Sequence record: KT184315.1 | DNA: 64,000 nt | Strand: one strand, 5' to 3' | Source: Enterobacteria phage KhF3 | In this document: positions 1 to 64,000 of the stretch, one piece after another | Numbering within the stretch: the stretch's first letter is position 1 | Layout of the letters: the number at the start of each line of letters is the position of its first letter | Made by a program: the position numbers and the translations under genes | The notes under the pieces: model-generated | The model's database searches: none | Told to the model about the DNA's origin: nothing | The model's input: the letters and a program-made list of their open reading frames with translations, nothing else

Positions 1-62
1 TATGAAAGCTAACATTAACAAGCAACGTAGAAAACCTTTCTAAGTTGACTAGGTAGCCTCTT

Positions 63-308
63 CGGAGGCTCCTTTTTAAAAGGTCTTTAAACAGGGTCTT
101 TTAATAAGGTGCTGTTTTGTCCGGTATGGNGGNGTNNNGTGAGGTNTGGTTTGGTAAGGTAGGGTCTGGTATGGGTAGTTAGTCTCAGCTACATTAAAAT
201 GAGACTTACCTTTTTAAAAGGTCTTTAAAAGGGTCTTTTAACAAGGTATTGTATGGTGTAGTTTGGTTAGGTATGGTTAGGTGTGGTAAGGTAAGGTATG
301 GAAGGATG
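63..308. repeat. Duplicated ~100-bp unit: conserved ~45-bp segment followed by a degenerate pentamer (GGTNN)n array; copy 1 contains ambiguous bases
   Basis: Seen directly: TTTTAAAAGGTCTTTAAA(C/A)AGGGTCTTTTAA at 66-110 and 213-258; GGT-phased 5-mers at 121-180 (with N) and 246-308. Confidence 0.6.
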
Positions 309-425
309 GCAGTAGCCTTATAAAAAATCTGCCAAATAAGCTATAAAATCTGTTGACAAGTCAGGTGTTATAGCTTATTTTTATACTCAATGTAATACAA
401 AATTTAATATAACTTTGAGGTCATT

Positions 426-809
426 ATGAAAAAGATTTTATTAGCTGCTGCAATGGTTATGGCAATGAATTTACCAGTCAATGCAACAGAACTTCCAAAT
501 GTGGACTTATCAGGTGTTCCAGAAGACACTTGCCAGATTGTTAAAGGTGTTGCCCTATCTAAAGGTGAACTACTTAAACCAATCTCTGAAGAGTCTTTAA
601 CAGAGATGACTGATAAGGTAACTGACTATCAGTATCGTGTTCTTGCAGAGTATTTCCTGCAATCTGCAAATATTAAAGAGAAGCACCCTGATGATATTGA
701 TGTACAGGCTATGCTCAATCATCGTATCCAGTTTAAAGAAGATTTGATGCAAAAAGCTATGTATGGTGTTGAGTATTTCTTAGAAAACAGAAGCTGCACA
801 GGTATTTGA
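426..809 (+). CDS. Hypothetical secreted protein (N-terminal signal peptide)
   Basis: ORF 127 aa; hydrophobic N-terminus MKKILLAAAMVMAMNLPVNA; GAGG RBS 7 nt upstream; TTGACA at 353-358. Confidence 0.5.
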   Translation: MKKILLAAAMVMAMNLPVNATELPNVDLSGVPEDTCQIVKGVALSKGELLKPISEESLTEMTDKVTDYQYRVLAEYFLQSANIKEKHPDDIDVQAMLNHRIQFKEDLMQKAMYGVEYFLENRSCTGI

Positions 810-810
810 T

Positions 811-1023
811 ATGGCTCTTAAAAAGTTACATCCCAGAAGCGGTTATGGTAAGATAATTGACGATACAGACGGCTTTACAGTCTTTACAGTCATCTGTCAG
901 GATGATTCACAGATTGAAAAGGCTCTTGACGATTATCTTAATGATGAACGTGAAAAGGTCAGAGCTACAAACATAGACTCATTAATTGATACTTCACGTA
1001 AACGGAAGAAGAAAGATGAATGA
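811..1023 (+). CDS. Hypothetical protein
   Basis: ORF 70 aa, lysine-rich C-terminus; stop overlaps next start (ATGA). Confidence 0.35.
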   Translation: MALKKLHPRSGYGKIIDDTDGFTVFTVICQDDSQIEKALDDYLNDEREKVRATNIDSLIDTSRKRKKKDE

Positions 1024-1315
1024 GGTTTTTGACCCTTATGCTCCACAAGATGATTGGGAGGCTGATAGAGAGGCTGAAATGGAGAGTTATATTTGTCCAA
1101 TGGATGTAGACGAAATGAGAGACTTCGTTGCACATCGTTTTAAGAGAGAGATTAAATCCAGAGGTCTTTCTCAAGAGCAAGTTGCTAAAATTTGTGGTAT
1201 CTCTCAGGCTCGTGTATCCAACATAATCCACCTCACTGGGAATGTTTCCCTTGAGTATATGTTGGAAGTGTGTGAAAAATTTGGTGTTAATTTTAATTTA
1301 AGGTTGGCAGACTAA
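1016..1315 (+). CDS. Helix-turn-helix (XRE/Cro-like) DNA-binding protein
   Basis: Motif GLSQEQVAKICGISQARVSNI typical of HTH_XRE; start placed at internal ATG 1016 coupled to upstream stop (track start 986). Confidence 0.5.
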   Translation: MNEVFDPYAPQDDWEADREAEMESYICPMDVDEMRDFVAHRFKREIKSRGLSQEQVAKICGISQARVSNIIHLTGNVSLEYMLEVCEKFGVNFNLRLAD

Positions 1316-1316
1316 T

Positions 1317-1676
1317 ATGAAACGTGAAAACATTATCCACTCTGAAAACTTCGCATTAGGCTTTTATGGTGTACCTACTCACCTTGAAAAGTACTATGGT
1401 GTGAAGATTCTTTCCAATCTCATTATGGCTTACAAAGATGGTAAGATTAAGCACACTGAGAAGAAACGTGTCATGGGCTATATGGCTGTAGGCTCAGCAG
1501 TCTCAAACATTAAGCTGGAAACAACTAGCAGTCAGATTGTAAAAGACCACTTCATCAAAGAGCTTTACCACAATCTTGATGGTGTAGATGTTCAGGCTGT
1601 TTGGCTGGATGTTGATGGTCACAACTACACAAGTTTTGTTTTTAAAAACGACGACATTAAGTGCTTGTTCCCATAA
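1317..1676 (+). CDS. Hypothetical protein
   Basis: ORF 119 aa, tightly packed in plus-strand operon. Confidence 0.45.
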   Translation: MKRENIIHSENFALGFYGVPTHLEKYYGVKILSNLIMAYKDGKIKHTEKKRVMGYMAVGSAVSNIKLETTSSQIVKDHFIKELYHNLDGVDVQAVWLDVDGHNYTSFVFKNDDIKCLFP

Positions 1677-1683
1677 TAGGTGA

Positions 1684-2205
1684 TTGATTATGATTGATAT
1701 CTACTTACAAGATGCTCATGCAGATTTCCTTAAAGAGATGCTTAAAAAGTTTATGGCTTCACAGTATGAGAATGAAGCATCTTTTAAAATAGTTACATGT
1801 GGCGACGAAGCTGGTTTTGTTGAGATTGAACATGAAGGTACTGGAAAGACTGTTTGCAAGTTACCTGATAGTATGTTCTCTAGCACGTTCTTAACAAAGA
1901 CTAGTATAAATATTAAGCTTGTTCCACAGATTGAAACATACTCTGGTACAGATTACCCTAAAGGCTTCAAGTCACTGATGAAACACTTCTTAGATGACTT
2001 TGTGAGTAATCTTCTAAGTGAGGTAACAGAAAGTCGTACAATATTGACTGTAGAGAACATCGGAGGGACTATCAGGGTTACTTCTGACCGCTACTCAATG
2101 AGCCTCTTCGACTTCGTTCCTAAGAATTTTGATGGTATTCTGGATGAAGAAGATGACTGTGTAGACTTTATATTGGTTCTTGAGCCAGTTTTTGAGGTTA
2201 AATAA
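1684..2205 (+). CDS. Hypothetical protein
   Basis: ORF 173 aa. Confidence 0.45.
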   Translation: MIMIDIYLQDAHADFLKEMLKKFMASQYENEASFKIVTCGDEAGFVEIEHEGTGKTVCKLPDSMFSSTFLTKTSINIKLVPQIETYSGTDYPKGFKSLMKHFLDDFVSNLLSEVTESRTILTVENIGGTIRVTSDRYSMSLFDFVPKNFDGILDEEDDCVDFILVLEPVFEVK

Positions 2206-2466
2206 ATGAAAATTGAACACTGCTATGAGTCTGATGGAACACCTATCCGTTGTCCACATTGTGGGTGTACAGACTTACAAGGTGAGGTAAGTGAAATAGT
2301 CAACGGTCATATTGCTGAAGAAAGTACCCGATGCACAGGGTGTAATGAAATTATCGCTTTCTGGGCTTATGGTTCATACCAACCATCTCCACATTTTATC
2401 TACCATCGTAGTAAAGTTGTGAAGAGTGTCATCAACTGGTTCATTAAGAAAGGGTTTACAAAATGA
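2206..2466 (+). CDS. Hypothetical zinc-ribbon protein
   Basis: CPHCGC ... CTGC cysteine pairs; ORF 86 aa. Confidence 0.45.
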   Translation: MKIEHCYESDGTPIRCPHCGCTDLQGEVSEIVNGHIAEESTRCTGCNEIIAFWAYGSYQPSPHFIYHRSKVVKSVINWFIKKGFTK

Positions 2467-3008
2467 TTAAACTAATATTTGCAAGTGGTGAAAACGGTGA
2501 ATTTGGTACACCGACTGGTATGCCGTGGCCTCGACATAAGCAAGATATGCAAGAGTTTAAGAGACTCACTAAAAATAACTTAGTAGTGATGGGTAATGAG
2601 ACTTTTAAGACTCTGGGTAGTAAGCCTTTATCAGAACGTGAAAACCTTATCTTAACAAACTCTGTGCCATATTTTGGTATAGACTTTGGTAAAGAAGATG
2701 TAATGTATGCTAAGGCCAGCAAAGAGTCCTTTGGAGCATTTTTGAAGTACCTTGATAGCTCTATTGATGAAGATATCTTTATAATTGGTGGTGCAGGTGT
2801 TCTTGTCAATGCTTTGCCGTATGCTGGTGTAGTTTTCCATACAGTTTTCCATAAGGTTACTGAAGAGGCCACTGTATATTTACCTTTTGAAAACTTCTTT
2901 GAGAAGCTGTATGATAGCCGTGTATTTGCAAAGGTGCAGTCAAGACCCTCAGATGATGGTAAAGCAACCTTTGAAATTTATGTTCCACAAGTAAAAGGAC
3001 ACTTTTGA
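2463..3008 (+). CDS. frd: Dihydrofolate reductase
   Basis: N-terminal IFA...G.PW.....D...F...T....VMG..T motif pattern of DHFR; sits immediately upstream of thymidylate synthase. Confidence 0.8.
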   Translation: MIKLIFASGENGEFGTPTGMPWPRHKQDMQEFKRLTKNNLVVMGNETFKTLGSKPLSERENLILTNSVPYFGIDFGKEDVMYAKASKESFGAFLKYLDSSIDEDIFIIGGAGVLVNALPYAGVVFHTVFHKVTEEATVYLPFENFFEKLYDSRVFAKVQSRPSDDGKATFEIYVPQVKGHF

Positions 3009-3009
3009 T

Positions 3010-3909
3010 ATGTCACAAGCAGATTCAAGTTACAAAAATATCCTGAACCATGTTTTATCCGTTGGTGAACTGCGTACTACACGAACTGGAGATGTTATCT
3101 CTGCATTTGCTCCACCACAGTTTCGTTTTGATATGCGTACTGGTTTCCCACTCTTAACATCTAAACAGGTGTTTACACGGCAAGTCATTGGGGAAGCTTT
3201 ATGGTTCCTGAATGGTGAGAATAAACTTGGTGAACTCCGTTATCGCACTTGGGGTGAAAATGATGGAGAACGTTGGACTATCTGGTCAGATGATTTTAAA
3301 CGTTGGTTAAGCTCTAACTATTCTTCTGAGCAAGACTGGTTAGAAGATGCAGGTGGGAGAATCTACGGGGTTCAGTGGAGAAACTTTGAAGGTCATAATG
3401 GTTGTGTTGTAGACCAGTTAGAAACCTTAGTAACGAAGATGAAAGGTGATATCACAGACCGTTACATGCTTGTTAATGCTTGGAATGCAGCAGATATTGC
3501 AGCAAACTCGATGGCTTTAGCACCTTGTCATGTTCTGTTTCAGATTTATATCACCAACGAGGGTGAAGTTGACTTACAATGGTATCAACGTTCTGTAGAC
3601 ACCTTTTTAGGACTTCCATTTAATATTGCGTCTTATGGTTTTATTCTGGAAGTTCTTTGTAAGATGACTGGATACACTCCACGATACTTGATAGGTGTCT
3701 TTGGAGATACTCAGATTTATCATAACCATATGAAGCAGGTTTATGAACTGATGAACAATGAAGAGTTCCATGCACCAACTTTTGAGATTGGTATTCCACT
3801 TAACACTTTAAGTGACCTAAAACATCTCACTGCAAGTGACTTTATCGGTGGTATTAGCAACTATCAACATGCAGGAAAGATTGAAGCACCTTTGTCAGTA
3901 GGTAAATAA
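3010..3909 (+). CDS. td: Thymidylate synthase
   Basis: Active-site region MALAPCHVLFQIYI (PCH cysteine motif); 299 aa. Confidence 0.9.
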   Translation: MSQADSSYKNILNHVLSVGELRTTRTGDVISAFAPPQFRFDMRTGFPLLTSKQVFTRQVIGEALWFLNGENKLGELRYRTWGENDGERWTIWSDDFKRWLSSNYSSEQDWLEDAGGRIYGVQWRNFEGHNGCVVDQLETLVTKMKGDITDRYMLVNAWNAADIAANSMALAPCHVLFQIYITNEGEVDLQWYQRSVDTFLGLPFNIASYGFILEVLCKMTGYTPRYLIGVFGDTQIYHNHMKQVYELMNNEEFHAPTFEIGIPLNTLSDLKHLTASDFIGGISNYQHAGKIEAPLSVGK

Positions 3910-3911
3910 AA

Positions 3912-3945
3912 CAAAAAAGGCTCCCGTAAAAAGGAGCCTTAAACT
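3912..3945. terminator. Bidirectional rho-independent terminator between convergent genes
   Basis: Hairpin AGGCTCC-CGTAAAAA-GGAGCCT flanked by A-run and T-rich tract. Confidence 0.6.
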
Positions 3946-4317
3946 TTATTTTTCAGTATTCTTTGTGTTCTTTTCAGTAATAGCTTGGAGGGCTGATACT
4001 GATTGAGCCAGATTGTTCACACTGTCAGAGAATTTATCAAGAGTTTTGGTAAGTTTTGCGTTTTCACCCTTAACATTCTCTAACTGAACTTTCTGGTTCT
4101 CCATCCCTAGCTGAATCAGTCTCATGTCAGACTGTAAATCACGAATAGCTGAATAGTTACTTTTGGAATAATTATCTAGCTGCTGCAACTTTGTTGTGAC
4201 AGACACTTCTTGCTTACCACTTGAAACTTGCATAGTGGTATACATCCCAATAACACTAAAAATACCAACAACAATTGCACCAATATTATTTTTAAAAGCT
4301 TCCTCTAGCCACTTCAT
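3946..4317 (-). CDS. Membrane-anchored coiled-coil protein (function unknown; holin-associated or spanin-like is possible)
   Basis: One N-terminal TM segment IGAIVVGIFSVIGMY then heptad-rich sequence; ATGA overlap with upstream gene. Confidence 0.45.
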   Translation of the reverse strand: MKWLEEAFKNNIGAIVVGIFSVIGMYTTMQVSSGKQEVSVTTKLQQLDNYSKSNYSAIRDLQSDMRLIQLGMENQKVQLENVKGENAKLTKTLDKFSDSVNNLAQSVSALQAITEKNTKNTEK

Positions 4318-4511
4318 TTATTCTCCCCCTTAAAAGCTTTTTCTAAGTTATCTACGAACTCATCATCAATAGGTGTGTCTGTTTTACTCGCAAGGTATCT
4401 TGCAAGCCTAAAGAACACTTTCTCAATCATGTATTCACTTAGAAGGGATAAAATGAGTTTCCAGAAGAAGCTACCTAGATTTTTTAGAAGAATTGCTAGG
4501 ATTGTAGGCAT
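4314..4511 (-). CDS. Small membrane protein (possible holin-like)
   Basis: 65 aa, hydrophobic N-terminal half, charged C-terminus. Confidence 0.35.
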   Translation of the reverse strand: MPTILAILLKNLGSFFWKLILSLLSEYMIEKVFFRLARYLASKTDTPIDDEFVDNLEKAFKGENK

Positions 4512-4590
4512 TTAATCACCTCATCAGCCAAGATGGTGAGAATACCCATAAAGAATATTAACACCATCTTAACAATCAGTCAACAAGGGA

Positions 4591-6975
4591 TTAAGCAGTT
4601 CTTACCCAAGCCATTAACTTGTAGAACTGGTTAGTAACACTGAATGCTGAACCAGAACCTGTACCACCAGTGTTACCACTAACTGTATGAGTGTGAGCAC
4701 CGATACCTACAGAGTGGGTGTGAGCACCAGTGTTACTTGTAGTACCAGACCATGTGTGTGTATGGTTACCAGTTGTGTTAGTGTTAGGGAATTTGTTATC
4801 TTTTCTATCAAGCCAGTCAAGAGTTCTTGTCTTGCTGTTGCTAACAGTTGTGTAACCATACTGAGCATCACCACCATTAACCAATAGCAGACCTAAGTGG
4901 TGAGCATGGTTACCCGCAGCACTTGTTGTACCACTTACAGTGTGGGTGTGACCACCAGTACTATTAGTGCTCTTCGTACCATAATCAAAAGATGAAGTGG
5001 TAGCAGAGAAGCTGTGAGTGTGTGATGGTAAGTTACCAACAGCTAATGTTACAGAATCTGAACCACCAGTTGTAGCAACATCTGAACCGTTAGCTGCTGC
5101 GATTCTGATAGTTCTACCAACACCATTGTTCAGGTACGTCCAAGTTAGACCAGGGAGTGCTGTATTAGGGTTAACATTACTGTTAAACCACGTTACAATA
5201 CCAACTGGATAGATTTTGTTAAGGTCTGTAGAGTCACTAATTGCTGTTGCAATTTTCTGGTCAGTTTCAGCTTTAGTGTATGCACCAATCTCTGAAGGGG
5301 TTGGTTTAAAATCAGTTGTGTAAAGCTGTGCCTCTCCGGCATAGTCACCATTTTTGTCATAGGCATAGGTAAATGTTGCCAGTCCATTTGAGCCATACAC
5401 AAAAGAGATTCCTCTTGCATGTGCAGCAGTCTTATTAGAGTGAGCAACATGAATTGCCAATTCTCTCAGTCCACTAGCAACCTGATTGTTTCTGACAAAA
5501 CCTGAATATCCAAGATTAAAACCTGAAGGGTTTTCAAGGTTATCTACAGAAACAGTCATTAAGGATTGGTTTAATAACTGAGTTTTAACAAAATATCTAG
5601 CATCTAAGTTAGACCAATCAGAAGGTTGAACTTGACCAGTAATGGTTAGGTTCTTATTAGCCTTAATCGCTGAAGGCATAAGAGTAATTTGAGTCCCAGA
5701 GTAGCTGTTGTTTAATGCCACATCAGTAGAATTTGTGCCACCCACACCTACCCACCACCTAGATACATTCTGGGTATCAACACCACGGATATATTGTGGC
5801 TGCCCCTGTGTTAAGTTTCTTAATACTACGCCTTCATTATTTGATACAATAGTTTGCACATTCACAAATGTGTTAGCAACATTAAGCTTAGGTAGGTTAC
5901 TCAAAGTTGCTGCCGGAATATATCTAGAGTCAATATTAGTCCAATCCGAAGGTTGAACTTGACCAGTGATTCTGAAGTTCTGGTTGACTGAGATATAGCC
6001 ATTATCAAGTCTGATATTTGAACCGTGTACATAGTTGTGTAGCAGCACAGAGGCTGTGTTATCCCCGTTCCCTACATACCACCTGTTAGTGTTCTGAGAG
6101 TCAACACCCTGAATGAATAGTGAGCTAGTTGTTGCATTTTTCAACCTTAAAGCAGCACTGTCACTGATAATAAGTAGGTTTCTGCTAAACGTGTTAGTGC
6201 CAGTGAAATTGTTATTCGCAGCTAACTGTGCAAATCTCTGATTAGCTACTGTCTGAGTAAAGTATCTAGCATCTAAGTTAGAGAAGTCAGAAGGTTGAAC
6301 TTGACCAGTGATTGCTAAAGACTTATTAACAGAGACATTACTTGCAACAGTCAAGGCTGAGTTGTATTTGTTATTGTACAGCTTTACTTCGTCAGAGCCA
6401 TTACTACCAATACCAACCCACCATCTAGCCGAGCCATCTAGGTTTACACCTTCGATATATTGTGCATTATTTGCATTTTGGTTTCTAAGGCGAAGTAAGT
6501 TAGCATCACCTTGAATATTTTGTGTTCCAGAGAATGTGTTTGTGATAGCTAGTCTTGCATACCTTGCATCATTCTCTTCATTAGTTCTCATCCCAAGTTC
6601 ATTAGGGCTTGGCTTATTCAGAGTATGATAAACAGTTGCCGACCTTGAAGTGTCTGCAATAGTCAGTTTAAGGCCATTTGCGTTGATTTTAAAAGTCTTT
6701 AAAACATCCCCAATAGTAACCTCAGAAGAGCCTGTTGGGTTAAAGACTACCTTACCACCATAAAGTAACTTAACAATCCCTAAATCACCCGTCATAGTAC
6801 TACCGGCAATCTGAACAAATCTTTCAAGTTTAAAAGATGCTAAGAAATCTTGATAGGTCATTCGACGGTCTTCATCACCTAGCATTTCAGGTCTCTTTTT
6901 AACCCTGACATGAAGAAGGTCATCTGAACGGATTGTATCGATTGAGTTTAATTCACTCAACTTGTAATCTGCCAT
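4591..6975 (-). CDS. Tail fiber protein (long)
   Basis: 794 aa; three internal ~100-aa repeats each ending ITGQVQPSDW/FxNxDxRY; C-terminal His-rich GNHTHT...GAHTHSVGIGAHTHTV motif shared with adjacent fiber. Confidence 0.75.
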   Translation of the reverse strand: MADYKLSELNSIDTIRSDDLLHVRVKKRPEMLGDEDRRMTYQDFLASFKLERFVQIAGSTMTGDLGIVKLLYGGKVVFNPTGSSEVTIGDVLKTFKINANGLKLTIADTSRSATVYHTLNKPSPNELGMRTNEENDARYARLAITNTFSGTQNIQGDANLLRLRNQNANNAQYIEGVNLDGSARWWVGIGSNGSDEVKLYNNKYNSALTVASNVSVNKSLAITGQVQPSDFSNLDARYFTQTVANQRFAQLAANNNFTGTNTFSRNLLIISDSAALRLKNATTSSLFIQGVDSQNTNRWYVGNGDNTASVLLHNYVHGSNIRLDNGYISVNQNFRITGQVQPSDWTNIDSRYIPAATLSNLPKLNVANTFVNVQTIVSNNEGVVLRNLTQGQPQYIRGVDTQNVSRWWVGVGGTNSTDVALNNSYSGTQITLMPSAIKANKNLTITGQVQPSDWSNLDARYFVKTQLLNQSLMTVSVDNLENPSGFNLGYSGFVRNNQVASGLRELAIHVAHSNKTAAHARGISFVYGSNGLATFTYAYDKNGDYAGEAQLYTTDFKPTPSEIGAYTKAETDQKIATAISDSTDLNKIYPVGIVTWFNSNVNPNTALPGLTWTYLNNGVGRTIRIAAANGSDVATTGGSDSVTLAVGNLPSHTHSFSATTSSFDYGTKSTNSTGGHTHTVSGTTSAAGNHAHHLGLLLVNGGDAQYGYTTVSNSKTRTLDWLDRKDNKFPNTNTTGNHTHTWSGTTSNTGAHTHSVGIGAHTHTVSGNTGGTGSGSAFSVTNQFYKLMAWVRTA

Positions 6976-7021
6976 TATAAATTTTCCTCTTAAAAGGGGC
7001 TATCAAGCCCCTGTAAAGAAA

Positions 7022-8209
7022 TTAAGCTGTTCTCTGCCATACATACAGTACGAAGGATGGCTGCTCAATGTTGAAAGCTTGTCCTCCACCAACACTATTA
7101 GTGTTCCCGCTATGCGTATGTTCAGAAGAAGAAACTGTTACAGTACCATTATGTGTATGCGAACCAATACCAACTGTGTGGCTATGAGCACCAATACCAA
7201 CCGTATGGTTGTGGTTACCAGTTGTGTTAGTGGTAACACTGAAAGAGTGAGTGTGTGCACCAGCTACTTCACAGACAGCATCTGCTGAGTACCATGATTG
7301 GTCATTCCTTGAAGACCAAACCATTGCAGGTCTTTCCGATAAACCACCACCTGATTCATAGGTCAATCTGTGGTTATGAGCACCAGCAGAACTTGTTGAC
7401 CCACTACCAACATGGTTGTGGTTACCAGTTGTGTTAGTGGTCTTAGTTCCATAGTCAAAAGAGTTGGTAGTCTTAGTCCCATAGTCAAAAGCTGAAATTG
7501 ACACCGTTGCATTATGAGTATGACCACCACCACTAAGAGACACAGAGTGAGAGTGTTGAGGCATGTTATTAACTGACAAAGTGACAGTTGAAGCACCAAA
7601 TACAGAACCTGCTGGTCTTGTGTCAGAGTCATAACCAACCAATGCTCTACCTTTTGAAACTAACTCCCAAGTTCCTCCACAAATTAAATACGTAGAAGGG
7701 TTTGCAGAGTTCATGGAAAGATGGATAGTACCTACTGGATAAGAAGCCTGAACAGCCTTGTACAAGTTATTTACTGCTCTTGCTGTAGCATACTTATCTG
7801 CATCTTCGTTATAAAGGTTAGATGTTGTCCAGTTCTGAACATTACTCAATCCTACCTGTGCCTTAGTTGTATTATGTGGGTTGCTCTTGTCCTGAATATG
7901 CTGTTGAACAAGATTATTAACCTCTTCTGAAGACATAATCTGTAGATTTGCTCTTGCCTGAGCTACATTAGTAACGTCTGATAAGTTATTTGCAGCAACT
8001 AACTGAAGAGCATTGATAACGTTATCTAAACCAATTTGTGTTTTAGTAACACCATGAGGGTTATTTCTTAGGCTTGAGTGTGGAGCAAGTAATTGCTCAA
8101 GAGTGCATCTCTTATCCTCAATACCTTGTTTAAGATGGAAGATATCACTAAGGTCAATTGGTAAGGCTGCTTGAGGCAAGGCACTAATTTGAATTTCACC
8201 TACTGCCAT
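7022..8209 (-). CDS. Tail fiber protein
   Basis: 395 aa; same C-terminal HxH-rich module (GNHNHTVGIGAHSHTVGIGSHTHNG) and identical last residues ...QRTA. Confidence 0.75.
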   Translation of the reverse strand: MAVGEIQISALPQAALPIDLSDIFHLKQGIEDKRCTLEQLLAPHSSLRNNPHGVTKTQIGLDNVINALQLVAANNLSDVTNVAQARANLQIMSSEEVNNLVQQHIQDKSNPHNTTKAQVGLSNVQNWTTSNLYNEDADKYATARAVNNLYKAVQASYPVGTIHLSMNSANPSTYLICGGTWELVSKGRALVGYDSDTRPAGSVFGASTVTLSVNNMPQHSHSVSLSGGGHTHNATVSISAFDYGTKTTNSFDYGTKTTNTTGNHNHVGSGSTSSAGAHNHRLTYESGGGLSERPAMVWSSRNDQSWYSADAVCEVAGAHTHSFSVTTNTTGNHNHTVGIGAHSHTVGIGSHTHNGTVTVSSSEHTHSGNTNSVGGGQAFNIEQPSFVLYVWQRTA

Positions 8210-8211
8210 TA

Positions 8212-16236
<8,025 letters not shown>

Positions 16237-16237
<1 letters not shown>

Positions 16238-16476
16238 TACATTTTTCCTGCTCTTCTAAGTTCGTTGTAAGCAATTTCCTCTTTATACGACCTCTGAATC
16301 TCAAGAAATTGTCTCAATGATAATAAATCAGAGAATGTCATAGCAAAGAGTTGGTCAAGTGTTTCTTTACACCCTTCCATACCATAAATAGCAAGCACAA
16401 ATTTCATCTCGTCTGCTTCTTCATAGGTTGCCTCTACAGCAGCATCAGTTAGTGGTGTCTGTAGAGTGTTACCCAT
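16237..16476 (-). CDS. Tail assembly chaperone (second ORF)
   Basis: 79 aa acidic ORF between tube and tape measure. Confidence 0.45.
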
Positions 16477-16478
16477 GT

Positions 16479-16877
16479 TTACTGAGAAGTTAGGCTTTTG
16501 AAAATGCTTGCTTCGAAAAAACTTCCGAAGTTTGCCTCCAGCGCAAATGCTAAGTAATCAATAAACTCACCGTAGTTTGCTTGGAAGTACGTATCAATAT
16601 TAAGTGGGAAGTCATCAACAGTTGCCCCTTGAAATAATAGGGTAGCCATTTCTTCAAGGTTAATTTCTTCAATTCTGTCAAAACAAGCTTCAACAAGTTC
16701 TTTAAATGGAACCATTGGAGCTTCTTTCTTACCCTTGTCAGTCAGACTTGACAGCATCTGTGCAAAAGTTGGAACAACAATTTTACCCAACTTCATAGAC
16801 ATCTTAATACCATCTCTTGCCCCAAGCAGAACGATATTTACTTTCTTACCATTAATTACTCTAGATTCTGTTTTCAT
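16479..16877 (-). CDS. Tail assembly chaperone
   Basis: 132 aa; conserved position upstream of tape measure. Confidence 0.5.
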   Translation of the reverse strand: MKTESRVINGKKVNIVLLGARDGIKMSMKLGKIVVPTFAQMLSSLTDKGKKEAPMVPFKELVEACFDRIEEINLEEMATLLFQGATVDDFPLNIDTYFQANYGEFIDYLAFALEANFGSFFEASIFKSLTSQ

Positions 16878-16904
16878 TGTGATTCCTTAATACTTTTAAA
16901 AGAA

Positions 16905-16942
16905 ACAAAAAAGGGGAAGACCTTTTAAAGTCTCCCCCTTAT
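16905..16942 (-). terminator. Rho-independent terminator downstream of tail tube gene
   Basis: Minus strand reads GGGGGAGAC-TTTAAAAG-GTCTTCCCC followed by TTTTTTG. Confidence 0.6.
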
Positions 16943-16950
16943 AGGATTTA

Positions 16951-17397
16951 TTAAACACTTGACGCTGGAATTGTAGAAGTGTAGTCTAGCTTCTCACAAC
17001 CAAAAATCCAAGTTTTAGAGTTCTGGTCACGACCAAGTTCAATCTGCGGTAATTCCTGCAACCAAGCATTAATACCAGTTGCCAGAACAGAGCCTGATGG
17101 GTCGTAGATTACGAAGTTAGAAGAGATATCTTCTTCAAGTTCCATATTGTCTTGTTTAGCTTGAATTGCAGAAAGCATCTGGTTAGAGAGAGAAGTCTGC
17201 ATTAACTCAATCTCAATAGTACCTGTCTTGTCTGCATTTCTTGTCAGAGCAACTTGACCACCTGCACCAACAACTGGTGTCACAAGTGGTGATGTTCTCT
17301 GTAGACGCAAGAATGAATCTGGGGCAAAGCCTTCAATGGCAATACCATTCCAGCTACATACAACGTCTTTAGGGGAATATTGCTGATACATAGCCAT
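16951..17397 (-). CDS. Tail tube protein
   Basis: 148 aa directly downstream of sheath gene. Confidence 0.6.
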   Translation of the reverse strand: MAMYQQYSPKDVVCSWNGIAIEGFAPDSFLRLQRTSPLVTPVVGAGGQVALTRNADKTGTIEIELMQTSLSNQMLSAIQAKQDNMELEEDISSNFVIYDPSGSVLATGINAWLQELPQIELGRDQNSKTWIFGCEKLDYTSTIPASSV

Positions 17398-17412
17398 TCC
17401 AATTTACCTCTA

Positions 17413-18765
17413 TTATTCGTAAGCCACTGTACCTTTCAAGTCAACATCCAAGATAGCCCCTGCTAAGATACCTGCGAAGGTAACGTCTTTCAGGATACGT
17501 GCTTTCTTGTCTGCTAAAGCAACTTGAGAGGCTTTAGGAACATTAACTGTGTAAGATGACAGGAAGTTTCTGTTGACTGCTCTTTGCAGAGAGGTTTCAA
17601 TGACTTGACGAATACGAGTAATACCAGTATCATCATAAGTAATCTTACCACCCTTCTGGTTAATTAGCAAGTCTCTCAGAGAAGTTTTCAGGTCTGATTC
17701 TAACCAGTCAACACCACGGATGATATCAATCCATTCCCCACCAGAAGTAATCCCTCTACGAACCACTGGAACACCACCATCAAGGTCAATAAAGTTACAG
17801 TGACGTGCATCTAAAGCAGACTTCTGAATACTTGTCAGAGGTCTCTGATTAGATGGTTGTAGAGAAGCTGCTACACCAGTTAGCTGAGCATTACCCCAAG
17901 CAATCGAACCTGCGTCATATGGAGCACCATAAGCAATGTATGCCATCTCTGGATAATCTTCTGCTGCTGTGTGATGCCACAAGCAAACTGTACGAGTGTA
18001 CATATTCTTAGCAAGCTGTGCTGGAACATCATTTGCACTGGCTAATTCTGTGCCTTGCAGTGCTGCTACATCTGAGTTAGCCGTAAAGAAGATTTTCTTG
18101 CGAGCCTGAATCTCAGAAGCCATTGCTAAGACAAACTGTTGAGTTCTGTCTTCTGCTGCAATGAAATACCAGTCAGTAGAATAAGCTTCGATAGCTGCCA
18201 GAGCAGTTGATGCTGTATCGGCAGTTGTACTTGCAATGTATACAGTCTGTGCTGTGGTTGTTACTTTCACAAAGTCATTATCACCAGCTTTGGTAATAAT
18301 CATTGTGGCAGAGCCATTGCTACCAGTTACATTCACAGAAACCTTATCTTTGATTGTTGGGTCAGCTTCAATCTGTGTTTTAAACTGTTGCAACACTACC
18401 TCAGCAGTGTCTGAGTCTTGTGCTGTGTACTGGTATGGTTGAGAAATTCCACCGCCAGCAGCTACAGTAATTGAGTAGTCTGTACTTTCGGTAACGGCAT
18501 CAGGAATTGATACAGTGTACTGCATAGCACGTCTACCAATATAAAGCTGAGTTACTTTAGGAGTCTGACTCCAAAGTTGTTTAGCAGCCTTATATGCAGC
18601 AGAGTTTTCATCGAAATCTTCAGCAACTTCAGTTAAGGAAGTGTAACCACGGACTCTTTCTTCAAAGTTATCTGTTGAAGCTAAGAATAGTGGCAAACCA
18701 AAACCTTCTCTTGTAGTTCCTGCGGTGTTCAATGTAATATCTACATTAACAATTGGATTCCACAT
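17413..18765 (-). CDS. Tail sheath protein
   Basis: 450 aa; position upstream of tube; myovirus gene order. Confidence 0.7.
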   Translation of the reverse strand: MWNPIVNVDITLNTAGTTREGFGLPLFLASTDNFEERVRGYTSLTEVAEDFDENSAAYKAAKQLWSQTPKVTQLYIGRRAMQYTVSIPDAVTESTDYSITVAAGGGISQPYQYTAQDSDTAEVVLQQFKTQIEADPTIKDKVSVNVTGSNGSATMIITKAGDNDFVKVTTTAQTVYIASTTADTASTALAAIEAYSTDWYFIAAEDRTQQFVLAMASEIQARKKIFFTANSDVAALQGTELASANDVPAQLAKNMYTRTVCLWHHTAAEDYPEMAYIAYGAPYDAGSIAWGNAQLTGVAASLQPSNQRPLTSIQKSALDARHCNFIDLDGGVPVVRRGITSGGEWIDIIRGVDWLESDLKTSLRDLLINQKGGKITYDDTGITRIRQVIETSLQRAVNRNFLSSYTVNVPKASQVALADKKARILKDVTFAGILAGAILDVDLKGTVAYE

Positions 18766-19365
18766 TTATTTTACCCCTTTGGAGTCTACATCTAGATGGA
18801 TAGTATATTCTGGTGGCTCTTGTCCTTCTTCATAAACTAACTCACCATCAACAATGACACGCTCAATAATACTTCCACGTTCATCTTTCAGGACTGAGTT
18901 TTTTACAAGAGTTACAACAAGAGGTGCAGAATTTTCGAAATCTGTATTGAGATAAGTGTAATCATTTGGGATTGCTCCAGTGTCCAGTACTGTAGCTCCT
19001 GTTTCTTCAAGGATTAAATCTCTGACTGAACTCATCTCTAATCGTTGTTTAAGCTCAAGCATAATACTGTGAGCACCTTTACCATTTACCGTAATTAATA
19101 CAGGAATCTGAAAAGCAATTCTGTAACAAACTACATCATCTTCAACAAACTTATCAAGAACCCAACCATAAGGTGTTGCAGCATCTTGACAATATACGGT
19201 GATAAATGGCTGGTCAGGTTTTAAACCTTTGTCATTTGAGTTATCAGAAGGGTAAGCTCTAATTACGTTTGGTCTATTATTTTTATCACGAGCTAATCTG
19301 TGACCAATAACATCCACTAAGGTTCTAACTAGACCTTTTTCAAGTTCTGCTGTTTCTAACTGCAT
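18766..19365 (-). CDS. Neck/tail completion protein
   Basis: 199 aa between head and tail modules. Confidence 0.4.
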   Translation of the reverse strand: MQLETAELEKGLVRTLVDVIGHRLARDKNNRPNVIRAYPSDNSNDKGLKPDQPFITVYCQDAATPYGWVLDKFVEDDVVCYRIAFQIPVLITVNGKGAHSIMLELKQRLEMSSVRDLILEETGATVLDTGAIPNDYTYLNTDFENSAPLVVTLVKNSVLKDERGSIIERVIVDGELVYEEGQEPPEYTIHLDVDSKGVK

Positions 19366-19741
19366 TCAGTTTATCCCTTCTAATAATGATATATTCATAA
19401 TGGGACGTATGGGCTAATTGCTGTGACCAATCCATAGTCATAAATACTTCATACTCATGACCATCAATCATAACAATATCAGACTCATTCCACTCTACAT
19501 CATCTGAAGTTCTAAGTTTATATGTGGTATACAGGATTCTTGTATCGGTAAGCCTAATACCTTCCGGTAAAGCAATCTGTGTACCATTCTTTACAGAACC
19601 TTTGATATATGGCTGGATATTACCTTTACAGTTAACCTCTACAACATCTTGTGAAGCTACCCAATCACCATCATCATTATAATAACCGTCTTCAGAGACT
19701 TTACGCTTTACTACAAAGCTGTGTCTGTTTAAGAGTCTCAT
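19340..19741 (-). CDS. Head-tail joining protein
   Basis: 133 aa; position. Confidence 0.4.
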   Translation of the reverse strand: MRLLNRHSFVVKRKVSEDGYYNDDGDWVASQDVVEVNCKGNIQPYIKGSVKNGTQIALPEGIRLTDTRILYTTYKLRTSDDVEWNESDIVMIDGHEYEVFMTMDWSQQLAHTSHYEYIIIRRDKLNAVRNSRT

Positions 19742-20220
19742 TTCTTAATACCCTTCTTAGTAGAAATTTTATAAGCAAGGTTATCCCTTAAGTCACCTGT
19801 CTCAACAAGAGGTGCATTAAAGCCTTTTTTCTTGACTGTGGAAGGTGCGTTAGGAGGGAGGATAGCAGAATTACCAAAACCTCTTTTAATTACCTTTTGA
19901 GCATTCTTTGCAAATGCTTCTAAGGTATTTGAAGGGTCTGTGTTGAGACTGCTAAGTTGCTTATATAGATTCTTCTTAGTCTGCTCTAACAAGGTCTGTC
20001 TGTTTAGCATCATAGTGATTTCAAACAACCTACGATATACTTTACCAGAAGCTGAAGGGATTCCAATAACTTCTTGTAAATACATTAAAGCAGGATAAGA
20101 AAAACCAGAGCTATGTTGACCTTGTTCTTGAAAATACCCAACTTGAGCATTAGCCGTTTGCAAGTTCTTCATAGCCCCGACTAATTTTGCTCTAGCGGGG
20201 TGAATAACCCTTTTAACCAT
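19738..20220 (-). CDS. Head-tail connector/completion protein
   Basis: 160 aa; position. Confidence 0.4.
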   Translation of the reverse strand: MVKRVIHPARAKLVGAMKNLQTANAQVGYFQEQGQHSSGFSYPALMYLQEVIGIPSASGKVYRRLFEITMMLNRQTLLEQTKKNLYKQLSSLNTDPSNTLEAFAKNAQKVIKRGFGNSAILPPNAPSTVKKKGFNAPLVETGDLRDNLAYKISTKKGIKK

Positions 20221-20669
20221 TATTCATCTCGCTCGATAATAAATACGCCATTAACACGGTTGCAGTAATCTCTGCCTTCGTATCTGGCAGCATCACCATA
20301 TTCTGTGTATTTCTTGACAGAGCAAGGATTCTGACGACGCATGTCAATATCACACTGATTAATACCACCTGCATAGGGTAGTCCTGAAACAGAGCTTTTA
20401 ACAAGGTCGTCATAAACAGCTTTCAGAGATTTGAATCTGGAAGAGTTACGTAAATAGACACCACCAACTTTCTCATCTCCCATCTTGGCTACTTGAAAGA
20501 GTAAATATTTAAGAGCTTTGATGGCTGCTTTCTTTTCATCCTTTCCAGATTCTAGATAGAACCACTCTAGCACAGACTGCTCAATAAGAATTTCATCATT
20601 ATTGGTGTCTGTGCAGAGGATTCTTACTCTATCAAGAGGGTTATTGGCTGGGTCGCCTGTATAACACAT
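20220..20669 (-). CDS. Head completion/adaptor protein
   Basis: 149 aa; directly downstream of major capsid gene. Confidence 0.4.
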   Translation of the reverse strand: MCYTGDPANNPLDRVRILCTDTNNDEILIEQSVLEWFYLESGKDEKKAAIKALKYLLFQVAKMGDEKVGGVYLRNSSRFKSLKAVYDDLVKSSVSGLPYAGGINQCDIDMRRQNPCSVKKYTEYGDAARYEGRDYCNRVNGVFIIERDE

Positions 20670-20690
20670 TCATAACCCTCCTTAAGAATA

Positions 20691-21797
20691 TTAGTCTGGT
20701 TTAGCGTCAGAACGAACGTCTACCAGCAACTGAGGACGTGTGCAGTATGGCAGCATGTAAGAGTGAGCTTCAAAGTCAATACCTTCGTCACGGTCTTTTT
20801 CGTATTCGAATACGTACAGTTCCTGACCAAGTGTATTTGCATAACCCATCTTAGGACATGGACCATATGCCACTTCGAAGATGTTGTTTGCTTCACCCAG
20901 CATAGAAACGTTAGGGAAAGCATGACCTACACCAACAGTTGCTGCTACACTATCAATACTCACCAGAGTGTGAACCTTACCACGCTTATCTTTGAACTTA
21001 CCGTTGTACTGGACAAACTTAACACCACCGTAGTAGAAAGTGTTCATGTGAGCCTGAACGCCGTCAGTACCACCAGTTCTCAGAGAACCAGTAATCTGTT
21101 GCCAAGCCAGCGGAGTCTGCTGTGCAAGATAAGCGTCACGAATCTTAGGATGTTTAGTAAGCTTGCTGAAGAACACACGGTCAACAACTACGTGAATTTC
21201 TTCACCGTTGATTACAGTGCCAGTCTTAGCTTCATCTTCCATGTGCATACGCAGTTCTTCAATAGAAGCGTCGATGTCAGCATTAGGGTTGTCAAGGTCG
21301 AAGTAAATAGTCTTCTTCTCAACGTCGAACTGCTTGTACAGGTCAGCGTACAGAGTACCACGAGCATCAACAACTTTACCCTTCAGAGCTTGCATAAACA
21401 GGAACTCACGAGTAATATCGAACTTGGTACGAATCTTCATCAGCTTCTTGGCACGTACTACAGCTTCAGTAGTCAGTTCGTTTGCAGTGCCTGGCTGACG
21501 TACACCCTGAATCTCATCAGGAGTAATGCTTTCAACTTCTTTGAAGTACATCATTGGGAAGCTGATTTGACGAACACGCTCAGGTGCGCTAGTCTCTGCT
21601 TTACGGCTATCACGGTCTACCGCATCAAGCAAGCTAACATCCCAATCAGTCAAGTCCATAAGGAAAGTAGTTTGGGTGATTGGTGCTGAACGGAATAGAC
21701 CTAAGTTGGAAATATACCCATAAGTATTTGGGATAGACTGGACTTCACCAGTCAGGTCAGCAAGGAAAAATCTGCTTTTTTCAGAATTAGTCAACAT
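20691..21797 (-). CDS. Major capsid protein
   Basis: 368 aa; follows protease/scaffold and small decoration-like gene; strong codon usage. Confidence 0.7.
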   Translation of the reverse strand: MLTNSEKSRFFLADLTGEVQSIPNTYGYISNLGLFRSAPITQTTFLMDLTDWDVSLLDAVDRDSRKAETSAPERVRQISFPMMYFKEVESITPDEIQGVRQPGTANELTTEAVVRAKKLMKIRTKFDITREFLFMQALKGKVVDARGTLYADLYKQFDVEKKTIYFDLDNPNADIDASIEELRMHMEDEAKTGTVINGEEIHVVVDRVFFSKLTKHPKIRDAYLAQQTPLAWQQITGSLRTGGTDGVQAHMNTFYYGGVKFVQYNGKFKDKRGKVHTLVSIDSVAATVGVGHAFPNVSMLGEANNIFEVAYGPCPKMGYANTLGQELYVFEYEKDRDEGIDFEAHSYMLPYCTRPQLLVDVRSDAKPD

Positions 21798-21830
21798 TGT
21801 AAAATTCTCCAGAATGTCTTATTATTGTTA

Positions 21831-22208
21831 TTACAGGCCAGTTGGTACGAAATCAATACCTTTAGCAGCCAGAGCTGTCTTGACTGCATCAGCATCAACA
21901 CCTGATTCAAGAGTAAGCAGGTCTTTTAGTTCTGCGTCACGGTAAATACCAACAACTTTCAACTGACCGTGGTAAGACAGTTGTAGGTCTGCATAAAAGT
22001 TAACGATACATACAGAATCAGCCTGAGCTTCTTCCCCTGCTGCAACTTTAGTACCATCTGCTTTCAGGACTTCACCTACACGGTATTCTGTTGAAGCAAC
22101 TGGAGTGTACTCTTTACGAGAGTGGCCTGTTGGGGTAATCTGTTCCCAAAGAATGATATCATTCAGAGGTTCTCTGTTACCTAACTTAGTAAAACCTTGA
22201 TATGCCAT
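21831..22208 (-). CDS. Head decoration-like protein
   Basis: 125 aa between protease/scaffold and capsid gene (lambda gpD-like position). Confidence 0.4.
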   Translation of the reverse strand: MAYQGFTKLGNREPLNDIILWEQITPTGHSRKEYTPVASTEYRVGEVLKADGTKVAAGEEAQADSVCIVNFYADLQLSYHGQLKVVGIYRDAELKDLLTLESGVDADAVKTALAAKGIDFVPTGL

Positions 22209-22219
22209 TATTGTGTTCC

Positions 22220-23566
22220 TTATTTGATAAGAGATTTTAGAGCATTCTGGAGAGCCAGTTTGCGTTGTTCAGCGGTGTCTTCGGAAGCATTCTTAGCTGG
22301 TTCTTTTTCTTCTTCAACCAAATCAGCTTCGCCGTCATTACCCATTTCTTCCATAGCATTAGAATGTTCAAGAACAGCACCAGCAGTTTCTTTCAGCTTG
22401 GTAATTTCTGATTCTTTTTCTTCCATTGCAGAAGCATGGGACGCGATAGTTTCATTAAGTTTCTGGTTAGCACCTTCCATAGCATTCATAAACAGAACAC
22501 TCAGAGGGTTATCAAGACCAGCACCTAAAATAGTCGTTGCAGCTTCTTTTGCATCAAATCCAAAAGCTTCAGCAGAAGCAGAAATCTTATTAGTCAAATC
22601 TGACAAAGCAGCTTCCTGTTCTTTAGCTTTCATTTGAGCAACCTGAAGACGCAAAGCTTCTAGTTCTTGCTTTTCTTGTTCAGTCATTTCTTCACCTGAA
22701 TTGTTAACGTTTAAACTTACAGGAGCCTCTTCAGAACCTTGTAAGTAATTTAAGAAATCATCTTGAGACATGATTGAGTTAATTAAACCAAGTTCAAGAG
22801 CTTCCTGAGCAGAATAAACATTCGCCTCAGTATTCTTTACAGCTTCTTCAGAGAGATTACGAGATTCGGCTACAAAACCTGTAAAGGTTGCGTAGGTATC
22901 ATTAATTCTCTTTTGAAGTCTTTCTTTGCTTTCTTCTGAGAGTGCTTGGAATGGTGAACCCATACCTTTAAACTCACCAGCTTTGATGACGTTAATTGTT
23001 ACGCCATTCTTTTCAAATGCCTTAGTTAATTCCTGATGAACCATGATTACACCAATAGAACCAACATCTGCATCTGGTGATGCAATAATTTCTTCAGCAG
23101 AAGATGCAAGAGCGTATGCAGCGGAACAAGCGAACTCATCTACATAAGCAATAATTTTCTTTTGGCCTCTTGAAGCCATAATGTGACGTGCTAATTCAAA
23201 GCAACCTGAAGCTTCACCACCACCAGAATCAATGTGCAGAACGATAGTCTTAATTGACTCATCTGCTAAAGCTTCGTCAAAGCCTCTACGCAAACCTTCA
23301 TAAGAGCTTAATCCACCTGTACACATTGCATCAATGAATGTCATACGATGGGTTAAACCACCCATAATAGGGATAATAGCAATGTCATCTTTCACTTTTA
23401 AAAGACTTCTTGCTTCACCTTTGGGTTTATCAAAGTTTACTGCTGCTTGGACATCACCCAGCAATCTGTTATTCACATAAGTTGCTGCTGAGTGAGCTAA
23501 TGATTCAGTGGCTAGTAAAGGTTGGTTGAATAATCTATCAGCAAGTCTGAAGATATTCGAACTCAT
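22220..23566 (-). CDS. Prohead protease (S49/SppA-ClpP-like) fused to scaffold domain
   Basis: N-terminal half peptidase-like (IIPIMGGLT..., GGEASG...); C-terminal E/A/K-rich coiled coil. Confidence 0.65.
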   Translation of the reverse strand: MSSNIFRLADRLFNQPLLATESLAHSAATYVNNRLLGDVQAAVNFDKPKGEARSLLKVKDDIAIIPIMGGLTHRMTFIDAMCTGGLSSYEGLRRGFDEALADESIKTIVLHIDSGGGEASGCFELARHIMASRGQKKIIAYVDEFACSAAYALASSAEEIIASPDADVGSIGVIMVHQELTKAFEKNGVTINVIKAGEFKGMGSPFQALSEESKERLQKRINDTYATFTGFVAESRNLSEEAVKNTEANVYSAQEALELGLINSIMSQDDFLNYLQGSEEAPVSLNVNNSGEEMTEQEKQELEALRLQVAQMKAKEQEAALSDLTNKISASAEAFGFDAKEAATTILGAGLDNPLSVLFMNAMEGANQKLNETIASHASAMEEKESEITKLKETAGAVLEHSNAMEEMGNDGEADLVEEEKEPAKNASEDTAEQRKLALQNALKSLIK

Positions 23567-23577
23567 TTTTACTCACC

Positions 23578-23910
23578 CTATTTGTTTAAATCTACAGAGA
23601 CTGAAGAGATAACATAGATACCTTCTTCAGCGAAGAATTGAGGTTTGCTAAGAGCACCAGTTGCCACGCATTTATCGTTAGCATCCCACAAGCTATAGTG
23701 TGAGACCGTTGCAGAAGCTGGAACAGTAATATTAACTGTATCTTCTGAGGCAATTAAGCCATTATCCGGTTCAGAAAAATAAATAGCCACTGGCTGAGTA
23801 ACCTTATTTGCTGTAGGGTCTGCCGTTGGGTCTACATTGTGTAAAATAATAGTCGTTGGGGTTAGCGTGGCGAGGATTTTATTCTTACCATCAATAGTTA
23901 ATGTTCCCAT
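23578..23910 (-). CDS. Hypothetical protein
   Basis: 110 aa ORF in head module. Confidence 0.4.
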   Translation of the reverse strand: MGTLTIDGKNKILATLTPTTIILHNVDPTADPTANKVTQPVAIYFSEPDNGLIASEDTVNITVPASATVSHYSLWDANDKCVATGALSKPQFFAEEGIYVISSVSVDLNK

Positions 23911-24410
23911 TAATTAAACCTTACTTTTTGTTTAAGGACTGTTGAATGGTTACCAGATTCATCTACCACATTTACAATCATATCATATACTTTACCTTTG
24001 ACAAGTACTTTGTAATCATTTTGTGAAAAAATGTATTCAAGTCTGTTTGTTTCTTTATTAACTGTCATTGGAGATTGAAATGCAGTATCGAGGGTAATGA
24101 AAGCGGCTTCAATGCTATTAACATTGATACGTTTATTCTCGCAGTTATATAACTTTACACCCAAAAGGCATGAGCTGTCAAATGGAATTTTAACAATTTC
24201 ACTACAATTTCCTGAAATAAACGGTTTTCCACTCATTGGTGCATCAAGTAACCTGCAAATAGTGAAAACGTCAGAGACTCCACCATCACTAACATAACCT
24301 GAAAGGCTGACCCTTGAGCCAGCCTCTACAGATAACTTGTCAGTAATGATAAGGACACCCCTATACGAATGCACTCGTGTAGCATTTGAAATAGAGATAA
24401 CTTCAGCCAT
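23910..24410 (-). CDS. Hypothetical protein
   Basis: 166 aa ORF downstream of portal. Confidence 0.4.
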   Translation of the reverse strand: MAEVISISNATRVHSYRGVLIITDKLSVEAGSRVSLSGYVSDGGVSDVFTICRLLDAPMSGKPFISGNCSEIVKIPFDSSCLLGVKLYNCENKRINVNSIEAAFITLDTAFQSPMTVNKETNRLEYIFSQNDYKVLVKGKVYDMIVNVVDESGNHSTVLKQKVRFN

Positions 24411-25885
24411 TATTTATTTGCCTTATTTGCTGTGCTTGGGTCTTTCGCTGAAGGTGTCTTTGCAGTACCTTCTCCAGCGGTCTTATAACCATCTCCTGAG
24501 CGGCTTTGGCTATTTGGAGAAAGCTTTTCAGATACTGGCTGAGACTCATCAGCAGGAGGAAGACCAATATGCTCTCTAAGTTTGTTAGATAGCTCTTTGT
24601 CAACTTCCAAAGCACCTACTGCAACAGTCTTCTGAATATAAGAACCAATTGCTTCAAGGTCTGGAGTTTCGATATCATCATATGTGATTTGTACATGTTC
24701 TTCATCATCCCACATATTAAGAGCATAAGTCTGTGCAACTAAATCACGGTTAATTACGTTCTTAATTTGCTTCAGCAGAATATCTACTGACATTGCTAGT
24801 AAACTCGTCTTAGAATCTGCAAGAGAGAATGAACCATATTTTGACTGACCCATAGCAAGAACATCTGACATAAATGCCATCATAATCTGCTTGGAATATC
24901 TGTCAATAATAGAACCTGTATCGTATGCTTTAGCACCCTGTCTAGAAACTAATGAGAACTCAAAAATATCCTCTTTAGTATCTGGGTCGATATATCTAGG
25001 CCAGATTAAACCTGCTCTATCATTAGCAATCATATCGTTAACAACAGTTTTGCAGTATTGTACGAAAGCTTTCTTTTCAGGTTCTGCATTTTCATCTAGA
25101 TAGTCTGGTGGTAAACCAATCTTTGGCATACCTACTAAGTCTCTTGAAACGCCAACAGCCTCATACTCTTCAATCTGTACTTTATATTTCCACGGTACAT
25201 AAGCATTAAGTAGTGGTGAACGACCTTCTGGATTTCCATATTCATCGTCATACTTAAACAGCATGAATTTAGCTCGTGGAAGTTTTCTTGTTAGAGGTCT
25301 TTCTCCAAGATTAATTGCTCCAGCAATATGTGAAACATTTCTCAGATTCTGTCTAACACCAGTAACTTTCCTAAAGTCTTCGTCAAAATACCACTTATCA
25401 AGTGTTGATTGGTTTCTGATTGGTAATTTAGCCCATCCAATTAGACCATCATCAAATTTAGACTGGTACTTTCCTTTTTTACCCTGACGTTTCTTATAAA
25501 CCTTTTCGTTAACACAGAACCCATAAGTGCAGAATGACATTACAGAGTTAATAAAATCTGCCCAATCATGCTCCATGTCATCCATTAAAGAATTAAAGAA
25601 GTCTGCTCTTTCAAGCATTTTAGGGTCTTGCTCTTTTCCCTTTGGAGGTACGAATCTCCAGTTGACTTTTCTGACAAACATCTTAATAATATTTACAGAT
25701 GCTGCTACAGCAGGGTCACGCATCATTAATTGGAAAGTTTTAATACTTTCAGGGAACCTTAGTGCCTGACGAGGTTCTTCATAGATTCTTCCATTCTTAA
25801 CCTTCAGACCCAAAGAACCTACTTCACCCATTCTAAATGGTGGTAAGCTTTCTTGTGTTTCTGTAATATCTGCCATTCTTCTCAC
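24410..25885 (-). CDS. Portal protein
   Basis: 491 aa immediately downstream of large terminase. Confidence 0.7.
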   Translation of the reverse strand: MRRMADITETQESLPPFRMGEVGSLGLKVKNGRIYEEPRQALRFPESIKTFQLMMRDPAVAASVNIIKMFVRKVNWRFVPPKGKEQDPKMLERADFFNSLMDDMEHDWADFINSVMSFCTYGFCVNEKVYKKRQGKKGKYQSKFDDGLIGWAKLPIRNQSTLDKWYFDEDFRKVTGVRQNLRNVSHIAGAINLGERPLTRKLPRAKFMLFKYDDEYGNPEGRSPLLNAYVPWKYKVQIEEYEAVGVSRDLVGMPKIGLPPDYLDENAEPEKKAFVQYCKTVVNDMIANDRAGLIWPRYIDPDTKEDIFEFSLVSRQGAKAYDTGSIIDRYSKQIMMAFMSDVLAMGQSKYGSFSLADSKTSLLAMSVDILLKQIKNVINRDLVAQTYALNMWDDEEHVQITYDDIETPDLEAIGSYIQKTVAVGALEVDKELSNKLREHIGLPPADESQPVSEKLSPNSQSRSGDGYKTAGEGTAKTPSAKDPSTANKANK

Positions 25886-25892
25886 CTAGCTA

Positions 25893-27509
25893 TCAACGTC
25901 TAAGCCCCTCATACGGGTTTCCTCTCACTAAATCTGTGTGAGCACCCATTGATGGTGGCTTGAATAATTTAACTTCGTTAAGACTGTTGAAAGCATCACT
26001 GGTAGCATCCACTTGGTCATCTTTAGTTTTGCCGTCACCACAAAAACCTTCAAGTTCTTGAAAGTAAGCTTCATTCCAACTACCTCTCAAGACTTTTACA
26101 AGTCCAGCTTCAGAAGCAGCAGAAAATCCCGCAAAGCGGGTAACTTTATCTTTATTTGTTGGTTTGGCTCTTGCTCGATAACCTTTCTCGGCAAGTTTCC
26201 TGATTAGGGATGTTGCGTAGGATTTACCAGCAGCGCCTGGGTCTTGAGGGATAAAAATACCAGTTCGCTTACCGTCACTTTCAGCAGTCAAATTAATTTG
26301 TGTTTCGACTCCAGAGGGTCTATCTCTAAATCTTACTACATCAATGATATAATAGCAACCGTCTTTTTTAGATTTACCCATCTTAACACCTGCTGTCCAG
26401 TCTGGATTAGGGTTAATCTCAGATGGTAAAGTTGCTGCTAAGTCCCATGCTCTAACATCGAATACATCTTCTGGGAGTGAATCAACAATCTCACACCATT
26501 GTCTTTGCCAATAGTTTGAACCTTCTGCACGAGCCTTCCAGTTACCGAAACGAAGTCTTGCAACGTTTACAGGGGTGTTGTTTTCCAACTTACCACGGTA
26601 CTTAGGCTCTAAGAAGTCAAGGATTGGGTTATCATCAATCGTACCAGAGATGAATGTATATGTTTGAGGAATCTCAAGAGGAAACATTTCAAGAATCTTG
26701 TCTCTCTCCCAATCAGAAACCATAACACCATCATTCATTACATACCAACGAATACGACCACACTTTTCAGGGTCTGGGTAGCCTTCTTCATCTAAGAATG
26801 GTTCTACCCAATCGTAAATAAAGTGGTCTCTGTCTGGGTTCATAGAAATCTTCATGTATGAATCACCTTCAGCCCCAGAACGTAGACGAGTCTGTAGGTA
26901 TGAAATCTGTGAAGCAGAGAAGTGTGTACCTTCGTCAAAGTAAATAGCTGAGTATTCAATACCCTGATGACCTTCAGCGTGCTTTTCAAGTTCTAGATAG
27001 GTAAACTTGATAGTTGCCCCAGAAGGGAATGTGATAGTCATCTTCTGCTCGTGAGGAACCCCACCAAACTTACCAAATAGTTTCTTTGCAGCAGGCCATA
27101 AACCACCTTGTAACTGTGTTGTATTTCGACGGAAATATACAGCATTATAGTTAGGGTCTTCAATAAACCTTAAAGAGTCCATTAACAATGCAGCAGTCTT
27201 ACCAGCACCCGCAGCACCACCATAGAGAACCAAGTCAGCATTAGTATTTAAAAAGACCTCTTGAGAACCCGGCTGAGGGGCTACATAGTTCTTATCAGTC
27301 ATCAATTTGAAGATAAGTCTAACTTGGTCTGGTGTGTATCTTAATAAAGTCAGAATTTGAGTTGGAAGGAATTTAGAGGGGTCTTTACCGAATGATTTGA
27401 TAATTTCTTTTACTTCATCAGAAAGCCCCAACTCTCCAGCTAGGACTTTCCTAACATCTTCCACTCGCTTCTGCTTAACAGCATTTAAGTCCATTAAGCA
27501 CCTCCGCAA
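25893..27509 (-). CDS. Terminase large subunit
   Basis: Walker A LYGGAAGAGKT; 538 aa; ATPase plus nuclease architecture. Confidence 0.85.
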   Translation of the reverse strand: MRRCLMDLNAVKQKRVEDVRKVLAGELGLSDEVKEIIKSFGKDPSKFLPTQILTLLRYTPDQVRLIFKLMTDKNYVAPQPGSQEVFLNTNADLVLYGGAAGAGKTAALLMDSLRFIEDPNYNAVYFRRNTTQLQGGLWPAAKKLFGKFGGVPHEQKMTITFPSGATIKFTYLELEKHAEGHQGIEYSAIYFDEGTHFSASQISYLQTRLRSGAEGDSYMKISMNPDRDHFIYDWVEPFLDEEGYPDPEKCGRIRWYVMNDGVMVSDWERDKILEMFPLEIPQTYTFISGTIDDNPILDFLEPKYRGKLENNTPVNVARLRFGNWKARAEGSNYWQRQWCEIVDSLPEDVFDVRAWDLAATLPSEINPNPDWTAGVKMGKSKKDGCYYIIDVVRFRDRPSGVETQINLTAESDGKRTGIFIPQDPGAAGKSYATSLIRKLAEKGYRARAKPTNKDKVTRFAGFSAASEAGLVKVLRGSWNEAYFQELEGFCGDGKTKDDQVDATSDAFNSLNEVKLFKPPSMGAHTDLVRGNPYEGLRR

Positions 27510-27515
27510 ATAGAA

Positions 27516-27716
27516 TTATTCAGAGTCTGTAGCAGTCTCTTCTTTCTTAACTTCGAACTTTGCATCAACAGCATCAAGAAGTGCATCCATAGATGCTTCT
27601 TTAATATCAATGCCTGTTGCTACAGATAATCTGTCTGCAATTGCCATGATAGTATTCTGCATAAATTCTAGCTTCTTGTTAGCTTCATAAAGTTCTTTAT
27701 AAACGGTCTCGCTCAT
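27516..27716 (-). CDS. Hypothetical protein
   Basis: 66 aa ORF upstream of terminase; GGAGA RBS. Confidence 0.4.
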   Translation of the reverse strand: MSETVYKELYEANKKLEFMQNTIMAIADRLSVATGIDIKEASMDALLDAVDAKFEVKKEETATDSE

Positions 27717-27751
27717 TATGTTTTCTCCAAATAATTAACCATGTTTCCCCT

Positions 27752-27777
27752 TAAAAAAGACGGCACAGAGACCGTCA
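27752..27777 (-). terminator. Candidate rho-independent terminator
   Basis: Minus strand GACGGTCTCTGTGCCGTC followed by TTTTTT. Confidence 0.45.
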
Positions 27778-27941
27778 AGGAGAAACCACAATGTACGTCA
27801 GAGACATACTGTATAAGTCTTCTTATAAAGTATAGCTCTGTAAAAAAGCCCTGTCTAAAAATACTCTTCGGTAGCGAAAGGAAGAATACTTATAGCAGGG
27901 CATTATTATTATTTTAATTGAGAGAGAGTAAAATAACTTGG

Positions 27942-28014
27942 AGAATCCGAAGGGACTCGAACCCTTATAAACCTGTTTTGCAGACAGGAACATAGCCATT
28001 TCTGTCACGGATTC
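27942..28014 (-). tRNA. tRNA-Cys (anticodon GCA)
   Basis: Manual fold: T-arm AAGGG-ACTCGAA-CCCTT (plus view), 7-bp acceptor, anticodon loop CTGCAAA, U73, CCA encoded. Confidence 0.7.
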
Positions 28015-28021
28015 AAATTGG

Positions 28022-28111
28022 AGGAAGATACCAGACTTGAACTGGTACACCGATTTCTCAGCTACTGGCAGTTTAGCAAACTGCTCCCTTACCTTTTAGG
28101 GTTAATCTTCC
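28022..28111 (-). tRNA. tRNA-Ser (anticodon GCT), class II
   Basis: T-arm ACCAG-ACTTGAA-CTGGT, 21-nt variable arm, anticodon loop TTGCTAA, perfect 7-bp acceptor. Confidence 0.7.
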
Positions 28112-28112
28112 A

Positions 28113-28847
28113 TTATTTCTGTAATGCGTTCTTCATTTCTGGTGTTGCAATAGTGTCAATCACACCAGTTTTACAAGCATCATCAAACCAGTCTGGTAAG
28201 ATACCTGCTAAGAACCCATTGATATTCGTTTTAAGGTACTCTGCAATAAGAGCAGCTTCTTCTTCAATCATCTGCACAACTTCATCTGCATAAGCTGTAA
28301 TCTTCGAAATACCTTCATTAATCTTACTAACAGCTTGGTTAGCTAAATCAGAAATAGTATCAAGACCTTTGTCAATAGCATCTTGTAAGTCACTTAATAC
28401 ATCATTAACGACATCTAGTGCACTGTTAATTGTGTCAATAGCTTTTTGACCATATTCTGTAGCAACGCCCATAATACCACTAAACGGTGTACAGCCAACT
28501 TGTTCCCCTGCTGCACCCATAACATTGGAATACCCCTTTGCTACCTGCATACGTGATGAAAACTCATCAATAGACTTTTGACCATAGTCTGTTAAGGTCT
28601 TAGTAGTCGCTGTAGTGCTTGTAAGGCTTGTTGTAAAGCTGTTTAGAAGGACTGTTGTAAGTCCAGCAGCAACAAGTTTCTCCTTCATTGTAGGGTCTGT
28701 TACAGAGCTAATAGAACTTACAAGTGATGTAGAGGCAGCTACGGTTCCACCGAGAACTGCTGCACCAGTAATAAGGGGATTAGAAAACCCTCTACCGGTT
28801 TTTAAGAGATTAAAAATCTCCTTACCTTGTTCTGTCATCTCTTTCAT
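28113..28847 (-). CDS. Hypothetical protein (Ser/Thr-rich) embedded in tRNA region
   Basis: Start moved to internal ATG at 28847 because track start 28910 overlaps tRNA-Phe. Confidence 0.4.
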   Translation of the reverse strand: MKEMTEQGKEIFNLLKTGRGFSNPLITGAAVLGGTVAASTSLVSSISSVTDPTMKEKLVAAGLTTVLLNSFTTSLTSTTATTKTLTDYGQKSIDEFSSRMQVAKGYSNVMGAAGEQVGCTPFSGIMGVATEYGQKAIDTINSALDVVNDVLSDLQDAIDKGLDTISDLANQAVSKINEGISKITAYADEVVQMIEEEAALIAEYLKTNINGFLAGILPDWFDDACKTGVIDTIATPEMKNALQK

Positions 28848-28865
28848 TAAGCACCTTTGTAATTG

Positions 28866-28940
28866 GTAGTCCAGTGGGATTTGAACCCTCTTCTCATGTT
28901 TTTCAGACACGCGCTTTAACCATATAAGCTACTTGGACTA
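28866..28940 (-). tRNA. tRNA-Phe (anticodon GAA)
   Basis: T-loop ATTTGAA (plus view), 7/7 acceptor pairing, anticodon loop CTGAAAA. Confidence 0.65.
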
Positions 28941-28948
28941 TAAATTGG

Positions 28949-29021
28949 GGTGACCTACGGGATTTGAACCCGTATAGACCATGTTCACAGCATGGGTCAT
29001 TACCATTTATGATAAGGCCAC
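28949..29021 (-). tRNA. tRNA-His (anticodon GTG)
   Basis: Perfect T-stem and anticodon stem, loop CTGTGAA, discriminator C73, CCA encoded. Confidence 0.7.
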
Positions 29022-29055
29022 ATTTAAGGACTCTCGTAAGAATCCTTAGAAGTGG

Positions 29056-29128
29056 CAGCGGCATAAGGATTTGAACCTTAATAGGACAGCTTCAGAGACT
29101 GTTGCATTGCCAGTTATGCTATACCGCT
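29056..29128 (-). tRNA. tRNA-Gln (anticodon CTG)
   Basis: T-arm TAAGG-ATTTGAA-CCTTA, anticodon loop CTCTGAA, G73. Confidence 0.65.
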
Positions 29129-29136
29129 AAATTTGG

Positions 29137-29212
29137 TACTCCATATCGGATTCGAACCGATACATAACACAGATTTTAAGTCTGGCCTCTCTGCCAATTG
29201 GAGTAATGGAGC
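29137..29212 (-). tRNA. tRNA with anticodon TAA (Leu codon UUA) but class-I length
   Basis: Perfect T-arm ATCGG-ATTCGAA-CCGAT, A73, CCA encoded; anticodon loop CTTAAAA; 7-nt variable region only. Confidence 0.55.
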
Positions 29213-29217
29213 ATTGG

Positions 29218-29290
29218 CGGGGGATGTTGGAATTGAACCAACTTCTTCGATTTCAAAGACCGAGGTTTTAACCTTGTAAACTAATCCCCT
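29218..29290 (-). tRNA. tRNA-Gln (anticodon TTG)
   Basis: T-arm GTTGG-AATTGAA-CCAAC, anticodon loop CTTTGAA, G73. Confidence 0.65.
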
Positions 29291-29298
29291 TTAAATCT

Positions 29299-29856
29299 TT
29301 ACTTTCTCAGTGGATGAATAAAGAATGCCAACATAACTCTTTCCCTTGAGAATGCTCTTTCTTCTGGGACAACACTTTTTAGTTTCCATCCAATATAAAT
29401 TCTCCAGTAAAACTGTTTACCAAAGACTTTAATTGATGGGATAAAGGCGAATAATCCCCAAGCATTACTGTTCCACATTAGGAGATAACCAGTCTGATTA
29501 TCTTCAGGGTCAGAACTTACGTTGATATTACCTTTCCACTTAGTAACATCTTTTACATCTCTTCCTAATACATGGTAAGAGAAGTTATAAGCTTTGTTTC
29601 TCCAGAGCCATCCGACTCTTTGCATGTAGACGCCTAGTTTACCAATCCATCTAATATTAGCCCATCTTTTAACGTGACCTTCATCACCATCAATTGGGTT
29701 GTCATATGTCTCCATCCATCTGAACCCGAAAGGTAAGTGTCCTTTCTTCTCACTGTAGAATGGAACTACAAAAGGTGCTAAGATAACTGCTAAGATTGCT
29801 GCAAATGGTTCTAACAAAGCTAAGAAAATCCATGAAGCATACTTTAAGTATCTCAT
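29299..29856 (-). CDS. Hypothetical membrane protein
   Basis: 185 aa; N-terminal TM WIFLALLEPFAAILAVILAPFVV; Trp-rich. Confidence 0.4.
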   Translation of the reverse strand: MRYLKYASWIFLALLEPFAAILAVILAPFVVPFYSEKKGHLPFGFRWMETYDNPIDGDEGHVKRWANIRWIGKLGVYMQRVGWLWRNKAYNFSYHVLGRDVKDVTKWKGNINVSSDPEDNQTGYLLMWNSNAWGLFAFIPSIKVFGKQFYWRIYIGWKLKSVVPEERAFSRERVMLAFFIHPLRK

Positions 29857-30095
29857 TGTCTAATCCTCGTAAGGAGGTAAATGTTATTATTCGTTTCTAA
29901 ACCTTCTGGTAAAACTATCTCAAAAATAACACTCTTCAGATGTCTACCACCAAAACAATCACGTATAAATCTTTCTACTCTAGCGGGGTCACATAAGTAT
30001 CCCACTTTTAAGAAAATGTGGTGTTCAACACCAATGACCCTGACAAACTCAATACTCTCACAGTTTTCATGTTCAACTACTGTTAATGTTTGCAT
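29853..30095 (-). CDS. Hypothetical protein
   Basis: 80 aa ORF coupled to downstream gene. Confidence 0.4.
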   Translation of the reverse strand: MQTLTVVEHENCESIEFVRVIGVEHHIFLKVGYLCDPARVERFIRDCFGGRHLKSVIFEIVLPEGLETNNNIYLLTRIRQ

Positions 30096-30115
30096 AGTAT
30101 CACCTTTTTATCTGG

Positions 30116-30188
30116 CGCAGGATAAGGGATTCGAACCCCTATTAACAGCTTCGTAGACTGTTGCTCTTTCCATTTGAACTAATCCTGC
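30116..30188 (-). tRNA. tRNA-Arg (anticodon ACG)
   Basis: 7/7 acceptor pairing, T-loop ATTCGAA, anticodon loop CTACGAA. Confidence 0.7.
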
Positions 30189-30196
30189 AAAATTGG

Positions 30197-30271
30197 TGTT
30201 CCAAGACGGATTCGAACCGTCACTAATACAAGGTTTGAGCTTGCATCCTCTGCCAATTGGGATACTGGAAC
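30197..30271 (-). tRNA. tRNA with anticodon CAA (Leu codon UUG) but class-I length
   Basis: Perfect T-arm GACGG-ATTCGAA-CCGTC, A73, anticodon loop CTCAAAC, 6-nt variable region. Confidence 0.55.
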
Positions 30272-30275
30272 ATGG

Positions 30276-30347
30276 TACTCACTAAAGGACTTGAACCTTT
30301 TTCTTCATCTTGTAAGGGTGATGTTTTACCATATAAACTAAGCGAGT
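30276..30347 (-). tRNA. tRNA-Val (anticodon TAC)
   Basis: T-arm AAAGG-ACTTGAA-CCTTT, anticodon loop CTTACAA, A73. Confidence 0.65.
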
Positions 30348-30443
30348 ATGAAAGAGGTCTGGAGTTGTGCCGCTAACTCAACTCCGTGGAATTTGTTACG
30401 GTCTTCAGTTGACTCAAAGCGGTCTTTCACTTGACCTCTGAAT
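30348..30443 (-). ncRNA. Structured non-tRNA spacer (candidate small RNA or processing element)
   Basis: No T-loop signature; hairpin GGAGTTG-N11-CAACTCC at 30361-30385; long-range GAGGTC/GACCTC; contains ACGGTCTTC motif. Confidence 0.3.
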
Positions 30444-30446
30444 TGG

Positions 30447-30519
30447 TGCTCCCACAAGGACTCGAACCCTGATAAGTTGCTTACAAGGCAACCGTAATAA
30501 CCAATTATACGATAGGAGC
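30447..30519 (-). tRNA. tRNA-Thr (anticodon TGT)
   Basis: Perfect anticodon stem GTTGC/GCAAC, loop CTTGTAA, A73. Confidence 0.7.
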
Positions 30520-30529
30520 ATTAATTTGG

Positions 30530-30601
30530 AGCATCCAGAGGGAATCGAACCCTCAACCTCAGTTTGGAAGACTGTAATTTTCCCGTTTAAACTATGGATG
30601 C
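30530..30601 (-). tRNA. tRNA-Gly (anticodon TCC)
   Basis: Perfect acceptor and T-stem, loop CTTCCAA, U73. Confidence 0.7.
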
Positions 30602-30610
30602 ACTAATTGG

Positions 30611-30683
30611 TGGAGTCACCGAGAATTGAACTCGGTTCCCAAGTTTGCAAAACTCGAATTTTAACCATATAAACTATGACCCC
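30611..30683 (-). tRNA. tRNA-Ala (anticodon TGC)
   Basis: G3:U70 wobble pair in acceptor stem (Ala identity element), A73, anticodon loop TTTGCAA. Confidence 0.75.
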
Positions 30684-30692
30684 ATTGTTTGG

Positions 30693-30765
30693 TACAGGTG
30701 GAGGGAATTGAACCCATCGTCTTACTGATTAAGAGTCAGCCGCATAACCATTTTGCTACACCTGC
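30693..30765 (-). tRNA. tRNA-Lys (anticodon CTT)
   Basis: T-loop AATTGAA with weak 3-bp T-stem, anticodon loop CTCTTAA, A73. Confidence 0.6.
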
Positions 30766-30775
30766 ATTAATTTGG

Positions 30776-30849
30776 TACACCTAGAGAGATTCGAACTCAC
30801 ACTGAGCAGATTCTAAGTCTGCTGCCTCTACCAGTTGGGCTATAGGTGC
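30776..30849 (-). tRNA. tRNA with anticodon TAG (Leu codons CUA/CUG) but class-I length
   Basis: Perfect anticodon stem GCAGA/TCTGC, loop CTTAGAA, A73, 5-nt variable region. Confidence 0.55.
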
Positions 30850-31104
30850 ATTAAATCTTTTTAGAGAACTTCTAAGAACCTAAGCAACAAGGCTCCACAA
30901 CAAGCTGTAATAACCTTAGAAGCCCTCTAAAAAGACCTAAATAGGTCTTTGCATAGTCTTGTTTAATCCGGTGACTAGAACCTTTGGAGAGCTTGATATT
31001 ATCTCTTCTCCGTGACACCTACTAGGTGCTTTGACAGTGTACGACAATACACGAGGGATAAACCGACAATGCGAACAAGCATGGACGGAGTAAATCTTAT
31101 TAGG

Positions 31105-31192
31105 CGGTAAGTAAAGGAGTCGAACCCTCACCGTATCTCTACAGTGGCAACTGTTTTCAAGACAGTTTGGCTACCATTAGCCGCTACCTACC
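31105..31192 (-). tRNA. tRNA-Ser (anticodon TGA), class II
   Basis: Perfect anticodon stem ACTGT/ACAGT, loop CTTGAAA, 20-nt variable arm, G73. Confidence 0.7.
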
Positions 31193-31208
31193 CCTAATAA
31201 GACTTTGG

Positions 31209-31288
31209 CATGGGACGGAGGAGTTGAACCCCTTTGAAACGGTTTTGGAGGCCGTTGCTCATGCCTTAGAGTCTTAACATCGTCCCAT
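31209..31288 (-). tRNA. tRNA-Trp (anticodon CCA) with enlarged D-loop
   Basis: Perfect 7-bp acceptor, G73, anticodon loop CTCCAAA; about 7 extra nt in D region. Confidence 0.6.
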
Positions 31289-31433
31289 ATTATAATTCGA
31301 AGCTTACCCTGTTATCTCAACACTGTCAAGCTTCTTCTCAGATTATTTACATGTTCTGGAAAACATGAGATACAGACCACCTCCCTACAGGAAGACCCGC
31401 TAAGGCCGTCTAAGTAATCTGCTAACTATTTGG

Positions 31434-31507
31434 TACACCCTACAGGATTCGAACCTGTAACTAACGATTTAGAAGACCGTTGCTCTATCCAATTGAACTA
31501 AGGGTGC
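31434..31507 (-). tRNA. tRNA-Arg (anticodon TCT)
   Basis: Perfect T-arm ACAGG-ATTCGAA-CCTGT, anticodon loop CTTCTAA. Confidence 0.7.
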
Positions 31508-31756
31508 ATTATCTTTAAAGACTCTCTTAGAAAGCCCTTAAAGATGCCCACCTTATTAATCATACCGTGGGCGAGTACGCCAAATTCTTTGATGAGGGAT
31601 TGGAAGACCTCACTGGTGTTTAGCCTATCAAGCTACTGCCAGAAAAACATTGTCGTTTGCATTTATTTTAAATTTGCAAAATAGACGCTACGCAACGAAA
31701 ACTAAGGTTACTATAAAGTAGTCACATCTCAATGTCAACAACTTTATTGAAATTGG

Positions 31757-31829
31757 TACTGGTAGGTGGAATCGAACCACCGATGTTCCCTTATCAGGGG
31801 AGTGTTATAACCTTCTTAACTATACCAGC
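31757..31829 (-). tRNA. tRNA-Ile (anticodon GAT)
   Basis: Perfect T-arm GGTGG-AATCGAA-CCACC, anticodon loop CTGATAA, A73. Confidence 0.7.
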
Positions 31830-31833
31830 TTGG

Positions 31834-31907
31834 AGGTTCAGATGGGAATCGAACCCACATTCATAGGGCTTATGAGACCCTTGCATTACCTTATCTGCGA
31901 CTGAACC
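31834..31907 (-). tRNA. tRNA-Met (anticodon CAT)
   Basis: Perfect 7-bp acceptor, anticodon loop CTCATAA, three G-C pairs in anticodon stem. Confidence 0.65.
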
Positions 31908-31988
31908 AGAATAAGTACCCTAGTTAGAGAAACTGTTGAGTGGGTGTTTCCAGCCGCGCAGGTGTTTCTCAGTTAAGGGTGAATTTGG

Positions 31989-32061
31989 TAGAAGTGGAGG
32001 GATTCGAACCCATCGCCTGTCAGATTAAAAGTCTGCCGCATCACCATTCTGCTACACTTCC
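31989..32061 (-). tRNA. tRNA-Lys (anticodon TTT)
   Basis: Anticodon loop CTTTTAA, A73, T-arm similar to the other Lys tRNA. Confidence 0.65.
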
Positions 32062-32065
32062 ATTA

Positions 32066-32209
32066 AATTATCTTTGTAGATAAGCTACCCAGACTTGCTT
32101 AAGGTCTGTAGCGATGTGCCTTTTTGGGTTTAAATCTAGAATTTACCCTTTCACCCTTTGTGGTCGCATACTCACAGGTAAGCTTAATAACTTATCTACA
32201 AAGATAATT
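32066..32209. repeat. 19-bp perfect inverted repeat (AATTATCTTTGTAGATAAG) with arms about 106 nt apart
   Basis: Left arm 32066-32084, right arm 32191-32209 (reverse complement identical). Confidence 0.7.
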
Positions 32210-32234
32210 ACCAGACCGTTGTTTATCATCTTAA

Positions 32235-32307
32235 GTGCTACCATTACACCAACTCGACATCTGCCGAGTGAAGGAATCGAACCTTCGCCTTTTCTTTACC
32301 GGAGAAA
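32235..32307 (-). ncRNA. tRNA-like element with all tRNA arms present in circularly permuted order (anticodon GGT)
   Basis: Minus-strand order: anticodon arm TTTCT-CCGGTAA-AGAAA, 4-nt variable, T-arm GAAGG-TTCGATT-CCTTC, 3' acceptor ACTCGGC, linker AGAT, 5' acceptor GTCGAGT, U8, D-arm GTGT-AATGGTA-GCAC; bracketed by 8-bp helix (plus 32213-32220 with 32331-32338). Confidence 0.4.
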
Positions 32308-32524
32308 TAGATTGTTTAAGTTTTGCTGTAAACGGTCTTCTGTAAAATTGTTGAGCCAGACCAAGTTTTATAAATTTTTTCAAAATTAAATTGGCTTGAA
32401 AATATCATACGTACTTGCTGAATTTGGTCTTCTGCTCCTTTAAAGAATACTCGTAAGAACTCTTTAAGGGAGGGGCTAAAATAGCCCTCTCAAACATCAT
32501 TTTGAAATACTTATTATAATTTGG

Positions 32525-32599
32525 CGGTTACGAAGGGATTTGAACCCTCATCATCTCCCGTGACAGGGGAGTATTTTAACCAGATTAAACTACATAACC
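32525..32599 (-). tRNA. tRNA-Asp (anticodon GTC)
   Basis: Perfect anticodon stem CTCCC/GGGAG, loop CTGTCAC, T-loop ATTTGAA, CCA encoded. Confidence 0.7.
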
Positions 32600-32608
32600 T
32601 TTATTTGG

Positions 32609-32693
32609 TGTGCCGTGTAGGAGTCGAACCTACCGAGTCTCAATGACAAGGGATTTACAGTCCCCACCGCTACCATCTACGGGATAACGACAC
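32609..32693 (-). tRNA. tRNA-Tyr (anticodon GTA), class II
   Basis: Perfect T-arm GTAGG-AGTCGAA-CCTAC, 15-nt variable arm, anticodon loop CTGTAAA, A73. Confidence 0.7.
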
Positions 32694-32705
32694 ATTTAAA
32701 TTTGG

Positions 32706-32779
32706 CGGTTAGTCAGGGATTCGAACCCTGTGCCATTCGCTTAACAGGCGACCGCACATACCTTATGTGCTTCCTAACC
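32706..32779 (-). tRNA. tRNA-Asn (anticodon GTT)
   Basis: Perfect T-arm CAGGG-ATTCGAA-CCCTG, anticodon loop CTGTTAA, G73. Confidence 0.7.
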
Positions 32780-32856
32780 TTAATACATTGCCAGACCGTG
32801 TTTTTTCTTTTATCCGCAAAAAGTATTTTGTTGCTGAATACGGTCTTCTGCAAAAT
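32780..32856 (-). ncRNA. Repeated hairpin spacer element (CAGAAGACCGT ... ACGGTCTGG family)
   Basis: 7-bp stem AGACCGT/ACGGTCT enclosing about 40 nt that begins ATTCAGCAA; same arms recur at 32211/32331, 32356/32426, 32943/33008. Confidence 0.35.
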
Positions 32857-32859
32857 TGG

Positions 32860-32933
32860 AGGCGGGTGCAGGAGTCGAACCTGCCGATACCATGCTAATG
32901 AGACATGTGAGACGCCCTTTCTCTATACCCGCA
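32860..32933 (-). tRNA. tRNA with anticodon CAT (Met- or Ile2-type) and unpaired 1:72
   Basis: Perfect T-arm GCAGG-AGTCGAA-CCTGC, D-stem GAGA/TCTC, anticodon loop CTCATTA, first acceptor pair mismatched. Confidence 0.55.
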
Positions 32934-33027
32934 ATTCTTAATGACCAGACCAAATCTATTCTTTGTCCGATTTACCTTCAGATGAATAAGATTAAGTTTG
33001 CTGTAATTGGTCTTCTGTCAAAACTGG

Positions 33028-33102
33028 CGTTCCAGAAGGGATTTGAACCCTCAGATATCCACTTTGAAAGAGTGGTGACTTTACCATTTTGTCTACTGGA
33101 AC
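33028..33102 (-). tRNA. tRNA-Glu (anticodon TTC)
   Basis: 7/7 acceptor pairing, perfect anticodon stem, loop CTTTCAA, G73. Confidence 0.7.
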
Positions 33103-33112
33103 ATTAATTTGG

Positions 33113-33186
33113 TCTCTGTTGGAGGACTTGAACCTCCGGCCTTACCGCCCCAAACGGAACGCTCTACCAAGCTGAGCTAAACAGAG
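33113..33186 (-). tRNA. tRNA-Pro (anticodon TGG)
   Basis: 7/7 acceptor pairing, perfect T-arm GGAGG-ACTTGAA-CCTCC, loop TTTGGGG, A73. Confidence 0.7.
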
Positions 33187-33304
33187 ATAAACTTTTCAAA
33201 CTCTATGTAACCACTTTAACATTATTTTTTAGTGGTTGTCAAGAACTTTTTTAAAATATTTTTCAGTATCTTAGAAAAGCTCTCATTTCGTTTCTATGTA
33301 GAAC

Positions 33305-33333
33305 ATATTAAAGGGTATTAAACACATTGTCAA
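33305..33333 (-). promoter_or_regulatory. Sigma70-type promoter (TTGACA-17-TAATAT) reading into the tRNA array; embedded in a 9-bp-stem hairpin
   Basis: Minus strand AAGGGTATTGACAATGTGTTTAATACCCTTTAATAT; -35 at 33333-33328, -10 at 33310-33305. Confidence 0.5.
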
Positions 33334-33351
33334 TACCCTTTTTAAAACTTT

Positions 33352-34767
33352 TTACCAGATGTAACGGTCAATCATTACTGCTTTGAGCATTACGCTGGTT
33401 GGGTCAAACTTCTCACCACCAAGCAGAGCTTTTAAAGTGGCTGGAGAGAACCCTGATACCATTGCTACACCGTTATCCTTAACAGACACTTCGCAAGTAC
33501 CACTACGGTTTGCTAAGTACCAGAATACCAGTTGTGGCATTTCGTATCCAGCTTTTTTGTACTTACTACGAATTGCTTCAAAGTTTGTACGACCATTTGC
33601 ACCGTCAACCTGATTGAACTCCATATCAGAGAAGATGATAAGCTTACTTGGCATATCTTTCTGAGTCAAGTTGTTTCTCTTACCTGTCTCAAGAATGCGG
33701 TCAAAAGCTGCTTGTAAGTTAGTTGAACCGTATTCAACATGACGCATTACCTGACGATGACGGTTTCGTAAATCACCACTCAGTTCAATGAAGTGAGGGT
33801 TTGTTGAATAAACCATCAACTCATTCTTAAAGCAACCTGTATTACGTTCTGCTACATACAATGCAAGTGAAACACCAATATCAAGAGCAGTAATTGAACC
33901 AAAATTCACCCAAGACATTGAACTTGAAACATCAGACATACATAGAATGTTTTCACCCTCTGCCATCCAGTTTGGTAGTGCTTTCCACTGCTCATTAGCA
34001 ACATCTGCATTACCATACTTAACAGATTTAATCACATCGTATGGGTAAACAGCACCAGCATTAATCTTAGTCTCACCCTTTGATAAGGACTCGATGTAAG
34101 CTTTGTAGCGCTCTCCATCTTTACGGTTAAACAGTTTTTGGTAACGTGCAGCAGCAAGTGAAGGAATCTTGCTGTAATCAATCTTACCAAACTCATTAGC
34201 AGAGATTTTTTGCTCAACTGTATCAGATAGTGCAGACAACAGTGTGCGGTACTCTTTCTCACTCAAGTTGGCAAACTTGCAGAAACGTTTTACAAACTGT
34301 TTGTGGCGTGGTTTTACTCGTGGCAACCACTTAGCTGCTAAACCTGCTGTTGCAGGGTCTAGTAATGCTGCTTCTAAATGTTTGAAGGCATCTGTCTCGA
34401 AACGAGTACCTACGAAGATTTTGAAGTCATCAAAGCGACCAAGTTCTGCAATCTTATCCATAATGCGAAGAACCTGTGTAGGTTCTAAAACTTTATCTTC
34501 AATCGCTTGAAGCAAAACAGTTCTGAAGGCTTTACGCTCACCCATACCTTCTCGTACATCTCGCATATGCAGTAAAATACGAACTGCAACATCAACATCC
34601 TCACGCAAAGCTTTGTAGAACAAGTCTGGTAAGATTTCTACATTGCTACGGCTTGAACCAGCAGCTTTGTAAAAATCTACAAGAGCAGACATTGATGAAG
34701 TATGGTTTACAGCACCATTTTCAGTTCGACCTGCATGAAGGTGCGCATGTTTAAATAACTCGCTCAT
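33352..34767 (-). CDS. vWA-domain protein (MIDAS motif DxSxS) with helical N-terminal domain
   Basis: CMSDVSSSMS (DxSxS) followed by beta-strand LIIFSDMEF; 471 aa. Confidence 0.5.
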   Translation of the reverse strand: MSELFKHAHLHAGRTENGAVNHTSSMSALVDFYKAAGSSRSNVEILPDLFYKALREDVDVAVRILLHMRDVREGMGERKAFRTVLLQAIEDKVLEPTQVLRIMDKIAELGRFDDFKIFVGTRFETDAFKHLEAALLDPATAGLAAKWLPRVKPRHKQFVKRFCKFANLSEKEYRTLLSALSDTVEQKISANEFGKIDYSKIPSLAAARYQKLFNRKDGERYKAYIESLSKGETKINAGAVYPYDVIKSVKYGNADVANEQWKALPNWMAEGENILCMSDVSSSMSWVNFGSITALDIGVSLALYVAERNTGCFKNELMVYSTNPHFIELSGDLRNRHRQVMRHVEYGSTNLQAAFDRILETGKRNNLTQKDMPSKLIIFSDMEFNQVDGANGRTNFEAIRSKYKKAGYEMPQLVFWYLANRSGTCEVSVKDNGVAMVSGFSPATLKALLGGEKFDPTSVMLKAVMIDRYIW

Positions 34768-34805
34768 ATTTTACTCTCTTCTCTCATTTGTTGTTTGATG
34801 TGACA

Positions 34806-34840
34806 GACTTTAGAGCAACTTTGTAGAGTCTGTCAACACC
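34806..34840 (-). promoter_or_regulatory. Hairpin containing TTGACA; candidate promoter/terminator between convergent-to-tandem genes
   Basis: GACAGACT ... AGTCTGTC inverted repeat; minus strand TTGACA-N18-TAAAGT. Confidence 0.35.
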
Positions 34841-34848
34841 TTTTAAAA

Positions 34849-35220
34849 TTATTTTTTGAGGGTTGCAACAGCAGAGAACGTTGGTTTGTTATCTGTCTGA
34901 GACTGACCGCCGTTATCAGGGGTCTTCTTAGTGTCTGCTGCAATTGCTTTCATCTCACCTGCTGAGTGAGTCATGATAGTTTTACCGACCTCAATCATAC
35001 TCTTGATGGTTACGTCATCTGTGTTTAACCCGAACTCTGCAAGCTTAGCAGCATCCCTTGTAACAATCGCTTCAAATAACTTTGCAGCAAACTCAGCAGA
35101 ATTGTCAATGGTCAGTTGAGCTTTTACAAGTGAGCTTTTGTTACGAGAGCCTTTTGGTCTTCCAGATGGGTTTCCAGACTGGCCTTTTTTAAACTGGCCT
35201 TTGTTTGTTCTGTTTTTCAT
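34849..35220 (-). CDS. Hypothetical protein with N-terminal basic GNPSGRPKG motif
   Basis: 123 aa; KKGQSGNPSGRPKGSRNK N-terminus. Confidence 0.45.
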   Translation of the reverse strand: MKNRTNKGQFKKGQSGNPSGRPKGSRNKSSLVKAQLTIDNSAEFAAKLFEAIVTRDAAKLAEFGLNTDDVTIKSMIEVGKTIMTHSAGEMKAIAADTKKTPDNGGQSQTDNKPTFSAVATLKK

Positions 35221-35394
35221 TGGTATGCCTCTTATAAGACCTCTTAAAAGGCTTTTAAGATAAAAGATAGATATCCAGAAAGATATCTGTTTAAATAGCC
35301 TTTTTAGAGGAACCTTTTAAGTTATCTTCTAAGTATTTATAAGCCTACACCTTGTCAAGTACTTTGTCAACAACTTTTTAACTTGCAATAGTTC

Positions 35395-35423
35395 TTGACT
35401 TGTTGTATGGATTACTGTACCAT
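35395..35423 (+). promoter_or_regulatory. Candidate sigma70-type promoter for plus-strand operon
   Basis: TTGACT-17-TACCAT about 45 nt upstream of first ATG. Confidence 0.3.
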
Positions 35424-35468
35424 CTTAGTTAAAGCTGTAGGTCTGCCTTGTTCTACAAAGGAGACTTA

Positions 35469-35630
35469 ATGAGAAAATCAAATAAACCGAAGAAAGGTAA
35501 GAATACCAATCACTGTAAGGAATCAAAAAGGGTAGAGTTAATCTACTATTCATCCTCTGAAATTGGTCTGTACCTGTTCTTTCAAAATTACAGAAGACAA
35601 GAGGATTATCTATGTGTAGTTCCCAATTAG
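35469..35630 (+). CDS. Hypothetical basic protein
   Basis: ATG at 35469 preceded by AAGGAGA; track start 35448 is a non-ATG codon. Confidence 0.4.
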   Translation: MRKSNKPKKGKNTNHCKESKRVELIYYSSSEIGLYLFFQNYRRQEDYLCVVPN

Positions 35631-35845
35631 AAATCGCAGATATTATAGATTTATATCAAACTGCAAAGAGTCATGGCTATATAACCTCAATTGGAAAGAA
35701 TAGTCACTATGATGCTTTGACTGGAATGTATTTCAGGGCAATGGCTCAATCTAGTGAACAACACTTAATGGTTTCTTCCAGTGAGTTTACTTCGTTTCTC
35801 TATTGCAGCAAAATTATAAATCGCAGGAGAACTGAAAAATGTTAA
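35612..35845 (+). CDS. Hypothetical protein
   Basis: 77 aa; AGAGGA RBS. Confidence 0.4.
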   Translation: MCSSQLEIADIIDLYQTAKSHGYITSIGKNSHYDALTGMYFRAMAQSSEQHLMVSSSEFTSFLYCSKIINRRRTEKC

Positions 35846-36429
35846 CAGTAAGTTTTAATTACAATAGTGATGGCTCTGTATCAATTAATTCACCATATGC
35901 AAATGACCTTCTTAAAGAGCTAGTCAATCAGTGTGATAGAGGTCTTCACTATGTTCAAAATTCTTTTAAACAGAAGACTATTGCTAATAACTTGATGCGT
36001 GTAACAGTGACGGCATCTAATCCAAATTATGACTTTGATAGTGAAAGTCCGTATTCATTAGTTGCGCTTGGAGAGAGCAGCCAATTCAAACTTGTTTGCC
36101 ACGACTCAGAAACATTCCTTAAGGTATTTTCCAACCTTATCCATAATAATAAGTACAGCTACGTTGATGGTAGTGTAAATTTCTATCCAGCAAACTATAC
36201 ATGTTTGTTGGTTGATAATATGAGAAAAAGTAAGCAAGAGCCTACGGAAATTTCATTTGATGTGAACTCTAGTCCAGATGCAGAAACAAGTAAGAACTTT
36301 GATATGAGTTACGCATTGTCACTCAGTAAGAAATCCGAGTTCATTGATTATGTCAATGGATTTGGTTTTAAGTTTGATGAGAGTATGAATCTTAAAAAAC
36401 TTAAGAACCTACTTAAGACCAAAGCTTAA
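35839..36429 (+). CDS. Hypothetical protein
   Basis: 196 aa. Confidence 0.45.
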   Translation: MLTVSFNYNSDGSVSINSPYANDLLKELVNQCDRGLHYVQNSFKQKTIANNLMRVTVTASNPNYDFDSESPYSLVALGESSQFKLVCHDSETFLKVFSNLIHNNKYSYVDGSVNFYPANYTCLLVDNMRKSKQEPTEISFDVNSSPDAETSKNFDMSYALSLSKKSEFIDYVNGFGFKFDESMNLKKLKNLLKTKA

Positions 36430-36476
36430 GTGTGAATAGGGGCTTATGCCCCTTTAACTATTTATAAGGATACTTA

Positions 36477-36848
36477 ATGAAAGCTAAGAGTGCAAAAGAC
36501 TTTTATTGCTTCCTACAATCCTATATCAATTCCGTGCAAAATGGTGAAAGGTACAACCTTAATGATGTTATCCCAACACCTTTGACATGGAGACTCAGTA
36601 AATGGCCTGAAGAAGATATTACACCAACAATCGAACAGCGTACCTACAAACCTGAAATCAATATTCCAGACTCTGAGAATCTATTATACCCAATGTTCCA
36701 TATTGTTGGTCTTGGAAGATTCCTTATGGATATCCAGTATGTAATTGGTAAAGGTTATAAGGTTAAAGGTATTGTCGTTGGTGATGTATCTCCGAATCAC
36801 AAAGGTTATTTTAGACTAAACGCACATTTAGAGGCTGAAAAGAAATGA
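36477..36848 (+). CDS. Hypothetical protein, paralog of N-terminal domain of next gene
   Basis: Shared pattern KAK..DF.......RY....WPE.DI....YKP....LLY....MD.QY with 36845-37978. Confidence 0.5.
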   Translation: MKAKSAKDFYCFLQSYINSVQNGERYNLNDVIPTPLTWRLSKWPEEDITPTIEQRTYKPEINIPDSENLLYPMFHIVGLGRFLMDIQYVIGKGYKVKGIVVGDVSPNHKGYFRLNAHLEAEKK

Positions 36849-37978
36849 TTAAAGCAAAGACTTACCCAGACTTCAAAGAGTTTGTGAAGGGCTTCATTGC
36901 AAACGTAAAGGCTGGTAAGAGATATGATTTTAGAACATATCAAGAGGCTATTTTACCACTTACCTATAGTTCATATTGGCCTGAAGCTGATATTGCAGAA
37001 GTTGAGAAGTTTGACTACAAACCAGACTACAAAGTCCCATTTAGTGATGAGTTGCTTTACAGCGTTGGTGCTCAAATGAGAACTTCTGACTTCTTCATGG
37101 ACTTACAATATGCAATTATCAATGGTAAAGATGTTGATACAGTTTATTGTGAATGGCTGGCAAGGGTTAAACCATTCTCAATGTTGAATGCTAAGTTGAA
37201 GGATGCTATCAAGCCACCAGCAATTACTCAGCAGCCAACAGGTCAAACAGTTAATGAGGGTGGCACACTTACTCTAACCATTCTAGCAACTAACGCCACT
37301 GGATATCAGTGGAAAAAGGATGGTGAGGACATCCCTAGTGCCAATTCTGCAACTTACACAAAACAGTCAGTAGCACCTTCTGACGCTGGTTCATACACTT
37401 GTGTTGTATCTGGAGAAGGTGGAACAAGTGTTACCTCAGATGCAGCAACAGTGACTGTGAACGCACTACCTGTGATTACCAAGCAACCTTCTAACCAGAC
37501 TATTAATGAAGGTGGAAACATCAACTTAGCAGTTACTGCAACAGGTGCAACAGGTTACCAGTGGAAGAAAGATGGCTCTGACATTCCTTCAGCTACAAAT
37601 GATACCTATAGCAAGTCTGGTGCTCTGCCAGCAGATGCAGGTTCATACACTTGCGTTGTAACAGGTGCAGGTGGCTCTGTAACGTCTAACGCAGCAACAG
37701 TTACTGTGAATGCACTTCCGGTAATCACTCAACAGCCAACCAATCAAGAAATCAATGAAGGTGAGACCTTAACACTGAATGTTGTGGCAACAGGTGCAAC
37801 AGGTTACCAGTGGAAGAAAGGTGAGGAAGATATCCTTGATGCAACCGCTGCAACTTACACTAAAGAAGGTGCAACCGCTGCTGATTCAGGAAGCTACACC
37901 TGTGTAGTTACTGGTGCAGGTGGCTCTGTAACATCTAATGCAGCAACAGTTACAGTTAACCCAGCAGGGGAGGCATAA
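36845..37978 (+). CDS. Protein with N-terminal paralogous domain and three tandem Ig-like repeats
   Basis: Three ~80-aa repeats: ATGYQWKKDGxDIPSA...TYT...AGSYTCVVxGxGGxSVTSxAATVTVN. Confidence 0.55.
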   Translation: MIKAKTYPDFKEFVKGFIANVKAGKRYDFRTYQEAILPLTYSSYWPEADIAEVEKFDYKPDYKVPFSDELLYSVGAQMRTSDFFMDLQYAIINGKDVDTVYCEWLARVKPFSMLNAKLKDAIKPPAITQQPTGQTVNEGGTLTLTILATNATGYQWKKDGEDIPSANSATYTKQSVAPSDAGSYTCVVSGEGGTSVTSDAATVTVNALPVITKQPSNQTINEGGNINLAVTATGATGYQWKKDGSDIPSATNDTYSKSGALPADAGSYTCVVTGAGGSVTSNAATVTVNALPVITQQPTNQEINEGETLTLNVVATGATGYQWKKGEEDILDATAATYTKEGATAADSGSYTCVVTGAGGSVTSNAATVTVNPAGEA

Positions 37979-38442
37979 TGCAACTCTCAAGAAAAGGTTT
38001 AGAGGCTATTAAGTTCTTTGAAGGTCTGAAGTTAGAGGCTTACGAAGACTCTGCCGGAATCCCAACAATCGGGTATGGGACAATCCGTATTGACGGAAAA
38101 CCTGTTAAGATGGGTATGAAAATTACTGCTGAACAAGCTGAACAGTATCTTCTTGCAGATGTTGAGAAGTTCGTTGCAGCAGTGAATAAATCTATCAAGG
38201 TTCCAACTTCTCAGAACGAGTTCGATGCACTTGTAAGTGAAACATACAACATCGGTATCACAGCTATGCAGGATTCTACATTTATCAAGCGCCACAATGC
38301 TGGTAATAAGGTCGGTTGTGCAGAAGCTATGCAGTGGTGGAACAAGGTTACAGTCAAAGGTAAGAAGGTCACTTCAAACGGCCTGAAAAACAGACGTAGA
38401 ATGGAAGCTGACATTTATCTTGACAGTGTATATCCAAAGTAA
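37978..38442 (+). CDS. Endolysin, T4-type lysozyme (GH24)
   Basis: N-terminal catalytic region EGLKLEAYEDSAGIPTIGYGT matching T4 lysozyme E..D..T pattern; 154 aa. Confidence 0.8.
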   Translation: MQLSRKGLEAIKFFEGLKLEAYEDSAGIPTIGYGTIRIDGKPVKMGMKITAEQAEQYLLADVEKFVAAVNKSIKVPTSQNEFDALVSETYNIGITAMQDSTFIKRHNAGNKVGCAEAMQWWNKVTVKGKKVTSNGLKNRRRMEADIYLDSVYPK

Positions 38443-38451
38443 TATCTTCAT

Positions 38452-38480
38452 AGGCTCCTTCGGGAGCCTTTTTTATTTTC
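38452..38480 (+). terminator. Rho-independent terminator after endolysin
   Basis: AGGCTCC-TTCG-GGAGCCT followed by TTTTTTATTTT. Confidence 0.65.
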
Positions 38481-38493
38481 TAAGGAGAAAATT

Positions 38494-38892
38494 ATGAAAC
38501 TTTGGGCTAGTGACTTTGGAACTTTTAAGTACACTCGTAATGGCTCTATGGTGAGAATCATTGGTAGTAACATTGTTACAGTTGGTGATAGGGTACACAC
38601 AATGTTCACTGTTGAGTTGGCTGAACTCTCACCTATTGAATCTGCTAACAACGGTCTGTTCAAGTTTGAAACTTACCATGTAAATGAGCACGGGCAGTTT
38701 AATACCCTGGGTGAAAGCGGACTTGATATTATTTCAGAACACCCCTTGACAAGAGAGCAGCTTGCGAGTTACTATAAAACAGTTCTTGAAAGGACTTTGG
38801 CAACACATGAGCATGAGGCCAGATATCACATAGAACGATGTGAAGTTTTAAGAGCAAAAATAGAACAAGCAGAGAGAGGTTTTTATGAATAA
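38494..38892 (+). CDS. Hypothetical protein
   Basis: 132 aa; AAGGAGA RBS. Confidence 0.45.
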   Translation: MKLWASDFGTFKYTRNGSMVRIIGSNIVTVGDRVHTMFTVELAELSPIESANNGLFKFETYHVNEHGQFNTLGESGLDIISEHPLTREQLASYYKTVLERTLATHEHEARYHIERCEVLRAKIEQAERGFYE

Positions 38893-39274
38893 AGAGATTC
38901 AAGTAAAAGTTGACACCTTTGGCCATGATGGTCGAGAAGATGCTGGACTTGCTGACGCAGTGATTTTTGAGTGTAATGGGAATATTAGTCTTCGCTTTAC
39001 AGGCTCAGGTAGCACCCTTCACAGAATGCGAGATGATGCAGATGGTTGCCCTGTATTTGGCTGGTATGACATGGAGTTTCCTCTTTACGCCATCCATTAT
39101 CCAGATGGTGGAGAAGACTGGACAACTCAATCAATCCGCGATGAGCTTAATGGCATTCCAGTTGAGCAAGAAGAGCAAGAGCCTGTTGAACTCACCTTCA
39201 CTTTTATCAAAGAAGAGAAAGTTGGTGATTTGTCTGTAACTGAAGCAATTCAAGTCTCACAGGTTGTTCGTTAA
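38885..39274 (+). CDS. Hypothetical protein
   Basis: 129 aa, overlapping start/stop with neighbours. Confidence 0.45.
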   Translation: MNKEIQVKVDTFGHDGREDAGLADAVIFECNGNISLRFTGSGSTLHRMRDDADGCPVFGWYDMEFPLYAIHYPDGGEDWTTQSIRDELNGIPVEQEEQEPVELTFTFIKEEKVGDLSVTEAIQVSQVVR

Positions 39275-39567
39275 TGAGTAAAGTACAGGTTGTTTTCCCT
39301 ATTTGTGACTTCTCACTAGAGCGTGAACTTGACCTGTACGAAGAAATTACTGACGAAATTATCTGGTCTGTTGTAGAAGAGGCTATCAAGAAGCTGTATG
39401 GTGGCCTCTTAAATCCATCAAGTAAGAAGTTAAGCACTAAGCAAGTAGCTGACCCATATGTTTCATACGATGCCTGCAACAAGCCTTTTGAAAATACCTG
39501 CTTTGACCTTATGGTAGGTAATAACAAAGTCAACTATTTCTTCGTCAGAGAGTTTAACGATGAGTAA
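39274..39567 (+). CDS. Hypothetical protein
   Basis: 97 aa. Confidence 0.4.
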   Translation: MSKVQVVFPICDFSLERELDLYEEITDEIIWSVVEEAIKKLYGGLLNPSSKKLSTKQVADPYVSYDACNKPFENTCFDLMVGNNKVNYFFVREFNDE

Positions 39568-39904
39568 GCTCCATGTCACAGTTTACAAAAACTTCTCAGA
39601 TATCAAAGAGTCTTTAACAAACAAGCTTGATATGCAACGGAAAAGACTCTTTTTAATGTATGACATAGACAACTACAACCATCCTAAAGAGTTTAACTAC
39701 AAAGATGGTACAAAGGTTGTTGAGTTTGAAGATTCTGTGACGGTGTATGTAAAATATGACTTACCAGCAAAGTATATAGGGATGTTAGAGTACTACATAT
39801 TCAAACATACTGGTATGCGTGGTGAGTCTGTCAAGATATCTTCTATAGAAGTTTTTGAGAAACCTAACACACAACTTAAAAAGTATTTAATGAGGAAACT
39901 GTAA
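39560..39904 (+). CDS. Hypothetical protein
   Basis: 114 aa. Confidence 0.4.
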   Translation: MSKLHVTVYKNFSDIKESLTNKLDMQRKRLFLMYDIDNYNHPKEFNYKDGTKVVEFEDSVTVYVKYDLPAKYIGMLEYYIFKHTGMRGESVKISSIEVFEKPNTQLKKYLMRKL

Positions 39905-40494
39905 TGTCCGAAGAGCAACAGAATATTACCCCACAAGTAACACTAGTCCAACATTTTGGAAACATTGAAGGGTGTGTTGCACTTTTTCAACCAAGTATCA
40001 ATTCTCCTGCAAAAGTCTGTAAGTTGACTATGAATGTCAACAATATCAGTGTTTGCCTTGTTGATGAAGTACAATACTTCAAATTCAATGACAGAGAAGT
40101 TGATGCTGCACTATTGAAGTATCGAGCAAGCCTCGAAAAAGACATTGACCATAAAGAGCTTGTCACACTGTTTGGTGACCTACACAAGCTTCTTGAAAAG
40201 GTTATTAAGCGTACATACTACATGAACAATGGTTCAATCATCACAACTTTGATTTCTCCATGTATCTCAGAGCCAATTCTGACTGATGAAGGTGGATACT
40301 ACGTAGTGGCATCAGCAGATTCTGATTGGTGGATGAAAAATACAGCACTTAAGACGGTTATTGAGGCTATTCGTGAGCATATCCCTTCATTCAGCCCGTG
40401 GAAAGGTAAAGGTGATGACTTTATCGCACTATTGAGTGAAGAAAGTAGCAAACGCAGTGCATTAATGCCTAAGAAGTACTCTTGCCGAGTATAA
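39904..40494 (+). CDS. Hypothetical protein
   Basis: 196 aa. Confidence 0.45.
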   Translation: MSEEQQNITPQVTLVQHFGNIEGCVALFQPSINSPAKVCKLTMNVNNISVCLVDEVQYFKFNDREVDAALLKYRASLEKDIDHKELVTLFGDLHKLLEKVIKRTYYMNNGSIITTLISPCISEPILTDEGGYYVVASADSDWWMKNTALKTVIEAIREHIPSFSPWKGKGDDFIALLSEESSKRSALMPKKYSCRV

Positions 40495-40566
40495 AATATT
40501 GACTATAATGGGAGCTATCGAGAGGTAGTTCCCTTTTTAGCTTCTTAAGAAGATGCGTGGTGAAAA

Positions 40567-40785
40567 ATGAAAAAACTAACTACAGTTGAAGACTACTACA
40601 AACTGTCCCTATTAGAACAATATCGTAGGAGTCAGAATATCAGAAAATGCTATGGTAAACACGCTGAAGGTGACTTTTACCGTTGCTACGATGCAGATTT
40701 AAAAGGTGTAACACCTAGAGGGAAAGTCCTGCAAAGACTTGTTGACCTTGAGTGGAACAAACGATTGAGAGGGGTTGGGAAATGA
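40567..40785 (+). CDS. Hypothetical protein
   Basis: 72 aa. Confidence 0.4.
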   Translation: MKKLTTVEDYYKLSLLEQYRRSQNIRKCYGKHAEGDFYRCYDADLKGVTPRGKVLQRLVDLEWNKRLRGVGK

Positions 40786-41285
40786 TTTACGAAGAAAGAT
40801 ACAAGATAGATTATCAGAAGACTGGTCATCATACTTCACTAAGAGTAACCAAACCAAATGGGGATACTGGTATCATAGCACATTTTGGTGGTGATTATTG
40901 GTACGGTACAGGTTGCTTTGAAGGCTACACTCAAGAATACTTGAAAGCTTTCTACAGAGACTTTACAAATGACTACAACAGTGTTGTTGAAGAGAAGAAT
41001 AAGTGCATTAAGCATGAATACCATGCCAGAGGTTGTCTGAATATTGCTATGATACTGGTTTTCTTCTTAGCAACATTACTAGCCGTATCAGCAATCAGCT
41101 ACATAGCTCAAGACTTGACTATTACACAGATTACTGCAAAGGTATATGATGTTTGGTACTTGTATGCTGTTCCTTTAGCTGGTATCATAATCTCACTACT
41201 AAGATTCAGAGTTCATAAGAAACGACTTAAGGACTCTGAAGTTAAACTTGAAGAGGTAAGTAAAGAATGCAACCTACAATTATAG
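40782..41285 (+). CDS. Hypothetical membrane protein
   Basis: ATGA-coupled start at 40782; two C-terminal TM segments (LNIAMILVFFLATLLAVSAI..., LYAVPLAGIIISLL). Confidence 0.45.
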   Translation: MIYEERYKIDYQKTGHHTSLRVTKPNGDTGIIAHFGGDYWYGTGCFEGYTQEYLKAFYRDFTNDYNSVVEEKNKCIKHEYHARGCLNIAMILVFFLATLLAVSAISYIAQDLTITQITAKVYDVWYLYAVPLAGIIISLLRFRVHKKRLKDSEVKLEEVSKECNLQL

Positions 41286-41361
41286 CTGTATGTGTTCGTT
41301 TTGCAATCGCTGAAATGATTAACAAGGCAATCTTAAAAGATGCCTATGGAGAGACTAAGTA

Positions 41362-41586
41362 ATGATTAAGACACCTGTACCAATTTTTGGATTTCCATCT
41401 ATTGAAGAGTTCAAAGTTTATCTTGACAAAAACTTCTACAACGAGCAGCCTGTTACTTTGCTGAAGAGTGACTTATCAGAGCTTCTTGATATGGTTATTA
41501 AGGCAACTTCTGAGAAGGAGCCTGAACAGAAAGCTGAGAAGAAGACTAGCAAGAAATCCGATAAGAAGACTGAAAAGTCTGAGTAA
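41362..41586 (+). CDS. Hypothetical protein (lysine-rich C-terminus)
   Basis: 74 aa. Confidence 0.4.
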   Translation: MIKTPVPIFGFPSIEEFKVYLDKNFYNEQPVTLLKSDLSELLDMVIKATSEKEPEQKAEKKTSKKSDKKTEKSE

Positions 41587-41639
41587 TAGCTTGAGGGGTT
41601 ACTTGATAGCCCCTTTGTAGGAACTTAGAAGGTAGCGAA

Positions 41640-42062
41640 ATGAAAGAGCTTATTGGTAAAAGATTGACAGTTTACTGCTCTAAAACAAAGAAACCACTTA
41701 CTTCTGTGAAGGTCTTTGATGTTGACACCACTGGTGTAGAGTACCCAATCCAATGCACAATAATTACTCCATTCCATGCAGATGATATGGATTTTAAAGA
41801 GTGTGAAGTGATATCTTTTAATGCTGATGGGTATTGGAGAGGTAAGTTAAACAAGCAATCAGAAGATTTTGATATGCAAATCCTTATCAATGAAGGCTAT
41901 ATCGGTGTAAAAGATATCCTCGTAGAAGCCTATGAAGAAGGTATAATTGATATTGTGCATGATGTTGAAAAAGCTTTAAAGCTTGTTATGCCGCATTTAG
42001 AATCTGGAAAGCTGACTTTAGAGATGCTTAATAGGGTTATTCGGAGAGCTTATGAAAATTAA
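41640..42062 (+). CDS. Hypothetical protein
   Basis: 140 aa. Confidence 0.45.
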   Translation: MKELIGKRLTVYCSKTKKPLTSVKVFDVDTTGVEYPIQCTIITPFHADDMDFKECEVISFNADGYWRGKLNKQSEDFDMQILINEGYIGVKDILVEAYEEGIIDIVHDVEKALKLVMPHLESGKLTLEMLNRVIRRAYEN

Positions 42063-42516
42063 AGAAGTAGTGCAAAGAGCAATGCTTGACAATTCTACTA
42101 AAGATGAGATGTACACAGAAATTTGTGATAAGTTGAACTGCTCAAGACATGCTGCTAAGGTTCTTGTACACTGTTTTATCTGGGAATGCTCAGAAGCTTA
42201 TATGAAACACGTAGCTTTTGAGAGTTCTCATTTACTCGGTGATGCAAAAATAGGTGTAGCACTAAAAGAGCCTGAGATGAAAACAGTACCTAAAGTTGGT
42301 AATGTGTATAAACTAAAAAATTTTATTACAGGCGAGATTGTTGCAGAAGGTGAAGTGCAACAGGTTTATCATGATGGTAAATATCTGTTTAAGATATTCG
42401 AGTATGATAGTCGTTACAGACACTTATGTGGTATTACATTTTTAGTTTCAGAGGATGACCTCATCAAGAACAATAGTAATAAATTCGCAGTACCAGAATA
42501 TCAAGTTTTACGATAA
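42052..42516 (+). CDS. Hypothetical protein
   Basis: 154 aa. Confidence 0.45.
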   Translation: MKIKEVVQRAMLDNSTKDEMYTEICDKLNCSRHAAKVLVHCFIWECSEAYMKHVAFESSHLLGDAKIGVALKEPEMKTVPKVGNVYKLKNFITGEIVAEGEVQQVYHDGKYLFKIFEYDSRYRHLCGITFLVSEDDLIKNNSNKFAVPEYQVLR

Positions 42517-42529
42517 TGGTGTGATAGAT

Positions 42530-43078
42530 ATGGAAAAAGATAACTTAAAAGAAGTTGAAGGTAACTACTTAGTACTTGACTGGAAGGATGTTCGGGAAGC
42601 ACTCTCCGAAGAAAATCTTGACTGGTTCGAACAAATTATCTTTGCAGTACGGCATAACCGAGAAGTTGAAAATGGTAAAGAGCCACTTGAAGGAATCTTT
42701 GTAGAAAGGTCTTATCCATTCTATGAAGACACTTTGCAGAAAGTTAAGATGTACTTTAAACAGAAGAACCGTAAAGTGGTCACTATGGTATCTCTTGGTG
42801 GACAGAGTATGTCTGTGATGGAAGATATCAACCCTAAGAGACCGAGTAAAGGTGTTTGTATAAAAATCACAGGACATGAAGAGTATATCTCAGTGGCTGA
42901 CTTTAGTGCATTCTGTAGTGGTTCTTGTGTCTTTAATGGTTTTCACTATGATATCCGAGTGTACCCAATCAAGGGAGATGCTGTTATGATGCAGATATTC
43001 GATAACAATAATGGATTTACTCATTTTTATCAGACAACTAAGTCATCCCTAAAAACAGTTCTGGAAACACTGATTTAA
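42530..43078 (+). CDS. Hypothetical protein (start uncertain; track start 42455)
   Basis: First ATG after upstream stop; 182 aa. Confidence 0.4.
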   Translation: MEKDNLKEVEGNYLVLDWKDVREALSEENLDWFEQIIFAVRHNREVENGKEPLEGIFVERSYPFYEDTLQKVKMYFKQKNRKVVTMVSLGGQSMSVMEDINPKRPSKGVCIKITGHEEYISVADFSAFCSGSCVFNGFHYDIRVYPIKGDAVMMQIFDNNNGFTHFYQTTKSSLKTVLETLI

Positions 43079-43087
43079 AATATCTTA

Positions 43088-43114
43088 AGAGCCTCCTTAA
43101 TTGGGGGCTTTTTA
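43088..43114 (+). terminator. Rho-independent terminator ending plus-strand operon
   Basis: AGCCTCC-TTAATT-GGGGGCT followed by TTTTT. Confidence 0.6.
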
Positions 43115-43199
43115 TTGAGTAAAATTTACGAAATTTATATTTTTTATAAAATTTTATCGGTTGTTCCAACCTCTGGGTCACCATCATATGTGAACAAAA

Positions 43200-44300
43200 T
43201 ATCTATCCTTCTTAACAGCCTTCTTAATCTTATTCTCTATATAGTTATATAGTACTATATAGTATCTTAGTAACTATCTAGTGGTCTTAATAGCCCTCTG
43301 TATAGCCCTTCTAAATAGCCCTCTAAACACTCTTCTAACAAGCCTTCTTAACAACCTATACAATCACCTTAACCATCTCTCTACACTCTCTTAGAAGCTC
43401 CTATACACCTCTTAATCTCTATGTCAGCTATGATACTCTCTATAGGTGTTCACTAGGTGCTACTAAGCCTCTATATAGACTGTTTTAACAAACTTAACAG
43501 GAATATCTTTACAGACCTTATCTCACAAGGTCTAACACGGTACTAACAAGGTATCTTATAAGCCTGTTATTACCTGTATTTTAGAAAGACTGTATAGGTA
43601 ATTATTCAGATTTTTAAAATTTTTATAAAATAGGACTATCAAGTCATTTTTTAGGGTCTTTGAAGGAACTGAAAAATATCTGTAGAAGATGTATATCTGC
43701 TTGGTAGCCCTTAACATCCCTGTAACATCCCCTTTGCAAAATTTTAAAATATCCTTAACAATCTCTTAACAGTTCTCACATCTTCTTAATAACTCTTCAA
43801 AGTTCTTAACAGATTCTTAACAGAACTAACAAGGGCTTAACAGTTTTCTAACAAGTGCTGAATAGACTTTACAGAATCTTAACAGATTCCTAACAAGAGC
43901 TCAGTAGTTAAATGTTAAGAGTTATTTTGTTAAGATAATTAACAAGTTTCTAACAAGTGTTTAATCTTTTTAACAAGCTATTAACATGGTCACTACTCTT
44001 TTCTTATCGTTCCCTTTCCTTTCTTAGTGATTCCTTAAACATACCTCTTAAAAGCTCTGTATAGCTCTGTATAACCCCTTTTAAGCCTCTTCCTAGTAAT
44101 TACACCCCAACTATACAGATACCTCTTTATAGGGCTTTACAGGGGCTTTAAAGGCTATGTCAAAGGTTCTTACAAGGCTTTTACGTGGTTTTAACAGAGA
44201 TTTAACAAGGGGCTAACAAGTCTCTAACAAGTGCCTTAAAAGCATAACTATGTAGGGATTGTTAAGAAATTGTTAAGAAAATGTTAAGGGGGCTAGCATT
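43200..44300. repeat. Iteron array: more than 30 copies of (C)TTAACAG / CTAACAAG, several runs phased at about 11 bp; no ORF in any frame
   Basis: Examples: 43805-43858 five consecutive copies; 44191-44232 four copies; 44259-44289 three copies in inverse orientation (TGTTAAG). Confidence 0.75.
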
Positions 44301-44693
44301 TACGTAACTTTTAAGCAACTTTGAAGTAACTTTATAACCCCTATAACATACTTTTCAGTTACTATCAAGGGGCTTGTTTAGTAGTTCACAAGATAGCTAA
44401 CGAGATAATAAAACTTACACCCTTATAAGATTCTTTTAAGGTTCTAGGAAGCTTTATAAAGGGCTTTTTAGAGCAGGTTAATATGATTGCTTAAGTTAGG
44501 TTGATAAGGCTGTTATAGAGCTTTATAGAGCGTTTTAGTGGTTGCCCTTCCCTTTCGGGTTATGGGCTTATATTTAAGTTGATTTGATAAGAAGATATAG
44601 AGTAGACTATAGAGTTATTGCTTTTAAGGTCTGGTAAGATTCTAACTTGTTAGGGGAGTCTGGGAAGATTCTGGGAAGGGATTGGATAGACGT

Positions 44694-44746
44694 AAAAAAG
44701 CCCCTATGAGAAGGAGCTTTTCAGGTATCTGGGGCTAAATAGCCCC
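44694..44746 (-). terminator. Candidate terminator hairpins at end of early minus-strand gene array
   Basis: GGGGCTAAATAGCCCC at 44731-44746; second hairpin plus A-run at 44694-44722. Confidence 0.4.
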
Positions 44747-44756
44747 GTTGCGTCGA

Positions 44757-53270: not shown

Positions 53271-53735
53271 TTAACCGAGGACTTTAGCAAGGATATTCGC
53301 AGCCATCGAAGAAGCTTTTGCAGCAGCAACTACGCCAGCTTTGACAGTGCTATCCTTAATAGCAGATACCGTTGCAGCATCAGTAAAGAGATAAGTGATT
53401 GTTTTGGAACCACTTGTAAAGGAAAGCATAAGGGTAGTTTCCAGATTGAAAGAGCGATACGGAGCACCTTCTTTAACGATACCTTCAGCACCTAACTCTG
53501 AAGCCTTACCCATATCATAGATAGTCATCAGGTTTTCTTTGTGTGCAGTCGTTGAACCAACACCTTTTACGTGCTTCTTAACGTTCAACAATGCACGATA
53601 TTCACGAATGCTGCCATCAGCTTTTACATTAACAGCACGGAAAATTTTACCTTCAAAGTTACCTTGAATCATTTTACGAACTACTTCAGATTTGTTTGCC
53701 GTATCGTCCAGTGCTACCGTAATGATATTGTTCAT
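53271..53735 (-). CDS. Hypothetical protein
   Basis: 154 aa; strong terminator downstream suggests high expression. Confidence 0.45.
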   Translation of the reverse strand: MNNIITVALDDTANKSEVVRKMIQGNFEGKIFRAVNVKADGSIREYRALLNVKKHVKGVGSTTAHKENLMTIYDMGKASELGAEGIVKEGAPYRSFNLETTLMLSFTSGSKTITYLFTDAATVSAIKDSTVKAGVVAAAKASSMAANILAKVLG

Positions 53736-53745
53736 AAGTTTTCTC

Positions 53746-54441
53746 TCAATGTTTAACTAACATGGTTTTAATGTGTGGAAGGATTCTGTTCACCTTCTGC
53801 ACATTCTTCTCTGTATCTTCTATAAAACATACTATATTAAAGTAAGGAAGAATGCAAGACTGAATCATCCTCACTTTCAAACTTTCTGCATTTATAGAGT
53901 TAGTTCCAAAACCACGCATAAAAAGCATGTAATCATGCTCTATGTAATGCCTTAAAAACATCTCAGTAGGGATTCTCTGAGATTCACCTCTAGCTGTCAA
54001 GAGTCCAATGGCAGCATGATTAGCAATTGCATCAATGATATTGAAAACATACGTCGGCTTTGCACTTACAGAGTCAAGCAAATTAGTGTACTGTGAAAAT
54101 GACCCATCAATCAATTCCGTTGAGTAATCTTCGTGATTAAAATTTGTAAGAACACCATCAATGTCTGCTAAGATAAGGTTACCTTTTTCTACAAGGTCTT
54201 TATTGACTATGACTAAGCTGTCACGCCTTACACCTACAGTTTGTCCAGTCTCTTTGTCCACAACGCTCACAATTGGTTCTGATGTGTGGAACTCTTCAAG
54301 TGAACATACAACTTCTCTTGCAGTATCTTCAAAATCCCTGCACTGTTCTGGAGTCCATACACAGGAATCAAGACCTAACTCATGAGGGTGCAAGTCGTAA
54401 GCATGGCACAGTACTTCATCAGACTTTCTTAATTTTTTCAT
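53746..54441 (-). CDS. HAD-superfamily hydrolase, 5'-nucleotidase-like
   Basis: Motif ILADIDGVLTNF (DxDGV) and downstream FIEDTEKN; 231 aa. Confidence 0.45.
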   Translation of the reverse strand: MKKLRKSDEVLCHAYDLHPHELGLDSCVWTPEQCRDFEDTAREVVCSLEEFHTSEPIVSVVDKETGQTVGVRRDSLVIVNKDLVEKGNLILADIDGVLTNFNHEDYSTELIDGSFSQYTNLLDSVSAKPTYVFNIIDAIANHAAIGLLTARGESQRIPTEMFLRHYIEHDYMLFMRGFGTNSINAESLKVRMIQSCILPYFNIVCFIEDTEKNVQKVNRILPHIKTMLVKH

Positions 54442-54967
54442 GGTTTACCTTAGAAATGTTTGTTGCAAATTCACATTGAGCAATAACTTTCATGTTGTTA
54501 TAGACATCTTGAGAATATTTCTTAGCTTTAGGGATTTTGTACGAATACCCAGCATTATATGATGCTAAAACTTTTTGTAAAGTCTTCTTTGACTTTGGCT
54601 GACCATGCACCTTTGTCCAAAACTCAAGCTCTTTATGTGTTTCTTTAGCGGCATAATCAAAATCTTTTAAGAGTTTCTTTTTAGCAACATTAGGACTAAT
54701 TTTGTTACGCTTTACAACAGTCTTCAAGTGATTCTGGAAGATACCATAGTCATGGGTCTTTTTATTTTCTACCTTCAGACCTAACTCTGACTCTTGTAAG
54801 GCTATAGCTGCTAGAGTGATACCCCAACCTTTACCCATGTTATTCTCACCATACTGGTAAGCTTTTAACATGTTCACTTTTTGGCTAATTGATAGCTCTG
54901 GGCAGTCAACTGCATAAGATAAGTGTGCTGTAAACATTAAGCACAAACCTAGAATCAATTTCTTCAT
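54419..54967 (-). CDS. Secreted lytic transglycosylase (SLT domain)
   Basis: Signal peptide MKKLILGLCLMFTAHLSYA; motifs AIALQESELG, HDYGIFQ, ASYNAGYS. Confidence 0.65.
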   Translation of the reverse strand: MKKLILGLCLMFTAHLSYAVDCPELSISQKVNMLKAYQYGENNMGKGWGITLAAIALQESELGLKVENKKTHDYGIFQNHLKTVVKRNKISPNVAKKKLLKDFDYAAKETHKELEFWTKVHGQPKSKKTLQKVLASYNAGYSYKIPKAKKYSQDVYNNMKVIAQCEFATNISKVNHEKIKKV

Positions 54968-55020
54968 TGGTTCTCCTGTTTAGTTTATCGTGACAACAAT
55001 TATACAGCACTCTGCACAAA

Positions 55021-55048
55021 ATACAAATAAAAAAGGCCGCCGAAGCAG
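55021..55048 (-). terminator. Terminator downstream of rIIB-like gene
   Basis: GGCCGCCGAAGCAGCC hairpin flanked by A-run/T-run. Confidence 0.5.
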
Positions 55049-55067
55049 CCTTTTAAGAAATTACTTA

Positions 55068-56177
55068 TTAGATTTCACGTTTACGTTGAGAGATGAGTTC
55101 ACCAGCAGTGCCAACGATGACATGCAAAGCTTCAGTCTTACCGTCCCATGCTTCCAGCACTTTACGTTGATTATCAACGATTGCTGCAACTTCATAACGA
55201 GAGGAACGCATCTTCATATCGTTGTAATCAGTTGGAACAGATACAACATCTCGTGGATGTACGCGAACCTTCAGGATTGTATCACCTGAGAAGCAACGAA
55301 CATAATCCCAAGCACCAACATGAAGACCTTGAGAGCAAGTTACGTTACGGTTATTATCAACCATCCAACGTGGCATTTCTACAATGTTACCCAAATCATT
55401 AGGCACTTTGTAGGTGTGAGAGTCAACCAGCTTGCCTTCACGAGTAGAGACTTTCTTCCAACCAATGATGTAGCCTTCTTCATCAATTTCAACATCAAGG
55501 TGAGATACAAATCCCCAAAGTTGTTCTACAGAATCTTTAGATGGGTTTTCCATCAGTTTTTCGAAGAACATTACAAGTCGTTCAAAACCTTTATCGCCAG
55601 TTTTCATCATGTGAAGAATACGGTCAACCAGAGTAGAACGCATCTCAACAGTACCGTAGAATAGCTTGTCACCTTTGATTGTGATAGTACCCTGAGTGAA
55701 GTTTTCGATAGACTTACGAATGTTCATCAGTTCAAATGCTTTCTTGAACTCACCTTTCACAACATGAACTACAATCTCTTGATAGTTCGGATGAGTAGAC
55801 TCAACAATTTCAGATTCTGAACCATAAGTCATAATTACAGAATCACCAGTAATCATGTACTCAATCTTGTCATCTTTCTGCATAGCTTCGTGCAGTTTAT
55901 TTACTGGAGCTTTCTGTACAGTGTCTTTAACGACATTTTCAACTGGTTTGCCAGCTTTCTTTTTAAAAGTCTTAGCAACTTGCTTCAAAGTCTTCGTAGC
56001 TGGTGTAGAAGTTGCCTTTTTATTCCCTTTTAGGGTTGCTTCATGACGCTCTACAGCACGACCAACTGAACGGGTTGAAGTGTTAAATTTCTGTGCAATA
56101 GCTGTTTTGGTCAGCTTACCTTCTTTTACCAGTTTGTAAATTTCTGCGTCAATCTGTGCTTTAGTTTTAGTAGTCAT
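55068..56177 (-). CDS. rIIB: rIIB-like protein
   Basis: 369 aa immediately downstream of rIIA-like gene; N-terminal HTH-like segment. Confidence 0.5.
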   Translation of the reverse strand: MTTKTKAQIDAEIYKLVKEGKLTKTAIAQKFNTSTRSVGRAVERHEATLKGNKKATSTPATKTLKQVAKTFKKKAGKPVENVVKDTVQKAPVNKLHEAMQKDDKIEYMITGDSVIMTYGSESEIVESTHPNYQEIVVHVVKGEFKKAFELMNIRKSIENFTQGTITIKGDKLFYGTVEMRSTLVDRILHMMKTGDKGFERLVMFFEKLMENPSKDSVEQLWGFVSHLDVEIDEEGYIIGWKKVSTREGKLVDSHTYKVPNDLGNIVEMPRWMVDNNRNVTCSQGLHVGAWDYVRCFSGDTILKVRVHPRDVVSVPTDYNDMKMRSSRYEVAAIVDNQRKVLEAWDGKTEALHVIVGTAGELISQRKREI

Positions 56178-56256
56178 CTTATTACTCTCTCTTGTTAGTT
56201 AATCAATCAATTTGTGAGGCTATTCTAAGGGGCTTCAAAGCCCCTTGTCAAACACT

Positions 56257-58623
56257 TTAATCGTAAATTGTTGTACCTTCTGGAACACATTTCACATCAA
56301 AGCCTAAAAACTTACTCACTTCGATAGGTGATACTTTATTCCAATCTAAGTGTGAAAGCAAGAAGTTTTCTTGTTTTCTTTTTGAAAGATAGTTTGTCAG
56401 CTTGATAACCATGCGGTCACCTGCTTTCTTAATCTTTTTGTACAGTTTTGTGTCATTATCAAGGCATGACTTCAAATCCTGAAGAACACTGATAGTGTAA
56501 GTGTATGCAAACGGTGCAGCCACATACTGAATCTTACCAAACATTGCCTCAACAGCATCTTCATTCCCTTCTAAGAAGATTGTCTTAATAGTATCCCTTG
56601 AATAACAATACCCGCGAGAAATCTTCCTGTTATTAAACGTAAAGTTTCTGGCAATAATCCAACTGCTTGTAAGGTCAAGGACACCATTCATATAGATACG
56701 TGTCATATATCTGTTATGGTTAATCCAGTGAACATCAGTTAAGCTGTCGTTCAAGAGTTTCTCATCTACTTCAATCCAATCTTCTGGTATCTTTTTCCAA
56801 TTTGCTTTTCGGAAAACATAGACTGTCTTACCTGTAACATTAGCAACTGACTTAGCTACATCTTCTGGAGATGAGCAAAAACATCTACCATCAACTGTGT
56901 CGCCTACTGCCTTAATATAAAGCTGAGGTTCTTCAATTGTGTCTAAGTCCTCTGACACCTCTTTGTAGGAGGCTACACCTTCTGCTGGAACAGCTTTCCA
57001 GAGTTTTACAACACCTCTTACAGCTTCTTTACGCTGGTAATGGTGTTCCTTATCAGACATTTTCACAATCTTTAACAAGCTTTTATCAAGTTTGTGCAGA
57101 TTGATTAAGTCATCTAACTCTTTTTCAGTCGAGAATACAAAGACAATACCATTGTATCTGTGAAACAGACTTGACTCACTGGCATAGTCTCGACATGCAC
57201 CACGCAAGATTTGGTTGCGTCCTACAGTCTTCTCAGTACCATTTTTATTGCGACGGTCATTTATAACAAACAAAAACTGTTCAATTTGGCTTTTACGCAT
57301 TGCGCCAAAGATATTGAACATACTTGCCTCTTGAGTGTAGGAAAGTGCTGTTGCACGAATCTTACTCTCTAAAGAGTTGAACTTGACATAAGCAACTGGG
57401 TCATAAAGATAATCTACTTTAGGGATGTTGTTTCCGTTCCTATCAACCTTAATATTACCTTTACCGTCACGTTCATAAATGACTGAGCCGTCTTCTGCGT
57501 AGATAATTCCACGACGAATGTTTAGTAATTCTTCTTCCAGAGAATCAAGCTTAACGCCTCCCCACTCTAACTTTGGACACACAGCATTAAACATCTCTCG
57601 TGAGTTCAAACGTAACTCAGCATAAGCCTGTGCAGCATCCATGAGTGTAGGTTGACTGTTAACTTTCTTGATAACATCCTTTGTAATTGCTTCAGTTATC
57701 TTTTTAGTAGCCTCAATGATAACATTTTTTGTCGTGTCATTCATCTGCAATGCTTCACGAGAAGCTGCAATAGCGACTGAACCAATAGGCATGTAGATGT
57801 TTACAAGGTCTACGCTCCTACGGAAAAATTCTGGCAATACTTTGAAGAAATTATCACCAAGTAATGCTTCCATGTTAACAGGGTAGGCAATGTTACCCAT
57901 CACCACATTAAACTCTGTCCTGTTATCACTAGAACGCCAGCTGTGCTTATGAATCATGGCATCATAAACACCTTCTTCACGGGCAATGACGTTCATATCT
58001 GCTAATACATCGTCGTACTCAATATTACTTTCTGGTTTTACAGTGAAGTATGAGTACACATTCCCAGCTTCTTCAAAGAACTTTGAGATACGGTGGTCAG
58101 CAACCGCCACACGTACAGCTAAACCATTAGGTTCTTTTGTTGGGTTAGTTGTCAGCTTAGTTACTTGAGGGATACCATTCTCAAGATAAACAGAGTACTT
58201 ATTAACAACACCATCAACATAGCTAGATACTGTGAATGACTGAGCAATTGCAAATGGTGACTTTGAGCCGATACCCATTGCACCAATGTAGTCATTAGAG
58301 TCATTCTTCGTAGAAGCTCCATAGTTTAGGTACAAACTCATAACTTTATCATGAGTCAATCCAGTTCCAAAATCACGAACTTCGAAGTAAGGCTCAAAAC
58401 GAGTAGGTAAATGCACATGGAATGGGATGTTCTCTTTTCCAGCTTCTTTCTGAGCATCTACTGCGTTACATGACAGTTCACGAATCACTGCCCTTTCTTT
58501 AAAGGTATATACACCAGAACTCAAAAGGCTGAACATCTCAGGTGTCATTGTAATCTGTGCTTGAGACGTCTCTAAAGAAGTTGAACTCTTAATCACTTCT
58601 GCGTGGTCATTTACCATGCGCAT
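56257..58623 (-). CDS. rIIA: rIIA-like protein with N-terminal GHKL-type ATPase domain
   Basis: IRELSCNAVDAQ (N box) and RDFGTGL (G1 box); 788 aa. Confidence 0.65.
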   Translation of the reverse strand: MRMVNDHAEVIKSSTSLETSQAQITMTPEMFSLLSSGVYTFKERAVIRELSCNAVDAQKEAGKENIPFHVHLPTRFEPYFEVRDFGTGLTHDKVMSLYLNYGASTKNDSNDYIGAMGIGSKSPFAIAQSFTVSSYVDGVVNKYSVYLENGIPQVTKLTTNPTKEPNGLAVRVAVADHRISKFFEEAGNVYSYFTVKPESNIEYDDVLADMNVIAREEGVYDAMIHKHSWRSSDNRTEFNVVMGNIAYPVNMEALLGDNFFKVLPEFFRRSVDLVNIYMPIGSVAIAASREALQMNDTTKNVIIEATKKITEAITKDVIKKVNSQPTLMDAAQAYAELRLNSREMFNAVCPKLEWGGVKLDSLEEELLNIRRGIIYAEDGSVIYERDGKGNIKVDRNGNNIPKVDYLYDPVAYVKFNSLESKIRATALSYTQEASMFNIFGAMRKSQIEQFLFVINDRRNKNGTEKTVGRNQILRGACRDYASESSLFHRYNGIVFVFSTEKELDDLINLHKLDKSLLKIVKMSDKEHHYQRKEAVRGVVKLWKAVPAEGVASYKEVSEDLDTIEEPQLYIKAVGDTVDGRCFCSSPEDVAKSVANVTGKTVYVFRKANWKKIPEDWIEVDEKLLNDSLTDVHWINHNRYMTRIYMNGVLDLTSSWIIARNFTFNNRKISRGYCYSRDTIKTIFLEGNEDAVEAMFGKIQYVAAPFAYTYTISVLQDLKSCLDNDTKLYKKIKKAGDRMVIKLTNYLSKRKQENFLLSHLDWNKVSPIEVSKFLGFDVKCVPEGTTIYD

Positions 58624-58651
58624 AATACTTTCCTCTTAGTTTACTGTTAAA

Positions 58652-58828
58652 TTACTTATTAAACATTTTACCAGAACCACCACAAATAGGGCAACAACCT
58701 GCTCTTGTATACCCTTCTCCGTTACAGTAGTCACACTTTTTGTGTTCTGCAAAGTACTTACAAAGAAGGCAAACAAATATTGCTACACTACCAAGTGACA
58801 GTAAAATTTCTATCCAATATGCTTGCAT
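58652..58828 (-). CDS. Unannotated small ORF: membrane-anchored zinc-ribbon protein (58 aa)
   Basis: MQAYWIEILLSLGSVAIFVCLLCKYFAEHKKCDYCNGEGYTRAGCCPICGGSGKMFNK; GAGAGGTGAG RBS; below track size cut-off. Confidence 0.4.
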   Translation of the reverse strand: MQAYWIEILLSLGSVAIFVCLLCKYFAEHKKCDYCNGEGYTRAGCCPICGGSGKMFNK

Positions 58829-59145
58829 GACTCACCTCTCATGTTTTTGTAAAGGATAAAGCTTCTGTCATGAACGATACTTGTAGATACTGCAAAGTTA
58901 CTTTCAAGCATCTGTTTGTTTGGATTGTAGAAGCTTTTTTTAAACTCGTCAAGCGCAAACTGGTGATGTTGTGGAAGACCTTTTACACAAACCTTTATTG
59001 TGATTGCTGCTGCAACCTTTCCAGTCAGTTCTTCTTTAGCTGCTACTAAAATTTTGTTGAGGAACTTATGACCATCTTCAGTCTTCTTGATGTTCTCCCA
59101 ACGTTCTTCTAAGACAATGTTGATGTTCATTTCTTTGATTTTCAT
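58810..59145 (-). CDS. Hypothetical protein
   Basis: 111 aa. Confidence 0.45.
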   Translation of the reverse strand: MKIKEMNINIVLEERWENIKKTEDGHKFLNKILVAAKEELTGKVAAAITIKVCVKGLPQHHQFALDEFKKSFYNPNKQMLESNFAVSTSIVHDRSFILYKNMRGESCKHIG

Positions 59146-59159
59146 AGTTTCTCCAGAAA

Positions 59160-59184
59160 TTAAAAAGGCTCCCGTAGGAGCCTC
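59160..59184 (-). terminator. Rho-independent terminator downstream of NAMPT-like gene
   Basis: Minus strand AGGCTCC-TACG-GGAGCCT followed by TTTTT. Confidence 0.6.
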
Positions 59185-59197
59185 TTATCATATACTT

Positions 59198-60979
59198 TTA
59201 AAGCTGCTTGTCAATATTATTTCGAATATCACCAAGCGTTGTGTAACCGAACTGCTCAGAGTCGCTAAAGACTAAACGTAAAGCACAAGCTGGATGTTCA
59301 AGTACATCTGCAAAGCTCTGGAATCCATAGCCATCTACAGCTTTCAACTTATCACCATCCCACATAGGTGCTACACCACCAAAAGCAGACTTCTTAACAC
59401 CACTATCTGTTTTAGGGTCTTTTGCAAGCATAATCTCTTTACCACCAATGCTTGCAAGAGTTGCTTTAACAGCAAATGCAAAGGTGTCACGAGTCATGTA
59501 CTGGTAAGTGTAAGAGCCTACGCCAAACACTACGTTAGAGCTTGCAAAACCCATTTCATACAGACGCTTCAGGATTTCGTTTGCACGTTCCAGCGTGATA
59601 GAGTCGCCATAGATAAGGCCAATGTGCTCATCCAGTACCTTAAAACCTTTAGAGTTAATAGTTCCTCCAAAGATGTTGTACAGTGTCTTAATAGCTCCAT
59701 CAATCTCAGCTACAGGACGTGTTACAACGTTTGCAGAACCAACCATATAAGCGTTTTTCAACAGCACTGTATCAGCAACTTCAAAGTCTTCTCTGTCAAC
59801 AACCATTTCGTAGCCTTCTGACAGTAGCCATCCAGCAATACCATAATTGATGTTTTCAAGCTTCATGTTCAGAACAGCATTCAACATTGTGTCGCTGGCT
59901 TCCAGCTTGCTAAGGTGCTCATAATAAGCCTTTTTAGCACATTCTAAGTGGATTGCTTTATAACCTGTGACAATATGTACAGGGTCTCCAGAGTCAGGGC
60001 GAATTACCAGTTTACCGTCACGTTCCATAATTTCTTTACGAAGTGCTGGTAAGATTTCTGACACAGTTCTCCAGAAGTTATAAGTATCTGAAACAATGCT
60101 TGCAATACCTGTTGGGTAAGTTTCTGTTAAGAAACGACGGAAGGTTTGTAACTCACCTTTAAAGCGTCTTTCTTCTTCAACCAACTCATTACCACCTTCC
60201 CAAGCAATGTTTGCACACATTACAGAGTGCTCAGTGGCTGGTACAGAACTACCAATATCAGAGATTGGGTAGGACTGTCCATAGATTCGTTTAGCCGTGT
60301 ATACAGCAGGGAAGCTATCAGTCCCTTTAAAGCTGGTTAAGTGACCTACAGCGTTAAATGCGTCATCAGTAAAGCCGGACATACCACGCATAGCAAAATC
60401 ATGGCACTGATAAGGTAAATGTAAGTCATTGTCACAAGTAAGGTCAGCCCACTTCTTACAGATGCGTTTGTAATGCAATGCAATAGTTGCAATGGTGCAA
60501 GCCTTCCAAATTTCAGCAGAGAAAGCATCTTCCAGATAACCTGCTACCCAATGAAAACCTGAAACAGTGTTCTGAAAGACAATCATCGGGACACGCATTG
60601 GAACAACTGTGCCTTCTTCTACAGCGTATACTTCAACTGGTAGATAACCTAAGTCGTGAAGTGCTTCCCAATGCTCTCGACCGATAGCATCTTTACCCAG
60701 AACACCATTCATGACTTCTAAGATTTCATCAATGGCTTCTTTTTTATCACGTTCAAAGAAAGTGGCATTCCAGTGGTCTATCAAGTAATCTTTAACAAAA
60801 CGTTGAATACCAAAAGCCACTACACCGTCAATTGCTAAGGGGCTGTTAAACCATTTGTCGCTACGTGGTGTCAGATTGAACATCAAGTACTCTGTTGCGC
60901 TAGGATACTGGTAAACATGACCAGATTTGTAAGCATCTGCATTTAAACCTGCTGGTACTGCATAAAGTGATTTAGTCAT
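59198..60979 (-). CDS. nadV: Nicotinamide phosphoribosyltransferase (NAMPT/NadV) family protein
   Basis: 593 aa; N-terminal AYKSGHVYQYP region and overall length typical of NAMPT. Confidence 0.75.
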   Translation of the reverse strand: MTKSLYAVPAGLNADAYKSGHVYQYPSATEYLMFNLTPRSDKWFNSPLAIDGVVAFGIQRFVKDYLIDHWNATFFERDKKEAIDEILEVMNGVLGKDAIGREHWEALHDLGYLPVEVYAVEEGTVVPMRVPMIVFQNTVSGFHWVAGYLEDAFSAEIWKACTIATIALHYKRICKKWADLTCDNDLHLPYQCHDFAMRGMSGFTDDAFNAVGHLTSFKGTDSFPAVYTAKRIYGQSYPISDIGSSVPATEHSVMCANIAWEGGNELVEEERRFKGELQTFRRFLTETYPTGIASIVSDTYNFWRTVSEILPALRKEIMERDGKLVIRPDSGDPVHIVTGYKAIHLECAKKAYYEHLSKLEASDTMLNAVLNMKLENINYGIAGWLLSEGYEMVVDREDFEVADTVLLKNAYMVGSANVVTRPVAEIDGAIKTLYNIFGGTINSKGFKVLDEHIGLIYGDSITLERANEILKRLYEMGFASSNVVFGVGSYTYQYMTRDTFAFAVKATLASIGGKEIMLAKDPKTDSGVKKSAFGGVAPMWDGDKLKAVDGYGFQSFADVLEHPACALRLVFSDSEQFGYTTLGDIRNNIDKQL

Positions 60980-61024
60980 CTCTTAATCTCTCTCAAAATG
61001 GGGCTTGGAAGCCCCTATAAAGTT

Positions 61025-61921
61025 TTAATCAAGGTTTGCTACAGTAACTTGGCTATAATGTGTTAAGCCACGGTCTTTAGCTTCCCCTAAAGAGTTTGTA
61101 GTGTAGATATGGTCAATACCATTGTCAAGCAAGTTTTCAACATCTTTAGAGAAAATACCATGAGTTACATAGAGTTCCACACGTTTTGCACCTGCTTCAC
61201 GAAGATGTTTGGCTGCTTCTATGAAGGTTCGACCTCCATCACAAATATCATCCAGAATCATGACAGTTTTATCTGTCAAATCAACATCGTCAAGGATTCG
61301 CATACCAGTAATTTCACCAGTCTTAAGGTTACGCACCTTAGACATTGTGATGTATGGTTTATCCACCTCTTTAGCAGTCTCTGCAATCTTCTTAGCAGCA
61401 CCTGCATCTGGGGCTACTAAGTAATCAATCAGTGGGTCATTTGCGTAGTGAACTGCAATCTCCTTTTGAGGAATACTCTGGAAGCAGTTAAACAGGTTAT
61501 CTGGAACGTAACTGTGAGGGTCAACTGCACAGACTGCACCAAATCCCATTGCATTTACCTGTTTAGCAAAAACCTTTAAAGCTGCTGCGTCGCCTTTAAA
61601 CATGTGACGGTCATAACGTGCATTTGGTAAGTAGTAAAAGATGACAGTCTTTAAAGCATAATCATGAGGAATTAAATCATCAATTGCTTCTTTAGCAAGT
61701 GCCACAGCAAATAATGTATCCTTATCATAACCTTTTACAATCATAATCACATTGTTGATGGATGATGCTGCATAAGCAGTGAAATCAACAAACTCTGGAG
61801 AAAAGTGTCCACCAATCTCACCAGAAGGAAATTGGATGATGTTAAACTCTTCTTCATGAGTTCCTTTAGTTGGTGAATGAACTGTAACACGGATAGATGT
61901 TTTCATAGTTTTCTCTCTCAA
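61025..61921 (-). CDS. Ribose-phosphate pyrophosphokinase (Prs)-like protein
   Basis: PRPP-binding loop MILDDICDGGRTF; 298 aa; adjacent to NAMPT-like gene. Confidence 0.65.
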   Translation of the reverse strand: MREKTMKTSIRVTVHSPTKGTHEEEFNIIQFPSGEIGGHFSPEFVDFTAYAASSINNVIMIVKGYDKDTLFAVALAKEAIDDLIPHDYALKTVIFYYLPNARYDRHMFKGDAAALKVFAKQVNAMGFGAVCAVDPHSYVPDNLFNCFQSIPQKEIAVHYANDPLIDYLVAPDAGAAKKIAETAKEVDKPYITMSKVRNLKTGEITGMRILDDVDLTDKTVMILDDICDGGRTFIEAAKHLREAGAKRVELYVTHGIFSKDVENLLDNGIDHIYTTNSLGEAKDRGLTHYSQVTVANLD

Positions 61922-62196
61922 TCAAAAGTTACGTTTGTTACTGCCATTGCAGATTTGCATTTTGCAGGGTCTACAACGTGATAAAGTACACTACAGTTAC
62001 CTGTGCTGTCTGGTACAGGTTTAACCCATTGTTGCTTGACAGTTGGTTCGCCTAAGTCTTTGTAAGAACCATCTGTAAAGTTGTTTACCATCTCAAGTGC
62101 AATTGGCTCTGGAACATGACCACGTATCATGTACATTTCACAACCATTACCTCCTTCACTGACTAATGGTAAAATCTCCCACTTTTCTTTAGCCAT
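61918..62196 (-). CDS. Hypothetical protein
   Basis: 92 aa. Confidence 0.4.
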   Translation of the reverse strand: MAKEKWEILPLVSEGGNGCEMYMIRGHVPEPIALEMVNNFTDGSYKDLGEPTVKQQWVKPVPDSTGNCSVLYHVVDPAKCKSAMAVTNVTFD

Positions 62197-62704
62197 TATA
62201 AGTTGCCCTATAAACTGTCTCGAACTTCAACAGGAGAGATATTGCCAAATCTGTATAGTTGTTGTCAAGCACATCTGGCATATTATTTTTGATATATTTC
62301 TCTTGCTCTTCATAGGTCATCTTAGGGATACTTAGGAGGCTATCTCCTTGCTTCTGGTTATCAGTTTTAGTTTGGATAAACCAGTTTGCACAGTGATGTT
62401 CACCACCTTTTGTAACAGGTTTGTGATGACCTAATGTAAATGTTTGCTTACCCGTATACCTGCAAAGATTGTTCAGTGTTGCAATGGTGTTCTTCACAAC
62501 ACACCATTCATACAGGTTATCTATTGTGTAGTGTGGGTAATAACGGACAAGTGCTCTTTCACGGAAGTTATCACGATTCCAAAGAACCATGTGATTAGAA
62601 TTTGAAGGGTCATATTTGTGGGAGTCTATAAACTCTTGACGCTCATCAAAGCTGAGTCTTAGAACTGACATTGCAACCGAACGTTTCAGGTTTGACAGAT
62701 ACAT
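62189..62704 (-). CDS. Hypothetical protein, possible HNH-type nuclease
   Basis: GHHKPVTKGGEHHCANW region resembles HNH His/Asn spacing; weak. Confidence 0.3.
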   Translation of the reverse strand: MYLSNLKRSVAMSVLRLSFDERQEFIDSHKYDPSNSNHMVLWNRDNFRERALVRYYPHYTIDNLYEWCVVKNTIATLNNLCRYTGKQTFTLGHHKPVTKGGEHHCANWFIQTKTDNQKQGDSLLSIPKMTYEEQEKYIKNNMPDVLDNNYTDLAISLLLKFETVYRATYNG

Positions 62705-62755
62705 TTTACCTCCAAAATAAAAAGGGAACCTTTACAGTCCCCTTATAGTATCTGT

Positions 62756-63076
62756 TTACTGAGCTACTTTCAAGATGCTTGTGAATGAAATATCACTCTC
62801 ATCCATAAACTCTTTTGCTTCTCCAGTAACTTTCACAAAGTTATCTAGGCAGATAATCTTCTTATCTTTCTTGCTGTAGGTTAGCTTAACCTTTTCAATA
62901 TCTTTCTTAGAGCTTTTCTCTTCATTAAAGAGTTTTACAGCTTCTTTGAATGGGAGGTATGAGCCATCATCATCGCTAATAAAACCTGTACCACAATAGT
63001 AGAAGTTGTATTCTTTAGCCATAAACTGGCACAGTACGAAAATCTGTAATTTACGAGTGTTATAAACTTTGCTCAT
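62756..63076 (-). CDS. Hypothetical protein
   Basis: 106 aa. Confidence 0.4.
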   Translation of the reverse strand: MSKVYNTRKLQIFVLCQFMAKEYNFYYCGTGFISDDDGSYLPFKEAVKLFNEEKSSKKDIEKVKLTYSKKDKKIICLDNFVKVTGEAKEFMDESDISFTSILKVAQ

Positions 63077-63078
63077 GG

Positions 63079-64000: not shown

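What the first reader, a model, noticed from the sequence alone, without database searches (positions are those of the whole stretch)
33305..34767. vWA-domain protein immediately upstream of the tRNA/structured-RNA array
The 471-aa protein has a C-terminal vWA fold signature with an intact MIDAS motif (DVSSS) after a long helical N-terminal region. That resembles the domain order of Ro60/Rsr-type RNA-binding proteins, which partner with tRNA-like non-coding RNAs. It is transcribed towards the tRNA array, which contains non-tRNA structured RNAs and a permuted tRNA-like element. A consensus promoter (TTGACA-17-TAATAT) embedded in a hairpin lies between the gene and the array. The association is speculative.
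Basis: inference. Interest (0 to 1): 0.5.

Follow-up and report, generated by a model that had tools for sequence, protein, structure and literature searches.

The report
Phage Ro60-like protein with Y-like RNAs
This Felix O1-type phage gene encodes a very divergent relative of the Ro60 RNA-binding ring protein, and four unannotated small RNAs in the neighbouring tRNA array (one a circularly permuted tRNA mimic) look like its Y-RNA-type partners, a gene-RNA pairing that recurs in many unrelated phages.

Summary
A 471-aa ORF (33352..34767, minus strand) encodes a helical N-terminal domain plus a vWA domain with a complete MIDAS motif. It is transcribed towards a 26-tRNA array, past a TTGACA-17-TAATAT promoter that sits inside a hairpin.

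The protein is 98% identical to Bas63 gp130. A 2024 preprint showed that gp130 counters the Ppl defence, noted its Ro60-like fold, and guessed that some annotated tRNAs might be Y RNAs.

What I add is the candidate partner RNAs. They are four unannotated spacer elements (E1-E4) that share a closing stem and a CAGCAA loop motif. E4 encloses a permuted tRNA-like domain with the YrlA arrangement (T arm, closed acceptor stem, D arm).

The same RNA motif lies on the gene strand next to DUF2828 genes in diverse phages, with or without tRNAs nearby: 79 of 79 covariance-model hits are on the gene strand. Three copies also follow a mycobacteriophage 'Ro-like' gene.

Binding between protein and RNAs is inferred, not shown.

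The parts
33352..34767 (-). CDS, 471 aa: divergent Ro60-like protein (DUF2828 + DUF7788). Orthologue of Felix O1 ORF42 and of Bas63 gp130.
   Evidence: ORF. Pfam and PHROG 850 'RNA-binding protein'. Felix O1 synteny. 98% identity to bas63_0130. Fold matches Ro60.
33973..34767 (-). N-terminal alpha-helical repeat domain (aa 1 to about 265). It resembles the TROVE ring by fold only.
33400..33948 (-). vWA domain (aa 274-456, DUF7788), Ro60-type.
   Evidence: Pfam E 2.5e-43. hhalign against a Ro60 profile: probability 91%, E 1.1e-6 over aa 232-451. 8 of 42 members weakly hit vWA_Ro60 PF25045.
33919..33933 (-). MIDAS DxSxS (D279-V-S-S-S283). The remaining MIDAS residues are T349 (33721-33723) and D381 (33625-33627).
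   Evidence: Invariant columns in alignment A1.
34807..34836 (-). Promoter-like site P1 (TTGACA-18-TAAAGT) in front of the gene, inside the inverted repeat TGACAGACT/AGTCTGTCA.
33305..33341 (-). Promoter-like site P2 (TTGACA-17-TAATAT) inside a 12-bp hairpin, between the gene and the tRNA array.
33213..33242 (-). Promoter-like site P3 (TTGACA-18-TAAAGT, TG-extended) inside the inverted repeat AACCACT/AGTGGTT, just upstream of tRNA-Pro.
32942..33020 (-). E1: Y-like RNA, short type. It fills the spacer between tRNA-Glu and tRNA-Met. Closing stem UGAC/GUCA, then AGACCAA/UUGGUCU, then the CAGCAA loop motif.
   Evidence: Pattern. Fold. CM R1 38.9 bits, E 4e-4, as a seed sequence.
32788..32853 (-). 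E2: Y-like RNA, short type, in the spacer between tRNA-Met and tRNA-Asn.
   Evidence: 32.9 bits, seed.
32353..32437 (-). E3: Y-like RNA, short type, downstream of tRNA-Asp.
   Evidence: 35.1 bits, seed.
32208..32345 (-). E4: Y-like RNA, YrlA type. The same closing stem and CAGCAA motif enclose a circularly permuted tRNA-like domain: V-like hairpin, T arm GAAGG-UUCGAUU-CCUUC, closed acceptor-like stem ACUCGGC/GUCGAGU, U8-G9, D arm GUGU-AAUGGUA-GCAC. The core is at 32235..32286.
   Evidence: ARAGORN calls the re-permuted sequence a tRNA but not the native one. Rfam gives a partial tRNA hit at 32269..32319.
27939..33186 (-). Array of 26 tRNA genes co-oriented with the gene. E1-E4 lie in its promoter-proximal part.
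34849..35220 (-). Upstream co-oriented ORF (123 aa; Felix O1 ORF41, DUF5681). Context only.

Best explanation
The gene encodes a ring-shaped, Ro60-like RNA-binding protein of the large, mainly viral DUF2828/DUF7788 family. It is the orthologue of Bas63 gp130, which has been shown to counter the Ppl defence system.

I propose that it assembles with phage-encoded Y-like small RNAs, E1-E4, which are transcribed with the tRNA array. E1 and E2 exactly fill tRNA-tRNA spacers, so the enzymes that mature the flanking tRNAs (RNase P and the 3'-end trimmers) would release them. This step is inferred.

Each RNA brings its 5' and 3' ends together in a helix. The helix starts with invariant A-U and G-C pairs next to an unpaired 3' G. 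On the 5' strand it is followed, after 2-3 nt, by single-stranded CAGCAA. I take this module to be the protein-binding site, by analogy with the Ro60-binding stem of Y RNAs.

The sequence enclosed by the stem is a variable 'cargo'. It can be an A-rich loop, a permuted tRNA mimic (E4, as in bacterial YrlA), a whole tRNA-like sequence, or another fold. By analogy with Y RNAs, the cargo would tether the ring to, or compete for, host tRNA- and RNA-handling enzymes such as PNPase.

Shown here: the fold; the RNA motif and its structure signal; the gene-RNA linkage. Taken from the literature: the anti-Ppl phenotype of the orthologue. Inferred: protein-RNA binding, release by tRNA processing, and the effector role of the cargo.
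For: Protein.
- The model is confident: pLDDT 89.4, pTM 0.89.
- Foldseek PDB: the top 10 hits are all Ro60, Rsr or phiLo Ro60, aligned full length.
- hhalign against a 29-sequence Ro60 profile: probability 91%, E 1.1e-6 over the last helix plus vWA plus C-terminus.
- The MIDAS residues are invariant.
- In the BFVD viral structure library, canonical phage TROVE/Ro proteins are the next fold neighbours after DUF2828 proteins.
- Homologues in cluster-L-type mycobacteriophages (31-34% identity, full length) are already annotated 'Ro-like RNA binding protein'.

RNA in the window.
- Four minus-strand elements match CAGAAGACC-N2-5-WCAGCAA; 0 matches are expected by chance.
- All four fold with the same closing architecture, and the lower stem covaries: UGAC/GUCA, UUGC/GCAA, GAGC/GCUC, UUAC/GUAA.

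Linkage between gene and RNA.
- In 80 viral loci carrying a homologue (75 of them at 38-47% identity), a strict stem+CAGCA pattern gives 97 hits on the gene strand, 3 on the other strand, and 0-6 in shuffles.
- 40 of 80 loci have a hit within 600 nt of the gene. 21 loci have the motif but no tRNA within 6 kb.
- A sequence-only motif, with no pairing required, gives 103 matches on the gene strand and 9 on the other. 81 of the 103 have a 6-bp partner downstream, against 14 of 67 in control loci (Fisher p = 6e-14).
- Covariance model R1: all 79 hits with E<=1 in 969 kb are on the gene strand; 48 of them are not seed sequences.
- In 120 control loci, hits with E<=0.1 fall in four DUF2828 loci plus one short 3.1-kb locus.
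- Of 121 arbitrary matches to AAGGN5TTACAGCAAA in viral contigs, the 6 that have the gene nearby all have it on the same strand, 30-1135 nt away, and all 6 are structured. None of the 98 unstructured matches has the gene.
- Vibrio phage phi-pp2 has 4 elements interspersed in its 18-tRNA array upstream of the gene.
- Mycobacterium phage BigCheese has three elements, one with T arm, closed acceptor stem and D arm, directly after its 'Ro-like' gene and before a terminator. There the otherwise invariant A-U pair is flipped to U-A.

tRNA mimicry.
- Non-ARAGORN T arm / hairpin / D arm elements found independently in L011, L014, L015, L024, L028 and L054 all carry the stem+CAGCA module.
- 17 of 36 long elements found through the stem alone carry a T-arm motif.

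Function. Bas63 gp130 is 98% identical. Its deletion cripples plaquing on a Ppl host and complementation restores it (PMC11482910).
Against: - No experiment here or in the literature shows that the protein binds E1-E4, or even that E1-E4 accumulate as stable RNAs.
- Bas63 gp130 expressed alone from a plasmid, or inserted into T7, rescues T7 on Ppl. The anti-Ppl activity therefore does not need the phage RNAs.
- The N-terminal domain has no detectable sequence similarity to TROVE, so RNA binding rests on fold similarity.
- The RNA motif (CAGCAA) is not the YrlA motif GNCGAAN0-1G, and no Rfam Y-RNA family matches.
- Folding energies of E1-E4 are only modestly better than shuffles (z -1.4 to -2.5).
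- R1 does not detect E4 or the mycobacteriophage copies.
- About a quarter of the distant loci show no element with my methods.
- The scans that required stem pairing are circular with respect to covariation. Only the strand, shuffle and control comparisons are independent.
Confidence: 0.7

Rival explanations
1. The protein works alone as an anti-defence factor, for example by binding Ppl or its trigger through the vWA/MIDAS face or the ring. On this view the CAGCAA elements are not effector partners. They would be cis-regulatory or titrating sites, such as autoregulation of the gene's own mRNA or control of tRNA-precursor processing.
For: gp130 alone rescues T7 on Ppl without any Felix-type RNA. 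In many loci a short element lies in the immediate 5' leader, ending just before the Shine-Dalgarno sequence (e.g. L049 5906-5946, L055, L069, L078, L028 5950-5986), or directly after the stop codon. That placement fits cis regulation.
Against: The elements also occur several kb from the gene, scattered in tRNA arrays (window E1-E4; phi-pp2). They carry elaborate cargo such as tRNA mimics, which a simple operator would not need. This rival still requires the protein to bind the motif, so it differs in purpose rather than in the pairing.
Confidence: 0.2
2. E1-E4 are generic spacer hairpins of the tRNA operon (processing signals, attenuators or terminators) and have nothing to do with the protein.
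For: They sit between tRNAs. E1 and E2 exactly fill tRNA-tRNA spacers. Their folding z-scores are modest.
Against: The motif follows the gene, not the tRNAs. 21 loci have it with no tRNA within 6 kb and 40 of 80 have it within 600 nt of the gene. The single-stranded CAGCAA and the flanking A-U/G-C pairs are conserved across phages of Proteobacteria and Actinobacteria while the stem covaries. There is no T-run after the stems.
Confidence: 0.06
3. E4 is a genuine circularly permuted tRNA gene that is circularised and re-cut into a functional tRNA, not a Y-like RNA.
For: After in-silico permutation ARAGORN calls it a tRNA with an 'intron'. The universal tRNA positions are present: U8, A14, G18-G19, A21, G53-U54-U55-C56, A58 and C61.
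Against: The acceptor-like stem is closed by a 4-nt loop and has no CCA or discriminator context. The 'anticodon arm' is replaced by the same closing stem and CAGCAA module found on cargo-less E1-E3. No bacterial or phage machinery for maturing permuted tRNAs is known (my own knowledge). The closed acceptor-like stem varies from 0 to 8 bp in other phages.
Confidence: 0.03
4. The repeats are DNA-level elements (a miniature inverted-repeat mobile element), and the protein is an unrelated vWA protein such as a MoxR-type cochaperone or a structural protein.
For: Four copies share terminal inverted sequences (CAGAAGACC ... GGTCTGG). vWA domains occur in many contexts.
Against: Orientation is strictly tied to the gene strand: 79 of 79 CM hits, and 97 against 3 in the pattern scan. 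The stems covary between phages rather than being conserved as DNA. No MoxR ATPase is nearby. The best full-length fold matches are Ro60 only.
Confidence: 0.02

Closest known systems
Bas63 gp130 (bas63_0130, Escherichia phage JohannRWettstein, MZ501086), from the PhageMaP preprint PMC11482910
   Same: 460 of 471 residues are identical. The synteny is the same: the gene lies directly upstream of tRNA-Pro, tRNA-Glu and the rest of the array. The authors report that it counters the Ppl defence, note 'high structural similarity to Ro60', and suggest Y-RNA partners among the tRNA genes.
   Different: The preprint did not identify any RNA; it suspected the annotated tRNAs. The candidates found here are unannotated spacer elements. 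In the Bas63 record, E3 and E4 lie under two small opposite-strand 'hypothetical protein' CDS.
Bacterial Ro60 (Rsr) with YrlA/YrlB Y RNAs (Chen et al. 2014, PMC4201824)
   Same: A ring plus vWA protein. The RNAs are encoded within a few kb on the same strand. The 5' and 3' ends are paired in a stem with a short conserved motif on the 5' strand. One RNA carries a tRNA-like domain ordered T arm, closed acceptor stem, D arm.
   Different: The N-terminal domain is not recognisable as TROVE by sequence. The motif is CAGCAA after the stem, not GNCGAAN0-1G. The RNAs are embedded in a tRNA array. Cargo is far more varied. There is no rtcBA-type repair operon nearby.
phiRo60 of Thermus phage phiLo with Yrl1/Yrl2 (PMC12135203; PDB 9kop, 9l5y)
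   Different: phiLo Ro60 is labelled a TROVE-domain protein and its RNAs carry a CGAA motif. It shares 15% identity with the window protein in the structural alignment.
Mycobacteriophage 'Ro-like RNA binding protein' of cluster-L-type phages (e.g. BigCheese gp55)
   Same: The same DUF2828-type family (31-34% identity over the full length). The gene is followed by three stem+CAGCAA elements, the middle one a permuted tRNA mimic, and then a terminator.
   Different: High-GC versions in which the first stem pair is U-A instead of A-U. My model R1 does not detect them. They are distinct from the canonical TROVE Ro of cluster C1 phages such as ET08.
Other TROVE proteins (vault TEP1, telomerase p80)
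   Same: A TROVE-type helical module that binds small non-coding RNAs (my own knowledge).
   Different: These are large multidomain eukaryotic proteins. I made no specific comparison here.

Membership tests
DUF2828 / DUF7788 (Pfam PF11443 + PF25043); PHROG 850 | Matches both Pfam models above their gathering scores. | tested here: met
   PF25043 148.4 bits (cut-off 27.1). PF11443 102.2 bits (cut-off 29). PHROG 850 E 2.4e-183. All 42 aligned homologues match both models.
Ro60 / Rsr (TROVE PF05731 + vWA_Ro60 PF25045) | N-terminal TROVE (HEAT-repeat ring) domain recognisable by sequence. | tested here: not met
   No TROVE hit at E<=10 for any of 42 members. No PDB sequence hit. hhalign of the N-terminal halves gives probability 0.2%.
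Ro60 / Rsr (TROVE PF05731 + vWA_Ro60 PF25045) | Overall Ro60 fold: helical ring capped by a vWA domain. | tested here: met
Ro60 / Rsr (TROVE PF05731 + vWA_Ro60 PF25045) | Ro60-type vWA with a MIDAS motif. | tested here: met
   hhalign probability 91%, E 1.1e-6 over aa 232-451 against human Ro60 314-536. 8 of 42 members hit PF25045 weakly. DxSxS, T and D are invariant.
Ro60 / Rsr (TROVE PF05731 + vWA_Ro60 PF25045) | Binds Y RNA on the outer surface and misfolded RNA ends in the cavity. | not testable with these tools
   Needs RIP/CLIP, EMSA or a structure.
Y RNA, YrlA class | Encoded within about 4 kb of the Ro gene on the same strand. | tested here: met
   E1-E4 lie 0.3-1.1 kb downstream on the same strand. 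The same holds across loci.
Y RNA, YrlA class | 5' and 3' ends pair in a stem that carries the conserved Ro-binding motif GNCGAAN0-1G. | tested here: not met
   The stem is present, but the conserved motif is C[A/C]GCAA placed 2-3 nt after the 5' strand. A GGCGAAGG string in E4 lies next to the T arm and is not conserved in other phages.
Y RNA, YrlA class | tRNA-like domain ordered T arm, acceptor-like stem-loop, D arm. | tested here: met
   Met for E4 and for homologous elements in L009, L011, L014, L015, L020, L024, L028, L054 and BigCheese. Not met for E1-E3, which resemble YrlB in lacking such a domain.
Y RNA, YrlA class | Match to a curated Rfam Y-RNA family. | tested here: not met
   Only tRNA and tmRNA families matched in the window region at E<=1 and in 10 distant loci at gathering score.
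Anti-defence protein (Ppl counter, Bas63 gp130) | Orthology to the tested protein. | tested here: met
   98% identity and the same gene order. The phenotype itself comes from PMC11482910 and was not tested here.

The most novel reading that the evidence does not exclude
DUF2828 proteins and stem+CAGCAA RNAs form a widespread, previously undescribed class of viral Ro/Y-type ribonucleoproteins. The protein family has 709 of 50,697 phage records and 8,871 cluster representatives at 50% identity, and it extends to giant viruses. On this reading, interchangeable RNA cargo modules (tRNA mimics, whole tRNA-like sequences, other folds) direct one ring protein against different host RNA-handling or defence enzymes. 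The tRNA-array setting would reflect a role in protecting or policing phage tRNAs under attack by host nucleases, and the anti-Ppl activity of gp130 would be one output of this system.
Probability: 0.3. Interest if true: 0.85.

Novelty: new variant of a known kind. Interest (0 to 1): 0.66.

Why it matters
Ro60/Y-RNA particles are conserved from bacteria to humans, yet their function remains poorly understood. In phages they have so far been tied to canonical TROVE proteins, mostly of actinophages: 358 phage records.

If the pairing proposed here is right, a second and larger branch exists. It comprises 709 phage records, including Felix O1, KVP40-like vibriophages and phages of Listeria, Staphylococcus, Campylobacter and Enterococcus. 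This branch has its own recognisable RNA partners with a simple, searchable signature.

One member of the branch already has a genetic phenotype, countering the Ppl defence, in a tractable E. coli phage. That makes an old question directly testable: what does the RNA do for the ring?

It would also correct annotation. The spacer RNAs are unannotated, or are annotated as small opposite-strand ORFs.

Tried and rejected
- Sequence searches of the protein and of its family profile against PDB found nothing relevant. NCBIfam gave nothing.
- Rfam at E<=1 over the tRNA region, and at gathering score over ten distant loci, found no Y-RNA-like family. There were only weak, sub-threshold tmRNA and permuted-tmRNA matches at 31508-31812.
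- A literature search for 'DUF2828' returned only plant and tardigrade papers.
- The AlphaFold-database fold library was unavailable.
- My reverse test with a 14-base pattern in viral contigs was swamped by chance matches: 115 of 121. It became informative only after filtering for structure.
- A first version of the sequence-only motif was mis-specified by one base and gave a meaningless result. It is corrected.
- A relaxed pattern that allowed G-U pairs and looser tails was too noisy to count loci: 212 hits against 79 on the other strand.
- The covariation count on alignment A4 is 100% paired by construction, so I do not use it as evidence of structure. It shows only which pairs are invariant.
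- MAFFT could not align the closed acceptor-like stem and D arms of the tRNA-like elements well enough for a formal pair count, so I built no second model.
- Model R1 misses E4 and the high-GC mycobacteriophage copies.
- I fetched the ET08 (canonical Ro) region to compare its published YrlA directly, but could not parse the RNA by eye and dropped the comparison.
- The supplementary tables of Chen et al. 2014, which list their 22 phages, are not held. I therefore cannot exclude that a DUF2828-type phage was among them.
Full report
**What the window is.** The region around the finding is 96-98% identical at the DNA level to Felix O1-like phages (Felixounavirus); 252 phage records match it. The ORF corresponds to Felix O1 ORF42 (NP_944857). 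RefSeq names that protein 'RNA-binding protein' and other records call it 'vWFA protein' or 'hypothetical protein'. It opens a minus-strand block in this order: ORF41 (DUF5681), this gene, a tRNA array, then the terminase further downstream.

**Checking the observation.**
- The ORF runs 33352..34767 on the minus strand and encodes 471 aa.
- ARAGORN finds 26 tRNAs at 27939..33186, all on the minus strand. The gene is therefore transcribed towards the array.
- DVSSS lies at aa 279-283. D279, S281, S283, T349 and D381 are invariant among 42 homologues sharing 40-89% identity, so the MIDAS motif is complete.
- TTGACA-17-TAATAT is at 33333..33305 inside a 12-bp hairpin at 33341..33310.
- Two more minus-strand sites have a perfect TTGACA: 33242..33213, and 34836..34807 in front of the gene. 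Each also sits inside an inverted repeat.
- The total number of promoter-like matches in the region is no higher than in shuffles, so promoter function remains a consensus-level inference.

**What the protein is.**
- Pfam places it in DUF2828 (E 3.9e-29) plus DUF7788 (E 2.5e-43). PHROG 850 is named 'RNA-binding protein'.
- There is no TROVE hit, no NCBIfam hit and no PDB sequence hit, even with a family profile.
- An AlphaFold2 model built on the 42-sequence alignment is confident: pLDDT 89.4, pTM 0.89.
- In Foldseek against PDB, the ten best hits are all Ro60 proteins (Xenopus, human, D. radiodurans Rsr, Thermus phage phiLo). They align over the full length (TM up to 0.66, E 1.6e-8 to 2e-7). 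vWA-only hits start at E>1e-3.
- For a profile comparison I reconstructed the human, Xenopus and Deinococcus Ro60 sequences and verified them against PDB. I then added 27 bacterial TROVE proteins.
- hhalign of the phage family against this profile gives probability 91% and E 1.1e-6. The match covers only aa 232-451: the last helix before the vWA domain, the vWA domain itself, and the C-terminal tail.
- The N-terminal halves alone show nothing (probability 0.2%).
- The protein therefore has the Ro60 architecture and a Ro60-type vWA domain. Its ring domain is TROVE-like by fold only.
- The family is large. It has 8,871 representatives at 50% identity with E<=0.001. 709 of 50,697 phage records carry it, in phages of Escherichia, Salmonella, Vibrio, Listeria, Staphylococcus, Campylobacter, Enterococcus, Bacillus, Aeromonas and Mycobacterium. 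It also has giant-virus members.
- The mycobacteriophage members (31-34% identity, full length) are already annotated 'Ro-like RNA binding protein'.
- Canonical Rsr-type Ro proteins occur in a different set of 358 phage records, mostly actinophages and including ET08.

**Prior art.**
- The PhageMaP preprint (PMC11482910) studied Bas63, a Felixounavirus. Its gp130 (bas63_0130) is 460/471 identical to the window protein and has the same position, directly upstream of tRNA-Pro and tRNA-Glu.
- The authors report that deleting g130 cripples plaquing on a host carrying the Ppl defence (a single gene with ATPase and PHP domains), and that complementation restores it.
- They also report that gp130 supplied from a plasmid, or inserted into T7, rescues T7 on Ppl.
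- No RNA was identified in the preprint. My searches of the held literature for YrlA, Y RNA, Ro60 or TROVE together with phage terms found nothing that describes such RNAs for this family.

**The candidate partner RNAs in the window.**
- While reading the tRNA-array spacers on the minus strand I found four elements that begin CAGAAGACC-N2-5-WCAGCAA. There are 4 matches where 0 are expected. Each ends in GGTCTGG.
- Their coordinates are:
  - E1: 32942-33020, between tRNA-Glu and tRNA-Met.
  - E2: 32788-32853, between tRNA-Met and tRNA-Asn.
  - E3: 32353-32437.
  - E4: 32208-32345.
- All four fold into the same closing architecture: a 4-bp lower stem, a small internal loop, and an upper stem AGACCNN/NNGGUCU. 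The lower stem differs by compensatory changes: UGAC/GUCA, UUGC/GCAA, GAGC/GCUC, UUAC/GUAA.
- E4 encloses, in this order:
  - a V-like hairpin;
  - a T arm, GAAGG-UUCGAUU-CCUUC;
  - a closed acceptor-like stem, ACUCGGC-AGAU-GUCGAGU;
  - U8-G9;
  - a D arm, GUGU-AAUGGUA-GCAC.
- The usual universal tRNA nucleotides are present in E4.
- This is the T arm / closed acceptor stem (AS) / D arm order that defines bacterial YrlA Y RNAs (PMC4201824).
- E4 is the only such arrangement in the 64-kb window.
- ARAGORN recognises E4 as a tRNA only after I open the AS loop and close the 5' and 3' ends.
- No further elements of this family are present in the window.

**Do the RNAs go with the gene?** I fetched 80 viral loci that encode a homologue. 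Five are Felixounaviruses and 75 share 38-47% identity with the window protein.

1. *Strict pattern.* The pattern is A, a stem starting with G, 2-4 nt, C[AC]GCA, then the reverse complement of the stem followed by TG.
   - It gives 97 hits on the gene strand, 3 on the other strand, and 0-6 in block shuffles.
   - 53 of 80 loci have at least one gene-strand hit.
   - The stem sequence differs freely between phages.
2. *Position.*
   - 40 of 80 loci have a hit within 600 nt of the gene, often directly after the stop codon or in the 5' leader.
   - 21 loci have the motif but no tRNA within 6 kb. The motif therefore follows the gene, not the tRNAs.
   - Separately, 34 of 80 loci carry tRNAs, all 342 of them on the gene strand.
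3. *Non-circular test.*
   - The sequence-only motif AG[GA]N6-7C[AC]GCAA occurs 103 times on the gene strand and 9 times on the other strand in the 75 distant loci.
   - 81 of the 103 have a 6-bp complementary partner downstream, against 1 of 9 on the other strand and 14 of 67 in control loci (Fisher p = 6e-14).
4. *Covariance model.*
   - I built model R1 from 31 short elements.
   - It finds 79 matches with E<=1 in 969 kb. All 79 are on the gene strand and 48 are not seed sequences.
   - The hits include loci that the pattern had missed: L010, L013, L017, L019, L021, L026, L027, L033, L037 and L053.
5. *Reverse direction.*
   - 121 arbitrary matches to AAGGN5TTACAGCAAA in viral contigs are mostly chance.
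   - In the 6 loci that carry a DUF2828 gene, the gene is on the same strand as the motif and 30-1135 nt away. All 6 motifs are structured. None of the 98 unstructured matches has the gene.
   - R1 hits with E<=0.1 in these 120 loci fall in four DUF2828 loci plus L181, of which only 3.1 kb is held.
6. *Named phages.*
   - Vibrio phage phi-pp2 has four elements interspersed in an 18-tRNA array upstream of its gene.
   - Bas63 has E1-E3 by R1.
   - Mycobacterium phage BigCheese has three elements directly after its 'Ro-like RNA binding protein' gene and before a terminator. The middle one has a T arm, a 7-bp closed acceptor stem and a D arm.
   - In BigCheese the first stem pair is U-A instead of the otherwise invariant A-U, and the unpaired 3' G is kept.

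**Anatomy of the RNA family.**
- The invariant positions in the 31-sequence alignment are the 5' A-G, the CAGCA(A) motif, and the 3' C-U-G. Put differently, an A-U pair and a G-C pair lie next to an unpaired G, and covarying pairs follow.
- The enclosed cargo varies:
  - an A-rich, largely unstructured loop (short type, like E1-E3);
  - a permuted tRNA mimic (17 of 36 long elements have a T-arm motif);
  - a whole tRNA-like sequence that ARAGORN calls a tRNA (L050, L054);
  - a conserved block, CCTTTCTGGNGGGGAAAGCAAAAACTCGCC (L008, L009, L014, L015, L020);
  - larger folds of 165-190 nt.
- T arm / AS / D arm elements found without reference to the stem (L011, L014, L015, L024, L028, L054) all turned out to carry the stem+CAGCA module.
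- A conserved protein-proximal stem with a variable distal module is the logic of Y RNAs.

**How it most likely works.**
- The protein is a Ro60-type ring. This is shown at the fold level.
- The E RNAs are transcribed with the tRNA array from sigma-70-like promoters (consensus only). E1 and E2 exactly fill tRNA-tRNA spacers, so processing of the flanking tRNAs should release them (inferred).
- The closing stem and CAGCAA loop are the predicted binding site (inferred from gene-RNA linkage and analogy).
- By analogy with YrlA and with phiLo Yrl RNAs, which together with phiRo60 bind and attenuate host PNPase (PMC12135203), the cargo would tether the ring to host tRNA- or RNA-handling enzymes, or compete for them.
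- The one experimental handle is the anti-Ppl phenotype of gp130. That phenotype does not need the phage RNAs, because gp130 alone works in T7.
- Either the RNAs serve another function or regulate the protein, or host RNAs can substitute for them. This is the main open point and the main rival reading.

**Verdict.**
- For the protein alone the finding is essentially known, both from annotation and from the 2024 preprint.
- The identification of a specific, conserved, searchable RNA partner family appears to be new within the literature I could search. It includes a YrlA-like tRNA mimic and is linked to DUF2828 genes across phages of Proteobacteria and Actinobacteria.
- I rate the whole as a new variant of the Ro60/Y-RNA kind.
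- Confidence is about 0.95 that the fold is Ro60-like, about 0.9 that the RNA elements are real and genetically linked to the gene, and about 0.7 that they are bound partners.

Noticed in passing
window 32062-32210 (minus strand): A 149-nt non-tRNA element lies between E4 and tRNA-Lys(ttt). A 24-bp closing stem (inverted repeat 32066-32087 / 32188-32209) encloses a multi-branched interior. MFE is -48.3 kcal/mol, z is -7.2, and 0 of 200 shuffles fold as well. It has no CAGCAA motif and no Rfam match.
   Followed up: partly
window 34807-34836, 33305-33341, 33213-33242 (minus strand): All three promoter-like sites with a perfect TTGACA sit inside inverted repeats that pair the -35 region with sequence at or just after the -10. 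This may be a Felix O1-type promoter/operator architecture. I did not check conservation.
   Followed up: partly
window 31212-31286 (minus strand): A degenerate tRNA-like sequence (acceptor GGGACGA.../...TCCGTCCCA, T arm GGGGTTCAACTCCTC) is not called by ARAGORN. Rfam tRNA-Sec gives 23 bits, E 0.61.
   Followed up: no
window 31508-31812 (minus strand); L059 11715-12132, L064 8619-9092, L072 9364-9687: The window spacer gives weak, sub-threshold tmRNA and permuted-tmRNA matches. Genuine phage tmRNA genes lie close to the DUF2828 gene in three distant loci.
   Followed up: no
L203 42749-42901 and 42913-43023 (Bas63 bas63_0137, bas63_0138): Two small opposite-strand 'hypothetical protein' CDS are annotated over the E3/E4 region of Bas63. 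They are probably miscalls over non-coding RNA.
   Followed up: partly
L050 5734-5834; L054 5758-5854: Here the stem+CAGCAA module encloses a complete, non-permuted tRNA-like sequence that ARAGORN calls tRNA-Thr(tgt) or tRNA-Asn(att). Some annotated phage 'tRNAs' may therefore be cargo of these RNAs.
   Followed up: no
L031 7895-8137; L011 5358-5485: The Rfam tRNA model spans from the D arm of one tRNA-like element to the T arm of the next (113-128 nt 'tRNAs'). In L031 the elements look like tandem tRNA-like genes with open, CCA-ending acceptor stems whose anticodon arm is replaced by a capped version of the CAGCA stem. That is a circular permutation of the E4 layout.
   Followed up: partly
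L008 5276-5371, L009 3133-3233, L014 4595-4698, L015 149-281, L020 1265-1374: A second conserved cargo block, GAACCTTTCTGGNGGGGAAAGCAAAAACTCGCCAA, lies inside the closing stem in five distant loci. Its nature is unknown.
   Followed up: no
window 36845-37978 (plus strand): A 377-aa ORF carries three tandem Ig-like repeats (PPAITQQPTGQTVNEGG...). It corresponds to the Bas63 'immunoglobulin-like domain protein' and lies just upstream of the endolysin gene.
   Followed up: no

Follow-up and report, generated by a model that had tools for sequence, protein, structure and literature searches.

A Hoc-like capsid decoration gene and a stand-alone paralogue of its capsid-binding domain upstream of the endolysin gene of Enterobacteria phage KhF3

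Phages of the Felix O1 type carry a capsid decoration protein, known as Hex-Dec in Bas63 (PDB 9NCF chain S), gp20 in Sf14 (9C2D/9C3A chain S) and Gp36 in Felix O1, in which a domain at the N-terminus that binds the capsid (CapBD) is followed by I-set-type Ig-like domains and whose gene lies upstream of that of the endolysin. Cryo-EM located orthologues on the capsid (PDB 9NCF_S, 9C2D_S), the N-terminal domain being docked at the centre of the major-capsid-protein hexamers (PMC12609058, PMC11821841). In Sf14 gp20 the residues Arg79 and Arg107 are salt-bridged to the major capsid protein at Asp221 (PMC11821841). Mass spectrometry detected Gp36 in the virions of Felix O1 (score 813, 44% coverage; PMC3185647 Table 4A) and gp20 in those of Sf14 (PMC11821841 Table 1). 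Comments on the unusual location of the gene appeared in 2010 (PMC3185647) and once more in 2025 (PMC12609058). Bas63 has four Ig domains, Sf14 three and other members one or two, a range already described for the genus (PMC12609058). The mBio paper on a Citrobacter phage contains nothing on a protein of this type.

T4 Hoc is comparable in being a non-essential monomer at the hexamer centre which holds a string of Ig-like domains, the Ig array being acidic. The capsid-binding domain of Hoc is C-terminal and Hoc binds all hexamers, whereas Hex-Dec is bound to the facet-edge hexamers only, by an N-terminal CapBD that is larger, has a distinct topology and is pseudo-two-fold (PMC12609058).

Organization of the locus

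The window, the whole stretch of DNA that was analysed, comprises 64,000 nt of Enterobacteria phage KhF3 (KT184315.1); it is 95-97% identical to Felixounavirus genomes and is a Felixounavirus. Two adjacent reading frames were found at exactly the coordinates given in the first-pass annotation. ORF A (36477..36848, plus strand) encodes a 123-aa protein with a pI of 8.6, a stand-alone CapBD paralogue without Ig domains. ORF B (36845..37978, plus strand) encodes the 377-aa orthologue of Hex-Dec. Within ORF B, and on the same strand, the CapBD (aa 1-118) occupies 36845..37198 and is followed by three Ig-like repeats at 37217..37468 (aa 125-208), 37469..37717 (aa 209-291) and 37718..37975 (aa 292-377, including a short C-terminal tail). 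The pair had been described as lying directly upstream of the endolysin, and it does: the stop codon of ORF B overlaps (TAATG) the start of a gene at 37978..38442 (plus strand) for a 154-aa phage lysozyme of glycoside hydrolase family 24 (PF00959, E 1e-40).

The stop codon of ORF A and the start codon of ORF B overlap as ATGA. Overlaps of this type reflect ordinary translational coupling, and ORF A would be coupled to ORF B in this way. A programmed frameshift fusing A to B was considered and rejected; the junction, GAA AAG AAA TGA, is no canonical slippery heptamer.

The A-B-lysin block is limited upstream by a rho-independent terminator at 36439..36452 (plus strand), a GC-rich hairpin GGGGCTTATGCCCC followed by TTTAACTATTTAT, which was read from the sequence 3' of a gp38-like gene. 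A terminator is annotated at the homologous site of wV8 and of AYO145A, and the Felix O1 counterpart is t38 (PMC3185647 Table 2). A simple terminator scan did not list this hairpin because its T tail is weak. The scan did return the intrinsic terminator that ends the block at 38452..38479 (plus strand), AGGCTCCTTCGGGAGCCT followed by a T run, for which wV8 and AYO145A have an annotation at the same place and which corresponds to t35 in Felix O1 (PMC3185647 Table 2). A sigma-70 promoter scan gave fewer matches than shuffled sequences, and none between the upstream terminator and ORF A. The decamer TATTTATAAG was tried as a shared late-promoter motif and dropped; it occurs only at 35334 and 36459, the flanks of these sites align unconvincingly, and it is missing from the region upstream of the major capsid protein gene.

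The gene for the major capsid protein, the presumed docking partner of the CapBD of ORF B, was placed at 20700..21797 on the minus strand by tblastn with Felix O1 Gp58 (98% identity, 366 aligned positions, query residues 1-364). It is 14.7 kb distant from the A/B pair and on the opposite strand, in agreement with the earlier remark that the pair stands outside the structural module.

ORF B, an orthologue of Hex-Dec

When searched against the PDB with phmmer, ORF B matched 9ncf_S (E 3.4e-268) and 9c2d_S (E 1.6e-168), and its residues 1-122 differ from the Bas63 chain at two positions only. The domain architecture and the gene position upstream of the endolysin are the same as those of the Bas63, Sf14 and Felix O1 proteins. 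Arg79 and Arg107 are both present and are invariant across all aligned B-family sequences. The dN/dS ratio is about 0.04 for the CapBD and 0.10 for the first Ig domain. ORF B is orthologous to Bas63 Hex-Dec, Sf14 gp20 and Felix O1 Gp36, and the domain of about 120 aa that it shares with ORF A is the CapBD and no envelope-targeting module. Work published in 2025 had already described the protein with its fold, its site on the capsid and its odd place in the genome, and its presence in virions has been known since 2010; the observation made in the first-pass annotation is real but largely ordinary.

Three tandem, Ig-like repeats of about 80 aa had been described for ORF B, a description that the present data bear out. 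The repeats are 84, 83 and 86 aa long and pairwise 67-72% identical in protein (repeat 2 shares 70% with repeat 1 and 72% with repeat 3) and 72-79% identical in DNA. They match Pfam Ig_3, Ig_2 and I-set with E values of 7e-33 to 7e-25, in three stretches each. Structure prediction, which had been suggested as a check, was applied to repeat 1: its AF2 model is an Ig sandwich (pLDDT 97.3), and Foldseek matched it best, with TM values up to 0.92, to Ig C2/I-set domains in the PDB. Tandem Repeats Finder reported only trivial repeats of 7-9 nt at the locus and missed the Ig repeats because their DNA is too diverged. With three C-terminal tandem Ig-like domains ORF B falls within the span of one to four, and the three domains are acidic (pI 4.2).

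The earlier statement that Ig-like domains decorate virions fits the orthologues, which were seen on the capsid by cryo-EM (9NCF_S, 9C2D_S) and in virions by mass spectrometry. Carried over from these data, the location of ORF B in the virion is expected to be the centre of the facet-edge hexamers. A monomeric CapBD (about 118 aa) would occupy the depression at the middle of the facet-edge (quasi-3-fold, pentamer-proximal) hexamers, of which the T=9 head has 60, and would be held there partly by Arg79 and Arg107, whose partner on the major capsid protein is Asp221. Pointing outward, the three acidic Ig-like domains would form a flexible, Hoc-like fibre. T4 Hoc has been proposed to bind glycans or cell surfaces, and by analogy the fibre of ORF B probably adheres weakly to mucus, cells or other surfaces, or tunes particle aggregation.

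PHROG profiles named 'Hoc-like head decoration' match only the Ig region of ORF B (aa 120-290), and no Hoc chain was among the CapBD matches in PDB sequence and structure searches. The anchors of the two proteins are non-homologous, N-terminal in ORF B and C-terminal in Hoc; ORF B is an analogue of Hoc and no member of the Hoc family. T5 pb10 and other Ig-bearing decoration proteins (5LXK, 8ZVI; Moo19, 9D7Z; N4, 9E99) have Ig domains detectably similar to those of ORF B, but the capsid-binding domains of T5 pb10, 8ZVI and the Moo19 and N4 proteins are unrelated to its CapBD.

Many GenBank records label ORF B 'tail protein', which is an annotation error according to the authors of the Bas63 study (PMC12609058). 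A tail protein identity was rejected here, the only non-Ig matches being the capsid chains 9ncf_S and 9c2d_S, and the annotation should be replaced by Hoc-like capsid decoration protein. The database label is the sole inconsistency with the identity of ORF B.

ORF A, a paralogue of the capsid-binding domain

The counterparts of ORF A are Felix O1 gp37, wV8 gp42 and VpaE1 ORF40, and the family is phrog_4463, labelled 'unknown function'. The claim that the two adjacent proteins are paralogues over an N-terminal domain of about 120 aa was confirmed across about 100-120 aa. BLASTP of ORF A against ORF B gave 37% identity over 101 aa (E 3e-17), the Smith-Waterman score was 150 as compared with 28 +/- 5 for 2000 shuffles (z = 23.7), and PHROG cross-matches link ORF A with the CapBD of ORF B. 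The shared motifs quoted earlier are real: in a 17-sequence alignment W43-P44-E45, D47-I48, Y57, P59, L69-L70-Y71 and M84-D85 are invariant in both families and Q87 is nearly so.

The AF2 model of ORF A (pLDDT 66.5, pTM 0.68) was built on an alignment that included B homologues and is ill-defined at residues 22-78; its only matches are 9ncf_S and 9c2d_S (TM 0.69-0.71). ORF A is predicted, with moderate model confidence, to share the CapBD fold, which is all that it has in common with Hex-Dec (about 35% identity). All A-family members have Gly in place of Arg79 and Asn, His or Gln in place of Arg107, and ORF A ends at aa 123. It has neither the two Arg contacts nor an Ig domain and is therefore a paralogue and no Hex-Dec; Hex-Dec further differs from it in its reported virion presence. 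No transmembrane segment or signal-like region was found in ORF A. The literature searched yielded no discussion of ORF A (Felix O1 gp37) as a stand-alone paralogue with the CapBD fold.

The A-B-lysin triad is found in Felixounavirus, Mooglevirus, Suspvirus and one divergent metagenomic contig of 87 kb. Single-copy outgroups are nearer to B (34-36% identity) than to A (26%), and the A clade has 90% bootstrap support. From these sequence comparisons ORF A is a derived, faster-evolving copy and an old tandem duplicate of the CapBD alone. It is very probable that the locus as a whole consists of the Felixounavirus hexamer decoration protein (ORF B) and an old duplicate of its CapBD (ORF A), next to a lysin gene whose position is inherited gene order.

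ORF A is intact, with a constant length of 122-124 aa, in about 230 records from four lineages, and the family has the invariant core VGLG.FLMD.QYV...GY. Its dN/dS ratio is about 0.13 at dS above 1 (0.07 for the lysin), and ORF A is under purifying selection. One internal deletion of about 223 nt is common to 19 records, and A is a pseudogene in this clade. Hex-Dec is intact in four of the five phages of the clade that were inspected (REP11, Tf, mio and SP116), and dN/dS of its CapBD within the clade is 0.01-0.06 at dS up to 0.43. ORF A is dispensable, being pseudogenised in one clade while B stays constrained.

A deep profile search with the CapBD recovered 13 clusters only, all of them Felix O1-like or small metagenomic relatives. 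This narrow family with its swapped Ig types (I-set or Big_2) could serve for display on therapeutic phages of the Felix O1 type. A repetitive 632-aa protein (P0102) from the profile search was discarded as a spurious low-complexity match. A distant CapBD+Big_2 protein (L013) has an upstream neighbour that was rejected as a further paralogue (E 3.6); the neighbour's position, size and C-terminal resemblance suggest a gp38-like gene.

The role of ORF A and the adjacent endolysin gene

The residual interest of the locus is ORF A, a conserved, late and apparently non-virion copy of the CapBD with a natural knockout clade. It provides a tractable system for the questions of how a decoration protein is restricted to one hexamer class and of what 'orphan' capsid-binding domains do. 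Transcripts of the Felix O1 lysin (ORF35) peak at 25 min and those of ORF36 and ORF37 at 60 min, together with the morphogenesis genes (PMC3185647 Table 3); by analogy, ORF A is probably transcribed late together with ORF B.

The role proposed here is a tentative one, put at somewhat below an even chance: ORF A may be a non-essential accessory capsomer ligand that acts off the mature virion. At the procapsid or assembly stage it would still bind capsid hexamers, or capsomers, at their acidic centre. Against a capsid role of ORF A stand the replacement of both gp20 Arg contacts (Gly; Asn, His or Gln) and the moderate confidence of the model.

It is unlikely that ORF A is instead a structural, Ig-less plug on the 20 facet-centre (true-3-fold) hexamers or on a few special hexamers near the portal. 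ORF A has the predicted fold of the hexamer-centre plug, is expressed late with B and, with a pI of 8.6, is basic where the hexamer centre is acidic (PMC11821841); moreover, A differs from B at exactly the two Arg contact positions, and the Hex-Dec-free hexamers differ in the geometry of Asp221 (PMC11821841). However, both cryo-EM studies reported no density on these other hexamers (PMC12609058, PMC11821841), and the Sf14 maps include an asymmetric one at 4.5 A (PMC11821841). Gp37 is also missing from the 17 virion proteins of Felix O1 identified with at least 25% coverage, though proteins of 9.7-13 kDa were detected (PMC3185647), and its orthologue VpaE1 ORF40 is not named among the virion proteins which the VpaE1 text adds to the Felix O1 list. 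That the proteomes lack ORF A orthologues is an argument from silence. Similarly doubtful is a variant in which ORF A docks on the procapsid or on the 20 facet-centre hexamers and thereby sets or sharpens the edge-only pattern of Hex-Dec. If true, ORF A would represent a paralogue-based 'masking' mechanism that patterns a capsid decoration, and the A-less clade (REP11, mio, SP116, Tf) would show altered Hex-Dec occupancy.

It is considered quite improbable that ORF A is a dedicated chaperone or assembly partner that folds Hex-Dec or loads it on the capsid. The ATGA overlap suggests coupled, roughly equimolar synthesis, and A is co-expressed late with B and absent from virions, as chaperones are; yet in the clade in which A is a pseudogene Hex-Dec is intact in REP11, Tf, mio and SP116 and its CapBD is strongly constrained, and A is missing from the lineages that have one CapBD gene.

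The first-pass annotation had raised the possibility that the pair targets the cell envelope. A joint action of the pair and the endolysin on the envelope, for instance by targeting, regulating or assisting lysis, is highly improbable. The reading draws on the immediately adjoining lysozyme gene with its stop/start overlap, conserved across genera, on Felix O1-type phages having no identified holin beside the lysin (PMC3185647), and on the ability of Ig-like domains to bind carbohydrates. Against it, the shared domain is a structurally defined CapBD that docks on hexamers (PMC12609058, PMC11821841), ORF B is a virion protein by orthology, A is free of Ig domains, no transmembrane segment was found in either protein, and the lysin peak in Felix O1 (25 min) is separate from that of ORF36 and ORF37 (60 min). 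A single CapBD gene also lies directly upstream of the lysozyme gene in distant lineages (L014-L016), and the adjacency is an old conserved synteny, inherited gene order with no shared lysis function. For ORF B the envelope reading is already largely refuted. A function as accessory to holin, antiholin or spanin was rejected as well: the maximum Kyte-Doolittle means over 19 residues, 1.14 in A and 1.04 in B, stay under about 1.6, and the timing of the lysin differs.

That ORF A is a decaying, functionless duplicate is most improbable and is already contradicted by the selection analysis: A evolves faster than B, has no known function and was lost in the 19-record clade without obvious consequence, but its length and core are conserved across four lineages and its dN/dS stays low at dS above 1.

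ORF A, ORF B and the lysozyme block

The window derives from a Felixounavirus, and the 2.7-kb region described here shares 95-97% identity with SeKF_63, Ro111lw and wV8, among many others. Two ORFs lie on the plus strand at exactly the positions of the first-pass annotation, ORF A (36477-36848, 123 aa) and ORF B (36845-37978, 377 aa), followed by a phage lysozyme gene (37978-38442, +, 154 aa, Pfam match PF00959). The stop codon of A overlaps the start of B (ATGA) and that of B overlaps the lysozyme start (TAATG). The block is bordered upstream by a GC-rich hairpin (36439-36452), which carries a terminator annotation in wV8, AYO145A and Felix O1, and downstream by a strong intrinsic terminator (38452-38479). 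The proposed paralogy of A and B was borne out by BLASTP (37% identity over 101 aa, E 3e-17), by a local alignment score 23.7 standard deviations above 2000 shuffles, and by the motifs noted earlier, which show no or almost no variation across a 17-sequence alignment spanning the two families. The domain common to A and B is a capsid-binding domain (CapBD).

The three repeats of ORF B (84, 83 and 86 aa) share 67-72% identity in protein and 72-79% in DNA. Their suggested Ig-like nature holds: they match Pfam Ig_3, Ig_2 and I-set (E 7e-33 to 7e-25), and repeat 1 was modeled as an Ig sandwich (pLDDT 97.3), with Ig C2/I-set domains and decoration chains of phages Moo19 and N4 as best PDB matches. 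ORF B matches two solved cryo-EM chains, 9NCF chain S (Bas63 'immunoglobulin-like domain protein', E 3.4e-268; only two differences over residues 1-122) and 9C2D/9C3A chain S (Shigella phage Sf14 'tail protein', E 1.6e-168). The protein was named Hex-Dec in the Bas63 study, where its Ig-like domains, one to four across the genus, were flexible and unresolved, its gene lay over 10 kb away from the structural module, and 'tail protein' was identified as a wrong annotation in most genomes (PMC12609058). In Sf14 gp20 the first 118 residues make up the CapBD, salt bridges link Arg79 and Arg107 to Asp221 in three subunits of the capsid, no gp20 sits on the true-3-fold hexamers, and mass spectrometry found gp20 in particles (PMC11821841). 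Felix O1 virions contain Gp36 (Mascot score 813, 44% coverage; PMC3185647). The location outside the structural module was likewise found in the window, where the major capsid protein gene (20700-21797, -) is 14.7 kb away.

ORF B is thus a member of the Hex-Dec/gp20 family, showing every defining feature that could be tested; given the solved orthologues, the virion detection and the published gene position, it is a known protein of known location, and the observation as first made is already known. The path from the gene to its presumed capsid site is drawn from near-identical solved orthologues. Targeting of the cell envelope by the pair, also suggested, is unsupported, the shared domain being a capsid-binding one. 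By analogy with T4 Hoc, we infer that the Ig fiber may serve in adhesion to surfaces or mucus and in the control of aggregation. ORF B works like T4 Hoc, but the anchors are non-homologous, with reversed domain order and a distinct fold, and Hoc-like profile hits are confined to the Ig part.

Distribution and descent of the capsid-binding domain

Of 252 Felix O1-like records, about 230 keep ORF A (73-100% identity), directly 5' of B every time. The A-B-lysozyme triad occurs in Felixounavirus, Mooglevirus and Suspvirus, and in a far more divergent 87-kb metagenomic contig whose A copy is 44% identical to that of the window. A CapBD profile search of 1.84 billion representatives returned only 13 clusters, the remote ones being single-copy. 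In a neighbor-joining tree the A family forms a separate clade (90% bootstrap). The five single-copy outgroups are nearer to B (34-36% identity in three, 25-29% in two) than to A (26% in every case). From the distribution, family survey and tree we conclude that the CapBD-lysozyme adjacency is the ancestral gene order, that the duplication is old, and that A is the derived, faster-evolving copy.

The CapBD anchor is combined with differing display modules. Among the remote relatives, P0101 carries CapBD+Ig; P0099, P0100 and P0103 (locus L013) carry a Big_2-type bacterial Ig domain in place of I-set domains, and P0104 (L014-L016) only a Lys/Ser-rich tail. P0104 also has a lysozyme gene immediately 3' and the same DUF2828/DUF5681 neighborhood.

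The role of ORF A

By synteny and length ORF A corresponds to Felix O1/FO1a gp37, wV8 gp42 and VpaE1 ORF40, and belongs to phrog_4463, labeled 'unknown function'. Neither cryo-EM paper mentions the paralogue ('paralog', 'gp19' and 'gp21' do not occur in PMC11821841, nor does 'paralog' in PMC12609058). Its AlphaFold2 model, of moderate confidence (pLDDT 66.5, pTM 0.68; residues 22-78 poorly defined), resembles the two solved CapBD chains alone (TM 0.69-0.71, E about 1e-6), all other matches being no better than E 0.3. The invariant core is VGLG.FLMD.QYV...GY. The two arginines anchoring gp20 never vary in the B family; the A family carries Asn, His or Gln for Arg107 and Gly for Arg79. Arg79 is also missing from some remote Ig-bearing members in the alignment, which limits the weight of these replacements in A. 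Lacking both Ig domains and arginine contacts, ORF A is a CapBD paralogue and not a Hex-Dec. It is basic (pI 8.6; B CapBD 5.45, Ig array 4.2), and no transmembrane segment was found in A or B.

The most likely reading, put forward tentatively, is that the ancestral activity of this fold persists in A, which would dock on the acidic center of capsid hexamers or capsomers off the mature virion and may be a non-essential accessory in head assembly. In Felix O1, ORF36 and ORF37 peak at 60 min, as do morphogenesis genes, and the lysin (ORF35) and ORF38 at 25 min (PMC3185647). The data argue against an abundant virion component: Gp37 is missing from the 17 Felix O1 virion proteins, though proteins of 9.7-13 kDa were detected (PMC3185647); of 22 virion proteins identified in VpaE1, the text names only gp54, gp58 and gp68 as additions to the Felix O1 list; and both cryo-EM studies record an absence of density on hexamers without Hex-Dec (PMC12609058, PMC11821841).

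An obligatory chaperone of Hex-Dec is excluded by a Felixounavirus clade of 19 records without A (REP5-12, Tf, fBSPA4, fKMPT1, CECAV_FGS030, mio, EcF-vB, SP116 (deposited twice), Z31, P54 and CECAV_041), a ready-made natural knockout. All share one 231-nt remnant of A that has lost its ATG and about 223 nt internally, with the upstream hairpin region and the B ribosome-binding site kept; this shared pattern points to a single inherited loss. The pseudogene is seen at 2306-2497 in L003 (REP11) and in L004 (Z31), and in L019-L021. Of five phages inspected, REP11, Tf, mio and SP116 have an intact Hex-Dec gene, and Z31 alone has a broken one (134-aa and 55-aa pieces). The Hex-Dec CapBD is under strong purifying selection in the clade (dN/dS 0.01-0.06, dS up to 0.43); Hex-Dec is therefore independent of A. 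Median pairwise Nei-Gojobori dN/dS is 0.13 for A, 0.04 for B CapBD, 0.10 for the first Ig repeat and 0.07 for lysozyme; the low value marks A as a functional gene, and this purifying selection excludes a decaying relic. A lysis-membrane component is excluded by the lack of a transmembrane segment and the different timing.

Neighboring genes and other observations

A total of 26 tRNA genes (27939-33186, -) lie just upstream of the divergent region before the A-B locus; according to the papers, Felix O1 has 22 and wV8 23. Between them and the CapBD-lysozyme block are a DUF2828/DUF7788 protein (33352-34767, -), annotated in relatives as 'RNA-binding protein' or vWFA, and a DUF5681 protein (34849-35220, -); the distant single-CapBD metagenomic lineage L014 keeps the DUF2828/DUF5681 neighborhood. 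A gp38-like ORF (35839-36429, +, 196 aa, phrog_4034 'unknown function') is always directly 5' of the CapBD gene(s), including the remote contigs L014 (185 aa, faint Phage_Inh_N match) and, probably, L013 (205 aa); expression of the Felix O1 gp38 gene is highest at 25 min, a timing not shared by gp36 and gp37 (PMC3185647). The decamer TATTTATAAG has only two plus-strand copies, at 35334 in the divergent intergenic region and at 36459 upstream of ORF A, each just 5' of a plus-strand gene block; their flanks align poorly, and the decamer may be a promoter element or have arisen by chance. The 147-kb record GU169904.1 'Staphylococcus phage SA1' contains a Felix O1-like locus (about 88% identity) and is probably chimeric or contaminated.

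What the first reader, a model, noticed from the sequence alone, without database searches (positions are those of the whole stretch)
43116..44700. ORF-free 1.6-kb block packed with helically phased TTAACA-type iterons
No ORF of 60 aa or more in six frames across about 1.6 kb of an otherwise tightly packed genome. It carries more than 30 copies of (C)TTAACAG / CTAACAAG. Several runs are spaced about 11 bp apart (43805-43858 five copies; 44191-44232 four copies; 44259-44289 three inverted copies). The block lies exactly where the plus-strand operon ending at 43078 and the minus-strand early array ending at 44757 converge. One-helical-turn phasing suggests cooperative binding of a sequence-specific protein on one DNA face: a replication origin, partition/centromere-like site, or a silencer/sink for a host or phage regulator.
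Basis: seen in the sequence. Interest (0 to 1): 0.85.

Follow-up and report, generated by a model that had tools for sequence, protein, structure and literature searches.

The report
Phage genome-end repeat packed with phased motifs
The gene-free 1.6-kb block is the place where the linear genome of a Felix O1-type phage begins and ends: a roughly 591-bp terminal repeat densely packed with a conserved 6-bp motif spaced one DNA turn apart, most likely a landing pad for the machinery that cuts and packages the genome rather than a replication origin.

Summary
Block 43079-44756 has no ORF longer than 53 aa, and none is conserved. It has 35 TAACA/TGTTA cores against 5.3±2.2 in shuffles, and 14 neighbour spacings of exactly 11 bp against about 0.02.

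The window is a Felixounavirus genome.
- Window 43703-44293 (591 bp) matches the direct terminal repeat (DTR) that two related GenBank records (E9, SPJ41) carry at both ends.
- UAB_69 annotates the same segment as a DTR.
- A DTR of this size was shown experimentally in UAB_Phi87 (608 bp).

Twenty-four of the 35 cores lie inside the DTR. An inverted element, GCCC(CC)TTAACAT, sits at both boundaries.

Cores are 96% conserved against 84% for the DTR overall. They persist in Erwinia phages whose DNA barely aligns. DTR lengths among relatives step by 11 bp.

Best reading: a concatemer-junction and packaging region like the T7 terminal repeat with its flanking arrays. The phased motifs would be the assembly scaffold for an unidentified recognition protein working with the terminase.

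The origin, partition and regulator-sink readings are not excluded, but nothing specific supports them. The motif pairs do have PhoP-box geometry, which is a lead only.

The DTR was already known. The motif architecture appears undescribed. Interest is moderate.

The parts
43093..43117 (+). Intrinsic terminator that ends the plus-strand operon (last ORF 42455-43078).
   Evidence: Terminator scan. The same site is annotated as a terminator in KhF2 and Mordin.
43118..43702 (.). Left unique arm of the concatemer junction. In the virion it lies just inside the right-end copy of the terminal repeat. It is CT-rich, with mini-arrays CTATATAGTA (43237-43282), TCTAAATAGCCC (43285-43327) and ACAAGGTACTA (43525-43553), and AT-rich palindromic stretches at about 43109-43160 and 43599-43632.
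   Evidence: TRF, CTNNNNAG map, AT-richness, palindrome I16. No conserved ORF.
43684..43717 (.). Left boundary island GATGTATATCTGCTT|GGTAGCCCTTAACAT. The repeat starts at 43703 (43701 by the UAB_69 annotation). The inward-pointing element GCCCTTAACAT lies at 43707-43717.
   Evidence: Nearly invariant in 12 sequences from three annotated genera plus one unclassified record; a single substitution, in pEC-M719. Recognisable in phiEa104. The ends of records E9 and SPJ41 fall here.
43703..44293 (.). Predicted direct terminal repeat (DTR), 591 bp. It is present once here because the window is in junction or circularised form.
   Evidence: E9 and SPJ41 carry this segment (580 and 613 bp, identical copies) at both record ends. 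At least seven further records start or end at a boundary. The DTR annotated in UAB_69 maps to 43701-44295. A 608-bp DTR was shown in UAB_Phi87 by Bal31 digestion and run-off sequencing (PMC4837284).
43712..43986 (+). Forward-oriented YTAACA arrays in the left half of the DTR: 15 forward cores in pairs or runs at 11 bp, plus two inverted cores at 43913 and 43928. The densest part is 43754-43895.
   Evidence: Core list. TRF finds an 11-bp unit CTTAACAGATT x13.6. Core conservation.
43990..44190 (.). Central DTR segment with no TAACA cores. It carries other phased arrays: AGCTCTGTAT (44053-44073) and GGGCTTTAAAG (44125-44154).
44192..44229 (+). Four-copy forward array, (T/C)TAACA(A/G)G at exact 11-bp spacing.
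44258..44293 (-). Three inverted copies (TGTTAAG at 11 bp) running into the right DTR boundary. The element ATGTTAAGGGGGC (44281-44293) is the reverse complement of GCCCCCTTAACAT, the inverted partner of the left boundary element.
   Evidence: (ATTGTTAAGAA x2.8, 95% matches). Kolesnikvirus records Hena2 and L041 start at the homologous point, right after inverted copies.
44294..44693 (.). Right unique arm of the junction. In the virion it lies just inside the left-end DTR copy. Its mini-arrays are AACTTTGAAGC (44306-44333), CTTATAAGATT (44422-44445), TTATAGAGCT (44513-44531) and CTGGGAAG x2 (44660-44678).
   Evidence: Repeat-unit indels among relatives.
44694..44746 (-). Tandem hairpins with a U-run that terminate the minus-strand gene array (last ORF 44757-45005).
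   Evidence: RNA fold -28.5 kcal/mol, z=-5.4.
25893..27509 (-). Large terminase subunit, the enzyme expected to cut at the DTR boundaries.
   Evidence: phrog_979 E=1e-233; Pfam Terminase_6N and Terminase_6C.
27516..27716 (-). 66-aa ORF lying 6 nt upstream of the large terminase gene. It is an untested candidate for the missing small or recognition subunit.
   Evidence: phrog_4397, unknown function, no Pfam hit. Annotated as 'hypothetical protein' or 'unknown', or left unannotated, in every row listed of 256 phage records. Only near-identical homologues were found.

Best explanation
The block is the concatemer junction, i.e. the genome-terminus region, of a Felix O1-type myovirus.

Shown or taken from the literature:
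- Window 43703-44293 corresponds to the ~0.6-kb direct terminal repeat (DTR) found at both ends of related virion genomes.
- It is flanked by two unique non-coding arms into which both neighbouring operons terminate.

Inferred mechanism:
1. Replication gives head-to-tail concatemers with one DTR copy per junction.
2. A sequence-specific recognition protein loads head-to-tail on the 11-bp-phased YTAACA arrays that fill the DTR. This protein is unidentified. It could be a small-terminase-like partner of the large terminase TerL, and the 66-aa ORF just upstream of TerL is one candidate.
3. This positions the nuclease at the two boundary elements GCCC(CC)TTAACAT, which face each other in inverted orientation.
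4. Cuts on opposite strands at the two boundaries, followed by strand-displacement synthesis, duplicate the repeat so that every packaged genome carries a full copy at each end. This is the model proposed for T7/T3.

After infection the repeats allow re-concatenation. The other 10-12-bp arrays in the arms probably give further low-specificity contacts or shape the DNA.

My confidence that this is the terminus and DTR region is about 0.9. My confidence that the arrays serve end recognition and packaging is about 0.45.
For: DTR mapping:
- Records E9 (its announcement reports PhageTerm direct terminal repeats for all six phages described) and SPJ41 begin and end with identical 580- and 613-bp copies. 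These map to window 43703-44293, and the terminal sequences match the window apart from one or two substitutions.
- ZX4221, CRP22, NBEco004, NBEco005, EcSzw_1, GE_vB_7A and GE_vB_B1 also start or end at these points.
- The 618-bp feature annotated as DTR in UAB_69 maps to 43701-44295.
- Bal31 digestion plus run-off sequencing showed a 608-bp DTR in UAB_Phi87 (PMC4837284).
- The Felix O1 paper inferred short terminal repeats (PMC3185647).

Motifs tied to the DTR:
- 24 of the 35 cores lie in the DTR: 41/kb against 3.5/kb elsewhere.
- The first core is 9 bp inside the left boundary. The last three are inverted and end 7 bp inside the right boundary.
- The two boundaries share the inverted element GCCC(CC)TTAACAT. 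They are the most conserved islands across Felixounavirus, Suspvirus and Mooglevirus.

Selection on the motif:
- TAACA columns are 95.7% conserved against 84.2% overall. In the five most divergent relatives (Suspvirus, Mooglevirus and one unclassified record) the figures are 93.3% and 76.6%. P<0.0002.
- The same architecture is present in the Erwinia phage phiEa104, where only 76 bp align. It has 31 cores, TCTTAACA x12 and 11-bp spacing x8. Kolesnikvirus records start right after the inverted copies.
- DTR lengths in 40 of 44 relatives fall within ±1 bp of 591+11k.

Other support:
- No conserved ORF and no Rfam match.
- A comparable layout was read directly in T7: CCTAAAG heptamers inside the first 160 bp and 13-bp-period arrays at 174-340.
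- TerL is present, and no small subunit is annotated in the E9 record.
Against: - No binding or cleavage data exist for any Felix O1-type phage, and the recognition protein is unidentified.
- The 66-aa candidate has no recognisable DNA-binding domain.
- The ends of this particular isolate are inferred by homology and were not measured.
- Some record ends in the database are assembly artefacts. NJ12 and PC79-13 have ~126-127-bp overlaps at other positions.
- The published or annotated boundaries differ by 2 bp at each end.
- The cut lies 4 nt outside the left element but flush with the right one, so the symmetry is imperfect.
- Tandem-repeat slippage alone would give an 11-bp length ladder.
- Aligning repeat arrays inflates core conservation somewhat.
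- The function of the analogous T7 arrays is itself unresolved (from memory).
Confidence: 0.5

Rival explanations
1. Replication origin. The YTAACA arrays are iterons for a phage or host initiator, which melts a nearby AT-rich stretch.
For: - Many phased direct repeats.
- AT-rich segments at about 43109-43160 and 43599-43632.
- This is the largest non-coding region of a compact genome.
- T7 has promoter-type secondary origins next to its terminal arrays (phiOL at 405; their origin role is from memory).
Against: - No DnaA box (only 1-mismatch hits to a relaxed pattern) and no IHF consensus.
- No initiator-like gene among the flanking ORFs or in the E9 annotation.
- The AT-rich stretches lie 50-550 bp away from the arrays, outside the DTR.
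- The arrays coincide with the DTR and bracket its cut sites.
- Transcription converges on the block.
- The units are 11 bp with a 6-bp core, shorter than typical 17-22-bp iterons.
Confidence: 0.15
2. Binding array for a winged-helix response regulator or another non-packaging protein. One version: host PhoP-P binds the TGTTAA-N5-TGTTAA pairs. The DTR then acts as a sink, as a sensor of host state, or as an architectural or end-protecting nucleoprotein cap.
For: - The geometry is exactly a hexamer direct repeat with a 5-nt spacer. The half-site TGTTAA(G) occurs in footprinted PhoP boxes such as pagP (PMC3335776).
- A PWM built from 32 footprinted boxes scores the DTR pairs at 43754, 43805 and 44259 at 13.2-13.6 bits, the top quartile of real boxes. 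That is 8.5 hits/kb in the DTR against 0.30/kb in the window.
- The core is the same in phages of Escherichia, Salmonella, Shigella, Citrobacter and Erwinia.
- Unrelated viral contigs carry similar direct-plus-inverted TTAACA-N5 triplets.
- The PhageMaP preprint states that the related phage Bas63 lacks a RecBCD inhibitor. End protection is therefore an open question.
Against: - Both half-sites deviate from (T/G)GTTTA at the same position. Real boxes usually keep one canonical half.
- The PWM is AT-rich and of low specificity; equal or better hits occur inside coding regions.
- Repeats of any TGTT-containing unit at 11 bp would score similarly.
- There are no binding data.
- This reading does not explain why the arrays coincide with the DTR boundaries.
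Confidence: 0.15
3. No sequence-specific function. The arrays are a by-product of replication slippage and recombination in a non-coding terminal region. Only the boundary cut sites and the repeat length are selected.
For: - The DTR length ladder in 11-bp steps and the unit indels among relatives show ongoing slippage.
- Several different motif families share the 10-12-bp period.
- There is no long-range phase coherence.
Against: - Core columns are much more conserved than spacers, and random 5-mer sets never reach the observed value.
- The same 6-bp core survives in Kolesnikvirus, where the surrounding DNA is not alignable.
- The orientation pattern (forward run, then terminal inverted copies) is shared between genera.
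Confidence: 0.08
4. Partition (centromere-like) site, or a hidden gene or non-coding RNA.
For: Repeat arrays resemble parS/parC-type centromeres in form only.
Against: - This is a virulent-type genome with no ParA/ParB, integrase or repressor module in the E9 annotation.
- No ORF is conserved.
- No Rfam family reaches threshold; the best E-values are 0.2-0.3 at the flanking terminators.
Confidence: 0.02

Closest known systems
Direct terminal repeat of Felix O1-type phages (UAB_Phi87 608 bp; also Felix O1 and FO1a)
   Same: It is the same element by homology. It has the same position between the same converging operons and the same boundary sequences, and the DTR annotated in UAB_69 maps to 43701-44295.
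   Different: The papers I could read give the existence and length of the repeat, and note an unexplained 'gene 40-41 intergenic region'. I found no description of the phased YTAACA arrays, the inverted boundary elements, the 11-bp length ladder or the conservation in Kolesnikvirus. The library searched is incomplete.
Phage T7 concatemer junction: 160-bp terminal repeat plus the SRL/SRR short-repeat arrays
   Same: Both have a short exact terminal repeat at fixed ends, with more than ten copies of a short motif inside and next to it at roughly one-helical-turn spacing. In T7, CCTAAAG occurs at 17, 41 and 59, and 13-bp-period arrays lie at 174-245 and 282-340. Both are non-coding. The repeat is duplicated during concatemer processing (T7 model, from memory).
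   Different: - The motif differs (YTAACA against CCTAAAG).
- The period is 11 bp against 13 bp.
- Here most copies lie inside the repeat; in T7 most lie outside.
- The repeat is about four times longer here.
- Inverted copies sit at the far boundary here.
- The host phage is a myovirus with a T4-type large terminase, not a T7-type podovirus.
- No promoter equivalent to T7 phiOL/phiOR was identified; there are only weak consensus matches.
Terminase recognition sites built from repeated short elements (lambda cosB R sites, SPP1 pacL/pacR boxes, P1 pac hexamers)
   Same: Multiple copies of a short element flank the terminase cut site and are thought to assemble an oligomeric small subunit on phased or bent DNA (from memory).
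   Different: Those sites span roughly 100-200 bp with 3-7 elements and belong to cos or headful systems. Here there are 24 cores over 591 bp in an exact-DTR system, and no small subunit is known.
Iteron-type replication origins (lambda ori, plasmid oriV)
   Same: Phased direct repeats in non-coding DNA, with AT-rich tracts in the vicinity.
   Different: There are no DnaA boxes or IHF sites, no adjacent initiator gene, a shorter unit, and coincidence with the genome ends.
PhoP box / OmpR-PhoB-family tandem sites
   Same: A hexamer direct repeat with a 5-nt spacer, giving an 11-bp period and head-to-tail binding (PMC3335776). The DTR pairs score like real boxes with a PWM built from footprinted sites.
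   Different: The half-site is TGTTAA/TGTTAG, not (T/G)GTTTA. There are long arrays rather than one or two boxes. They are not positioned relative to a promoter. Binding is untested.

Membership tests
Short exact direct terminal repeat (fixed-end, T7-type genome termini) | The same sequence is present at both ends of the virion DNA. | tested here: met
   Met by homology, not on this isolate. E9 and SPJ41 carry identical 580- and 613-bp copies at both record ends, mapping to window 43703-44293. UAB_69 annotates the DTR.
Short exact direct terminal repeat (fixed-end, T7-type genome termini) | Ends are unique, not circularly permuted and not cohesive. | not testable with these tools
   Literature only. 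Bal31 degrades two specific fragments, heating produces no cos effect, and run-off sequencing drops off in UAB_Phi87 (PMC4837284). At least nine database records start or end at the same two points.
Short exact direct terminal repeat (fixed-end, T7-type genome termini) | The large terminase groups with DTR-forming terminases. | not tested
   TerL is identified (T4-type Terminase_6N/6C). The clustering with a Felix O1-like DTR group is taken from PMC4837284 and was not recomputed.
T7-like terminal short-repeat arrays (SRL/SRR) | More than ten copies of a 6-7-bp motif in or next to the terminal repeat, in non-coding DNA. | tested here: met
   There are 24 cores in the DTR and 11 in the arms. The T7 left end was read for comparison.
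T7-like terminal short-repeat arrays (SRL/SRR) | Sequence homology of the motif or array to T7. | tested here: not met
   The motif (YTAACA against CCTAAAG), the period (11 against 13 bp) and the placement all differ. The likeness is in architecture only.
Iteron replication origin | DnaA boxes and/or IHF sites next to the iterons. | tested here: not met
   No TTATCCACA within one mismatch. There are only three 1-mismatch hits to TTATNCACA. No WATCARNNNNTTR.
Iteron replication origin | An AT-rich unwinding element directly adjacent to the repeats. | tested here: inconclusive
   The AT-richest 40-mers lie at 43109-43160, and a palindromic AT tract lies at 43599-43632. Both are outside the DTR and not contiguous with the main arrays.
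Iteron replication origin | A cognate initiator protein is encoded, and initiation maps here. | not testable with these tools
   No initiator is annotated in E9. The flanking ORFs have unknown function. Initiation mapping needs experiments.
Partition centromere (parS/parC) | Partner ParA/ParB-type genes and a plasmid or prophage lifestyle. | tested here: not met
   No such genes appear in the full annotation of the related phage E9. The weak HTH_ParB hit of ORF 1016-1315 is below the Pfam cut-off and lies under a stronger HTH_3 hit.
PhoP box | [quoted passage not shown] | tested here: met
   TGTTAA-N5-TGTTAA-N5-TGTTAA at 44260-44287, and many forward pairs. The definition is from PMC3335776.
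PhoP box | Half-site sequence (T/G)GTTTA, and binding of PhoP-P. | tested here: inconclusive
   Each half-site matches 5 of 6 positions. PWM scores of 10-13.6 bits lie within the range of footprinted boxes (leave-one-out median 10.6), but the PWM is weakly specific. Binding is not testable here.

The most novel reading that the evidence does not exclude
The terminal repeat is a multi-site array for an OmpR/PhoB-type winged-helix protein. Most provocatively, that protein is the host regulator PhoP: the phage would carry about ten PhoP-box-like pairs on each genome end. It would then either use a host envelope-stress regulator as the architectural factor for end recognition and protection, or titrate it during infection. 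PhoP controls LPS remodelling, and LPS is the Felix O1 receptor. Similar direct-plus-inverted TTAACA-N5 triplets in unrelated viral contigs would then mark a wider, undescribed phage-host interface.
Probability: 0.08. Interest if true: 0.8.

Novelty: new variant of a known kind. Interest (0 to 1): 0.45.

Why it matters
Felix O1-type phages are classic Salmonella typing phages and are common in therapeutic cocktails. How they recognise and cut their genome ends is unknown, and no small terminase subunit is annotated in the related records examined.

This analysis gives a precise, testable map:
- two inverted boundary elements at the cut sites;
- 24 conserved, phased 6-bp cores filling the repeat;
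- a candidate 66-aa partner gene next to the large terminase.

The map is useful in three ways:
- It gives a correct starting coordinate for annotating hundreds of database genomes, most of which are opened arbitrarily.
- It guides phage engineering, since inserts or deletions here should respect the 11-bp units and the boundary elements.
- It offers a second system, beside T7, for asking what terminal short-repeat arrays do.

It also corrects the tempting 'iterons = origin' reading.

Tried and rejected
- **Hidden gene.** All five short ORFs are broken by stops or frameshifts in relatives. Rejected.
- **Structured RNA.** No Rfam match at gathering threshold, and only two chance-level hits at the flanking terminators at E≤1. 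Rejected.
- **Long-range helical coherence of the clusters.** The periodograms are barely above background, and a cluster-shift null gives P=0.24. The phasing is local only.
- **Second TAACA-rich locus at 4200-5300.** It lies inside a 794-aa ORF and has no 11-bp spacing. Coding artefact.
- **Chi sites guarding the ends.** There is only one Chi in the window, far from the block.
- **Promoters in the block.** There are only 9/12 consensus matches, not above the shuffle expectation.
- **Identity of the recognition protein.** The 66-aa ORF upstream of TerL has no Pfam hit, belongs to a PHROG of unknown function, is annotated as hypothetical or not at all in the phage records listed, and has only near-identical homologues. 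Unresolved. I did not run structure prediction because a single short helical sequence was unlikely to be informative.
- **More distant relative, Yersinia phage P778.** It has a non-coding region of at least 1.2 kb with degenerate TAACA/TAAACA/TGTAAAG motifs but no neat arrays in the part I read. Inconclusive.
- **Unrelated IMG/VR contigs with TTAACA-N5 triplets.** Neighbouring ORFs gave one sub-threshold DnaJ hit and nothing informative. Left open.
- **Literature.** Searches for a prior description of the motif or of the block's function found nothing. The PhageMaP preprint on the related phage Bas63 has no mention of this region in the passages retrieved.
Full report
**What the window is.** The block 43080-44760 matches 256 phage records, almost all of them Felix O1-type myoviruses (Ounavirinae). 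The best match is Escherichia virus TH10 at 95.5%. The window carries 26 tRNA genes. Its gene order matches Felixounavirus genomes. The block corresponds to the unexplained 'gene 40-41 intergenic region' of the Felix O1 genome paper. That paper also inferred short terminal repeats from pulsed-field sizing (PMC3185647).

**Checking the observation.** The block has no ORF above 53 aa. None of its five short ORFs is intact across 11 relatives. No Rfam family matches it.

The strict octamers occur 15 times, plus five inverted heptamers. The 5-bp core TAACA/TGTTA occurs 35 times in 1678 bp. Dinucleotide-preserving shuffles give 5.3±2.2, with a maximum of 12 in 2000. The rest of the window has 3.5 per kb.

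Fourteen neighbour spacings are exactly 11 bp. The expectation is 0.02 from shuffles and 0.7 for random placement of 35 sites.

The two flanking operons do converge. Terminators lie at 43093-43117 and 44694-44746.

Two refinements follow:
- The phasing is local. Clusters are not in phase with each other (P=0.24), and whole-block periodograms are barely above background.
- The TTAACA family is only the most prominent of many. Tandem Repeats Finder reports 17 overlapping rows, all but two with periods of 10-12 bp, built from different units. The generalised octamer CTNNNNAG occurs 66 times, 39/kb against 9.6/kb elsewhere.

**What it is.** The decisive finding came from where related database records begin and end.
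- Many records break inside the block at the same two points.
- Phage E9 starts at window 44293 and ends at 43703. Its announcement reports PhageTerm direct terminal repeats for the six phages it describes.
- Phage SPJ41 starts at 43703 and ends at 44293.
- Each of these two records carries identical copies (580 and 613 bp) at both ends. Their terminal sequences match the window apart from one or two substitutions: GGTAGCCCTTAACAT... at the start and ...ATGTTAAGGGGGC at the end.
- ZX4221, CRP22, NBEco004, NBEco005, EcSzw_1, GE_vB_7A and GE_vB_B1 also start or end there.
- The UAB_69 record annotates a 618-bp 'DTR' that maps to 43701-44295.
- For its sibling UAB_Phi87, a 608-bp direct terminal repeat was demonstrated by Bal31 digestion and run-off sequencing (PMC4837284).

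So window 43703-44293 (591 bp, ±2 bp) is the terminal repeat. It is present once because the window is in junction form. The stretches 43118-43702 and 44294-44693 are the unique arms that adjoin the right-end and left-end copies in the virion.

A caveat: some record ends elsewhere in the block are assembly overlaps of about 126-127 bp (NJ12, PC79-13). The ends of this isolate itself were not measured.

**Anatomy relative to the repeat.** Twenty-four of the 35 cores lie inside the repeat, 41/kb. Nineteen are forward, in pairs or runs at 11 bp. Two inverted cores lie near the middle. The last three are inverted copies running into the right boundary.

Read inward from either end, the repeat begins with the same element:
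- GCCCTTAACAT at 43707-43717;
- GCCCCCTTAACAT, the reverse complement of 44281-44293.

The boundaries are therefore an imperfect inverted repeat. The left cut lies 4 nt outside its element. The right cut is flush with its element, or 2 nt outside by the UAB_69 annotation.

Both boundary islands are almost invariant in 12 sequences from Felixounavirus, Suspvirus and Mooglevirus.

**Evidence for function.** Within the repeat, TAACA columns are 95.7% conserved, against 84.2% for the repeat overall. For the five most divergent relatives the figures are 93.3% and 76.6%. Random sets of 24 pentamers never reach the observed value. The conserved unit is the hexamer YTAACA; the following G is not conserved. 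Aligning repeats inflates this somewhat.

An alignment-free argument exists as well. In the Erwinia phage phiEa104 (Kolesnikvirus) only 76 bp of the repeat can be aligned. Yet the equivalent 1.4-kb non-coding block between converging operons has these features:
- 31 cores, with TCTTAACA twelve times and 11-bp spacing eight times;
- a recognisable left boundary sequence;
- inverted copies directly before the point where the Kolesnikvirus records Hena2 and L041 start.

Among 44 relatives with full-length matches, 40 have repeat lengths within ±1 bp of 591+11k, from 558 to 651 bp. The repeat therefore grows and shrinks by whole units.

**Most likely mechanism.** It is shown, here or in the literature, that this is the terminus and DTR region, that the arrays fill the repeat and bracket its ends, and that they are selected.

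It is inferred that a sequence-specific protein binds head-to-tail on the 11-bp-phased hexamers. It would position the large terminase (25893-27509, T4-type Terminase_6N/6C) at the two inverted boundary elements. Opposite-strand cuts plus strand-displacement synthesis would then duplicate the repeat, as proposed for T7/T3 (from memory).

No small terminase subunit is annotated in the E9 record or over the 66-aa ORF in the records listed. The 66-aa ORF 6 nt upstream of the large subunit (27516-27716) is a positional candidate. It has no recognisable DNA-binding domain and only near-identical homologues.

**Rivals.**
- *Origin.* Repeats and AT-rich tracts are present. But there are no DnaA boxes or IHF sites and no initiator gene. 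The AT tracts lie outside the repeat, and nothing in this reading explains the coincidence with the cut sites.
- *Non-packaging binding protein.* The pairs have exactly the geometry of enterobacterial PhoP boxes, a hexamer direct repeat with a 5-nt spacer (PMC3335776). TGTTAAG is a half-site in footprinted boxes. A PWM from 32 footprinted boxes scores three pairs at 13.2-13.6 bits, the top quartile of real boxes. That gives 8.5 hits/kb in the repeat against 0.30/kb in the window. The PWM is weakly specific, however, and both half-sites deviate at the same position. I treat this as a lead.
- *Neutral slippage.* It explains the length ladder but not the core conservation or the persistence across genera.
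- *Partition, hidden gene or RNA.* Effectively excluded.

**Comparison with known systems.** By homology this element is the Felix O1-type DTR, which is already known.

Architecturally the closest described system is the T7 concatemer junction. Reading the T7 left end directly, CCTAAAG occurs three times within the first 160 bp, and 13-bp-period arrays follow at 174-245 and 282-340. The differences are the motif, the period, the placement (mostly inside the repeat here), the size of the repeat, the inverted boundary copies and the phage type.

I found no paper describing the motif arrays in Ounavirinae. The library is incomplete, so this is absence of evidence only.

**Verdict.** The feature is a new variant of a known kind, namely short-repeat arrays associated with a terminal repeat. 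Interest is moderate. It gives a concrete, testable map for an unknown packaging-recognition system in a widely used phage group, but the underlying DTR was already known.

Noticed in passing
window 1-64000: GATC is completely absent: 0 sites against about 214 expected from a trinucleotide Markov model. Many 6-bp palindromes are also absent (GAATTC, ATGCAT and AGATCT are each 0 against about 21 expected). CCGG and GGCC are about half the expected count. This is strong avoidance of restriction and Dam sites across the genome.
   Followed up: partly
window 27516-27716 (minus strand): A 66-aa acidic, helical-looking ORF ends 6 nt before the start of the large terminase gene. It is conserved in 256 Ounavirinae records and is annotated as 'hypothetical protein' or 'unknown', or left unannotated, in every row listed. 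It belongs to PHROG 4397 (unknown function) and has no Pfam hit. It is a possible small-terminase or recognition subunit.
   Followed up: partly
L046 8673-8835; L080 7330-7530; L073 596-760 / L096 4380-4560: Unrelated IMG/VR viral contigs carry a direct TTAACA-N5 triplet and an inverted TGTTAA-N5 triplet roughly 50-130 bp apart in intergenic DNA. In L046 the two flank a terminator. In L080 they lie upstream of a TTGACA-type promoter-like site. Neighbouring ORFs gave one sub-threshold DnaJ hit and nothing informative. This may point to a widespread binding-protein family.
   Followed up: partly
window 4200-5300: A secondary peak of TAACA/TGTTA density lies inside a 794-aa minus-strand ORF (4591-6975) with repetitive sequence. 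There is no 11-bp spacing. It is a coding-sequence effect, not a second array.
   Followed up: yes
L013 2039-3467 (Erwinia phage phiEa104): The right arm of the Kolesnikvirus junction uses a different phased motif, (C)TTAGAAG, with TTAGAA counted 12 times. The Felixounavirus arms use CTTTTAAG, CTTTGAAG and CTATATAG types. The arm arrays therefore turn over between genera, while the YTAACA core inside the repeat is kept.
   Followed up: partly
window 130-146: There are six ambiguous bases (N) at 130, 133, 136-138 and 146, which is unusual in a finished phage genome.
   Followed up: no
L004/L005 (PC79-13) and L009/L010 (NJ12): These records end inside the block with overlaps of about 126-127 bp (PC79-13 annotates the two 127-bp copies as repeat_region). 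They look like assembler k-mer overlaps rather than true terminal repeats. This is a caution for anyone inferring ends from database records.
   Followed up: partly
L027 1-1180 (Yersinia phage vB_YenM_P778, record end): This distant relative has a homologue of the 66-aa ORF at 39% identity. It also has a stretch of at least 1.2 kb without a credible gene (only three annotated ORFs under 50 aa), containing degenerate TAACA, TAAACA and TGTAAAG motifs. Clean 11-bp arrays are absent in the part examined.
   Followed up: partly

Follow-up and report, generated by a model that had tools for sequence, protein, structure and literature searches.

A probable NARP1 operon for NAD+ reconstitution in Enterobacteria phage KhF3

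Two neighboring genes of Enterobacteria phage KhF3 were assigned, with a probability of about 0.92, to the NARP1 operon (NAD+ reconstitution pathway 1) of Felixounavirus. The genes, i.e., adps and namat, lie in the window, which is the whole stretch of 64,000 nucleotides that was analysed (KT184315.1). The pathway is already known and was discovered with this operon in a phage of the same genus. NARP1 was defined by deletion of the Bas63 genes 79-80, which encode Adps and Namat (Osterman et al. 2024; bioRxiv 10.1101/2024.02.11.579819).

Gene pair and genome setting

The first-pass annotation had placed a NAMPT-like gene (59198-60979) next to a Prs-like gene (61025-61921), giving no strand. ORFs were found at these coordinates, both on the minus strand. 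The features of the locus are listed below.

61025..61906, minus strand: adps (Prs-like), 293 aa; Pfam, phrog_619 and identity to Bas63 gp79
59198..60979, minus strand: namat (NAMPT-like), 593 aa; identity to Bas63 gp80, fold and motifs
61000..61015, minus strand: intergenic stem-loop, GGGGCU-UCCA-AGCCCC followed by AUUUUG; sequence reading and fold energy
59163..59186, minus strand: intrinsic terminator, end of the transcription unit; stem and U-run
50929..51714, minus strand: Poa1p-like Macro-domain protein, 261 aa; PF01661 and phrog_335

The window genome belongs to Felixounavirus (Felix O1-like coliphage); phages KhF2 and LMP25 match it with a nucleotide identity of 98.5%. The published definition of NARP1 membership is an Adps-clade gene and a Namat-clade gene near each other (the papers allow ≤10 genes), with adps typically upstream. 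In the window, the two intact genes follow each other on one strand, adps first, across a gap of 45 bp, as in Bas63 79-80. The gene order also follows Bas63, i.e., rIIB, rIIA, two small genes, namat and adps, and on to nrdG. The gene pair was found in 258 phage records at 80-99% nucleotide identity. Judged by the sequences, this conservation, together with the purifying selection described below, is far beyond chance.

Read from the TTG at 61921, a codon overlapping the stop of the gene upstream, the Prs-like ORF comprises 298 aa. Translation more likely begins at the ATG at 61906 (293 aa); this start is the annotated one in Bas63, and GAGAGAG stands ahead of it. The strong terminator begins 12 nt past the namat stop and has a 10-bp stem with 5 G-C pairs before the U-run (fold energy -17.6 kcal/mol, z = -2.65). 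The stem-loop at 61000-61015 (-12.7 kcal/mol, z = -2.0) comes after the stop codon of adps and ahead of the ribosome-binding region of namat; it may act as a weak attenuator or serve stability. In relatives, an HNH homing endonuclease gene occurs at the adps/namat junction.

The four flanking genes (62189-62704, 61918-62196, 58810-59145, and 58652-58828) matched PHROGs of unknown function only. An accessory gene within the operon, i.e., a Macro Adpp or a RyR RyDEP, was rejected on this ground. One 171-aa flanking protein shows weak similarity to HNH endonucleases.

Enzyme signatures of Adps and Namat

The profile searches and the active-site comparison with canonical Prs and NAMPT, which had been proposed as a check, recovered the signatures of Adps and Namat. 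The Prs-like protein matched Pribosyltran and Pribosyl_synth in Pfam, phrog_619 (E=5e-97) and Prs entries of the PDB (best E=4e-18). Its identity is 100% to the counterpart in phage KhF2 and 78% to Bas63 gp79. By pairwise identity, bit scores and NCBIfam cut-offs, it resembles characterised Adps more than it does canonical Prs: the comparison with ICP1 Adps gave 37% identity and 116 bits, that with E. coli Prs 29% and 61 bits.

The PRPP-binding loop reported earlier does occur in this protein: in the 293-aa form, residues 214-227 read VMILDDICDGGRTF. In ICP1 Adps, the signature consists of the catalytic beta-hairpin lysine K185 (K162 in SpbetaL1), the acceptor residues R87, H121, D161, D212, D213, and D216, the phenylalanine F18 of the neighboring protomer and a remodelled PP loop that opens with Cys (PMC13586617). 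By alignment, the family residues F26, R97, H131, D167, catalytic K190, D219, D220, C222, and D223 are present in the window protein, in which the PP loop reads DDICD and starts at C222-D223. The adenine contact F92 of ICP1 aligns with M102, next to F103; this position is variable in other Adps homologs too. The C-terminal alpha11-alpha12 helices of Prs, i.e., the filament/regulatory module, are absent, and in the alignment the protein stops about 22 residues short of the C-terminus of E. coli Prs.

The Adps of SpbetaL1, ICP1 and DyoEdafos convert ADPR and ATP to ADPR-PP and AMP and form no PRPP from ribose-5-phosphate (bioRxiv 10.1101/2024.02.11.579819; PMC13586617). By analogy with these three homologs, the window protein is predicted to be the ADP-ribose pyrophosphokinase Adps. 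The homologs from which the activities of both enzymes are taken are 30-40% identical.

The NAMPT-like protein matched NAPRTase (E=3e-35) and NAMPT_N in Pfam, phrog_448 (E=4e-202) and the solved Namat structures (E=2e-128), and it is 99% identical to Bas63 gp80 (586/593 residues). Its AlphaFold model (pLDDT 93.4) has its nearest matches, in sequence and in fold, in the SpbetaL1 crystal structures 9w5x and 9w5w, with a TM score of 0.95 to 9w5x.

Two adenine-binding elements distinguish Namat. The SCH consensus is GS-X-Phi1-X-Phi2-X-Phi3-TRD, in which aromatics at motif positions 3 and 7 stack on adenine; the SCL, in the beta1-beta2 loop, has Arg, Lys or Tyr as its third residue, and with Lys or Tyr the fourth residue stacks (PMC12774641). 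In the window protein, the SCH motif is G488-S-Y490-T-Y-Q-Y494-M-T-R-D498 (GSYTYQYMTRD), with aromatics at both positions. The same site reads GAQTYQRNTRD in the genuine Nampt HdNadV, with Q and R at positions 3 and 7, which are G and K in Xcc Nampt. The SCL is R39-S40-D41-K42-W43, identical to that of Bas63, which is the published Lys example (PMC12774641).

The catalytic core of SpbetaL1 Namat comprises D13, Y15, F189, R192, D215, the catalytic His, R306, and D308 (PMC12774641). In a 31-sequence alignment, D15, Y17, F195, R198, D221, H251, R327, and D329 of the window protein were invariant. S190 of SpbetaL1, an NMN phosphate contact, is replaced by A196 in the window and in Bas63. SpbetaL1 Namat favours ADPR-PP over PRPP and forms NAD+ directly (PMC12774641; bioRxiv 10.1101/2024.02.11.579819). 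The window protein is thus predicted, from its homologs, to be the nicotinamide ADP-ribose transferase Namat with the same preference.

The other role considered for the pair in the first-pass annotation was a supply of PRPP for NMN synthesis, i.e., classical salvage, in which the Prs-like protein makes PRPP, the NAMPT-like protein makes NMN and host NadR/PncC-dependent routes finish NAD+. The family names in Pfam, PHROG and NCBIfam point that way, as do the GenBank annotations of all relatives, which are salvage enzyme names. Moreover, at 468.7 bits the NAMPT-like protein clears the NCBIfam equivalog cut-off for nicotinate phosphoribosyltransferase (405 bits). The Prs-like protein, however, passes the generic TIGR01251 subfamily threshold only; it falls below every NCBIfam Prs equivalog cut-off, e.g., 103.7 vs 296 bits, and lacks the regulatory C-terminus of Prs. 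In vitro, SpbetaL1 Adps was judged not to be a Prs when ribose-5-phosphate or ADPR was given with ATP (Fig. 2D of that study), ADPR-PP was made from ADPR and ATP, and Namat offered both substrates produced NAD+ only (bioRxiv 10.1101/2024.02.11.579819). In the window proteins, the PP loop is that of Adps and the adenine clamp that of Namat. Plain salvage by a Prs and a Nampt was therefore rejected by the published genetics and biochemistry together with the family signatures, and this explanation is very improbable. A minor salvage contribution by Namat may still be made, since the enzyme keeps some PRPP-dependent NMN synthesis in vitro (PMC12774641).

Proposed pathway and related systems

In the NARP1 reading, a host defence NADase of the SIR2, TIR or SEFIR type would cleave NAD+ to ADP-ribose and nicotinamide. 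Adps would pyrophosphorylate ADP-ribose at the 1'' hydroxyl of its terminal ribose with the beta,gamma-pyrophosphate of ATP, yielding ADPR-pyrophosphate and AMP. By Nampt-type chemistry, Namat would then let nicotinamide displace the pyrophosphate of ADPR-PP, and the adenine-binding selectivity clamp would give its preference for ADPR-PP over PRPP. The end product would be NAD+ itself, so an NMN adenylyltransferase would not be needed, and enough NAD+ would be kept for phage replication to be completed.

The absence of an NMN adenylyltransferase, noted at first reading, held in the Pfam search. No match to CTP_transf/NMNAT, NadR, Nudix or RyR was obtained among the 64 non-structural ORFs of the window, i.e., the ORFs other than the 28 structural ones at 4.6-27.5 kb. 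Of the 26 families in one of the scans, one ranked below E=7e-4, outside the matches listed. No NMN adenylyltransferase or Nudix gene is annotated in the complete genome of Bas63, a close relative, either. Pfam scans of the same 64 ORFs gave no match to Nmnat, Nudix, NadR or PnuC, and NARP2 and NARP3 were rejected on this ground.

The expected anti-defence phenotype comes from published work on Bas63, on FADO and on heterologous expression. Bas63 with genes 79-80 deleted was sensitive to SIR2-HerA, formed ~20-fold fewer plaques and showed deeper NAD+ depletion; ADPR-PP was found in infected cells only when wild-type phage met the defence system; and neither pncC nor nadR of the host was needed for the effect (bioRxiv 10.1101/2024.02.11.579819). 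Because of this independence, direct NAD+ synthesis is deduced for Bas63. Loss of the operon also sensitises FADO to DSR2 (bioRxiv 10.1101/2024.02.11.579819). The proposal that the gene pair counters NAD+-depleting immunity thus has a published precedent in genes whose products are 99% and 78% identical to the window proteins. Between the two roles first suggested, direct rebuilding of NAD+ from ADP-ribose agrees with the Bas63 genetics and with the signatures, whereas the supply of PRPP for NMN is contradicted by the papers.

Bas63 (Escherichia phage JohannRWettstein, MZ501086; bas63_0079-0080) shares genus, gene order and neighbors with the window, and its Namat has the same 593-aa long form with an insertion. 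It differs in the small gene bas63_0081 just downstream of namat, which is absent from the window, and in the first 165 residues of Adps, which represent a different allele. SpbetaL1 and ICP1 have the catalytic and specificity residues of both enzymes and the order of adps then namat in common with the window. Identity is ~38% for SpbetaL1 Namat and 30-37% for SpbetaL1 and ICP1 Adps; the SCL has Lys-Trp in the window and Arg40 in SpbetaL1, and the PP loop reads CDGGRT in the window and CDGAAS in ICP1.

E. coli Prs, H. ducreyi NadV and human NAMPT have the same folds and catalytic cores as the window proteins, i.e., the catalytic Lys and the DD motif shared with Prs, and His, Arg and Asp residues shared with Nampt. 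Identity is 22-29% to bacterial Prs and 24-34% to Nampt. However, the PP loop reads DDICDGGRT in the window and DDMIDTGGT in E. coli Prs, and clamp aromatics stand in the window Namat where Nampt has Q/R or G/L.

NARP2 (KVP40: Nampt and bifunctional Nmnat/Nudix) and NARP3 (Bas30: PnuC and NadR) have the same purpose, i.e., NAD+ restoration in infection. NARP2 uses a NAMPT-family enzyme as the window does, but in the window this enzyme is paired with a Prs-like gene and bears the adenine clamp of Namat. NrtR-controlled chromosomal adps-namat loci occur in Enterobacteriaceae.

Variable regions, the Macro-domain gene and significance

The first 165 codons of adps form an allele that differs from Bas63, with 58-75% amino-acid identity, whereas the C-terminal half of Adps is 93% identical. 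The divergent patch at 61420-61960 shows 61-80% nucleotide identity against ~95% in the flanks. Against Bas63, omega was 0.03 for Namat and 0.09 for the C-terminal half of Adps, which indicates strong purifying selection on both genes. In the N-terminal patch, the synonymous sites were saturated and dN was 0.24. Two adps allele classes exist in the genus, one comprising 154 records (≥90% identity) and the other 91 (60-80%); the window type is the commoner one. Diversifying selection on this domain was rejected, since saturated synonymous sites with dN 0.24 fit an old recombined allele, and the N-terminal domain is read from these values as such an allele.

It is highly unlikely that this allele shifts acceptor or regulatory specificity relative to Bas63 and makes the pair a functional variant rather than plain NARP1; such an Adps might use ADPR in a modified form or evade an inhibitor from the host. 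The sharp drop in identity across the patch and the two allele classes side by side in the genus would fit such a change, and so would the position of the patch, which spans the N-terminal domain that provides the hexamer core and the adenine contacts for ADPR in ICP1 Adps (PMC13586617). On the other hand, the family-conserved ICP1 ligand-contact residues are identical in both alleles, and dN far under saturated dS indicates an old allele kept by purifying rather than diversifying selection. Mosaic patches are also ordinary in phage genomes, and another was found in the gene at 62320-62680.

Namat carries an Ounavirinae-specific insertion of ~85 aa at residues ~340-427 (window ~59699-59962). 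It was modelled confidently, with pLDDT 93-97 over residues 340-430 in the full protein and 84 alone, and no structural match to it was found. Its site, after RPDSGDPxxIxxG, is a hot spot at which other lineages in the 31-sequence alignment carry unrelated insertions. A second insertion of ~15 aa lies at residues 258-272, and both are missing in SpbetaL1 Namat. A regulatory or counter-inhibition role of the recombining Adps domain and the Namat insertion is a possibility, weaker than the reading of the Macro gene given below.

The Macro gene at 50929-51714 had not been mentioned in the first-pass annotation. Its product matched PF01661 with 32.4 bits (cut-off 22); the Macro domain covers residues 25-141 and is followed by a C-terminal extension of ~100 aa. 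The characterised Adpp of Vibrio phage Gary is 27% identical to this protein (E=1e-13), both belong to phrog_335, and weak matches to TARG1/OARD1, DarG and Poa1p were obtained. NARP1-AP of phage Gary is Adps-Adpp-Namat, with adpp between adps and namat (bioRxiv 10.64898/2026.01.28.702374). In the window, the Macro gene lies outside the operon, 7.5 kb and ~15 genes downstream of the pair and beyond the published ±2-gene NARP1-AP screen, and its extension sets it apart from Gary. No Macro gene was found among the four flanking genes, i.e., within two genes of NARP1, the distance that defines NARP1-AP. T4-like phages, which are not among the listed Adps-bearing groups, have related Macro genes.

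By its family match, the Macro protein is a candidate distal accessory enzyme, i.e., an Adpp-like ADPR-1''-phosphate phosphatase, with a putative link to NARP1. It is tentatively suggested, at odds well below even, that felixounaviruses have an unlinked three-enzyme NARP1-AP, in which the Macro protein would dephosphorylate ADPR-1''-phosphate made by defence proteins of the aRES type and the resulting ADP-ribose would feed Adps and Namat. If this is true, a larger share of NARP1 phages can counter non-canonical NAD+ cleavage than has been estimated.

The discovery of NARP1 is recent and important: a virus rebuilds a metabolite destroyed by host immunity, and does so via a previously unknown intermediate, ADPR-PP. 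The present locus adds nothing to NARP1, and the side observations leave its picture unchanged. The practical value lies in annotation. The GenBank names in 258 records, i.e., ribose-phosphate pyrophosphokinase and nicotinamide/nicotinate phosphoribosyltransferase, describe the wrong reactions.

Layout of the adps-namat locus

Two adjacent genes, namat (NAMPT-like) and adps (Prs-like), were recognized with the following surrounding features.

59163-59186, minus strand: strong intrinsic terminator 3' of namat (sequence and fold analysis)
59198-60979, minus strand: namat ORF, 593 aa (ORF calling)
61000-61015, minus strand: small GC-rich stem-loop followed by AUUUUG in the adps-namat spacer (fold energy -12.7 kcal/mol)
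61025-61921, minus strand: adps ORF, 298 aa if read from TTG (ORF calling)
61918-62704, minus strand: upstream genes of unassigned function, 92 aa (phrog_4726) and 171 aa (phrog_3500) (PHROG)
62722-62744: upstream terminator, 5' of the 92-aa and 171-aa genes

The 593-aa protein matched NAPRTase (E=3e-35) and NAMPT_N in Pfam, and phrog_448, i.e., 'nicotinamide phosphoribosyl transferase' (E=4e-202), in PHROG. The Prs-like protein matched Pribosyltran and Pribosyl_synth in Pfam, and phrog_619, i.e., 'ribose-phosphate pyrophosphokinase' (E=5e-97). With both ORFs present and both families matched, the NAMPT-like and Prs-like neighbors described by the first-pass annotation were confirmed. Adps is most likely 293 aa long, because the ATG at 61906, five codons past the TTG, is preceded by GAGAGAG and is the annotated start in relatives; the TTG itself overlaps the upstream gene's stop codon. 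The two genes are spaced by 45 bp. At this junction many relatives, among them Mushroom, VpaE1, VSe11 and skuden, carry an HNH homing endonuclease gene, which splits the match in two. The 92-aa and 171-aa genes may be co-transcribed with the pair, because they are placed between the terminator at 62722-62744 and adps. The 171-aa gene product showed weak HNH-endonuclease similarity (E=2e-6).

Assignment to the NARP1 pathway

NARP1, in which Adps and then Namat convert ADP-ribose and nicotinamide to NAD+, was discovered in the operon of genes 79-80 of Bas63, i.e., Escherichia phage JohannRWettstein of the same genus, Felixounavirus (bioRxiv 10.1101/2024.02.11.579819). The window Namat was identical to Bas63 gp80 at 586 of 593 residues and Adps to gp79 at 230 of 293, and Adps was 100% identical to the KhF2 protein. 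Bas63 without genes 79-80 showed an approximately 20-fold plating loss on SIR2-HerA cells with deeper NAD+ loss, the new metabolite ADPR-pyrophosphate (ADPR-PP) appeared only with wild-type phage and the defence system together, and host pncC and nadR were dispensable for escape (bioRxiv 10.1101/2024.02.11.579819). Purified Adps of SpbetaL1 pyrophosphorylates ADP-ribose and was concluded by the authors not to be a Prs, and SpbetaL1 Namat makes NAD+ from ADPR-PP and nicotinamide, preferring ADPR-PP over PRPP (bioRxiv 10.1101/2024.02.11.579819). NARP1 as such is already established, having been worked out on a congeneric phage that has almost the same proteins. The first-pass annotation had offered either PRPP supply for NMN synthesis or direct rebuilding of NAD+ from ADP-ribose; the second holds, as the same pair is the Bas63 NARP1 operon. 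Judged by sequence, the window pair is predicted to act on ADP-ribose, rebuild NAD+ and counter NAD+-depleting immunity.

The profile searches and active-site comparison with Prs and NAMPT that had been proposed found the family signatures in both proteins. All conserved features defined by the ICP1 Adps structures (PMC13586617) were found in the window Adps by sequence alignment.

Conserved features in ICP1 Adps and in the window Adps
Catalytic lysine: K185; K190
Acceptor residues: R87, H121, D161, D212, D213, D216; R97, H131, D167, D219, D220, D223
Neighbouring-protomer Phe: F18; F26
First residue of the remodelled PP loop: C215; C222

The PP loop is DDICDGGRTF, whereas that of E. coli Prs is DDMIDTGGTL, and the C-terminal alpha11-alpha12 helices of Prs are missing. 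The protein scored 116 bits against ICP1 Adps but 61 bits against E. coli Prs, and reached none of the NCBIfam Prs equivalog cut-offs.

The adenine 'selectivity clamp' of Namat, defined by crystal structures, includes a helix motif, GS-X-Phi-X-Phi-X-Phi-TRD, with aromatics at motif positions 3 and 7, and a variable loop in which a stacking residue comes after Lys or Tyr (PMC12774641). The window helix is GSYTYQYMTRD (aromatics Y490 and Y494), resembling GSFTYQYNTRD of SpbetaL1 Namat, whereas the genuine Nampt of H. ducreyi has GAQTYQRNTRD and Xanthomonas Nampt has GGALLQKVDRD. The loop is K42-W43, arranged as in Bas63, and the catalytic core residues were invariant in an alignment of 31 sequences. 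The AlphaFold model (pLDDT 93.4) best matched Namat crystal structures (TM 0.95).

Pfam scans of 64 non-structural window ORFs found no NMN adenylyltransferase, as the first reading had noted, and no NadR, Nudix or RyR domain; none of these genes is annotated anywhere in the Bas63 genome. Because no such third-enzyme domain was found in these 64 ORFs, NARP2 (Nampt with Nmnat/Nudix) and NARP3 (PnuC with NadR) were ruled out. This absence fits a pathway ending in NAD+ itself.

Spread of the locus and differences from Bas63

Matches to the 2.9-kb region came from 258 phage records, almost all of them Felix O1-like myoviruses whose hosts are E. coli, Salmonella, Shigella and Citrobacter; KhF2, LMP25 and LF82P5 were the top matches (98.5% identity). 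Bas63 (MZ501086) was among them, and its bas63_0079 and bas63_0080 lie at the same place, between nrdG and rIIA/rIIB. The region was also present in GU169904 (Staphylococcus phage SA1) and MG065664 (Campylobacter phage A132) at 93-94% nucleotide identity; these records likely reflect an error in the host assignment or coliphage contamination.

Codons 1 to about 165 of adps (61420-61960, minus strand) showed only 61-80% nucleotide identity to Bas63, versus approximately 95% in the flanks. Diversifying selection on this N-terminal domain was rejected by saturated synonymous sites (pS 0.75) and a dN of 0.24 against Bas63; omega was 0.09 in the rest of adps and 0.03 across namat. From these substitution patterns, the domain is evidently an old allele moved by recombination. 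Two alleles, in about 154 and 91 records, are both common in Felixounaviruses. A second divergent patch was observed in the 171-aa gene (62320-62680, 80-88% identity to Bas63).

Two insertions bring all Ounavirinae Namats to a length of about 590-610 aa, one of approximately 85 aa after the RPDSGDP strand and a smaller one at residues 258-272. The larger is predicted with high confidence to form a small alpha/beta subdomain; the published NARP1 papers aligned Bas63 Namat and did not discuss it. Bas63 carries an extra 114-aa gene, bas63_0081, directly 3' of namat, whereas the window lacks it (about 59151).

Macro-domain gene and bacterial homologues

50929-51714, minus strand: Poa1p-like Macro protein, 261 aa (PF01661, 32.4 bits)

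This gene lies on the same strand as NARP1, 7.5 kb downstream. Its product, for which the Bas63 annotation reads 'putative phosphatase', is extended at the C-terminus by roughly 100 aa. Identity to GARY_182 of Vibrio phage Gary was 27% (E=1e-13), and phrog_335 contains both proteins. The GARY_182 gene instead sits between adps and namat; its product is a demonstrated ADPR-1''-phosphate phosphatase (Adpp), which lets NARP1-AP, i.e., Adps-Adpp-Namat, overcome aRES defence (bioRxiv 10.64898/2026.01.28.702374). The published NARP1-AP screen covered two genes either side of NARP1 (bioRxiv 10.64898/2026.01.28.702374), so the Felixounavirus gene would have gone uncounted. That the Macro protein works with NARP1 is proposed as a hypothesis only, and a rather improbable one, because the family also takes in TARG1/OARD1, DarG and Poa1p and is widespread in T4-like phages, a group absent among the Adps-bearing phages listed.

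The phrog_12872 profile (547 positions) is matched by Adps at 49-224 and by Namat at 236-534, which points to a fused Adps-Namat protein in some phages.

Outside phages, the closest homologues of both proteins were found on the chromosomes of Klebsiella, Cronobacter and related Enterobacteriaceae. In K. michiganensis, the two genes make up an operon.

L008 4211-7491, Klebsiella michiganensis GCA_023685665.1: Prs-like gene, then NAMPT-like gene

This pair has an Adps-type PP loop (DDLCDAGGTF) and a Namat clamp (GSFTYQYNTRD). An NrtR regulator gene (Nudix and WHD_NrtR) is oriented divergently from the operon, which lies between crp/prkB and kefB, in a core-genome context. Repression by NrtR was shown for prs-nadV operons, with ADP-ribose freeing the regulator from their operators, and the reason for a dedicated second Prs was called unexplained (Rodionov et al. 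2008, PMC2330246). Bacterial copies, along with a possible housekeeping role, are mentioned in the NARP1 papers, which do not name NrtR. By analogy, these data suggest that NrtR-linked operons may serve ADP-ribose-induced recycling of ADP-ribose, i.e., a housekeeping NARP1.
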